A stretch of 32,000 bases of DNA, from positions 1,800,001 to 1,832,000 of the forward strand of contig NZ_CP045650.1 in NCBI RefSeq assembly GCF_009557235.1, written 5' to 3'. The translations under genes and the position numbers were made by a program. This document shows, piece by piece, positions 1 through 32,000 of the stretch; position 1 is the stretch's first letter, and each line of letters begins with the position of its first letter. This DNA comes from Acinetobacter wanghuae (GTDB lineage Bacteria; Pseudomonadota; Gammaproteobacteria; Pseudomonadales; Moraxellaceae). The notes beneath the pieces are model-generated. The model saw nothing but the letters and a program-made list of their open reading frames with translations, had not been told where the DNA came from and ran no database searches.

Positions 1-1187
1 GCTTCATCACCTTTCGCATCTAGGATATCAGCAATCCAAGCTGCCAAATCACGTACTTCAGCTTCGCCGAAACCACGTGTTGTTACCGCTGGTGTACCAA
101 TACGGATACCAGAAGTCACAAAAGGTGAGCGTGGATCGTTTGGTACAGAGTTTTTGTTCACAGTAATGTGAGCTGCACCTAACCAAGCATCCGCTTCTTT
201 ACCTGTAATGTCTTGTTTGATTAAAGACAATAGGAATAGATGGTTTTCAGTCCCACCAGATACAACGTCATAACCACGTGCCATTAATACTTCAGCCATT
301 GCTTTAGCATTAACAACCACTTGTTTTTGGTATTCTTTGTATTCAGGTGCCATTGCTTCTTTGAAGCAAATTGCTTTCGCTGCAACCGCGTGAACCAAAG
401 GACCACCTTGGTTACCAGGGAATACTGCAGATTGAAGTTTTTTCTCAATCTCTTCGTTCGCTTTCGCTAGGATTAGACCTGAACGTGGACCACGAAGTGT
501 TTTGTGCGTTGTTGTGGTTGTTACATCAGCAATTTGTACTGGGCTTGGGTAAACGCCAGCAGCAACCAAACCTGCAACGTGTGCCATATCAACAAATAGA
601 TAAGCGCCCACTTTGTCCGCGATGTCACGGAAACGTTGCCAATCTACAATTTGGCTATACGCAGAGAAACCAGCCACGATCATTTTTGGCTTATGTTCAA
701 CAGCTAAACGTTCAACTTCCTCATAATCGATCTCACCTGTTTCAGGGTTTAGACCGTATTGAATCGCGTTATATGTTTTACCAGAGAAGCTTACTTTAGA
801 ACCGTGCGTCAAGTGACCACCGTGCGCAAGACTCATACCCAAAACTGTGTCGCCTGGGTTAAGAAGTGCTAAGTAAACTGCTGAGTTTGCTTGAGAACCA
901 GCATGCGGTTGAACGTTTGCATAATCAGCACCGAAAAGCGCTTTAGCACGGTCAATTGCCAATTGTTCAATAACGTCTACATATTCGCAGCCGCCATAGT
1001 AGCGTTTGCCTGGGTAGCCTTCTGCATATTTATTCGTAAGTTTTGATCCTTGCGCTTCCATGACTGCTGGTGAGCAGTAGTTTTCCGAAGCAATAAGTTC
1101 GATGTGCGCTTCTTGGCGAGCATCTTCTTGTGTAATCGCTTGAGCGATTTCTGGATCAAATTCAGCAACTGAGATATTGGCAAACAT
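1..1187 (-). CDS. glyA: serine hydroxymethyltransferase, C-terminal end cut by window edge
   Basis: Not in the ORF track because there is no stop in the window. Minus-strand translation from ATG (CAT at 1185-1187) reads [70 protein letters not shown]. The codons at the window edge read [41 protein letters not shown]. Both are classic GlyA. Tracked ORFs 371-799(+) and 977-1183(-) are shadow frames. Confidence 0.95.
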
Positions 1188-1449
1188 TAGCGAGGTCCTA
1201 TTAAATTAGGGCTTTTAAGCCGTGCTAAGATTGGCGCGTATTGTAGCATGAAGTTTCAGTTTTACGACCATGATCTTTGCTCAGTTTTCTATAAATTTAT
1301 TTCATTTTAAACATTCAGATCACTCATAAGTGGTCAAATCAAATGCTTGAATTAAAAATAGAGATTTTAAATCCTTCAATTTTAAAACGTATATCGTATA
1401 ATTTTAAAACACCTTGTTGCACTCACATGAACGAATATAAAAATATCCA

Positions 1450-1893
1450 ATGCTCGCACTTTTATTTTTCTTTATCCTCGGCTTGATTTTAGGTTATGCC
1501 TTTCGCAGCATGCAATCTGAGCCAACGAAGCCTAATACCATTCGACGCTATCAATCACAAATGACGCATCAACAAAAGCTATATCTGAAAAGTATGCATC
1601 AAACGGATAGTGATCGTATTCGTGAGTTAAATAAACTTTCTAGTAATCAAAGTATTTTTTTACGTTTACTAAAACAGACCTTTATCGATTTTGACATTGC
1701 AGTAAAAGATAATCGTTTCATTGTGCTCGATCGTGATTATTTTCCCATGGCGATCTTTGAATACCGTGATGGTCAAGTGCCAATGAAACTGATTGATCAG
1801 GAAGATGGACTACCCTTGCATCTCTATAAAGCTATGATTTCATCCGATGAACTCAAAAAAGACCATTCCGCGCTAATTTATGCAGCAAATTAA
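1450..1893 (+). CDS. hypothetical protein with N-terminal membrane anchor
   Basis: 147-aa ORF divergent from glyA. It has a hydrophobic N-terminus (LALLFFFILGLILGYAF) followed by a soluble domain. No family recognised with confidence. Confidence 0.55.
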   Translation: MLALLFFFILGLILGYAFRSMQSEPTKPNTIRRYQSQMTHQQKLYLKSMHQTDSDRIRELNKLSSNQSIFLRLLKQTFIDFDIAVKDNRFIVLDRDYFPMAIFEYRDGQVPMKLIDQEDGLPLHLYKAMISSDELKKDHSALIYAAN

Positions 1894-1973
1894 ACTTTTA
1901 TGCGTGTTTGACGAATCATTTTTTTAAAATTATCGTTAATATGAGATATCTCTCAATATTATGGTGCTAGTCA

Positions 1974-2672
1974 ATGCAGGCAATTATTCTCGATACCGAA
2001 ACCCATACACTCAATGGTCAGCCGATTGAAATTGCTTATGCGCCTGTCGAGATCAACAATCATAAAATCAGCTTAGATAAAAGCCGCCTGTTTGACCAAC
2101 TGTATAGTTGTGATGAACCGATCTCTTATGCAGCCATGGCGGTGCATCATATTTTAGAATCCGAATTGGTCGGTAAACCGCATTATTCTACTTTTCAGCT
2201 TCCGAGTGAGACCCAATATATTATTGGTCATAATATTGACTATGATATTCGTGCTTTAGAAAAATGTGGTATCGATTCCACCCCAATTAAAGCCATTTGC
2301 ACACTTGCTCTCGCACGCGTGGTGTGGCCAGATGCAGAAGCGCACAATATTTCTGCACTTATCTATATGATTACCAAAGGCAGTGAACGTGCACGCGACA
2401 TGATTCGTAAGGCACATCGTGCCGATATGGATATTATTTTAACGGCAAATATTTTAATGCATATTGTGCATCATCTGAAAATTAATAGCATTGAAGAGCT
2501 TTATGCAGCCTCTGAAGATGCACGTATCCCTCGCACGATTAACTTTGGTAAACACCGCGGGACTGCAATCGCTGACTTGCCTGCGGATTATGTACAATGG
2601 CTCATGCGTCAAGAAGATCTCGACCCTTATCTACGTAAAGCTTTGGAAAATAAAGCGATTGTAACGCTTTAA
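1974..2672 (+). CDS. exoX: DnaQ-superfamily 3'-5' exonuclease, exodeoxyribonuclease X-like
   Basis: IILDTETHTL (Exo I DxE), GHNIDYD (Exo II) and HRADMD (Exo III). The C-terminal FGKHRGTAIADLPADYVQWL resembles the E. coli ExoX tail (FGKYRGKAVSDV...YLRWL) as remembered. Confidence 0.8.
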   Translation: MQAIILDTETHTLNGQPIEIAYAPVEINNHKISLDKSRLFDQLYSCDEPISYAAMAVHHILESELVGKPHYSTFQLPSETQYIIGHNIDYDIRALEKCGIDSTPIKAICTLALARVVWPDAEAHNISALIYMITKGSERARDMIRKAHRADMDIILTANILMHIVHHLKINSIEELYAASEDARIPRTINFGKHRGTAIADLPADYVQWLMRQEDLDPYLRKALENKAIVTL

Positions 2673-2951
2673 TTGTAAATATATTTAATATCATCTAAGG
2701 CATTTCTTTTAGTGAGAGCTGCCTTTTTGATGTCCGTCTTCATCCGCTTATCTTAGCTCAGCCCCTGTTAGTCTTTAAACAAATGATATGAGTTGTTTTA
2801 GCAATCAATAATATGCTTTAAAAACAACTAAAATATTGATATTTATAAAAATAGATAAAATAGATTTATAACCAATTTCTTTGATCAAGACCTAAATCGT
2901 ATATCTGCATGACGTCAAAACACCGATAACATCTCTCATAGAAGTGTTCGA

Positions 2952-3317
2952 GTGATTGCCATGTATTATGCTTTAGAATTTGATGATTGTGATAATCCGA
3001 TGTATCTCAAAAAAGTAGGCAATTGGGTGATTACTTTTTTAAATGCGCAAGACTCAAACTACTCGATTCAGCTCGCGATGACCACAGTATTACCGCGCAG
3101 TGCCGATTCAGGAATGCAACTTCGTCGCATTATTTTGCAACAACATAAGCTGCCAAATCACTGGTGCATTCATCACATAGAATGTTTCGATAGTACATTG
3201 AATCAAGAATGTGTTTATGCGGCATCAGAGCCTGTTGCACAGAAAGCCATTGAACGTGTTTTAAAAGAATTTGAACGTTATGATGTCTGCATAAAGCTCA
3301 AAGAGATGAATGAATAG
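2952..3317 (+). CDS. hypothetical protein
   Basis: 121-aa ORF (GTG at 2952, ATG at 2961) followed by a strong terminator at 3333-3363. No family recognised. Confidence 0.5.
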   Translation: MIAMYYALEFDDCDNPMYLKKVGNWVITFLNAQDSNYSIQLAMTTVLPRSADSGMQLRRIILQQHKLPNHWCIHHIECFDSTLNQECVYAASEPVAQKAIERVLKEFERYDVCIKLKEMNE

Positions 3318-3332
3318 TTTCTTTTCCACAAG

Positions 3333-3363
3333 AAAAAAACTCACCTAAATGGTGAGTTTTTTT
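3333..3363. terminator. bidirectional rho-independent terminator
   Basis: A7-ACTCACC-taaat-GGTGAGT-T7, lying between convergent ORFs 2952-3317(+) and 3382-3606(-). Confidence 0.85.
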
Positions 3364-3381
3364 ATGAAAGACGACTAGTAC

Positions 3382-3606
3382 TTAGTTGACTTCAACCACA
3401 CGATAAATACTTGGAGAATGTTGGCTTTCAAATAATAATTCGATACTCGGTAAAATGATTTCATCGCCAATCACCACATGTTCAATTTTTTGCAGTAACT
3501 TTTGCATCTCAAGTGAATCATGTTCTGTATCTTGTGGCAGTACCGCTTTTGCATTAATGATTTGGCTAAATTGGTCTTTTACTTTTATATCAATCATCTT
3601 TTTCAT
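3382..3606 (-). CDS. hypothetical small protein (74 aa from internal ATG)
   Basis: The tracked ORF runs 3382-3636. The ATG at 3606 (MKKMIDIK...) is preceded by AGGAGA at good spacing, so this shorter start is preferred. Confidence 0.5.
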   Translation of the reverse strand: MKKMIDIKVKDQFSQIINAKAVLPQDTEHDSLEMQKLLQKIEHVVIGDEIILPSIELLFESQHSPSIYRVVEVN

Positions 3607-3771
3607 TTGATATCTCCTTCTCTTATCCAAAATCAAATTTTTTATAACATGCTTTCGGCATAATCGATGCCTATAAAATTGTTAGATTTTTTAGCAATGT
3701 TAATATCATGAAGCTTATTTATCATAAGTGATTGTTTTATTAAGTTTTCGATAAATTGTATGACAAAATAT

Positions 3772-3801
3772 AAAAAAAGCTCGCATTGCTGCGAGCTTTT
3801 T
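3772..3801. terminator. orphan bidirectional rho-independent terminator
   Basis: A7-GCTCGCA-ttgc-TGCGAGC-T5. On the minus strand it is followed by TTTTTTTATATTTT. No annotated gene ends here. Confidence 0.7.
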
Positions 3802-4076
3802 GTTGGATGGCTAGTGCTAGATTTGTTGCCTGTCAAAACAAGCTCAACTAACTGTCATTGATCCGTCCAACTCTTCAGTAGCGTCCTAGTTCAATGACCT
3901 ACTGTAGTTTTAATATAAGCAACATTTTTTCCTGCCGCAAGCCTCTTTTACATTTCTAAAAGAACATTCATACATAATTCAAATGGAGTTTTTTAGGGTT
4001 CATTTTATAATTATGCACTGTTTGATTGGCTCAATTTAGCGCAAAATAGTCCCTTCTCTTTTTCTCATTCGATCTT

Positions 4077-4616
4077 ATGCTTTGGCAATTGATTTTAAGC
4101 GATTTATATCGCTATACAGGCAGCACCTCTTTTAAAGCTTTACTTAAAACTTATCTATTTAATCGTGGTTTTAATTTTAGTGTTTGGCTACGCATTGCCA
4201 GTCAGAAATCTTTTATGGGTAAATGCGCCTACCCTATTTTTTATTATAAGAAGAAGAAATACGGCATTGATATTCACTGCACGACCCAAGTGGGTTATGG
4301 CTTATTCATTGGACATGGTGGTCCGTTGGTGGTGAATCCAACAACCATTATTGGTAATAACGTCAATTTATCGCAGTTCACGACAATTGGTGCCAACGGC
4401 GGCCGTCAAGCCGCCACGATTGGCGATAATGTCTATATCGGTCCCAATGTTTGTATTATCGATGACGTCAACATTGGTAATAATGTCACCATCGGTGCAG
4501 GTAGCGTGGTCACTAAAGATATTCCTGAGAATGCTACGGCGGTCGGAAATTATGCCAAAGTCATTCATTATGACAATGCAGCACAATCGGTGAATCGTCG
4601 TTGGATCATTCAGTAA
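4077..4616 (+). CDS. hexapeptide-repeat (LbH) O-acetyltransferase, serine acetyltransferase-like
   Basis: Imperfect hexapeptide repeats: IGNNVNLSQFTTIGANGG, IGDNVYIGPNVCIIDDVNIGNNVTIGAGSVV. The N-terminal helical region is typical of CysE/NeuD-type acetyltransferases. Confidence 0.8.
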   Translation: MLWQLILSDLYRYTGSTSFKALLKTYLFNRGFNFSVWLRIASQKSFMGKCAYPIFYYKKKKYGIDIHCTTQVGYGLFIGHGGPLVVNPTTIIGNNVNLSQFTTIGANGGRQAATIGDNVYIGPNVCIIDDVNIGNNVTIGAGSVVTKDIPENATAVGNYAKVIHYDNAAQSVNRRWIIQ

Positions 4617-4626
4617 TTTAAGCCAT

Positions 4627-4654
4627 AAAAAAGCTCCCAGTTGGGAGCTTTTTT
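4627..4654. terminator. bidirectional rho-independent terminator
   Basis: A6-AGCTCCC-agtt-GGGAGCT-T6, between the convergent acetyltransferase and ycaO genes. Confidence 0.85.
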
Positions 4655-4673
4655 ATGAATGTAGCTTTAAAAC

Positions 4674-6875
4674 TTATTGCGCAGCCACAAATTTTGCACG
4701 AGCCGCATGCAATTTCTTATAACTGTCGATCAGACGTAAATGACGGTCTAAACCTTCAAGTTTCATACTGGTTTCAGTCAAACCATAGAATTTGATTGAA
4801 CCATCTACAGAACCTAATACGGCGTCCATACGTTCATCACCAAACATACGGCGGAAGTTGTGTGCGTATTCTTCAAGTTCCATGTCATCATCAAGCATGA
4901 CTTCAAGTACCACGTTCATGCATTGATAGAACAAGCCACGCTCAACCGTATTGGTGTTGAACTGCAAGAATGCTTCGACTAAATCTTTCGCTTCTTCAAA
5001 CTGTTGCAATACTACATAGATCAACAATTTCAGCTCAAGAATCGTCAGTTGACCCCAAACCGTATTGTCATCAAATTCCACACCAATCAAGGTTTTGATT
5101 TCGGTGTAATCATCTGAATCACATTCTTCTAAACGTTCAACCAAAGCTTCAAGCTGCTCGTCGTCTAAACGGTGAATATTCAAGATATCTTCACGGTAAA
5201 GAAGTGCTTTGTTGGTGTTGTCCCAAACCAAGTCTTCAACCAAGTAAATTTCTGAATAATCAGGCACAAGAATACGGCAAGCGGTTGCACCAAGATGCTT
5301 ATAAACCGCCATATAGACTTCTTTGCCCATTTCTTCAAGAATGCCAAACATCGCAGCAGCTTCGTCAGCATTCGAATTTTGACCATTATTGGTGAAGTCC
5401 CACTCCACAAATGCATAGTCAGACTTCGAGCTAAAGAAACGCCAAGATACGACACCGCTCGAGTCAATGAAGTGTTCTACGAAGTTATTCGGTTCAGTCA
5501 CTGCATTTGAACTAAAAGTAGGTTTAGGTAGATCATTTAGACCTTCAAAACTACGACCTTGTAGAAGTTCCGTTAAGCTACGCTCAAGTGCAACTTCGAA
5601 GTTTGGATGTGCACCAAATGAGGCAAATACACCGCCTGTACGTGGATTCATTAAAGTCACACACATCACAGGATATTTGCCACCGAGTGATGCATCCTTA
5701 ACTAAGACTGGGAAGCCTTGCTCCTCAAGCCCTTTAATACCCTCAACAATTTTTGGATATTTGGCAATCACAGACTCAGGTACATCTGGCAGGGTAATTT
5801 CCCCTTCCAAAATTTCACGTTTTACGGCACGTTCAAAGATTTCAGACAGACACTGAACTTGGGCTTCTTCTAAGGTATTGCCCGCACTCATACCATTGGA
5901 AAGATATAAATTCTCAATTAAGTTCGATGGGAAATAAACCGTTTCACCATCAGACTGACGTACAAAGGGCAATGAACAAATGCCACGTTCAGTATTGCCT
6001 GAGTTGGTGTCATATAAATGCGTACCTAAAAGCTCTTCTTCAGGATCGTAAATTTCCAACGTGTATTCATCGAGAATTTCTTTTGGCAATTCACCATTTG
6101 GACCCGGTTTAAACCATTTCTCATCTGGATAATGCACAAATGCTGCATTGGCGATGTCCTCACCCCAGAATTGATCGTTATAGAAGAAGTTACAGTTTAG
6201 ACGCTCAATAAATTCGCCCAAAGCAGATGCCAAGGCACTTTCTTTGGTTGAACCTTTACCATTGGTAAAGCACATTGGAGATTGTGCATCACGAATATGT
6301 AATGACCACACATTCGGCACGATATTACGCCAAGATGCGATTTCAATCTTCATACCCAAACCTGCCAAGATGGCAGACATATTGGCAATCGTATCTTCTA
6401 AGGGTAAGTCTTTACCCGGAATAACTGTTTTTTGCTCAGAAGCCAACGAAGGCATCAATAATGCTTGCGCATCTGCATCAATACTTTCGACTTGTTCAAT
6501 AATAAATTCGGGACCGGTTTGAATCACTTTTTTCACGGTACAACGGTCAATTGAACGCAGAATTCCTTGACGGTCTTTTTCAGAAATATCGGCAGGCAAT
6601 TCAACCTGAATCTTAAAAATCTGTTTGTAACGATTTTCAGGATCGACAATATTATTTTGTGACAAACGAATATTATCGGTCGGAATATCACGCGCCAAGC
6701 AATACACTTTGACAAAGTAAGCTGCACACAGTGCTGAAGATGCTAAGAAATAATCGAATGGACCGGGAGCTGAGCCATCCCCTTTATAACGAATCGGCTG
6801 ATCAGCGATGACGGAGAAATCATCGAACTTCGCTTCTTGGCGAAGATTATCGAGATAATTAACCTTAATTTCCAT
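4674..6875 (-). CDS. ycaO: OsmC-domain / YcaO-domain fusion protein with C-terminal TPR-like domain
   Basis: 733 aa. Residues from about 148 align by eye along the whole of E. coli YcaO: VIPGKDLPLEDTIA..., ASWRNIVPNVWSLHIRD, CFTNGKGSTKESALASALGEFIERL, GMSAGNTLEEAQVQCLSEIFER, FGAHPNFEVALERSLTELLQGR, and tail DSYKKLHAARAKF. The first roughly 140 aa are OsmC-like (DQPIRYKGDGSAPGPFDYFLASSALCAAYF). Confidence 0.9.
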   Translation of the reverse strand: MEIKVNYLDNLRQEAKFDDFSVIADQPIRYKGDGSAPGPFDYFLASSALCAAYFVKVYCLARDIPTDNIRLSQNNIVDPENRYKQIFKIQVELPADISEKDRQGILRSIDRCTVKKVIQTGPEFIIEQVESIDADAQALLMPSLASEQKTVIPGKDLPLEDTIANMSAILAGLGMKIEIASWRNIVPNVWSLHIRDAQSPMCFTNGKGSTKESALASALGEFIERLNCNFFYNDQFWGEDIANAAFVHYPDEKWFKPGPNGELPKEILDEYTLEIYDPEEELLGTHLYDTNSGNTERGICSLPFVRQSDGETVYFPSNLIENLYLSNGMSAGNTLEEAQVQCLSEIFERAVKREILEGEITLPDVPESVIAKYPKIVEGIKGLEEQGFPVLVKDASLGGKYPVMCVTLMNPRTGGVFASFGAHPNFEVALERSLTELLQGRSFEGLNDLPKPTFSSNAVTEPNNFVEHFIDSSGVVSWRFFSSKSDYAFVEWDFTNNGQNSNADEAAAMFGILEEMGKEVYMAVYKHLGATACRILVPDYSEIYLVEDLVWDNTNKALLYREDILNIHRLDDEQLEALVERLEECDSDDYTEIKTLIGVEFDDNTVWGQLTILELKLLIYVVLQQFEEAKDLVEAFLQFNTNTVERGLFYQCMNVVLEVMLDDDMELEEYAHNFRRMFGDERMDAVLGSVDGSIKFYGLTETSMKLEGLDRHLRLIDSYKKLHAARAKFVAAQ

Positions 6876-7030
6876 GCGGGCACCTAATGGGCTTGTTGAT
6901 TATTATTGATCAACAAGTGTTTGAATCTGTTTGAATAAGCCGTATCACGGAGAAATTTTGACTTAAAATAGGGCGTTAGGGTTAAATCAAAGCTGCCAAA
7001 TCTGCAGCCGACACTAACAAGAATATGGCT

Positions 7031-7059
7031 ATTATAGTGTTATTTTAAGGAAATGATAA
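7031..7059 (-). promoter_or_regulatory. candidate sigma70 promoter for ycaO
   Basis: The minus strand reads TTATCA-N17-TATAAT (-10 at 7031-7036, -35 at 7054-7059). This would give a leader of about 150 nt. Confidence 0.35.
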
Positions 7060-7313
7060 CGCTCGGGTGGTTGTGTCGATTTTAAAATGTATGCATCGAA
7101 TGAAATAGCGTGGCTAGATCGCTTTGAATGTTCAGCTGATCGTTAAAATGCGTATTCAGTACCGCTAGAGAAAATTGATGATGCAAGCTTAATATTGAAT
7201 AAACCTGAAAATTATATTTTCTCATTTTTCGAGATAAATCCTATACTTTTCCATTAAAAATAAGCACAATATTCAACCAATAAATTGCAACTTTCAAATA
7301 AATAGAAATACTG

Positions 7314-8249
7314 ATGCTCGACATTATTCGCCTTATTATCCCTATTTTTATCACGATTTTACTTGGCTATTTGACTGTATCTTTTGGTTTATTGAACAAA
7401 GATCATTTTAAAGCGATGGGTTTATTTGTCATTAAAGTTGCCCTGCCTTGTATGTTGATCGTGAGTATTTCCTCTCAAGACTTTACTACATTACTACAAG
7501 TCCCTTATTTGGTCAGTTTCGGCTTGGTATCGTTTGTCGTGTTTAGCATTGCTTTATTCATTTACTTTAAATTATTTAAGCAATCTTTGACGCATGCCAG
7601 TGTGATGGCAATGGGAAGTTCGATGTCAAACACGGGCTTTATTGGCAGTGGCTTACTGTATTTATTTTTAGGAGAGAAAGCTGCCATTTATTTTGGTATG
7701 TCCTTTTTACTTGAAAACTTTATTGTCTTTTTACTGTTTTTAATCTGTTTAGAAATCGGAAAATCCAAAACGACATTTAAGAATATTCTTAAATCTGGCA
7801 TTTTAAGCATTATTCAAAATCCGATTGTCATCGCGCTGTTCCTTGGCTTTGTATTCAGTGCATGCGACATTGTATTGCCGCACATACTCATCAAAGCGCT
7901 ACAACCGATTGGTCAAACCGCTATGCCATTAGGTTTACTGGTGATTGGCGGCAGCTTGTATGGTATTTCAATCGCGAGTCAAAGTAATTTAGCACGCGAT
8001 GCAATGATCATCTCCACACTGAAACTTATTCTGATGCCGCTTTTGGTCTATAGCTTATTCCTACTGTTTCCGAGTGCAGATGCGGAAATGATCTTTGCTG
8101 GCACCTTACTCGCGAGTGTTTCGATGGTCGGGATTTTTGCAGTATTTGGTCAGCAATATGAAATGCAAAAAGTACCCGCCATCTTATTGATTTGTACGTT
8201 ATGTTCGATTCTCAGTTTAAGCACTGTGATTCATTTTTTACATGTTTAA
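7314..8249 (+). CDS. AEC (auxin efflux carrier / MdcF-like) family transporter
   Basis: 311 aa, about 10 predicted TM helices, with the two-halves architecture typical of the AEC family. Confidence 0.7.
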   Translation: MLDIIRLIIPIFITILLGYLTVSFGLLNKDHFKAMGLFVIKVALPCMLIVSISSQDFTTLLQVPYLVSFGLVSFVVFSIALFIYFKLFKQSLTHASVMAMGSSMSNTGFIGSGLLYLFLGEKAAIYFGMSFLLENFIVFLLFLICLEIGKSKTTFKNILKSGILSIIQNPIVIALFLGFVFSACDIVLPHILIKALQPIGQTAMPLGLLVIGGSLYGISIASQSNLARDAMIISTLKLILMPLLVYSLFLLFPSADAEMIFAGTLLASVSMVGIFAVFGQQYEMQKVPAILLICTLCSILSLSTVIHFLHV

Positions 8250-9134
8250 ATCATGTGATCTCGACTGTAATAATTGCTCCCAAAAGTAATTCACATTGTC
8301 GGGATCATTCATTTTATGCTTTAAAATATAAATGTGATTATTGAAACTGTAGGTTGAATCAAAACTCACTAAGCTGCCCGCTTTTAATTCTTTTTCCACA
8401 ATGGATGATGGTAACCATGCGATGCCCAGCCCCTGCATGACCAACTCACGTAAATCTTGTGCATTATCAGCTTCATACAGTTTTTTATATTTTAAATGTT
8501 TGAGTTTGTGATCAACAAAGCCTTTTAGAAAAGTTTCAGGTCCATATGCCAACAAAGGAAAAGGTTGATGAATATCATATTTTGCTTGATTTCCATCTTT
8601 GACACTGACGGGAATGACTTGAATTTCACTTAATTTAATATGCGCTAAAATCTGTGGATTCAAGGTTTGAATCAAATCTGCATCGCCATAACAAATTAGA
8701 AAATGACAAGCACCTTGCATCAGCTTTTTCAATCCTTCCCACAAATTGACACTCGATATTTCATAATGAATACCTTGCATCGAACTGGGTAAAGAACTGA
8801 TAAATTTTGGTAAAAACTGAGCAATCAGCGAATGTGAGATCGCAATTTTAATACTGCCCTGTTGTTCTTGTTGTTGTTCATTGAGTAAGTGCAGCGTGTC
8901 ATCCAATTGGCTTTTAATGCTCTTTGACGTCCGCAGTAAGATGCGACCCGCTTCGGTAAAATTCACATATTTACTATCACGATTAATCACATTAAAACCA
9001 AGAAGATCTTCTAAGTGCTGAATTCTTCGTGTAAATGACGATTGACTCACGCAGCGCAATTCTGCCGCTTTCGAAATTGTGCCCTCTGTTTCAAGGGCAA
9101 TCAAATCTTCAATCCAGCGAATTTCTAAGCTCAT
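8238..9134 (-). CDS. LysR-family transcriptional regulator
   Basis: N-terminal wHTH (ISKAAELRCVSQSSFTRRIQHLEDLLG). Divergent from aspA with a 94-nt gap. Its 3' end overlaps the convergent AEC gene by 12 nt. Confidence 0.85.
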   Translation of the reverse strand: MSLEIRWIEDLIALETEGTISKAAELRCVSQSSFTRRIQHLEDLLGFNVINRDSKYVNFTEAGRILLRTSKSIKSQLDDTLHLLNEQQQEQQGSIKIAISHSLIAQFLPKFISSLPSSMQGIHYEISSVNLWEGLKKLMQGACHFLICYGDADLIQTLNPQILAHIKLSEIQVIPVSVKDGNQAKYDIHQPFPLLAYGPETFLKGFVDHKLKHLKYKKLYEADNAQDLRELVMQGLGIAWLPSSIVEKELKAGSLVSFDSTYSFNNHIYILKHKMNDPDNVNYFWEQLLQSRSHDLNM

Positions 9135-9228
9135 GTTGCATCTTTAAATAAGTTCATTTTGCAAATATGCATTAATTGAATAGCTTGTGCAATAAATGCA
9201 TTAGAGAATATTTCAAAACGTTTCTAGT

Positions 9229-10671
9229 ATGAAGCTATCTCTTAAAAACACTGGCTTTTGCAACATGAATCAATTCCTCAATCATCGCTTAGAAAAAGAT
9301 TTAATTGGAGAAATGTATATTCCAGAACAGTTTTATTTTGGCATTCAAACCCAACGTGCCTTACAAAACTTTGACTTAAGCCATAATAAACTCAGCCAAT
9401 ATCCACTTTTTATTCAATCACTTGCATGGGTAAAACTAGCATGTGCTAAAGCAAATTTGCAATTAGGTCATTTAAGCCAAGAGAAATACACAGCCATTGA
9501 ATATGCTTGCCAACAGATCATTGAAGGTCGCTATCACGATCAATTTGAATTGGATATGTTACAAGGTGGTGCTGGCACATCCACCAATATGAATATGAAC
9601 GAAGTCCTTGCCAATATTGCTTTAGAATATATGGGACATCAAAAAGGTCAATATCAGTATTTACACCCCAATAATGACGTCAATATGGCGCAGTCGACCA
9701 ATGATGTGTATCCCACTGCCATTAAAATGGCTTTGGTGCTAATGATTGACCAATTGGAAAAACCATTTCAAAACTTAATTAATGGATTTGCAGCAAAAGC
9801 TAAGCAATTTGAGCATGTCCTTAAAATGGGTCGTACCCAATTACAAGATGCCGTTCCCATGACTTTAGGGCAAGAATTTCTCGCTTTTTCAAATACTTTA
9901 GCCAAAGATCTTAAATTAATTAAAAACCTTGTTCCGCAAAGTTTATATCAAGTGAATTTAGGTGGTACAGCGATTGGAACTGGATTAAATGCATCAAAAG
10001 CTTATCAAGAAATTGCTGTCGCTGAACTAGCAACATTGATCCAACGCCCCATTCAAAGTGCAGATGATTTGATTGAAGCGACTTCAGATATGGGCGAATT
10101 TGTCTTATTGTCTGGTTTACTAAAGCGTACTGCCACCAAGCTTTCTAAAATTGCCAATGACTTACGTTTGCTTTCGAGTGGTCCCCGTACAGGCTTTGGC
10201 GAGATTCAACTTGAAGCGCGTCAAGCAGGCAGCTCCATCATGCCGGGCAAAGTCAATCCGGTTATTCCTGAAGCGTTGAATATCAGTTGTTTTGAGGTCA
10301 TTGCCAATGATTTAGCCGTCACTTTGGCTGCCGATGCGGGTCAACTACAACTCAATGCAATGGAGCCATTAATTGCATTTAAACTGTTTGAATCTATTGA
10401 TATTTTGAACAATGCTATGCGTATGTTCCAAGAAAAATGTGTGGTGAGCATTCAAGCCAATACAGCGCATTGTCAACATTTGGTCGAAAACTCGATTGGC
10501 ATTGTGACCGCTTTAAATCCTTATTTAGGTTATGAAAATACCACACGCTTGGCACAAACGGCTTTCCGAGAAAATCGTAGTGTCATTGAATTGATTCGTA
10601 GTGAAGGTTTAATGACCCAGCAACAAATTGAAGAAATTTTATCTATTCAAAATATGACACAACCTGTTTAG
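9229..10671 (+). CDS. aspA: aspartate ammonia-lyase
   Basis: GSSIMPGKVNPVIPE, which is aspartase-type VNPV(I/V)PE rather than fumarase VNPTQCE. Also TQLQDAVPMTLGQEF. The alternative start at ATG 9265 (MNQFLNHRLEKDLIGE) matches the E. coli AspA N-terminus better. Confidence 0.9.
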   Translation: MKLSLKNTGFCNMNQFLNHRLEKDLIGEMYIPEQFYFGIQTQRALQNFDLSHNKLSQYPLFIQSLAWVKLACAKANLQLGHLSQEKYTAIEYACQQIIEGRYHDQFELDMLQGGAGTSTNMNMNEVLANIALEYMGHQKGQYQYLHPNNDVNMAQSTNDVYPTAIKMALVLMIDQLEKPFQNLINGFAAKAKQFEHVLKMGRTQLQDAVPMTLGQEFLAFSNTLAKDLKLIKNLVPQSLYQVNLGGTAIGTGLNASKAYQEIAVAELATLIQRPIQSADDLIEATSDMGEFVLLSGLLKRTATKLSKIANDLRLLSSGPRTGFGEIQLEARQAGSSIMPGKVNPVIPEALNISCFEVIANDLAVTLAADAGQLQLNAMEPLIAFKLFESIDILNNAMRMFQEKCVVSIQANTAHCQHLVENSIGIVTALNPYLGYENTTRLAQTAFRENRSVIELIRSEGLMTQQQIEEILSIQNMTQPV

Positions 10672-10685
10672 ATTCAGCTATCTAT

Positions 10686-10715
10686 AAAAAAGCCCCATAG
10701 ATTGGGGCTTTTTTT
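10686..10715 (+). terminator. aspA rho-independent terminator
   Basis: A6-GCCCCA-tagat-TGGGGC-T7. Confidence 0.85.
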
Positions 10716-10735
10716 AAATAGAGTTCTTTCATAAG

Positions 10736-11206
10736 TCATTTTTTACTCAGTTCCATGTTATAGACTCCAGCAATTAAATTGAATCTTAAGCCTAGTCTTT
10801 TGCCTCGATTACGATATCGCTCGGCAAGTATTTTGAAGGTCTTCAAACTGCCAAATACATGCTCAATCCCAATTCTTCTTTTATTGATTTCTTGATTGTA
10901 AACTTTTAGCTCGAGATCTAGTTTGCAGCGCTTTTTTGCTTTTAATGGCAATAGACTATTTGGATACACTGCGTAAATCCCTTGATAGCCTTTATCTGCA
11001 AGGATAAAAGACCCTTTAGGAACCTGATTTAAATTGCGTTTGAATAGCTCGAAATCATGTACAGCACCACGACTCGTGCATAAACTCAGAACTTGCCGAG
11101 TTCTATAATGGATAATGGCTTGAACTTTAAAAGTATGTGCCTTCTTCTTGCCACTATAGCTTTTCTTCTGTTTTTTTAGGCCTTTGTATTGGGATTTCTG
11201 TGGCAT
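10736..11206 (-). CDS. IS5-family transposase, DDE catalytic ORF (orfB)
   Basis: 156 aa with ILADKGYQG and RRIGIEHVFGSLKTFKILAERYRN motifs typical of IS5/IS427 DDE transposases. It lies in the +1 frame relative to orfA. Confidence 0.85.
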   Translation of the reverse strand: MPQKSQYKGLKKQKKSYSGKKKAHTFKVQAIIHYRTRQVLSLCTSRGAVHDFELFKRNLNQVPKGSFILADKGYQGIYAVYPNSLLPLKAKKRCKLDLELKVYNQEINKRRIGIEHVFGSLKTFKILAERYRNRGKRLGLRFNLIAGVYNMELSKK

Positions 11207-11564
11207 CTACGATCACCACATTCCAGTCAATACCTTCGCCTTCAGGCAAATTCTTAGGTAAATTGAATAGATTGGACTTGATTAGACAATCCTCTACATG
11301 GCGAACGATTCTTGAAGCAGTAGGCTCTGACACGCCATAACTTGTTGAGACATGAAATAAAGTTCGGTATTCACGCCAATAGCTCAGACAGAGTAAAACC
11401 TGATCTTCTACACTTAATTTAGGTGGTCTACCTTTTGCAGGGACATGCATTTTCAGTTGTTCAACCATTAAATCAAAGGTTGAACATGAGATGCCTGTAT
11501 ATCGCTTAAACTGTGTTTCAGAAAGCTTCTTCGAATCGATGTATTTCATCCGCAAATTATGCAT
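11154..11564 (-). CDS. IS5-family transposase, N-terminal ORF (orfA)
   Basis: 136 aa with an HTH-like N-terminus. Ends ...VIVDATEIPIQRPKKTEEKL, just after an A7 run (T7 on plus strand, 11171-11177). Confidence 0.85.
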   Translation of the reverse strand: MHNLRMKYIDSKKLSETQFKRYTGISCSTFDLMVEQLKMHVPAKGRPPKLSVEDQVLLCLSYWREYRTLFHVSTSYGVSEPTASRIVRHVEDCLIKSNLFNLPKNLPEGEGIDWNVVIVDATEIPIQRPKKTEEKL

Positions 11565-11658
11565 GAATATTCAAAATTCTTCGGTACAAATAATCAGCAA
11601 AAGATAGAGCGTTTTTTGATTTATGAAAGAGATCTAATGGAACGCACACAAAAATATT

Positions 11659-12576
11659 TTATTGATAATACTGCGTGCGCTTTTTTGAAAAACGTTCTAA
11701 TGATTTTAAGAACCCTTCAAAATAATCCTTTTGCTTTTCTTCACTTCTAAAACCGGCATACAGTGTGCGACGTAAGCCTTCCGCTGCCACACAATCAAGA
11801 CGGCGCGATGTGACCCACCCTTTTTGTTCATATTCATTCACGACCCAATCTGGCAGTGCAGCAATCCCTCGCCCACTCGCGACAAGTTGAATCAGCATTT
11901 GCGTTAAATCGGTGGTACGAATACTTTTGGGTTGAATATTGGCAGGAATAAACAGGCGCGACATGATATCCAAACGGTGCTTATCTACCGGATAAGTCAC
12001 CAAAGTTTCTTCAGCCAATTCTTGCACGGTAATCTCTTTCACACGAACCAAAGGATGGGTATTTGATAACACCAAGCGCGATTCATATTCAAAAATTGGG
12101 AAATATTCAATGCCTTTTAATGCAATGGGATCTGCGGTAATGAGTAAATCAAATTCGCCTGTTTGCAGTAATTCATGCGGATTTGCTTCGAAACCTGAAG
12201 CAAAATCTAAATCAACATCTGGATATTGAATACGATATTGATTTAATAGTGGCATGAGCCAATCAAAACAACTATGACACTCAGAAGAAAAAACTATTCG
12301 CCCTGTTTGTCCATGCACAATACGTGAAATATCAGATTGGGCAATTTGCACTTGCGGCAATATTTCATCTGCCAATTTCAATAAACGTTGACCGACATTA
12401 GAAAAACTCACAGGTCGGGTTTTCCGATTGACCACTTCTACGCCAAACCATTGATCCAACTCGCGTAACTGATGTGACAATGCCGAGGGTGTTAAACATA
12501 AATCGCCTGCTGCTGCGACCAATGAACCATGTTCTCGAATTGCAGTTAAGGTCTTAAGGTGGCGGAGTTCAATCAT
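11659..12576 (-). CDS. metR: LysR-family methionine regulon activator MetR
   Basis: MIELRHLKTLTAIREHGSLVAAAGDLCLTPSALSHQLRELD... together with ECHSCFDWLMP and GIAALPDWVV parallels E. coli MetR ([23 protein letters not shown]..., ECHSCIQWLTP, GIAALPHWVV) as remembered. Confidence 0.85.
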   Translation of the reverse strand: MIELRHLKTLTAIREHGSLVAAAGDLCLTPSALSHQLRELDQWFGVEVVNRKTRPVSFSNVGQRLLKLADEILPQVQIAQSDISRIVHGQTGRIVFSSECHSCFDWLMPLLNQYRIQYPDVDLDFASGFEANPHELLQTGEFDLLITADPIALKGIEYFPIFEYESRLVLSNTHPLVRVKEITVQELAEETLVTYPVDKHRLDIMSRLFIPANIQPKSIRTTDLTQMLIQLVASGRGIAALPDWVVNEYEQKGWVTSRRLDCVAAEGLRRTLYAGFRSEEKQKDYFEGFLKSLERFSKKRTQYYQ

Positions 12577-12795
12577 CAGGTATCCAAGCGTATTGCTATA
12601 ACAAAGTCTGCATATGCATAGGATACCCGATTTAGATAAAAATATTCATTAATAATTTTATTAGATGAATATTCCTCATCTCACACTAAGAACTCTATTT
12701 TACTTAATATCCCTTATGTTAAATGGTGATTTAAAGCTCTTTGCTAAAGTAGGTATAGTAGTAATAATTATTGAGTAAATAAGAGAATTAAGCTA

Positions 12796-13233
12796 ATGAA
12801 ATACTCAAAAGAAAGAATACTAAAAGCCCTACTGCTTGCTCCATTACCATTACTTTTCTTTGCCGCATTGCTCTTTATCATAATGAATCATGAATATAGC
12901 CTTTATTCAATTTTTGTGGTTTTTGTAGGGCATGGTCTTGTTTACTTAGCTTATTGTATTTTGACTGTACCTTTCAGCTTTATGTTCTCAATTCTTTTAA
13001 ATCGTTATAGCATCCTTAACCTGCTAACCATCTGTATTAGTGCTCTAATTATTGCTGCACCTTTTTTTATTCTTTTCGGATGGAGCCATACAGGAGAAAT
13101 TTCAAAAGAATGGTGGAAGATGTATACCAATACATGGACTATTCTTATGGCTTTATTCCCTGGCTTATGTTATTGGCTATTTCTGATTACCCTAAATGAT
13201 AAAAAATCAAAAACTGTTGAGCAAATGACTTAG
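12796..13233 (+). CDS. hypothetical polytopic membrane protein
   Basis: 145 aa with 4-5 hydrophobic helices. It is encoded in a visibly more AT-rich stretch and lies opposite in orientation to its neighbours. Confidence 0.5.
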   Translation: MKYSKERILKALLLAPLPLLFFAALLFIIMNHEYSLYSIFVVFVGHGLVYLAYCILTVPFSFMFSILLNRYSILNLLTICISALIIAAPFFILFGWSHTGEISKEWWKMYTNTWTILMALFPGLCYWLFLITLNDKKSKTVEQMT

Positions 13234-13434
13234 AGTGAAATTCTTAAATATTCCTAAAATCAACATAATCAAGTATAGCCACTTCAGCTTTTTTGAAGAA
13301 TTTTTCATGTTCCATGCCTATTTATTAAACCGAGTTCCACGCTTTTATTTAGCTGACATTCACAAAACAAACCAACTCAGTTCAATAAAAAAAGAATGCA
13401 AAAAACCTTTATTGCATCTTAAAGCCTATAAAAC

Positions 13435-13929
13435 TTAGGCTATTTCAACTGCTCCAACCTGATGATAAGCCCGATTAAAATACACCAAACTTTCTTGTTG
13501 CTGACTTTGTTTAATTCCAACGACATGACACATCAATACACTATGTGTTCCAACTTGCTGAATATCTACAATCTCACAATCAAAACTGACCAAGGCATCT
13601 TCTAAAATCGGTGCGCCTGTTTCAAGTGTGCTCCAATCTGCCAGTTCAAAGCGTTGTTCGGCATTGAATTTGCTTGAGGCAAAAGCATTAGAAAGCTGTT
13701 CATGTTGAGTACTGAGTACATTTACCGCTAGTACTTTATTTTCAAGAAATTGCGCATGAGAACGAGAAGATTGATTCATACACACCAACAAAGTCGGTGG
13801 TGTATCAGTCACGCTACACACCGCAGATGCGGTAAATCCATGCATTCCCGCTTCACCCGCGGTGGTAATGACATTTACCGCTGTGCTTAGTAAAGACATC
13901 GCGTTTCTAAAGTCCGTTGCCTCAATCAT
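13435..13929 (-). CDS. flavin reductase-domain protein (HpaC/RutF-like NAD(P)H:flavin oxidoreductase)
   Basis: 164 aa. FRNAMSLLSTAVNVITT...GFTASAVCSVTDTPPTLLVCMN is the characteristic flavin-reductase fold opening. Co-directional with mesD, 100 nt downstream. Confidence 0.8.
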   Translation of the reverse strand: MIEATDFRNAMSLLSTAVNVITTAGEAGMHGFTASAVCSVTDTPPTLLVCMNQSSRSHAQFLENKVLAVNVLSTQHEQLSNAFASSKFNAEQRFELADWSTLETGAPILEDALVSFDCEIVDIQQVGTHSVLMCHVVGIKQSQQQESLVYFNRAYHQVGAVEIA

Positions 13930-14029
13930 CTCTTCTCTCTCGAATTTCTACACTTTTCTAATCGTAAAATTAAAAAAGATTGAATGACCCAAATTGCCAC
14001 TCAATCTTCCTCTATAGGATTGACTTCGC

Positions 14030-15058
14030 TTAAGCACCCAACTCTTGACGCACAATTGCAGCACCTGCACTTAACGCATTTAGTTTGCCTTGTGCGACTT
14101 GACGAGATAATGGTGCCATCCCACAGTTGGTTGATGGATAAAGTTTATCTGCATCTACAAATTGCAGTGCTTTGCGTAATGTATGAGCGACTTCTTCAGG
14201 CGTTTCAATTTGATTGGTCGCCACATCAATCGCACCGACCATCACTTTTTTGCCACGAATGAGTTCAATCAAATCCATTGGAACACGGGAGTTTTGACAT
14301 TCGAGTGACACAATATCAATTTTAGATTGTTGCAGTTTGGGGAACGATTCTTCGTACTGACGCCATTCATTACCCAAAGTCTTTTTCCAATCGGTATTGG
14401 CTTGAATGCCATAGCCATAGCAAATATGCACCGCGGTTTCACATTTTAGACCTTCAAGTGCACGCTCTAAGGTTGCAATCCCCCAATCATTCACTTCATC
14501 AAAGAACACATTAAACGCAGGTTCATCAAACTGAATGATGTCGACCCCTGCTGCTTCAAGTTCTAAAGCTTCTTGGTTCAGAATTTTGGCAAATTCCCAC
14601 GCCAACTTTTCACGGCTTTTGTAATGACCATCATACAGCGTATCGATCATGGTCATAGGACCGGGCAATGCCCATTTAATCGGTTGCGTGGTTTGGCTAC
14701 GTAAGAACTTGGCATCATCGACAAAAACTGCTTTTTTACGAGACACTTCACCCACGACAGATGGCACACTGGCATCGTAACGGTTACGAATACGCATGGT
14801 TTCGCGCTTGTTAAAATCCACCCCTTCAAGATGTTCAATAAACGTGGTCACAAAGTGCTGACGGGTTTGTTCACCATCACTGACAATATCGATACCCGCC
14901 TGACGTTGTTCATGCAAAGACAGCTTTAATGCATCACGTTTTGCTTCTAAAAGTGCATCGCCTTCAAGTTTCCAAGGTGACCAAAGTTGTTCAGGTTCAG
15001 CAAGCCAAGCGGGTTTCGGTAAGCTGCCTGCTGTCGATGTTGGGAGTAAAAGTGCCAT
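14030..15058 (-). CDS. mesD: core (catalytic-domain-only) MetE-family methionine synthase, MesD type
   Basis: 342 aa, equal to a single Meth_synt_2-like domain. Contains SLPKPAWL, DIVSDGEQTRQHF, DIIQFDEPAF, VHICYGY and STNCGMAP (zinc-ligand contexts). Lies directly downstream of a DUF1852 gene. Confidence 0.85.
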   Translation of the reverse strand: MALLLPTSTAGSLPKPAWLAEPEQLWSPWKLEGDALLEAKRDALKLSLHEQRQAGIDIVSDGEQTRQHFVTTFIEHLEGVDFNKRETMRIRNRYDASVPSVVGEVSRKKAVFVDDAKFLRSQTTQPIKWALPGPMTMIDTLYDGHYKSREKLAWEFAKILNQEALELEAAGVDIIQFDEPAFNVFFDEVNDWGIATLERALEGLKCETAVHICYGYGIQANTDWKKTLGNEWRQYEESFPKLQQSKIDIVSLECQNSRVPMDLIELIRGKKVMVGAIDVATNQIETPEEVAHTLRKALQFVDADKLYPSTNCGMAPLSRQVAQGKLNALSAGAAIVRQELGA

Positions 15059-15109
15059 ATCTCATCTTCTTTCTTTAAATTAGGTCAATCTATAAATCAT
15101 GTCGGTGTT

Positions 15110-16105
15110 TTAAGCAGCATCTTTCTGAGCAGCGGTTACTTGAAAGTTAGCCGCCCACTCATCCAGAATGTCTTTATAGGGTTTGATAAAGTTTTCTTCT
15201 GTCCATTTGCCTTGTTTGACCGCCAACTGACCACGTTCAACACGGTCATAAACAATACGGGTGAGAGAATAATCGCCATAGCTTAAACTTGGTTGATAAA
15301 TCACGCCTGCAGGTGAATTTGTGTTGTAAATTTCAGGACGATAGATGCGTTGGAAACTTTCCATGGTCGCAATCGCACTGATCAACTCAAAATCAGTGTA
15401 GTCACGGAGTAAGTCGCCTGCACAGTAGAATGCCAGTGGTGCATTAGCATGTTTAGGCTTGAAATAACGAACACTGAGACCCATTTTTTTGAAATATTCA
15501 TCGGTACGTGAATCATCATTATTGGTGTATTCTGCACCCAATACAGGATGGGTATTCGCAGTACGGTAGTACGTTTTAGTGGTGGAAACACTTAGGCAAA
15601 TGACAGGCTGTTTTTTAAACTCAGCTTTAAACACCGCTGAATTAATAAGATGTAGATATAGCTTGCCATGCAAGTCACCAAAGTCTTCGGGCTTTTCATC
15701 CGTCTTATAACCCAATGTTGGCAAGACCACACTAAAGTCATAATCACGCACATACGATGAGAAGCTATTGCCAATCATGCCTTCAATACGTTCACCTGTT
15801 TGATGGTCGATGACGGTGCTTTTCAGTGTTTCGATGAACGGGAAGGTTTCACCATTGCCCTCAATATCAATTTCAGCCGAAATAATGTCAATTTCAAGTG
15901 AATAACGATCACCTTTTGGATTATCAACAGTGGCCAAACTATTAAAGCGATTATTGATCATTGCCAGAGTCCGACGCAGATTTTCTTGACGGCTTTCACC
16001 ACGTGCCAAATTGGCAAAGTTAGTTGTTAAACGAGTGTTATTCGCTGGCGCGTAATGCTCATCAAAGCGAATGCGTTTAATTGAACATGCAAATTTCTGA
16101 CTCAT
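15110..16105 (-). CDS. mesX: DUF1852-family protein, MesX
   Basis: 331 aa. The size, sequence style and conserved pairing immediately upstream of a core MetE-like gene match MesX (DUF1852) as described by Price et al. 2021. Family call is from memory and context. Confidence 0.75.
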   Translation of the reverse strand: MSQKFACSIKRIRFDEHYAPANNTRLTTNFANLARGESRQENLRRTLAMINNRFNSLATVDNPKGDRYSLEIDIISAEIDIEGNGETFPFIETLKSTVIDHQTGERIEGMIGNSFSSYVRDYDFSVVLPTLGYKTDEKPEDFGDLHGKLYLHLINSAVFKAEFKKQPVICLSVSTTKTYYRTANTHPVLGAEYTNNDDSRTDEYFKKMGLSVRYFKPKHANAPLAFYCAGDLLRDYTDFELISAIATMESFQRIYRPEIYNTNSPAGVIYQPSLSYGDYSLTRIVYDRVERGQLAVKQGKWTEENFIKPYKDILDEWAANFQVTAAQKDAA

Positions 16106-16177
16106 GGAGATATCCGCCTAAATTTCTTATAAAAAGCTAAATTTCTGTATGGCTTTATTTAAACGCGAATCAAAACA

Positions 16178-16220
16178 TGAGTAAAACGATATAAATTCAA
16201 TTAAAGATGAGTAAAATTCA
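16178..16220 (-). promoter_or_regulatory. candidate MetR boxes upstream of mesX
   Basis: Direct repeat ATGAGTAAAA at 16177-16186 and 16207-16216. The second forms TGAGTAAAATTCA (16208-16220), one mismatch from the E. coli MetR consensus TGAA-N5-TTCA. Confidence 0.35.
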
Positions 16221-16336
16221 CTTAATAGCTATTTAGATGACATGGAAGCTAAGAAAACACAAACAGTTGGATGAAATATTTCAAGCTACAGATTGTGATA
16301 CGCGCCTATTTTTATGATCTTTTAATACTTAGCATT

Positions 16337-16364
16337 AAAAAAGCCGACTCAATAAAGTCGGCTT
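16337..16364 (-). terminator. rho-independent terminator of the 16382-17384 gene
   Basis: Minus strand reads AAGCCGACT-ttattg-AGTCGGCTT followed by a T6 run. Confidence 0.8.
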
Positions 16365-16381
16365 AGACCTACATTTTTAGC

Positions 16382-17384
16382 TTAATGAACAATGGTACGA
16401 CGACGTGACCAACGATCTACGCCAAATTTACCTGCAAACACCGTCACCAATAAGCCGATAAACAATCCAATAAATGACCAAAGTGCAGCTTTTAGCAGCA
16501 GCATTGGTTGCAACAGCTGCTTTTTCTTTTGCATCTTCTTTGGCTTGAACATATTGAACTTTTGCTTTTTGAATATTGCTATCCAAGTTATTGAAAAACT
16601 CATTTTGCTGAACAAGATAATTATTGACTGCTTGATCCGCCTCTTGTGGTGTCAGTGAGGTGTTTTTAGCAAGCGCTTCGCTGACTTCATCACGATCGAT
16701 TGAAGCTGTGACTGCTTGAGCACGATTTTTCAAGGTATTAGACAATTGTTGAATAATTTTATCGCTATCATCTGGATTTAAAACCAAATCTTTCGCAGAT
16801 GCCTTAATTTGATCTTTCGCCCACTCACCTTGTGCTTTTAAGTATTGTGGCTGTAATTCCTCAATACCGGTTTTCTGCAAAGCTTCGGTCAGTTTCACAT
16901 CACCATCTTTAAATTCAGGCAATGGCACAAGCTCTTCAAAGGCTTGTGTACCTAAGCTTGCAAGATTAACTCCCCCTTTACCAATACCCGTTGCAACACT
17001 TCCCGCAGCGGAAGTCACAGAGCTAATTGCGCTGCCGGTAATACGTGCCGCATTATTGATGGTCATTGCACCAAACCAAATACCGACCAATAAAGACAAT
17101 GCCCAAACGAGGAAACCGTGAATATAACCATCCGTCGTTGCAAGTCGACCCGCAATAAAACCACCAATGCCCAAACTAATCAGTAAGGAAATAATGGTCC
17201 AAATGGTTACTGCTGTGCCTGAACCATTGCCCACATCGGTCGCAGATTCAGGATCTAAAAGGGCAAAACCGAGCGCTACACCCAATAAAGACAACAACAT
17301 GGAAATGGCAAGGACTGCAATTACACCCGCAAAAACACTGGCCCATGAAATACGATTTGGAATCACAATTTTTTCTTCATACAT
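16382..17384 (-). pseudogene. membrane protein with apparent 1-nt frameshift near the C-terminus
   Basis: The 318-aa ORF (16428-17384) leaves frame at a T4 run (16490-16493). The overlapping 16382-16615 frame continues ...KAALWSFIGLFIGLLVTVFAGKFGVDRWSRRRTIVH, a clean TM helix with a basic tail. Removing one base gives a 333-aa protein. Confidence 0.6.
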
Positions 17385-17660
17385 GTTCTTATACCTCTTG
17401 ATTGTCGTTTTAATTCTTCATATGTCAGACAAGACATATCCCTGCTTCTACTTTATGGATAAACATGCGGGCAAAATGTGATCTATTTGTTGTTTTTAAT
17501 TATTTTTTGCTACTGTTCTTTCTCTTCATGTAATTCATTTCATCAAGCAGCAATCTCTGCCACATATAGATTCATAATCTAAAACCGCACGTTTCATCGA
17601 CAAAATTCAGCTTAGAATTTTATCGCTTGTAAAGTTATGTTAAACTTCACGCAGTTTTTA

Positions 17661-17693
17661 ACACCTACGCTATGTCGTGGGTGTCTTTATTTG
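17661..17693 (+). terminator. terminator-like hairpin in the craA leader / intergenic region
   Basis: ACACCTACG-ctatgt-CGTGGGTGT (9 bp including one G-U pair) followed by CTTTATTTG. There is no upstream plus-strand gene. Confidence 0.35.
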
Positions 17694-17881
17694 AAATCTC
17701 CCATTTTTTGAAATTGAATTGTTTGTCTGCTCAGCATGATCTCCCAATCGGTGCTGTACATTGCTATTACTGTTCTTTTTGCAAAATTAATTTAAATCTC
17801 CTGTCGGTCAGGGGCTCGAATCATGTTGATTGTTAAAACGTGATTTGGCTTTGACTGCTTGTAAAACCTACGTTGAAAACA

Positions 17882-19114
17882 ATGTCTTCCCCACAAATTT
17901 CTAAACTCACCTTTGCCACGTTGTTGTTTCCTTTGGCATTGGTTTTATTTGAGTTCGCTGTCTACTTAGGCAACGATTTAATTCAACCCGCAATGCTGGG
18001 TGTTACACGTGATTTTGGTGTCAGCAGCGCTTGGGCGCCATCGTCTATGTCGTTTTATCTTTTGGGCGGTGGTTGTATTGCTTGGCTGATGGGTCCGTTG
18101 TCGGATCGTATTGGACGCAAAAAAGTCTTGCTCGCTGGTGCACTATTCTTTGCGGTGATGTGCATTGCCATTTTATTCACACAGAATATTCAAAGTTTCT
18201 TAACCTTACGTTTCTTACAAGGCATGGGTTTAACTGTGATTAGTGCGGTGGGTTATGCTGCGGTACAAGAAAACTTTGAAGAACGCACTGCAATTAAAGT
18301 CATGGCGATTATGGGTAATATGACTTTATTTGCACCATTGCTTGGGCCTTTAGTCGGTTCACTGTTGATTGATCAAGTGTCTTGGCATTGGGGCTTTATT
18401 GGTATTGCCTTCTTAGCGGTATTGGGTTGGTTGGGTTTAAAAATTGCTATGCCGGCAGATCAAAAAGCCAATCTAGTGCAAAAGCCAATGAACAGTATTT
18501 TTGCTGACTTTAAGAAAGTTTTTAAAAATAAACAATTTGTTGTCATGACGCTTGCTCTACCCCTAGCATGTTTACCTATTATGCTGTGGATTGCACTTTC
18601 ACCTGTCATGTTGGTGGAAAACTTAGGCTTTAGTGGCATGCAATATGGTCTAGCACAAATCCCAGTTTTGGGCGCATTGATTTTGGGTAGCGTGATTTTG
18701 GTCAAAATCGTGGATAAATATCCACTGGGTCAAACGATTTTATTCGGTCTACCGACCATGCTTGTCGGTGCATTGATTATTCTGGCTGGTCTGTTTATGG
18801 CGGATTATTTCGTCTGGACATTGATTATTGGTATGACCATTATGAGCTTTGGTGAAGGCATTTGTTTCTCAGTACTGTATCGTTTAGCCATGATGTCATC
18901 AGATGTATCTAAAGGAACGGTTGCCTCTGCAATGTCGATGATCATGATGTTCACCAACTTCATTGTGCTTGAATTATCACGCATGTTGTTTGAATCGTAT
19001 GCATTGGTGGCATTCAGCTTATGTTGTTTAGCATTGATCTTACTGTGGTTCACTTTGCCACGCGCAATGCTGAAAAAAGTGATGCAAGAACGTCAAGCCA
19101 AACAACAGTTCTAA
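17882..19114 (+). CDS. craA: MFS drug:H+ antiporter, MdfA/CraA family (chloramphenicol/multidrug efflux type)
   Basis: LFPLALVLFEFAVYLGNDLIQPAML, WAPSSMSFYLLGG, GPLSDRIGRKKVLL and LRFLQGMGL match remembered CraA/MdfA sequence. The tracked ORF starts at TTG 17873; ATG 17882 is preferred. Confidence 0.8.
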   Translation: MSSPQISKLTFATLLFPLALVLFEFAVYLGNDLIQPAMLGVTRDFGVSSAWAPSSMSFYLLGGGCIAWLMGPLSDRIGRKKVLLAGALFFAVMCIAILFTQNIQSFLTLRFLQGMGLTVISAVGYAAVQENFEERTAIKVMAIMGNMTLFAPLLGPLVGSLLIDQVSWHWGFIGIAFLAVLGWLGLKIAMPADQKANLVQKPMNSIFADFKKVFKNKQFVVMTLALPLACLPIMLWIALSPVMLVENLGFSGMQYGLAQIPVLGALILGSVILVKIVDKYPLGQTILFGLPTMLVGALIILAGLFMADYFVWTLIIGMTIMSFGEGICFSVLYRLAMMSSDVSKGTVASAMSMIMMFTNFIVLELSRMLFESYALVAFSLCCLALILLWFTLPRAMLKKVMQERQAKQQF

Positions 19115-19137
19115 CTCTTTAGCTTAGGCGAAAAGAA

Positions 19138-19169
19138 AAGGCGCGATTCATCTCAATTGCGCCTTTTTT
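19138..19169. terminator. bidirectional rho-independent terminator
   Basis: AAGGCGCGATT-catctc-AATTGCGCCTT-T5, between convergent craA and the MTHFR-like gene. Confidence 0.8.
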
Positions 19170-19195
19170 GTCTCTGTGTTTTCAAAAATTAAGAC

Positions 19196-20614
19196 TTAAC
19201 CCACAGCATCGGTATACCAATTTTTCCACGAACTGGTGCCACGAACATCAATGGGTACAGTCGGAATCAATTTCTTTTTAAGAATGTCAGTTTGATGAAC
19301 TGCTTTCGCTAAGCGTGCTTTAACCGAGTGAATACATTCACGATCACCAAATTCACAGCGGTCTAAACTCGTACCACCACAGGGTCCATTGGCCAAACCT
19401 TTCGGACAGGTTTCTGGACAGATGTATAGCGTATCGCCCAAACGGCATTGACCACAACTTTCACAGCCAAGTACAGCATGTTTACTGATAAATTCTGTTT
19501 TGAGTAATGCTTGTGCAGCCGCTTTTCCTTGCCAAAATTTGGATTGAAAAATAAAACGCCCCACGCCTTTACCCACTCTGGAATCAAAAATGACATCATG
19601 CATCAGATGTAAATGCTGATATTTTAAAATGTCACGTTTACTCGCAAGGCGTGAATATGAGGTCAACTCAGGATAAAATTCTTGCCCTGTTTTGACCTGC
19701 CACAGTGTATTCCAACGCTGTTCAAGTTCGCTTAAATTAAGATGGCGATACTGTTCAATATAACCCTCTAAACGCATTTGTTCTTCAGGTTGATGACACG
19801 CTGATAAATGAATGCCTGCAAAGCCCAAATGCTGACAGATCAGAATCTGCAACGCACAACGCTCATAAACACGATCCGTCAATCCTGCCGCTTTTTCTTC
19901 TTGTAATAGGTTGAAAATATGCGGGGTAATGACAATGCCTGCCACTTGCTGCTTCAACATGAAATTCGCACGACCAAACGTCAGTGGCATCACACACGCC
20001 AGGATTTTTTGCGTATACGCATGTTCGTTTAAAAAGGCTTTCGCTTGTTTTAATGCACTTAAGTCATAGCCCAATTGAGTAATAATATAGTCAGTGCCTG
20101 CTTTAATTTTTTTATGCAGTTTTAAATATTGTGCATCACGTTCCGCTTCGGCATATTTAAAAGGATTAAATGCCACGCCAATACAAAAGCCCTCTTCCTG
20201 TTTCGCAGCCACCACAGCATTCACGGATTCTAAATAACGGGTACGAGGCAGTATACCCTCGCCATTTTGATGCGATTTGAGTTTATCGCCTGTAAGCAAG
20301 AGTAAATTCTGCTGTCCTAGCGTTTTCGCACGTTTTAAAAATTGTTCAAAGTCCGCAATATCTCGACCTTTTCCTGCAAAGTGTAAGACTTTTTCAATGT
20401 CTTTCGGATAAGCCTTTGCCGCCAAAATCGGTGCTAAATCATCATCTGCATGCACCCGATCCGCTAAGGTCATTAATGCCGGATAACCTGCAAATGTATG
20501 ACGTACGGGCAGAATCTCTTTTTGAGTGCACAGATATTCCACCAAAACACAAAATTGATTTTTCGCAAAATAAGTTACAAGTTGAGACATACTGGGAGTG
20601 ATCCAAAGGATCAA
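19196..20614 (-). CDS. MTHFR (MetF)-like TIM-barrel protein fused to a MetV/MTHFR_C-type Cys-rich domain
   Basis: The N-terminal two-thirds is MetF-like (FAGKGRD..., LLLLTGDK, DYIITQLGYD). The C-terminus reads CESCGQCRLGDTLYICPETCPKGLANGPCGGTSLDRCEFGDRECIH, the CP..CPKG..NGPCGG signature of the MTHFR C-terminal/MetV zinc-ribbon family. The start is ambiguous (TTG 20614 or ATG 20590) and neither has a clear SD. Confidence 0.75.
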   Translation of the reverse strand: MILWITPSMSQLVTYFAKNQFCVLVEYLCTQKEILPVRHTFAGYPALMTLADRVHADDDLAPILAAKAYPKDIEKVLHFAGKGRDIADFEQFLKRAKTLGQQNLLLLTGDKLKSHQNGEGILPRTRYLESVNAVVAAKQEEGFCIGVAFNPFKYAEAERDAQYLKLHKKIKAGTDYIITQLGYDLSALKQAKAFLNEHAYTQKILACVMPLTFGRANFMLKQQVAGIVITPHIFNLLQEEKAAGLTDRVYERCALQILICQHLGFAGIHLSACHQPEEQMRLEGYIEQYRHLNLSELEQRWNTLWQVKTGQEFYPELTSYSRLASKRDILKYQHLHLMHDVIFDSRVGKGVGRFIFQSKFWQGKAAAQALLKTEFISKHAVLGCESCGQCRLGDTLYICPETCPKGLANGPCGGTSLDRCEFGDRECIHSVKARLAKAVHQTDILKKKLIPTVPIDVRGTSSWKNWYTDAVG

Positions 20615-20708
20615 AAAGGAAAAACTAAATTATAATCAAAATGGACTTAAACTGCATCTGATGCTGCCCACATGGACAGCATCAACATCTTTTCGTTAAA
20701 CGAGAAAA

Positions 20709-20978
20709 TTAGCGCCATATTTGCTGGGCAATCTCATTCATCAGTTTTAGTTTTTTCCATTGGGTATCATATGAAATACGATTGCCCTCTTCCATTGATG
20801 CAAAACCACTTTGTAGACACAGACCCAATTGTGCGAGTGGCAGATAATTTGCTGCCTGTTCAATTTGTGCAATCACTTTGGCTTTATCTTCTAGAGTTTC
20901 AAGCTTGGTTGAAATCAGTCCTAAAAATACTTCTGCCTGTCGATTGGTTTCTGAAGCTGTACTAGAGGGATTTAAACC
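20709..20978 (-). pseudogene. 5'-truncated remnant of a MetE-family (YxjG-like, B12-independent) methyltransferase
   Basis: Not in the ORF track. The minus-strand frame reads ...ETNRQAEVFLGLISTKLETLEDKAKVIAQIEQAANYLPLAQLGLCLQSGFASMEEGNRISYDTQWKKLKLMNEIAQQIWR*. This is the conserved C-terminal roughly 85 residues of MetE-like proteins. The frame closes at a TAG at 20979-20981 and no N-terminal part exists upstream. Confidence 0.7.
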
Positions 20979-20998
20979 CTATCAGGTTGTATTAAATA

Positions 20999-21031
20999 TA
21001 TAGGCTAGAGGAGTAATTCCTCTAGCCTATA
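20999..21031 (-). terminator. perfect 14-bp stem hairpin downstream of the porin gene
   Basis: TATAGGCTAGAGGA-gtaat-TCCTCTAGCCTATA, followed on the minus strand by the AT-rich sequence TATTTAATAC, so the T-run is not canonical. Confidence 0.5.
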
Positions 21032-21066
21032 GTTATTTTGTTATTAATTTTTTAATATATGAAAAT

Positions 21067-22278
21067 CTAGAAATCGTACTTTGCCATGATCTCTATACGG
21101 TTATCATTTCCGGTCTTACCTTCAACTGTCTCACGTTTACCATAGACATATTCCATACCAAACGTAATTGGTTTGACTGGGTTATACATGACATTTAACC
21201 AACCTTGTTGTAGATGATCATTGCCATTAGCATTGTTACCATCATAAATCACAGAGCCGTAACCTAAAGTGCTCCTAATTTGGGGAGCAAATTTATAGGT
21301 TGCACCTAATGTGAATGCATCAAAATCAATTAGTTCAATATTATTACCATGCTGTATATAGCGTTTATTATCAGATGTAGCCAATAAAAACTTATTATCT
21401 CCTGATACATGCGAGTAATTAGCATTCAGAATCAGCTGATTAACAGGCTTATAGTTTACCCCTAAGCCAATCCCCCAGCCTAACTCTGTCTCATCGTCCA
21501 AATCACGTACCCGTACTTCTTGTAAAAGTCCTCGTGCGGTTACTAGTCCAGCACCTTCAGCAAATTTATGACTCAATTTTGCTGTAGCAGCAGGTAATCT
21601 GTTTTCATCATTACCTTTTTCTAATGCGACAAAATACTGTGTATTATTATTTAATTTATCCGTATATCGCACCATTGGCGTACGTGTCGTGCCTCCTCCA
21701 AGTGGAGTATTAAAATCCAACATTTCAGGAGAAGTTTCAGTCGATAGGAAAGTTGATGTCGTTTGCCCGATTAACCAATTGTTATAAGTCATATAGACAT
21801 GACGTAATCTGACAGTATCTTTATCGGAACCACCACGGAAATCGAGTTCAACTTTACCACCAATGTCTGCATTTTGAATTGGGGCCTTAAAATCCAAGCC
21901 TATACGGGTAGTTGTTAATGTCGAATCCAAACGATCTTCAGTAGATTTTTTATTGGGATCTCCTTCAAGTGCTACGCTATTGATGCTATTAAACATCCCT
22001 TTAGCACCTTCGAATTGGTAAGCGACATCCCCCCGAATAAAACCATATAAGCTGATTTCTGCACCAGATTTCGACTGCCATTTATTTACTGTTGGCAGTT
22101 TCTGATCCTGCTTCGTCTCTCTATGTGTCTCAGAGATTTGTTGAATCAGTAACATTTGTCTGAGTTCAGCAATTTCTGATTTTAATTTCTCGATTTCTGT
22201 AGTTACTGTTTGATCAGCATATGCTGTAGAAATAACCGTACTACCCAAAAGCATAAAAGCTACATTATAAAATTTCAT
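21067..22278 (-). CDS. DcaP-family outer-membrane porin
   Basis: Signal peptide (…TAYA/DQ). N-terminal coiled coil (EIEKLKSEIAELRQMLL). Beta-barrel body with LRHVYMTYNNWLIGQTTSTFLS and terminal KYDF. These match the DcaP architecture known from Acinetobacter. Confidence 0.8.
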   Translation of the reverse strand: MKFYNVAFMLLGSTVISTAYADQTVTTEIEKLKSEIAELRQMLLIQQISETHRETKQDQKLPTVNKWQSKSGAEISLYGFIRGDVAYQFEGAKGMFNSINSVALEGDPNKKSTEDRLDSTLTTTRIGLDFKAPIQNADIGGKVELDFRGGSDKDTVRLRHVYMTYNNWLIGQTTSTFLSTETSPEMLDFNTPLGGGTTRTPMVRYTDKLNNNTQYFVALEKGNDENRLPAATAKLSHKFAEGAGLVTARGLLQEVRVRDLDDETELGWGIGLGVNYKPVNQLILNANYSHVSGDNKFLLATSDNKRYIQHGNNIELIDFDAFTLGATYKFAPQIRSTLGYGSVIYDGNNANGNDHLQQGWLNVMYNPVKPITFGMEYVYGKRETVEGKTGNDNRIEIMAKYDF

Positions 22279-22338
22279 ATTAATCCTTTAAAAATTCGAT
22301 CTATCTTTATCCACGACATTCAAAAACAGTTTTTCGCT

Positions 22339-23274
22339 CTATCCTCCATACAGTTCTAAATACTTGTTTTTTACAATTTCACTTTTATATTTTTGTTTAA
22401 TAAAATTAATTGCATGCCTAGATTTTGAAAGTGCATACAGACATAGGCTTTCTGTCTGGTATTTCACTGCTGCAATAGCTTCGTAATCCAAAGAAATGGC
22501 TAATCTGCAAAGATGTTCTGGTTGTTCATCTAGATATTTAATAGAAGTTGGATTTTGCCGAATGGCATGAATCATTAATTTTTCATTTTTATTCTTTAGA
22601 AATTTGATGACTGATGAATTCTTTTGGATTGCATCTAACCAGATGCCTTCATGGCATTCTTTTACGTATCGAATAACATAAAGTTTTTTCTTAAGCGCAA
22701 GTCTTAAAATATAATCACTTGGATCATAAATATATTTGATTGCTTCTGGCTTCGATCTAACCGCTTCTTCACAAATTAAATCAGTAGGTTGAGGAATATA
22801 TTGCAATGTATTCCCATCAGCTCGAACAGCTAATAGACATATTTCCTGAGTTTTATCTTGCACATATTTAATTGCATAGGGATTATTAAAAACTGCTGTT
22901 CTACAAAGAAATTTGTTCTGATGCTTAATAAACTTAAGTGCAAAACCATTTTGCTTCACAGCAGTCCAAAACATCTGTTCTGTTGGGCTATTAATATAGC
23001 GAATTGCTAAACCTTCATTTTCTAAAGCTTTCAGGCAGATTTCATCAGTTTTATTTTTTACATATTTGAGCGTATCGCCACAACTGGAAACTGCCTGTAA
23101 GCACATCTCATCATTTTGGGCATGTACATATTTAAGTGCTCTGGGATTATTTTTAACTGCTTCTGTACATAGCTTGATATCCTGATGTGGGATATATTTC
23201 AAAAGCAAGCCATCATGTTGCAGCTGATAGAGCCAATCTGCATAAGAAATCCGTGCATATACTTCACTATTCAT
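22339..23274 (-). CDS. DUF4116-type tandem-repeat protein (13 x 22 aa)
   Basis: From residue 13 to 298 the protein is an uninterrupted array of 22-residue units, for example LCTEAVKNNPRALKYVHAQNDE, MCLQAVSSCGDTLKYVKNKTDE and MFWTAVKQNGFALKFIKHQNKF. The AVKQNG.AL.Y core is the DUF4116 motif as remembered. No signal peptide. Confidence 0.75.
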   Translation of the reverse strand: MNSEVYARISYADWLYQLQHDGLLLKYIPHQDIKLCTEAVKNNPRALKYVHAQNDEMCLQAVSSCGDTLKYVKNKTDEICLKALENEGLAIRYINSPTEQMFWTAVKQNGFALKFIKHQNKFLCRTAVFNNPYAIKYVQDKTQEICLLAVRADGNTLQYIPQPTDLICEEAVRSKPEAIKYIYDPSDYILRLALKKKLYVIRYVKECHEGIWLDAIQKNSSVIKFLKNKNEKLMIHAIRQNPTSIKYLDEQPEHLCRLAISLDYEAIAAVKYQTESLCLYALSKSRHAINFIKQKYKSEIVKNKYLELYGG

Positions 23275-23288
23275 CAGTGATCCATCTC

Positions 23289-24341
23289 CTAAGATTTATC
23301 TATAGATTTAAAAAACAGTTGAAGACTGCGTTGATAAAAAAAGCGTATGGTTAAAATCACAAAAATCAGGCGTGAAAGCTGAAAAGCCACTACAATCGGC
23401 ACAGCGAGTCCTAAGGCTTTCGCCATTAAGGACATTTCAGCAATTCCACCGGGAGATAGCCCTAGAATCAGAATTTGGGCATCAGCATGGCTTAAGCGAA
23501 TCAATAGCAAGGCAAAAATAATAGATAATGCCAATCCCAATAGGTTGAATAGAAAAGTTAGTCCTATAAATTTTTTACTGTTTTTTAGAAAGCTGAATGG
23601 AAATTTACTGCCTAATGACCATCCAATGCAAAGCTGCCCCAAAGCAATAAACCACTCTGGAAAACGCAATTGTAAAATACCAAAAAATGAAAGAAGACCA
23701 AGGATCGTTAATGGTCCTAAAATCCAAGCATTGAGGAGATTAAAATAATGAAAAACTTTACCAGCACATAAAGCCAGTAAAAAAAACACTAAAACCTGAA
23801 AAAATCCATAGTACTCAGTGTCCTGTACGACTAGATTAGACCATTCGGCTTGAAAATAAAGTCCCATAAAAATTGGGACAAGCACAACCAAAATCACAAT
23901 GCGCAAACTATGTGCAGCTACTACTTTATCGACCTGTGCATGGTACTGCTCAGCAATATTGACCATTTCACTGGCACTGCCAATTGCAGATGAAAACCAT
24001 GCAGTTGCCCAATCTAAGCCATTAATCCGATATTGCAGAACAGCCAACATAGTACCGAGCACCAGTGACCAAAGAATACCAAGCAGGATAAAAGTCCAGT
24101 AGGATACAATTGCCTGTACTAAGGCTGGAGTAAAATAAAGACCAAGTGCCATGCCAATAATGATCTGTCCGCCTTTGCGCCAATGAGGATGACAAGATAA
24201 TGGCTGTCCGATACTGCCCATGAGTAATGCAGCCAACAAAGGCCCAAGCAGCCATGGCAAGGGAATATGGGTATATTTCGCAAGAACTGCACCGATCAGG
24301 GCAATGGCCAATCCTTTGGCATTCGATATTATTTTTTTCAT
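23289..24341 (-). CDS. AbrB-family (PF05145-like, so-called putative ammonia monooxygenase) duplicated membrane protein
   Basis: About 350 aa and about 10 TM helices. The opening IPLPWLLGPLLAALL and an internal repeat of the same style (NAWILGPLTILGLL) are typical of the family. The tracked start at 24353 is TTG; ATG 24341 (MKKIISN...) is preferred. Confidence 0.7.
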   Translation of the reverse strand: MKKIISNAKGLAIALIGAVLAKYTHIPLPWLLGPLLAALLMGSIGQPLSCHPHWRKGGQIIIGMALGLYFTPALVQAIVSYWTFILLGILWSLVLGTMLAVLQYRINGLDWATAWFSSAIGSASEMVNIAEQYHAQVDKVVAAHSLRIVILVVLVPIFMGLYFQAEWSNLVVQDTEYYGFFQVLVFFLLALCAGKVFHYFNLLNAWILGPLTILGLLSFFGILQLRFPEWFIALGQLCIGWSLGSKFPFSFLKNSKKFIGLTFLFNLLGLALSIIFALLLIRLSHADAQILILGLSPGGIAEMSLMAKALGLAVPIVVAFQLSRLIFVILTIRFFYQRSLQLFFKSIDKS

Positions 24342-24348
24342 AATCCTA

Positions 24349-24384
24349 AACAATAATGGTCAGCAACTGCTGACCATTATTGTT
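24349..24384 (-). other. intercistronic hairpin with 17-bp perfect arms
   Basis: AACAATAATGGTCAGCA-ac-TGCTGACCATTATTGTT, between the tctA stop (24391) and the abrB-like start. There is no trailing T-run on the coding strand. Confidence 0.7.
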
Positions 24385-24390
24385 ATCCAA

Positions 24391-25890
24391 TTAAGCTTGA
24401 TTTTTTTTGATGAACAGATATTTACGTACGATTGGTAGAATCAGTAACAATGCTGACATCACCCAAAGTCCTATGCTGATATTACTGCTCCACAAGATAC
24501 TTAGCTCACCTTGAGAGATAGAAAGTGCACGACGTAAGTTCGATTCCATCAGTTCACCTAAGACAAATCCTAAAATCAGCGGTGCCAATGGGAAATCAAA
24601 TTTTCTGAGTACATAACCTACAATTCCTAACCCCATGCACAGTAACAAATCAAAGATGGTGCTGTGAATTGCATATACACCGACGAAACTAACTGTCGCG
24701 ATAATTGGAATCAGAATATAACTTGGAATACTCAACATACGAGCAAAGAAACCAACCAATGGAAGGTTGAGTACGAGTAAGATAATGTTACCGACCATCA
24801 AAGATGCAATTAGTGCCCAAACCAATGTTGGCTGCTCAGTAAATAGTTGTGGGCCTGGGGTGATGTTATACATCATTAATGCACCCATCATGACCGCAGT
24901 TGTACCTGAACCAGGCACACCCAACGTTAACATCGGTACAAACGAACCACATGCTGCTGCATTGTTGGCACTTTCTGGTGCTGCAAGACCACGTAAGTCA
25001 CCTTTACCAAATTGACTATTGTCGCGTGCCATCTTACGTTCAGTCGTATAAGCCATCGCACTAGCAACACTAGCACCCGCTCCAGGAAGAATCCCTGAGA
25101 AGAAACCAATCAATGAACCACGAATAATAGTCGCCAACGCGCTGAAGAATTCTTTAATATTAAATAGCGAACGTTTACTTTGTTTAAGCACAACTTTACC
25201 AATGGTGGTACGTTCTAACAGTAAAAGAATTTCACTGATACTAAACAGACCAATCACTACAGTAGTAAAGGCAATACCATCACTCAAACCGACACTGTTA
25301 AAAGTAAAGCGATATACACCAGTAATAGCATCCATCCCTACCGTAGATAAGCCTAGACCCATCAGCGCCATGATCAAGGTTTTAAATGGCTGCGTACTGA
25401 CTAATCCGGTTAAGCAAACAATAGCAAAGACCATCAATGCAAAGTATTCAGCTGGGCCAAAAGCAATTGCCCATTTCGCCAATAATGGCGCAAATAGCAC
25501 GATTCCAATAAAAGCTATCGTACTACCAATAAAAGAACTCACTGATGACAGTGATAGTGCAATGCCTGCTTTACCTTGCTGTGCGAGTGGATAGCCATCT
25601 AGCGTGGTCATAATCGCACCAGCATCGCCTGGTACATTCAGTAGAATTGCTGAAATACGGCCACCGTATTCACAACCCAAATAAACTGCTGCCAAGAGAA
25701 TTAAGGCACTATCTACAGGTAAGCCGAGTGCATAGGCAAATGGTAACAGGATCGCTACACCATTGATCGGGCCTAGACCTGGCAATAAACCTACAATCGT
25801 TCCGATAAATGCACCGATAAAGGCAATGAGGAGATTCTGAGGCTGTAAGGCAACTTCAAATCCCACCATTAAAAAATTTAATACTTCCAT
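24391..25890 (-). CDS. tctA: tripartite tricarboxylate transporter, large permease TctA
   Basis: 499 aa polytopic protein with the duplicated motif GLLPGLGP / GILPGAGASVAS typical of TctA. Directly follows tctB and tctC. Confidence 0.9.
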   Translation of the reverse strand: MEVLNFLMVGFEVALQPQNLLIAFIGAFIGTIVGLLPGLGPINGVAILLPFAYALGLPVDSALILLAAVYLGCEYGGRISAILLNVPGDAGAIMTTLDGYPLAQQGKAGIALSLSSVSSFIGSTIAFIGIVLFAPLLAKWAIAFGPAEYFALMVFAIVCLTGLVSTQPFKTLIMALMGLGLSTVGMDAITGVYRFTFNSVGLSDGIAFTTVVIGLFSISEILLLLERTTIGKVVLKQSKRSLFNIKEFFSALATIIRGSLIGFFSGILPGAGASVASAMAYTTERKMARDNSQFGKGDLRGLAAPESANNAAACGSFVPMLTLGVPGSGTTAVMMGALMMYNITPGPQLFTEQPTLVWALIASLMVGNIILLVLNLPLVGFFARMLSIPSYILIPIIATVSFVGVYAIHSTIFDLLLCMGLGIVGYVLRKFDFPLAPLILGFVLGELMESNLRRALSISQGELSILWSSNISIGLWVMSALLLILPIVRKYLFIKKNQA

Positions 25891-25903
25891 ATCGTTGTCA
25901 TCC

Positions 25904-26350
25904 TTAACCGAAGAATCCGAGTGGTAATGGCACGTCTAGTACACGGTCAAATAAATAGTAAGTACATGTACTGAGTAACAAACCTGTAATCGCTACTGGA
26001 ATTGTCTTGCCATTGAAAAGTTTGCCCACTGCAATGGTCATGAGTAAGGTTGCAACGATAAAGCCGAACCACTCAAAAATAACTGCATACACGGTCAAGG
26101 TTATTGCACACAATACGAGTTTACCGAGCAAATGCTTTGTCCAACCAAGTTCAATCGGTTCAAACATAATAGCTGGACGCACTGTCAGATAAACCGCGCT
26201 CGCTGTAATTAAACCCATCAACAAAATTGGAAAAGCTTTCGGTCCTACAGGATCGTAGGAGATAGGAGCTTCAAAACTACATGCATAGATCAGTAAAAAT
26301 AATCCACAGACTGCAATGATGCCCGTAAGAATACGTTCAAATTTCATCAT
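25904..26350 (-). CDS. tctB: tripartite tricarboxylate transporter, small subunit TctB
   Basis: 148 aa with 4 TM helices, positioned between tctC and tctA with a 13-nt gap to tctA. Confidence 0.8.
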   Translation of the reverse strand: MMKFERILTGIIAVCGLFLLIYACSFEAPISYDPVGPKAFPILLMGLITASAVYLTVRPAIMFEPIELGWTKHLLGKLVLCAITLTVYAVIFEWFGFIVATLLMTIAVGKLFNGKTIPVAITGLLLSTCTYYLFDRVLDVPLPLGFFG

Positions 26351-26404
26351 CTACCCTCAAAAACAAAAACTGAACGGAAACAGCTTTCCAGCTCAGTCTG
26401 TTTG

Positions 26405-27397
26405 TTATTTTGATAATTTATATTCTTGCGATAACTGACGCATTTCCTCAGTCTGCTTATAAACGTACTTAGCCAATTCCTCACCACTTAACTCAAATGG
26501 GAGTAGATCTTGGTTTTCACGTACTGCATCAAATTTTTGATCAGCCATCATTTTGTCGAACGCATTCTTCCACCAATTATAAGCTTCATCGCTTACTTTT
26601 GGTCCCATGTAGAAACCACGGATCACAGGCCATTCCAGGTCATAGCCTTGCTCTTTCGCAGTTGGCAATTGAGAGAATTTACCTTCCAAACGTTTGTCAG
26701 AGAAAACAGCCAAGATTCGGATATTTCCTGCTTCAAGATGAGAACCTACTTCGCTGACATTACCAACACCTACTTGAATATGCTGCCCAAGTAGTGAAGT
26801 TAAAACTTCACCACCACCCTCAAGTGCGACGAAACTCATGTCAGCAGGATTCACACCAGCTTTTTTCGCCAAGATTGCAGTTTGCATCCAGTCCTGACCA
26901 CCGACACTGCCCGCACCACCAAAGCTGATCACTTTTGGATTTTTTTTCAGGGCTTTCATCAGATCATCTAGCGTTTTTAATGGTGAGTCTTTATGTACTG
27001 CAACCAGACCATAATCTACTGCTACACCAGACAGCCATTTCACGTCTTTTTCCGTGAAACTCCCGAATTTACCTTGTGCCAAATTCAACAGTGAGCCGGT
27101 AGAAAATGCGATCACCGCATTATTATTTGCCGGATCATTGTTCACAATCTTGTTATAGGCTACCGCCCCAACACCGCCTGGCATATAAGTTACACGGATC
27201 GGATCTTTCAGGACTTCAGTTTGCTTGAAGCCTGATTGAATCAACTTACAGGTCATATCAAACCCGCCACCTGGTTTAGCAGGAGCGATACATTCAGGTC
27301 GCTTCGGCTGACCTGCTTCTTTAGAAGCATTGCCCGAGCCACATCCAACGATTGCCAAACTGGCACAAGCTACTGCGACTAATTTTAAGTTTTTCAT
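26405..27397 (-). CDS. tctC: tripartite tricarboxylate transporter substrate-binding protein TctC (Bug family), predicted lipoprotein
   Basis: ECIAPAKPGGGFDMTCK and the overall Bug-family pattern. The preferred start is ATG 27397 (MKNLKLVAVACASLAIVGCGSG), preceded by AAGGA. IVGC fits a lipobox. Confidence 0.85.
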   Translation of the reverse strand: MKNLKLVAVACASLAIVGCGSGNASKEAGQPKRPECIAPAKPGGGFDMTCKLIQSGFKQTEVLKDPIRVTYMPGGVGAVAYNKIVNNDPANNNAVIAFSTGSLLNLAQGKFGSFTEKDVKWLSGVAVDYGLVAVHKDSPLKTLDDLMKALKKNPKVISFGGAGSVGGQDWMQTAILAKKAGVNPADMSFVALEGGGEVLTSLLGQHIQVGVGNVSEVGSHLEAGNIRILAVFSDKRLEGKFSQLPTAKEQGYDLEWPVIRGFYMGPKVSDEAYNWWKNAFDKMMADQKFDAVRENQDLLPFELSGEELAKYVYKQTEEMRQLSQEYKLSK

Positions 27398-27492
27398 TGC
27401 TACATCCTTATAATGAATTGATCCATTTAATATTTTAGGAATCTTACCTATAGCCATCATCGACCTCCATGGTCTCATCGTGGTTTGGGTGC

Positions 27493-28638
27493 TTACTTTG
27501 CTTTTACCTTCTGTTTAGCAATACGTTCTTCTACAGCAAACTTCAGTAAGGCTGCACTACGGTAAAAACCGTGAGCGAATTTGCCAAAAGGAATAGTCAG
27601 GAAGAAGGTCATCACGGTTGCTAAGTGGATAATCAGTAATAGAGCCATCGCTGAGCTGTCACGGAAGGCGAGTAACGCCAAACCAGTAATACTAATGAGC
27701 AGCAACAGGAAGATAAAACCGCGATCCATTGGCTTTTGCTTTACATCGCCATGTAACGGATGACGTTTAATATTCAGGTACAGTAGACCGACTGGACCAA
27801 CTACTAGTCCAATACCACCAAGCGTTCCTAAAATAACTGGCAAGCTGGTATAGCTATATGGTGCTGCTAGACCTAAGAAATAGTGATAAGCAGTTGCAAC
27901 GCTAGTCGCTAGGAAACAGAGTAAAAAACCGTACATGGTGAAATGATGGAATACACGACGGATCTGGGTATAACGATCATCTTCCTCATTACAGCCCTTA
28001 CCATGTCCACCATCTAAATATTTCAGTGTCAGAACATTTTTAGAAGCTTGCAGAATATCTGGTTGCGCTACACCTTCTGGAATGATTTTAGACGTCTGTT
28101 TCCAGAATTTCGCTATGCCTAGACCAAGCAATATAATCGATGTGATAAATACTGAACCGAATAGAACAGCAAGGAAGTTATGCGGGAAGATCGCATAGAA
28201 ATTACCTTGGTATTGACCAAATAAGTCTGTGCCATTCATCCACACCCCTGCTAGCATTAACAGGAAGAAAATAACAGTCATCACAGAGACTAAAGCAATC
28301 CCCGTTTTCTTATAAATTGCACCAAAAGAAGCTGGTACTGCAAATTCCTGATAAGTTTCTAAACGTACTTGTGCCATCGCTTGTGGAATATTGACGCCAA
28401 ACTCATGTGGTGGCGCATATTGGCAGGCATGTAAACAGGCACCACAGTTATGGCATAGATTTGCCATGTAATGAATATCAGCTTGAGTAAATTCAAGACG
28501 TTTGGTCATTGCCGGGAATACGGCACAGAAAGTTTCACAGTAACGACACGCATTACAAATCTGTAAAGCCTGTTTAACTTGCTCTTCATTATCTGTCAGC
28601 TGCACGACAGGAATCATAGTTTTTACACTGGAATTCAT
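27493..28638 (-). CDS. tcuB: tricarballylate utilization 4Fe-4S membrane protein TcuB
   Basis: [15 protein letters not shown] and [19 protein letters not shown] cluster motifs followed by a polytopic membrane domain. Its start is 2 nt after the tcuA stop. Confidence 0.9.
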
Positions 28639-28640
28639 TT

Positions 28641-30035
28641 TTAAGCTCCCTGCTTGAATGCAGCTTTAGCAGCATTTTTGCCGGCAATACGTCCAAAGGT
28701 GGTTCCAATCGACATGCCCACTCCTGCGGTATAACCTTGCCCCAAAACATTACCTGCCATCATTTCACCAGCCACATACAAATTTGGACTTGGTTTGTTA
28801 TTAAAACGAACTGCAGCATCATCTTCGACTTTCAACCCTAAATAAGTGAAAGTAATACCAGGACGTAATGCGTAGGCATAGAACGGCGGCTTGTCTAAAG
28901 CGACAGCCCAGTGGGTTTTAGACGGAGTCAGATTCTCGGTATAACAGTTATCGAGTACGGTATGATTGAACTCACCTTTAACACAGGCATTGTTATAGTC
29001 AGTTACCGTTTTAGAGAAAGTCTCTACATCTAAATTAAGTTTTTGTGCTAGCTCTTCAATCGTGTTCGCTTTTGTGCCTTCAAATACTGGTGGCATAAAA
29101 CGACCGACAGATTTGGAATCGATAATTGAGTAAGCAATTTGGTTAGGTTGTTTTGCGACTAGACGACCCCAGATGGCATAGCGTTTCGGCCAGAAATCCT
29201 CACCCTCATCATAGAAACGTTCAGCATTTTTATTTACTACAATGCCTAAAGATACGCAGTCGATACGAGTACAAATACCACCATCATAAAGTGGAGCACG
29301 TGCATCAACAGCGACACAGTGCGACTGTGATGGATCGCCGATAATATCGGCACCTTGATCGATCATAAACTTTAACAAATTGCCTTGATTAAAGCGGGTA
29401 CCACGAATAATGAAATTATCTGCAGGCCATTCGCCATTTTCATTTTGCCCCCAAGCTTCACGTAACCATTCACGGTTGGATTCAAATCCACCCGCTGCAA
29501 GCACACAGGAAGCCCCTTCTAAACGTGTGCCATCTTCCGTCACGACAGCCTTAAACACACCATCTTCAATAATCAGTTCAGTAATTTTGGTGTTATAACG
29601 AATCTCAACCCCAAGGTTTTGAGCACTTCTGAAATAAGCATTGACGAGGGCCTTTCCACCCCCCATAAAGAAAGCATTAGTTCGTGCTACATGCAGAGCA
29701 CCAGATAAAGGAGGTTGAAAATTTACACCATGCTTACGCATCCAGTCACGGCAGGTTGCAGTCGAACGAATAACAAGACGAGCCAAATGCTCATTGGTTT
29801 TACCAGCAGTAACTTTTAATAAATCTTGCCAGTATTCTTCTTCAGGATAGGCATCGATCAGCACATCCTGAGGCGCATCATGCATACAACGTAAATTACG
29901 TGTGTGCTGTGAGTTTCCACCTCGCCATTCTTTGGGAGCTGCCTCCAAAAGTAATACTGAAGCACCCGCTTCTCGTGCAGTGAGTGCTGCACATAATGCG
30001 GCATTCCCACCGCCAATCACAATTACATCATGCAT
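28641..30035 (-). CDS. tcuA: FAD-dependent tricarballylate dehydrogenase TcuA
   Basis: [57 protein letters not shown] closely matches the remembered Salmonella TcuA. The preferred start is ATG 30035 with an AGGGAAG SD; the tracked ORF starts at 30065. Confidence 0.9.
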
Positions 30036-30104
30036 TCGATGTCTTCCCTTTCGAATTTGATGCAATTTAAGACTAAAAGTAGGTATGTGCGTGATAGGCT
30101 GAAT

Positions 30105-30134
30105 TTAAATAGGTATTTAATAAAATTAAATAGG
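30105..30134 (-). promoter_or_regulatory. candidate TcuR operator in the tcuR-tcuA spacer
   Basis: Direct repeat TTAAATAGG at 30105-30113 and 30126-30134 (21-bp spacing), enclosing the perfect palindrome ATTTAAT-aaa-ATTAAAT (30115-30131). Confidence 0.35.
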
Positions 30135-31067
30135 CTAAAAGTCTAATAGCTCGGCACTAGGCCATAAACCCTTATTTATTAGATCTTTAACACAACTTTT
30201 TATCGCAACTTTAGTAGCAAGACTTGCAGGAGACAGTTCTTCTTCTGAAATACTGATTAAATAGTTGATCCTATCGAGCTCTGGTTCAACGACTTTTAAC
30301 AAACAAATATCAGATTTAAGATAATCAAAGTGGGCACTCACAGGCTGAATTGTGGCCACATTTAAGTTACTAACACAGTTCATTAATAAATGTAGCCCAT
30401 CAATTTCATAGTCCACATCTAATAATTCAACCTTTTGATCTAAAAATTTACGTAGACCATGTCTTTGGCTAGGCAAAACTAACGGTAAACGGTTCACCCT
30501 CTCTAAATCAATTTGACCATTTTGAATACAATCTTCAAAATTATATTGGAGTAACAAGGCCCTATTAGCCATCAAAAACATTTGTTCTTTCAATAAAGGT
30601 TGAACAGACCAATTAGCATCTACATCTTGGGTAAAAATAATAGCGATATCAAGTTGCCTTGAATTCACAAGGTTCGTGAGATTCCCAGATAAGCTTTCAA
30701 CTAAATGGATTTTGATATCCGGATACCGTTCAGACATAAGTTGCATAAATGGTATGCCGAGTACAGATGCAATACTTGGTGAAAAGCCCACACTGACATG
30801 ACCTGTCAGACGAGAGGAATGTGCTGCTTCAATTGCATACTGTACGTGACGTAAAGATAATTGCGCTTGTTTAAAAAAAGCTAAACCTGCTGGCGTAGGT
30901 GTAACTCCGCTAGAAGTACGGCTTAACAAACGAGTGCATAATTCATCTTCTAATTTTGAAATTTGCTGACTTAATGCAGATGTTCCAACATCTAGTTTCT
31001 GAGCAGCCTTACCTAGACTCCCAGACTCTACAATTGTAATAAAGTATTTTAGCTGTTTTAATTCCAC
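30135..31067 (-). CDS. tcuR: LysR-family regulator of tricarballylate utilization, TcuR-like
   Basis: LysR wHTH (GSLGKAAQKLDVGTSALSQQISKLEDEL), 310 aa, immediately upstream of and co-directional with tcuAB, as in Salmonella tcuRABC. Confidence 0.8.
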   Translation of the reverse strand: MELKQLKYFITIVESGSLGKAAQKLDVGTSALSQQISKLEDELCTRLLSRTSSGVTPTPAGLAFFKQAQLSLRHVQYAIEAAHSSRLTGHVSVGFSPSIASVLGIPFMQLMSERYPDIKIHLVESLSGNLTNLVNSRQLDIAIIFTQDVDANWSVQPLLKEQMFLMANRALLLQYNFEDCIQNGQIDLERVNRLPLVLPSQRHGLRKFLDQKVELLDVDYEIDGLHLLMNCVSNLNVATIQPVSAHFDYLKSDICLLKVVEPELDRINYLISISEEELSPASLATKVAIKSCVKDLINKGLWPSAELLDF

Positions 31068-31320
31068 TTATTTCCCTTAATACATTTTCATAGTAGTGTG
31101 TTAGATACTGACAATATACGATGTAAAGCTATTCAAGAGAATGATAAAAAAGAAGTATTGAATTTCTTAGTATTTATCTTTATTCATTGAGTTTGATTGA
31201 TAGGGCTTTTTTAAAGACATAGCTAATTTAAACATGTTTTTTATGTTTGGTGGCGGCAATTGAACTCACCCAAAATCCCTAATGAAATCTAGCCATTAAA
31301 AAAATTGAAGCCCAAGATTT

Positions 31321-31621
31321 TCACCCAAATTTACCCATTCCCCAATCGATCAATTTCCCTTCAAATTCAGGCACTAAAAACTCTATGAGTTCACTCAGAT
31401 CATGCTTATAGATTTTTAACGATTCTGACTGTTCTTTATATTTTCTATACCGCTCTATCCACCTACCAGACTTATCTCTTTCTACTCATAGATTTGGCTT
31501 ACCAGTTACTTTTAAAGGAAGCATAAAGTGTTTGATATATTCAGGATGATGCTGTATTAAGTTATGTGCAACACTAACCATATTAGTGAAACCACTCCCT
31601 ACAACAAAACCAGTTCTTGCA
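31321..31621 (-). pseudogene. degenerate ORF fragment of unknown family with an in-frame TGA
   Basis: The minus-strand frame reads ARTGFVVGSGFTNMVSVAHNLIQHHPEYIKHFMLPLKVTGKPNL*VERDKSGRWIERYRKYKEQSESLKIYKHDLSELIEFLVPEFEGKLIDWGMGKFG*. The internal TGA is at 31486-31488. There is no start codon and no recognisable family. Confidence 0.35.
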
Positions 31622-31622
31622 C

Positions 31623-31910
31623 TTAAAATTGAGGATCAAGATTCTGAGTAAGTTGTTCTCTGAATTCATTTCTTTTCGAACGAGCTTTCGCTAATGAATA
31701 AGCTGGATAGACTCCAATAGCTATAGTGGCTCTTTTCTTTGTTATAGGTCTAACATAATCAAAACGCCAATATACGCCATCTTTTTTATCTAGAAGTAAA
31801 TAAAGACTACCACCATCCGATAGCTTGATATTTCTATCCAACGATTTTTTATGCGTTGATATTACTGATTTAATTTTAGAGTCAGAAAGACTGATAATAA
31901 CTTTTGGCAT
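31623..31910 (-). pseudogene. N-terminal stub (arm-binding / DUF4102-like domain) of a P4-type tyrosine integrase
   Basis: LSDSKIKSV...IKLSDGGSLYLLLDKKDGVYWRFDY...ATIAIGVYPAYSLAKARSKRNEFREQL..DP is the canonical P4-integrase opening. The ORF stops after 95 aa, whereas full-length integrases are about 400 aa. The frame then hits further stops. Confidence 0.75.
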
Positions 31911-32000
31911 ATTTTTACGGTATCCTAAAACACCATCGGATAATATCGGACAACAGAATATTATAAGTTATTTATTTTTAATAATTTTCAGATTTTTTCG

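Follow-up and report, generated by a model that had tools for sequence, protein, structure and literature searches.

The mesX-mesD-flavin reductase operon on the minus strand of the 32 kb Acinetobacter wanghuae window (the whole stretch of DNA analysed) is, judged by sequence comparison, almost certainly an unexceptional ortholog of the MesD/MesX methionine synthase, by which aerobes such as Acinetobacter can produce methionine with neither vitamin B12 nor methyl-folate. The locus is already described and annotated as a member of this known system: the exact proteins are present in GenBank under A. wanghuae as MesX, methionine synthase, flavin reductase and LysR/MetR, and the public records name the genes likewise. 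Hundreds of orthologous copies exist, and this one gives no new handle on the system beyond A. baylyi ADP1.

MesD and MesX were genetically defined in A. baylyi and Sphingomonas koreensis (Price, Deutschbauer and Arkin 2021, PMC7857596), where the orthologs require mesX and oxygen, with MetF and cobalamin dispensable, and where S. koreensis mesD and mesX by themselves complement deletions of metE and metF in E. coli, only in the presence of O2. That study rules out 5-methyl-THF, not methylene-THF, as the carbon source (PMC7857596). A search of the literature up to mid-2026 found no later biochemistry on MesD/MesX. The system also resists N2O.

Genes of the operon

The operon comprises three co-directional minus-strand genes of 331, 342 and 164 aa, as proposed in a preliminary description of this stretch, all in-silico-testable parts of which are supported by the present results. 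The first gene, mesX (15110..16105, 331 aa), encodes a DUF1852 protein annotated as 'putative oxygenase MesX', identical to WP_153371829.1 of A. wanghuae, which matches PF08908 over profile positions 1-323 of 323 (E 6.3e-161, 535 bits), in agreement with its initial assignment. It is followed after 51 nt by mesD (14030..15058, 342 aa), encoding a single-domain core methionine synthase in which PF01717 (Meth_synt_2) is the only domain, covering residues 5-329, and which reaches 695 bits with the NCBIfam model NF006589 'methionine synthase' (cut-off 392). The third gene, 100 nt after mesD, encodes an NAD(P)H:flavin reductase of the HpaC/RutF class (13435..13929, 164 aa) matching PF01613 (Flavin_Reduct; 132.8 bits), so that all three HMM searches returned the families expected of them. 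The order of the first two genes is fixed, mesD lying directly after mesX in 80 of 80 related loci.

MesD matches PDB 3RPD (E 6e-195), and mapping via 3RPD and MetE, with residue roles taken from PMC7857596, locates the zinc ligands H211, C213, E253 and C312 and the homocysteine-binding residues S12, E63 and D178, all of which are present; the zinc-ligand contexts are therefore intact, as had been read from the translation. Membership of the MesD family was defined as at least about 55% identity (390 bits) to ACIAD3523 and absence of the folate-binding N-terminal domain, and the protein is 88% identical to A. baylyi MesD with no such domain. The gene also has the adjacent DUF1852/MesX gene of the system, and its host is aerobic, as Acinetobacter is. 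Identity to the locus of the A. baylyi type strain (L036) is lower for MesX (67%) and the reductase (72%). The loci of A. baylyi ADP1 (ACIAD3524-ACIAD3523-ACIAD3522) and S. koreensis (Ga0059261_2928/2929/2931) contain the same three families in the same order, with the same zinc and homocysteine residues and an aerobic host. Nothing of substance differs between them and the present locus, which is set apart by a metR gene 0.9 kb away and a hairpin with a T-run that is absent in close relatives.

The AF2 model of MesX is confident (pLDDT 90.5), and searches by sequence, by profile and by Foldseek recovered no PDB relatives; a confident MesX model with no solved structural neighbour by Foldseek is one gain of this analysis. 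The top Foldseek matches (MR1/CD1, pertussis toxin and coproporphyrinogen oxidase) had probabilities of 0.08 or less and TM-scores of 0.18 or less, and were therefore treated as noise and rejected as structural kin. Pfam, PDB sequence and profile searches and Foldseek likewise gave no known oxygenase component family or fold. The diverse MesX alignment contains no invariant Cys and a single invariant His, and its invariant residues are rich in Arg, Asp, Glu and Tyr, which would suit the binding of an anionic ligand. Ten unusually long family members examined for domain fusions carry PF08908 alone, and one long member is a probable chimera with Abhydrolase_3. MesX is a stand-alone protein for which these searches gave no relative of solved structure.

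Flavin reductase and its linkage to mesXD

Among NCBIfam models the reductase scores highest with RutF (208.8 against an equivalog cut-off of 254.75) and HpaC (169.8 against 205.95), and its closest structures are 2R0X (4e-57) and HpaC 3CB0. Identification as a RutF or HpaC equivalog was rejected because of these sub-cut-off scores and because it is flanked by mesD and a small membrane ORF in place of rutA or hpaB.

The synteny of the reductase with mesXD extends to other genomes: a Flavin_Reduct gene directly follows mesD in 48 of 78 loci, and a reductase of any type does so in 49 of about 76 informative loci. The Flavin_Reduct versions in Pseudomonas, Burkholderia and Pseudochrobactrum are only 24-41% identical, and in Thiomicrorhabdus the slot is taken by a non-homologous reductase of the Fre/FNR type (FAD_binding_6 and NAD_binding_1). 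The present results thereby quantify a linkage across several lineages that includes non-orthologous replacement. Most of the reductase-bearing loci come from the closest relatives, and a single ancestral event may therefore account for many of the 48. In about 27 of the 76 informative loci, from genera which include Vibrio, Grimontia, Marinomonas, Serratia, Pantoea, Janthinobacterium and Stenotrophomonas, mesD has no reductase gene after it, and the S. koreensis reductase Ga0059261_2931 sits two genes away (PMC7857596). The frequency of empty slots, together with the sufficiency of S. koreensis mesD and mesX in E. coli, suggests that a cognate reductase is helpful or replaceable and not obligatory. 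No mention of a reductase phenotype was found in the supplements of Price et al.

The spacer between mesD and the reductase gene contains a stem-loop (13972..14012, minus strand; -19.6 kcal/mol, z -3.55) with a 17-pair stem, followed by UUUUUUAAUUUU, the T-run extending to about 13962. The preliminary description had recognised this hairpin and its T-run, and had called it weak; it is stronger than stated there. A stem occurs at the same position in the loci L001-L007, with compensatory changes in 6 of 13 pairs, and the T-run is found only here. Among 44 loci, only 5 have a hairpin of -8 kcal/mol or lower plus a U-run after mesD, and in Psychrobacter many of the spacers measure 39-60 nt and contain no such element. 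The element was accordingly rejected as a conserved intrinsic terminator and is better described as a structured spacer. The earlier caveat that co-transcription may be incomplete fits both this hairpin and RNA-seq of A. baumannii, in which the log2 changes on addition of vitamin B12 were -8.3 for mesX, -6.6 for mesD and only -2.5 for the reductase (PMC12892962 supplement). The mesXD system is among the most strongly B12-repressed genes of that species. The far weaker response of the reductase suggests that part of its expression is independent of mesXD.

The likely 3' end of the operon is a terminator-like, AT-rich hairpin with a T-run after the reductase gene (13385..13417, minus strand), formed by an inverted repeat (13396-13405 and 13408-13417) and followed by TCTTTTTTTATT; it is weak and was missed by a consensus scan. 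An intrinsic terminator of the upstream gene, which encodes a TIGR04086 membrane protein, lies at 16341..16364 (minus strand; 10-pair stem with 5 G-C pairs, then a T-run) and delimits the mesX transcription unit on its 5' side.

Predicted operator and promoter, and a probable metR

Upstream of mesX there are two copies of ATGAGTAAAA (16177-16186 and 16207-16216), the only ones in the window, where 0.15 would be expected by chance and none of 100 shuffles reached two. The upstream copy overlaps TGAGTAAAATTCA (16208-16220), one mismatch from TGAA-N5-TTCA, so both repeats and the near-palindrome are as first reported. Sites with one mismatch to TGAA-N5-TTCA are not above chance within the window (35 found, 32.6 expected), and the significance of this one comes only from its conservation across genomes. 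When up to one mismatch is allowed, 73 of 80 regions upstream of mesX carry the motif (background 0.19 per 300 nt), 36 of them in perfect form (background 0.014 per 300 nt), and almost every Moraxellaceae locus has it at a fixed position of about -115, which agrees with its reading as a MetR-type operator.

The predicted recognition site, GTGAATTTTACTCAT on the coding strand (16207..16221, minus strand), starts 115 nt before the mesX ATG, matches the MetR motif ATGAA-N5-TTCAT (PMC4239095) and has invariant columns in alignment A2. The predicted activation site, TGAATTTATATCG (16187..16199, minus strand; consensus TGAAnTTAAATCA in A2), lies 21 bp further downstream, and a second site 20-22 nt downstream of the first is present in 36 of 80 loci. 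The second repeat copy, TTTTACTCAT on the coding strand (16177..16186, minus strand), is probably a third half-site overlapping a weak -35; the corresponding TTTTAyTCA is invariant across 18 aligned upstream regions. A -10-like element (16157..16163, minus strand) reads TTTAAAT here and TATAAAT in relatives, within the conserved block GTATAAAT, and the whole arrangement site1-N8-site2-TTTTAyTCAT-TATAAAT is conserved in A2. From this arrangement, transcription would begin close to 16150, giving a predicted leader of about 45 nt. The operon is likely under the control of MetR, and a 'PF08908-metE2' pair had earlier been assigned by prediction to the MetR regulon of 5-7 taxa (PMC4239095). The present results add a precise predicted operator and promoter model for Moraxellaceae, a family in which MetR had been reported absent.

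A probable metR ortholog of the LysR family (11659..12576, minus strand, 305 aa; HTH_1 and LysR_substrate) starts 858 bp beyond the reductase stop, consistent with the 0.9 kb given initially, and a 145-aa plus-strand membrane ORF lies between the two genes. MetR is its best NCBIfam match at 256 bits (next family 108), under the curated cut-off of 382, and the protein shares 43% identity with E. coli K-12 MetR across 292 aa (E 2e-83), the HTH regions agreeing closely. Orthologs that are 88-93% identical occur in many Acinetobacter species, some of them named MetR (UniRef, JGI). A survey published in 2014 recorded no MetR for Moraxellaceae (PMC4239095); contrary to that report, Acinetobacter appears from these comparisons to have a conserved MetR ortholog. 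Adjacency is weak evidence in itself, because metR lies beside the mesXD operon in only 3 of 81 loci. In Pseudomonas, Advenella, Janthinobacterium and others, mesX has a divergent MetR-like LysR gene beside it.

A further MetR-type site, ATGAATATTCCTCAT (12665..12679), which departs from the 15-mer at one position, lies in a divergent intergenic region about 90 nt before metR. A similar site precedes metR of A. cumulans at -53, A. johnsonii offers nothing closer than 2-mismatch sites, and a conserved autoregulatory site before metR was rejected, being unconvincing in A. johnsonii or Vitreoscilla. Autoregulation of metR via the ATGAATATTCCTCAT site is possible, the pattern being suggestive only.

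MTHFR-like neighbours of mesXD

A recurrent MTHFR-like neighbour of mesXD also emerged from this analysis. A 472-aa gene with MTHFR and DUF5981 domains lies near mesXD in the window and in four other loci (L003, L005, L007 and L010), a Burkholderia locus (L072) has a 40% identical homolog of it, and other MTHFR-like genes occur near mesXD in three more (L058, L061 and L050). No MetR-type site was found upstream of the MTHFR-like gene in 7 loci, and in P. putida, PP_4638 shows no phenotype related to methionine.

Proposed mechanism and alternatives

In the explanation that best accounts for the locus, lack of cobalamin would leave MetH idle and raise homocysteine, and homocysteine-bound MetR would then occupy the recognition site (16207-16221) and the activation site (16177-16199), centred about 64 and 43 bp before the putative transcription start, and activate a promoter with a weak -35. 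The genes mesX and mesD would be co-transcribed, and the structured spacer would limit transcripts of the reductase gene, either by partial read-through or by making the upstream part of the transcript more stable. The reductase would use NAD(P)H to produce free reduced FMN or FAD, with which, together with O2, MesX would convert a central metabolite into a methyl donor or would itself become methylated, and the zinc-activated homocysteine thiolate on MesD would accept the methyl group to give methionine. As a whole this explanation is probable, and its reduced-flavin/O2 step taken by itself has about an even chance of being correct. That step is not new: the preliminary description arrived at the same hypothesis that Price et al. 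published in 2021, when they predicted flavin use by MesX from the linkage of ACIAD3522 and Ga0059261_2931 (PMC7857596).

Should the reductase instead be a general or unrelated enzyme, a chance neighbour in Moraxellaceae and their gene-transfer partners, MesX would be flavin-free and its need for O2 would come from another cofactor or from peroxide. The empty slots, the concentration of reductase-bearing loci among the closest relatives of the query, the structured spacer, the much weaker B12 repression of the reductase than of mesXD and the E. coli complementation achieved with no cognate reductase are all in keeping with this. The last of these is not decisive, however, because E. coli has flavin reductases of its own, and three kinds of reductase in the same slot across unrelated lineages (close orthologs, Flavin_Reduct proteins of 24-41% identity and the Fre/FNR type), together with the reductase two genes away in S. 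koreensis, make a chance association unlikely. A role in a reductive job, with O2 needed at some other step, is slightly less likely again; the reductase would then serve a MetF- or ThyX-like conversion of methylene to methyl, or repair an oxidised MesX centre or the zinc-thiolate site of MesD. It would suit the recurrence of MTHFR-family genes near mesXD, the invariant Arg, Asp, Glu and Tyr residues of MesX, which would fit an anionic ligand, and the methylene-THF carbon source left available by Price et al. (PMC7857596). However, O2 would be superfluous in a purely reductive route, and mesD and mesX suffice in an E. coli metF deletion mutant with O2 needed. E. coli is not known to have an ACIAD1783-like protein, and the missing MetR-type sites before the MTHFR-like genes and the lack of a methionine-related phenotype for PP_4638 also count against a reductive role.

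Regulation by a cobalamin riboswitch or another leader RNA, with the repeats incidental, would be in line with the very strong B12 repression of the A. baumannii ortholog (log2 -8.3) and with the B12 riboswitches carried by metE genes in many bacteria. It is nevertheless highly improbable, as no Rfam family matched at its gathering score anywhere in the window and no riboswitch family matched the leader (15900-16500) even at E up to 10; the permissive matches were sub-threshold sRNA families on the terminator of the upstream gene (for example RcsR1, 31 against 60 bits) and were rejected. The roughly 225 nt from that terminator to the ATG are, moreover, mostly filled by the conserved operator and promoter, and the route from MetH through homocysteine to MetR is the established mechanism of B12 repression of E. 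coli metE.

Relation to other systems

A close regulatory parallel of the proposed MetR control of mesXD is the E. coli metE-metR pair, whose cobalamin-independent methionine synthase is activated by MetR and homocysteine, and which shares an operator of the ATGAA-N5-TTCAT type and, like the orthologous mesXD operon, is B12-repressed; in Acinetobacter, unlike E. coli, metR is not divergent from its target gene. The MesD catalytic domain is homologous to the C-terminal half of MetE, but MesD has no N-terminal folate-binding domain, its methyl donor is not 5-methyl-THF, and it needs MesX and O2. MesA, MesB and MesC are likewise single-domain, MetE-like zinc methyltransferases with no folate-binding domain, but they come from anaerobes and take their methyl group from corrinoid proteins (predicted or shown), whereas MesD comes from aerobes and is cobalamin-independent and MesX-dependent.

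Small Flavin_Reduct NAD(P)H:flavin reductases are also encoded with an O2-requiring protein in HpaB/HpaC, RutA/RutF and StyA/StyB. Unlike the oxygenases of these two-component flavin monooxygenases, MesX matches no known oxygenase family or fold, its flavin use is only hypothesised, and its product would be a methyl donor and not a hydroxylated substrate. MesX could conceivably represent a structurally unprecedented class of reduced-flavin/O2 enzyme, a two-component flavin partner that makes a methyl donor from a central metabolite for a MetE-like methyltransferase, with the MTHFR-like/DUF5981 protein feeding or tuning one-carbon supply in Acinetobacter and Burkholderia, though this is put forward tentatively and is rather less likely than the flavin step itself. 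Its core was proposed in 2021; the novelty would lie in proof of it, in the fold and in the link to the MTHFR-like protein. Under metal starvation, MesD and MesX merely fall together, according to a calprotectin proteomics preprint.

Identity of the operon

The operon almost certainly encodes the MesX-MesD methionine synthase system, which is known and was annotated before: an exact look-up of the proteins assigns the window to Acinetobacter wanghuae, and the GenBank and UniRef entries (QGA11432-QGA11436) already carry the names putative oxygenase MesX, methionine synthase, flavin reductase and LysR family regulator or MetR. The preliminary description of this module was accurate and well read, as the three minus-strand open reading frames have the positions and lengths it gave and all three proteins match the expected families. 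MesX (15110-16105, minus strand; 331 aa) gives a full-length match to PF08908 (535 bits, E 6e-161), the former DUF1852, currently named "Putative oxygenase MesX" in Pfam. MesD (14030-15058, minus strand; 342 aa) contains PF01717 (Meth_synt_2; residues 5-329), scores 695 bits against NCBIfam NF006589 "methionine synthase" (cut-off 392) and matches the Shewanella MesD crystal structure 3RPD at E 6e-195. Its zinc ligands H211, C213, E253 and C312, the contexts of which had been described as intact, are present together with the homocysteine-binding residues S12, E63 and D178, giving seven of the seven functional residues with roles listed by Price et al. (PMC7857596). The flavin reductase (13435-13929, minus strand; 164 aa; PF01613, Flavin_Reduct) is nearest to the NCBIfam families RutF and HpaC, scoring under both curated cut-offs, and to the structures 2R0X and HpaC 3CB0. 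Intergenic gaps are 51 nt between mesX and mesD, 100 nt between mesD and the reductase gene, and 858 nt from there to the LysR gene (11659-12576), in keeping with the approximately 0.9 kb first described.

Price, Deutschbauer and Arkin (PLoS Genet 2021, PMC7857596) reported that A. baylyi and S. koreensis need mesD and mesX to make methionine without B12, that metF is dispensable for this synthesis, and that deletion of metE or metF in E. coli is complemented by S. koreensis mesD and mesX jointly but by neither gene singly, with no rescue under anaerobic conditions. The preliminary proposal that reduced flavin and O2 generate or activate the methyl donor matches a hypothesis published by those authors and is thus not a novel idea. 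Full-text literature searches found no mechanistic follow-up on MesX/DUF1852, the matches being only papers that cite Price et al., one of which shows N2O resistance of MesD-dependent strains. What interest remains is in how MesX works chemically, which is still unsolved, and in four small additions from the present analysis: non-orthologous reductase replacement, a predicted MetR operator and MetR ortholog in Moraxellaceae, MTHFR-like linkage, and a confident MesX model for which Foldseek finds no solved structural neighbour.

Reductase linkage and MTHFR-like neighbours

Gene order was scored by tblastn with the window's proteins in 80 loci from 80 genomes of many genera (MesX identity 61-90%), drawn after aligning diverse MesX sequences; these are the 80 best matches to the query, and percentages from them are not a census. 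mesX is directly followed by mesD in all 80, one contig ending within mesD. Of the 78 loci with complete mesD, 48 carry a co-directional Flavin_Reduct gene immediately 3' of it. The close orthologs, at 56-84% identity, come from Acinetobacter, Psychrobacter, Moraxella, Wohlfahrtiimonas, Vitreoscilla, Pelistega, Cellvibrio and one of two Ignatzschineria, and the slot is filled only by a distant, Pfam-confirmed Flavin_Reduct protein (24-41% identity) in two Pseudomonas, one Burkholderia and one Pseudochrobactrum. In a Thiomicrorhabdus MAG (locus L058, 8061-9661) it holds a non-homologous Fre/FNR-type reductase (FAD_binding_6 and NAD_binding_1). The reductase is absent after mesD in about 27 of 76 informative loci, including Vibrio, Grimontia, Marinomonas, Serratia, Pantoea, Cedecea, Janthinobacterium and Stenotrophomonas, a convergent gene often taking its place.

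A protein of the ACIAD1783/PP_4638 family, which was raised as a caveat by Price et al. (PMC7857596), is encoded in the orientation of mesX, 3.1 kb upstream of it (19196-20614, minus strand; 472 aa; partial MTHFR domain and DUF5981). Between the two genes are a CraA-like chloramphenicol efflux MFS transporter (17873-19114, plus strand; 668 bits, just under the cut-off of 725) and a TIGR04086-family membrane protein (16428-17384, minus strand). Four other Acinetobacter species (L003, L005, L007, L010) have an ortholog of the MTHFR-like gene at 70-74% identity, placed 0.5-3.5 kb 5' of mesX and, in A. sichuanensis, directly upstream of it; in A. johnsonii (L081) the gene is two genes from metR, and in Burkholderia (L072) a 40% identical homolog comes straight after mesX-mesD-reductase. 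The Thiomicrorhabdus locus has a 294-aa MTHFR-like gene next after its Fre/FNR-type reductase, all genes being on one strand with mesX-mesD. No MetR-type site was found upstream of the MTHFR-like genes in the window or in the Acinetobacter and Burkholderia loci.

MesX and the source of the methyl group

The MesX family is small, with 309 representatives, many of them fragments, at E <=0.001 among 1.8 billion proteins searched, and its long members include no informative fusions. A diverse 15-sequence alignment has 40 invariant positions, rich in Arg, Asp, Glu, Tyr, Ser and Thr, with one His (H146) and no Cys; C170 and H186 are near-invariant too within the main clade. The AlphaFold2 model (96 sequences) is confident (pLDDT 90.5, pTM 0.89) and of mixed alpha/beta type, and its Foldseek comparison with the PDB returned nothing significant (best E 0.5, TM <=0.18), nor did sequence and profile searches of the PDB give any match. 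MesX therefore lies outside the known oxygenase components of two-component flavin systems, yet may work like one.

The best reading is the model of Price et al. set in a regulatory frame, in which MetR with homocysteine would switch on mesX-mesD, and the reductase in part; the reductase would supply free reduced flavin, MesX would make or carry a methyl group from reduced flavin and O2, and MesD would pass that group to zinc-activated homocysteine. The flavin/O2 step in MesX has roughly an even chance of being correct. The recruitment of different reductases to one position is the strongest comparative argument for functional linkage, and it bears against the unlikely alternative of a general, replaceable reductase with no specific tie to MesX, while the reductase-less loci and E. 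coli complementation without the cognate reductase (PMC7857596) count against an obligatory role. Slightly less probable again is a reductive or repair role, possibly tied to the MTHFR-like neighbours, which recur near mesX in several genomes and, in the loci named, have no MetR-type site of their own.

Transcription unit

The transcription unit is bounded by the strong terminator of the upstream gene (16341-16364) and probably by an AT-rich hairpin with a T-run (13385-13417). The hairpin and T-run noted between mesD and the reductase gene are real, although "weak" understates a 17-pair stem-loop (13972-14012) of -19.6 kcal/mol (z -3.55) followed by UUUUUUAAUUUU. The seven closest Acinetobacter loci have a stem in the same position; 6 of 13 pairs show compensatory changes. 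A conserved terminator was rejected, as the T-run is found in none of these seven relatives and many Psychrobacter spacers are just 39-60 nt long and hairpin-free; the hairpin is therefore read as structure in the spacer between the two cistrons, with a possible role in attenuating transcripts or making them more stable. Partial coupling of the reductase to mesXD fits RNA-seq of A. baumannii AB5075, in which B12 lowered mesX by log2 8.33, mesD by 6.62 and the reductase by 2.52 (PMC12892962 supplement).

Probable regulation by MetR, and B12 repression

MetR control of the operon is probable. The two repeats originally noticed upstream of mesX were recovered, ATGAGTAAAA occurring in the window only at 16177-16186 and 16207-16216 (0.15 expected). 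One-mismatch TGAA-N5-TTCA sites number 35 in the window against 32.6 expected and are not unusual here alone, so the case for a MetR-type site rests on cross-genome comparison. Within 300 nt upstream of mesX, 73 of 80 genomes have a site with <=1 mismatch and 36 a perfect one, against backgrounds of 0.19 and 0.014 per 300 nt and frequencies of 20% and 0.6% in shuffled upstream regions. In Moraxellaceae the site is held at about -115 from the mesX ATG, and a second follows 20-22 nt downstream of the first in 36 loci. Alignment of 18 upstream regions gave the conserved block aTGAATTTTACTCAt, 8 nt, TGAAnTTAAATCA, TTTTAyTCAT, about 14 nt and GTATAAAT, after which CATaCAGAAATTTAG is conserved in the leader across Acinetobacter (alignment A2 of mesX upstream regions). 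Site 1 is at 16207-16221, site 2 at 16187-16199, the second copy of the repeat at 16177-16186 and a -10-like TTTAAAT at 16157-16163. If transcription starts near 16150, as inferred, sites 1 and 2 would be centred near -64 and -43, matching the recognition-site and activation-site arrangement usual for LysR-type activators.

In E. coli, active MetH lowers homocysteine, the MetR co-activator at metE. The conserved block within the leader (16106-16156) has no Rfam match and no riboswitch was found in the Rfam scan of the window and mesX leader, making riboswitch control of the operon, to which B12 repression might otherwise point, very improbable, and it was rejected. By analogy with metE, the most plausible route for the strong B12 repression in A. 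baumannii is therefore through MetH, homocysteine and MetR.

Leyn et al. 2014 (PMC4239095) had listed "PF08908-metE2" as a well-conserved MetR regulon member in 5-7 taxonomic groups (motif ATGAA-N5-TTCAT); the same survey reported Moraxellaceae to lack MetR orthologs. Among NCBIfam families, MetR is by far the best match to the window's LysR protein, though under cut-off; the protein shares 43% identity with E. coli MetR, and the two HTH regions match closely. Orthologs at 88-93% identity (P0271-P0390), several called MetR by UniRef or JGI, occur in many Acinetobacter species; by these similarities it is a probable MetR ortholog, highly conserved across the genus, in disagreement with the reported absence.

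Among the fetched loci, metR adjoins the operon only here, in one further Acinetobacter and in Vitreoscilla stercoraria, an atypical arrangement; it lies elsewhere in A. johnsonii and A. cumulans, and a MetR-like LysR gene is divergent from mesX in several other genera. A one-mismatch MetR-type site, ATGAATATTCCTCAT (12665-12679), precedes metR by about 90 nt, within the region from which metR and a 145-aa membrane ORF diverge, and makes autoregulation possible; its conservation in other species is not consistent. The betaproteobacterium V. stercoraria (L015, 6001-9639) has mesX-mesD-reductase-metR, the four being 78%, 91%, 63% and 83% identical to their counterparts in the window, and shares the window's operator variant TCG-TTTTACTCAT; Pelistega (L009) is similar. 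The V. stercoraria identities and common operator variant suggest that the whole module and its regulator moved horizontally between Moraxellaceae and Neisseriaceae.

Other genes near the operon

Directly downstream of metR is an insertion sequence (10736-11564, minus strand). Its overlapping pair of ORFs (HTH_Tnp_4 followed by DDE_Tnp_1/DDE_Tnp_4) resembles an IS5-family-like transposase that a frameshift has divided. A 733-aa protein (4674-6875, minus strand) has an OsmC-like domain at its N terminus together with YcaO and YcaO_C domains. In A. johnsonii (L081/L082, 4141-4806) metR is adjoined by queH, encoding a B12-independent epoxyqueuosine reductase; its A. baumannii ortholog is strongly B12-repressed (log2 -4.4; PMC12892962 supplement), making queH a second B12-independent isozyme shut off by B12.

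Follow-up and report, generated by a model that had tools for sequence, protein, structure and literature searches.

The window analyzed here is a 32,000-nucleotide stretch of the Acinetobacter wanghuae genome (contig NZ_CP045650.1, positions 1,800,001 to 1,832,000), and it contains a gene that encodes a MetF-like barrel fused to a MetV-type cysteine-rich module. We propose, with moderate confidence, that this fusion protein is a single-chain MetFV-type flavin/Fe-S methylene-tetrahydrofolate (methylene-THF) reductase that serves B12-independent methionine synthesis by half-size MetE enzymes. We observed its domains, fold, residue conservation, status as a paralogue of MetF, gene linkages, an associated riboswitch and a conserved promoter box, and from them we infer its cofactors, electron donor, substrate, direction of reaction and coupling to methyltransferases.

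Price et al. reported that Acinetobacter baylyi cannot make B12 (PMC7857596). In Acinetobacter that lack B12 synthesis, growth in the absence of supplied B12 or methionine thus depends on B12-independent routes to methionine. Chief among these is MesX/MesD, and a reductase paralogue that repeatedly stands beside mesXD as well as beside a riboswitch-linked half-size MetE gene offers a concrete, cheap genetic and biochemical handle on the source of its methyl group. Linkage to two kinds of half-size methionine synthase, the riboswitch and a private promoter together make the function of the fusion testable. The features on which the analysis draws are collected in Table 1.

Table 1. Positions within the window of the fusion gene and of the features around it
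Feature	Position	Strand	Remarks
Flavin reductase ending the mesX-mesD unit	13435..13929	-	PF01613
mesD	14030..15058	-	Meth_synt_2; NCBIfam NF006589, 695 bits
mesX	15110..16105	-	PF08908, 535 bits; 3.1 kb downstream of the fusion gene
MFS transporter, convergent neighbor	17873..19114	+	Same synteny in closest relatives
Fusion gene CDS (MTHFR + MetV-like)	19196..20590	-	464 aa from ATG 20590; frame open to TTG 20614
MetV-type module (PF12225)	19265..19501	-	8 invariant Cys
Core of MTHFR match (PF02219)	19886..20404	-	Pfam; whole TIM barrel ~residues 1-265
TATAAT box	20629..20634	-	Perfect; 44 nt upstream of ATG; invariant in 7 aligned relatives
Weak -35 (ATGCAG)	20652-20657	-	17 nt upstream of TATAAT
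Conserved 11-bp hairpin	20659..20684	-	Between MetE-like stop and promoter box; no clean U-tract after it
Remnant of PRK06520-type half-size MetE gene	20709..20978	-	Last ~77-89 codons; tblastn against relatives
Strong bidirectional terminator, 15-bp stem	20999..21031		End of DcaP porin gene, just past the truncation junction

Domains, fold and family of the fusion protein

The open reading frame described in the earlier note was recovered exactly as stated, on the minus strand at 19196..20614, where it encodes 472 aa counted from a TTG codon and includes the Cys-rich C-terminal peptide quoted there. Because homologues are ~464 aa long and all begin with MSxL, translation probably starts at the ATG at 20590 and not at the TTG at 20614, which makes the protein 464 aa long. 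The claim that a MetF-like N-terminus precedes a MetV module was borne out by Pfam, both profiles scoring above their curated thresholds. PF02219 (MTHFR) matched residues 71-242 with 68.9 bits against a cut-off of 24 (profile positions 69-240 of 287), which supplies the significant N-terminal match that the note had proposed to look for, and PF12225 (MTHFR_C/DUF5981) matched residues 372-450 with 68.8 bits against a cut-off of 23. Relatives of the fusion protein cover positions 2-236 of the PF02219 profile. Similarity to the true MetF models of NCBIfam stays below threshold. A helical linker of ~100 residues joins the barrel to the C-terminal module.

An AlphaFold2 model built from 22 homologues (pTM 0.81) was confident in the barrel and of low confidence in the Cys-rich stretch, as expected when a metal is missing from the model. 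In a Foldseek search against the PDB the top matches to this model were all methylene-THF reductases (MTHFRs), those of Thermus, E. coli, Haemophilus, yeast and human, with probability 1.0 and a TM score of about 0.7 on the target; profile searches and hhalign concur. The model thus places the N-terminus as an MTHFR (beta/alpha)8 barrel. We then compared active-site residues in an alignment that took in the fusion family, the genome's own canonical MetF and MetF proteins with a separate MetV partner, and E18, G101-D102 and Q172 were invariant throughout. E18, D102 and Q172 are presumably the counterparts of E. coli MetF Glu28, Asp120 and Gln183, which we take to be catalytic and folate-binding residues. 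The motif at the Asp is LTGD in the fusion, as in MetV-partnered MetF, whereas canonical MetF has LRGD. Structure prediction, which had been suggested as a way to inspect the cofactor-binding residues, upholds the MTHFR barrel and leaves the Cys-rich module at low confidence.

The eight cysteines of the MetV module, spaced C-x2-C-x2-C-x8-CP-x2-CPK-x7-C-x7-C-x6-C, are invariant across the fusion family, and these cysteines and the CPxTCPK..NGPCGG core are likewise invariant when compared with stand-alone MetV-like proteins of ~150 aa. A second family of the order also has genes for such stand-alone proteins, and an Fe-S or zinc module in an aerobe is not odd in itself.

Nor is the fusion special to this genome: it belongs to a large annotated family of ~464-aa proteins that is common in Acinetobacter. 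A word-indexed search returned 792 homologues, with both domains present in all 120 among the matches listed, and an exhaustive search returned 1000; the joining of the two domains is thus far beyond chance. Matches include a 2447-member A. pittii cluster as well as Psychrobacter and Cellvibrio proteins, and the usual annotation is "MTHFR C-terminal domain-containing protein". Half of 24 congeneric genomes (12) carry the fusion, and so do 6 of 401 genomes of the order, the window's own genome included. A phylum-wide sample of 401 genomes held two carriers, neither of them beyond those already seen, so the linkages described below are those of this order. Some relatives are longer (900-957 aa, ~40% identical) and carry N-terminal cNMP-binding and ABC-ATPase-like domains. 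Among the homologues we found no direct fusion of the reductase to a MetE domain.

The fusion is a second, paralogous MetF-like protein beside a housekeeping MetF. The canonical MetF lies elsewhere in the window's genome and scores 266 bits (the fusion scores 69 bits), and a canonical MetF was also present in all five other carrier genomes checked. The window's genome further encodes MetH, and MesD is its only Meth_synt_2 protein.

Members of this family have been noticed before. Price et al. 2021 described ACIAD1783 of A. baylyi as a distant MetF relative whose Pfam match starts near profile position 70 and which shares 39% identity with PP_4638 of P. putida, and considered that these proteins have "probably another function"; PP_4638 had no phenotype across 101 fitness experiments (PMC7857596). 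Matched by this published description, ACIAD1783 is very probably the orthologue of the window's fusion. In the literature we searched, no paper assigns a function to the family or describes its gene contexts. We thus regard it as an already annotated, uncharacterized family whose double linkage, riboswitch and own promoter box appear to be unreported in that literature.

Gene contexts of the fusion family

We surveyed gene contexts at 80 named loci out of ~409 genomic loci of the family. At about 10 of the 80 the gene immediately preceding the fusion gene, ~125 bp away and read in the same direction, is a PRK06520 gene, and at two further loci it lies one gene off with thiM between, making about 12 of 80 altogether. 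Intact pairs are found, for example, in A. bohemicus ANC 3994 and A. kyonggiensis (L025/L026). By a quick tree the pair is spread over at least four Acinetobacter subclades, that of the window included. The intact gene falls in NCBIfam PRK06520, a "subfamily" of ~368 aa related to the YxjG/YxjH type, and the YxjG/YxjH literature we searched assigns half-size MetE proteins of this type no biochemical function. The window retains the end of such a gene, a 270-nt frame with 76% identity over 88 aa to the C-terminus of the intact 381-aa gene of A. kyonggiensis; Pfam alone gave no match to this 89-aa remnant, but tblastn against relatives does. The statement in the earlier note that the fusion gene once followed a MetE-family gene is therefore true. 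As for the survey of loci with an intact MetE-like gene that the note called for, the pair does recur, but the MetE-like gene is not a standing neighbor: at most loci the fusion gene has no such partner and is preceded by a conserved promoter box of its own.

That box, TATAAT, lies 35-57 nt upstream of the ATG at 66 of 80 loci, compared with 1.2% of random windows of equal length, and on this ground the fusion gene probably has its own promoter. A simple sigma-70 scan of 18900-21200 had returned no promoter; the box emerged from the alignment of relatives. The hairpin in the gap upstream has a stem of 11-13 bp across relatives, and three of the four sequences scored gave z between -2.9 and -4.6.

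Of 11 assessable loci with the MetE-like gene, 8 have a cobalamin riboswitch (RF00174, 50-75 bits) upstream of it; a gene for an outer-membrane protein intervenes at some of them. At loci that do not have a MetE-like gene the riboswitch was found in 0 of 8. The window contains no cobalamin riboswitch, as the corresponding region is deleted. Riboswitches of this kind typically switch off B12-independent substitutes, and their presence at these loci thus identifies the MetE-like gene as one that stands in for MetH. The hairpin and the fusion gene's own promoter box lie between the two genes, so riboswitch control may or may not extend to the fusion gene, which is tied to the riboswitch only by adjacency.

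The second linkage is to mesX-mesD. All four full-length homologues outside the genus in the order sample directly adjoin mesX-mesD; they come from two other families, are 36-40% identical to the fusion, and lie in DNA of 56-61% GC. Two of these loci are divergent (L120, L123), one is convergent (L121), and one is a same-strand run of mesX, mesD, flavin reductase and fusion gene (L122). A Cellvibrio MAG and an early-branching clade of Acinetobacter also show the divergent layout (L091, L098, L099, L101), and a tight same-strand layout is found at L038 and L042. Overall, mesXD lies within 7 kb of the fusion gene at 25 of 80 loci. Counts over many related Acinetobacter loci overstate independence, and the differing orientations in different families are a stronger argument for the link than the counts are. 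MesX was present in 6 of 6 fusion carriers of the 401-genome order sample, against 49 of 401 genomes overall; 43 of these 49 MesX-positive genomes do not have the fusion. Most Acinetobacter loci have neither a PRK06520 gene nor mesXD adjacent to the fusion gene, and in the A. calcoaceticus-baumannii group it sits beside nrtR with neither partner near. MesXD is nonetheless more than the thematic neighbor it was first taken for, as no other linkage of the fusion family is conserved so widely.

This linkage raises the possibility, which we consider unlikely but deserving of most attention among the alternatives, that the fusion is a non-folate accessory of MesX/MesD chemistry that makes, recycles or detoxifies a methyl donor or by-product. 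Its barrel would then accept some other pterin- or flavin-like substrate and its Fe-S module would exchange electrons with the flavin reductase of the operon. Such a role would suit an adjacency that holds in three families of the order and in three orientations, including the same-strand run, the presence of MesX in every carrier of the order sample, and a MesD methyl donor that is unknown (PMC7857596). MetR-type boxes, which are suggestive only, lie upstream of mesX, including in divergent intergenic regions shared with the fusion gene, and would also suit it; a search for such boxes upstream of the window's fusion gene found none. It is opposed by the full conservation of the folate-reductase catalytic residues and by the pairing of the same family with a different MetE-type gene. 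It is further opposed by published complementation, in which E. coli metE and metF deletion strains are rescued by mesD plus mesX and no further gene (PMC7857596), meaning that the fusion is not a required part of MesX-MesD and that MesD needs no methyl-THF. In the accessible part of an A. baumannii RNA-seq study, B12 strongly represses mesX, mesD and QueH, and metF is also repressed; among the genes listed in that part no "MTHFR C-terminal domain" gene appears by name, which is a weak negative.

A different concern is that the window's copy may be the functionless, not yet decayed leftover of a broken MetE-like/reductase pair. Contigs of related strains match the window up to ~20940 and then diverge, and other contigs match from ~20943 onward. 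This break indicates that the MetE-like gene was cut at ~20940 by a rearrangement absent from those relatives. The truncated partner, the replaced upstream DNA and the absence of an intact PRK06520 copy elsewhere in the window's genome would fit a leftover, as would the existence of broken copies elsewhere. The fusion gene itself, however, appears undecayed: the hairpin, the TATAAT box and the entire coding frame are retained, and of 189 near-invariant columns the protein deviates at just 1, where 0-13 deviations are normal for the family. Moreover, in most Acinetobacter species an intact fusion gene occurs on its own. We therefore regard a functionless copy as rather improbable. Broken copies do occur in the family: the one in G073 has a single internal TAA and that of L097 is cut short. 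In RNA libraries, short contigs cover parts of the fusion gene at 95-98% identity, a match whose strain origin is not assignable and which does not prove transcription, and among the RNA runs searched none held half of the gene's sampled words.

Proposed role and direction of the reaction

We return to the reading of the fusion as a methylene-THF reductase for methionine synthesis. Its N-terminal TIM barrel would bind a flavin and act through the intact catalytic Glu, Asp and Gln, and its C-terminal eight-Cys module probably carries two [4Fe-4S] clusters. The Fe-S module would receive electrons from a small redox protein or a neighboring flavin reductase and not directly from NAD(P)H, and with these the enzyme would turn methylene-THF, or a related pterin, into its methyl form. 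A homocysteine methyltransferase of the half-size MetE type would then use this form: the PRK06520 protein where one is present, and possibly MesD. If the fusion is active in the window's genome, the partners left to it would be MesX/MesD 3 kb away, or MetH by way of free methyl-THF.

A bolder version of this scheme has the fusion barrel dock face-to-face on the single barrel of MesD or of the PRK06520 protein, replacing the N-terminal barrel that full-length MetE has and they lack, and hand over the methyl group newly made by Fe-S/flavin-driven reduction. We think this doubtful. If true, MesD could draw methyl groups from a second source that needs neither MesX nor oxygen, a fifth route to methionine would exist, and the fusion family would be an overlooked partner of half-size ("core") MetE methionine synthases in aerobes.

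The earlier note had suggested an alternative methyl supply for either homocysteine methylation or demethylation of a methylated substrate. The cobalamin riboswitch at 8 of 11 loci and the linkage to mesXD favor methionine biosynthesis, and demethylation is disfavored. When run oxidatively, the enzyme would convert methyl-THF to methylene-THF and so regenerate THF during demethylation, with the MetE-like enzyme acting as a methyl-to-THF transferase. Some aerobes do have MetF genes alongside THF-dependent demethylases. Oxidation of methyl-THF is also possible for type III MetFV if the product is pulled away (PMC8760232). Yet the riboswitch that precedes the MetE-like gene points, as does the link to the proven methionine synthase MesD, to synthesis under B12 shortage, and no demethylase, transporter or catabolic genes are conserved beside the fusion, which leaves this direction improbable. 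Least probable of all is that the fusion senses one-carbon or redox status through flavin and Fe-S groups as a regulator and not an enzyme, an idea that the long relatives with cNMP-binding and ABC-ATPase-like domains might encourage, but the 464-aa form has no DNA-binding or signaling output domain and its catalytic residues are conserved.

Should the role in methionine synthesis hold, the fusion would be the first MetFV-type (Fe-S dependent) methylene-THF reductase with an assigned role in an aerobe and the first single-chain one, and a function would be gained for a widely annotated, uncharacterized family that spans the A. calcoaceticus-baumannii group.

Comparison with known systems

The closest biochemical model is the acetogen MetFV (type II). 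Purified MetFV of C. ljungdahlii contains FMN and about 7.4 Fe, and its electrons can come from reduced ferredoxin or flavodoxin but not from NAD(P)H; MetF binds the FMN and two [4Fe-4S] clusters are credited to MetV (PMC8515935, PMC8760232). Like these enzymes the fusion combines an MTHFR barrel with a PF12225 module whose eight conserved Cys fit two predicted [4Fe-4S] clusters, and it has the LTGD motif in common with MetV-partnered MetF. Acetogen MetFV, in contrast, consists of two subunits encoded by adjacent genes, whereas the fusion is one 464-aa polypeptide with MetV at the C-terminus after a linker, which makes it a fused variant and not a classical MetFV member. It also differs in its strictly aerobic host, in its methionine-synthase gene partners and in being a second copy beside a canonical MetF. 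No Wood-Ljungdahl genes were found near it; its neighbors in the window are mesXD, the MFS transporter, the porin and the MetE-like remnant. Cofactors and electron donor have been measured for the acetogen enzymes only, and by analogy with them the fusion probably cannot use NAD(P)H directly.

E. coli-type MetF, which uses NAD(P)H and FAD, shares the TIM-barrel fold and has the Glu, Asp and Gln that we equate with those of the fusion. The two are only about 14-17% identical, however, and the fusion adds the linker and Fe-S module and has LTGD in place of LRGD. ACIAD1783 and PP_4638 resemble the fusion in that their PF02219 match likewise begins at ~position 70 (69-240 in the fusion). The paper describing ACIAD1783 gives no function and makes no mention of the MetV module, the mesXD adjacency or a riboswitch-linked MetE-like partner (PMC7857596). 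The Phaeocystis "MetE-fusion" (PMC10861871) was considered as a relative and rejected, as in that protein the oxidoreductase attached to a core MetE is of a different kind, which makes it no more than a loose parallel.

On the side of the presumed methyl acceptors, MesX-MesD is an oxygen-dependent, folate-independent methionine synthase that is a recurrent neighbor of the fusion, sometimes on the same strand along with the flavin reductase; it nonetheless suffices without the fusion in published complementation, and most MesX-positive genomes do not have the fusion. Riboswitch-controlled metE, the back-up for MetH, has a counterpart in the PRK06520 gene that precedes the fusion gene and likewise has a cobalamin riboswitch in eight relatives. 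It differs from that system in that the PRK06520 protein is half-size, without the N-terminal barrel of MetE, and in that its gene is followed by one for a dedicated reductase paralogue.

Extended and divided relatives of the fusion gene

Several relatives of the fusion protein with ~40% identity are extended N-terminal to the MTHFR+MetV unit, namely P0126, P0127, P0129 and P0136 (909-957 aa) and the shorter P0128 (698 aa). The extensions of P0126 and P0136 match cyclic-nucleotide-binding and ABC-ATPase-like domains in Pfam. Those of P0127, P0129 and P0128 have a cyclic-nucleotide-binding match only, which in P0127 and P0129 is weak and under Pfam's cut-off.

The two modules are also found as separate genes in another family of the same order, f23. 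At four loci (L124-L127, from genomes G221, G046, G099 and G253) a stand-alone MetV-like gene of ~150 aa lies immediately 5' of a MetF-like gene of 314-318 aa, which is followed in all four by a purU-like gene assigned by end-sequence only. A MetV-like ORF is present in 10 of the 12 f23 genomes. Upstream of the MetV-like gene, L124 and L125 carry three large genes of about 350, 640-660 and 600 aa, one of which has a Cys-rich motif at its start.

Duplicated, interrupted and probably misassigned copies

A. bohemicus ANC 3994 has two paralogous fusion copies on a single contig (L025, L038), one in the MetE-like gene context and the other adjoining mesXD. Among A. calcoaceticus strains the context is strain-dependent, with L036, L046 and L096 being of the nrtR type whereas L098 is of the mesX-divergent type. 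The copy in genome G073 (L123) has an internal TAA, and the frame in the MAG locus L097 is truncated, with 80 aa readable from the match start; both are probable pseudogenes or assembly errors.

Acinetobacter-like copies (63-67% identical) were also observed on contigs labelled 'Candidatus Kurthia equi' (MAG, L080) and 'Bacteroidaceae' (MAG, L093). The genes surrounding these copies are likewise Acinetobacter-like, and both copies are placed within the Acinetobacter clade of the tree. We consider that they probably represent binning contamination rather than transfer.

mesX and QueH beside the fusion gene

In A. lwoffii and A. idrijaensis (L059-L078) the fusion gene is preceded at a distance of ~177 bp, and in the same orientation, by the coding sequence for 43 aa from the C-terminal end of another, diverged MesX (63-70% identity). 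This arrangement hints that an earlier layout had mesX adjacent. Upstream of mesX we note a conserved TGAGTRAAATTCA box in the window, with matching sites in L098, L099, L101 and L042. This box is MetR-like, with one mismatch to TGAA-N5-TTCA.

In many Acinetobacter loci the next gene downstream of the fusion gene, in convergent orientation, encodes QueH, an epoxyqueuosine reductase that does not depend on B12. It is often positioned between the fusion gene and mesXD.

Positions of individual features in the window and at compared loci
Feature	Position	Strand	Remark
QueH	L016:7257-7790	+	
QueH	L032:9392-10060	-	
Fluoride riboswitch	L016:6634-6700	+	55 bits; between mesX and QueH, Acinetobacter sp. 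ANC 3781
MetR-like box	window 16208		
Fusion copy L123	G073:C1:1306933-1308363		

Together, QueH, mesX and mesD look like a B12-sparing gene cluster. In A. baumannii all three rank among the genes most strongly repressed by B12 (PMC12892962).
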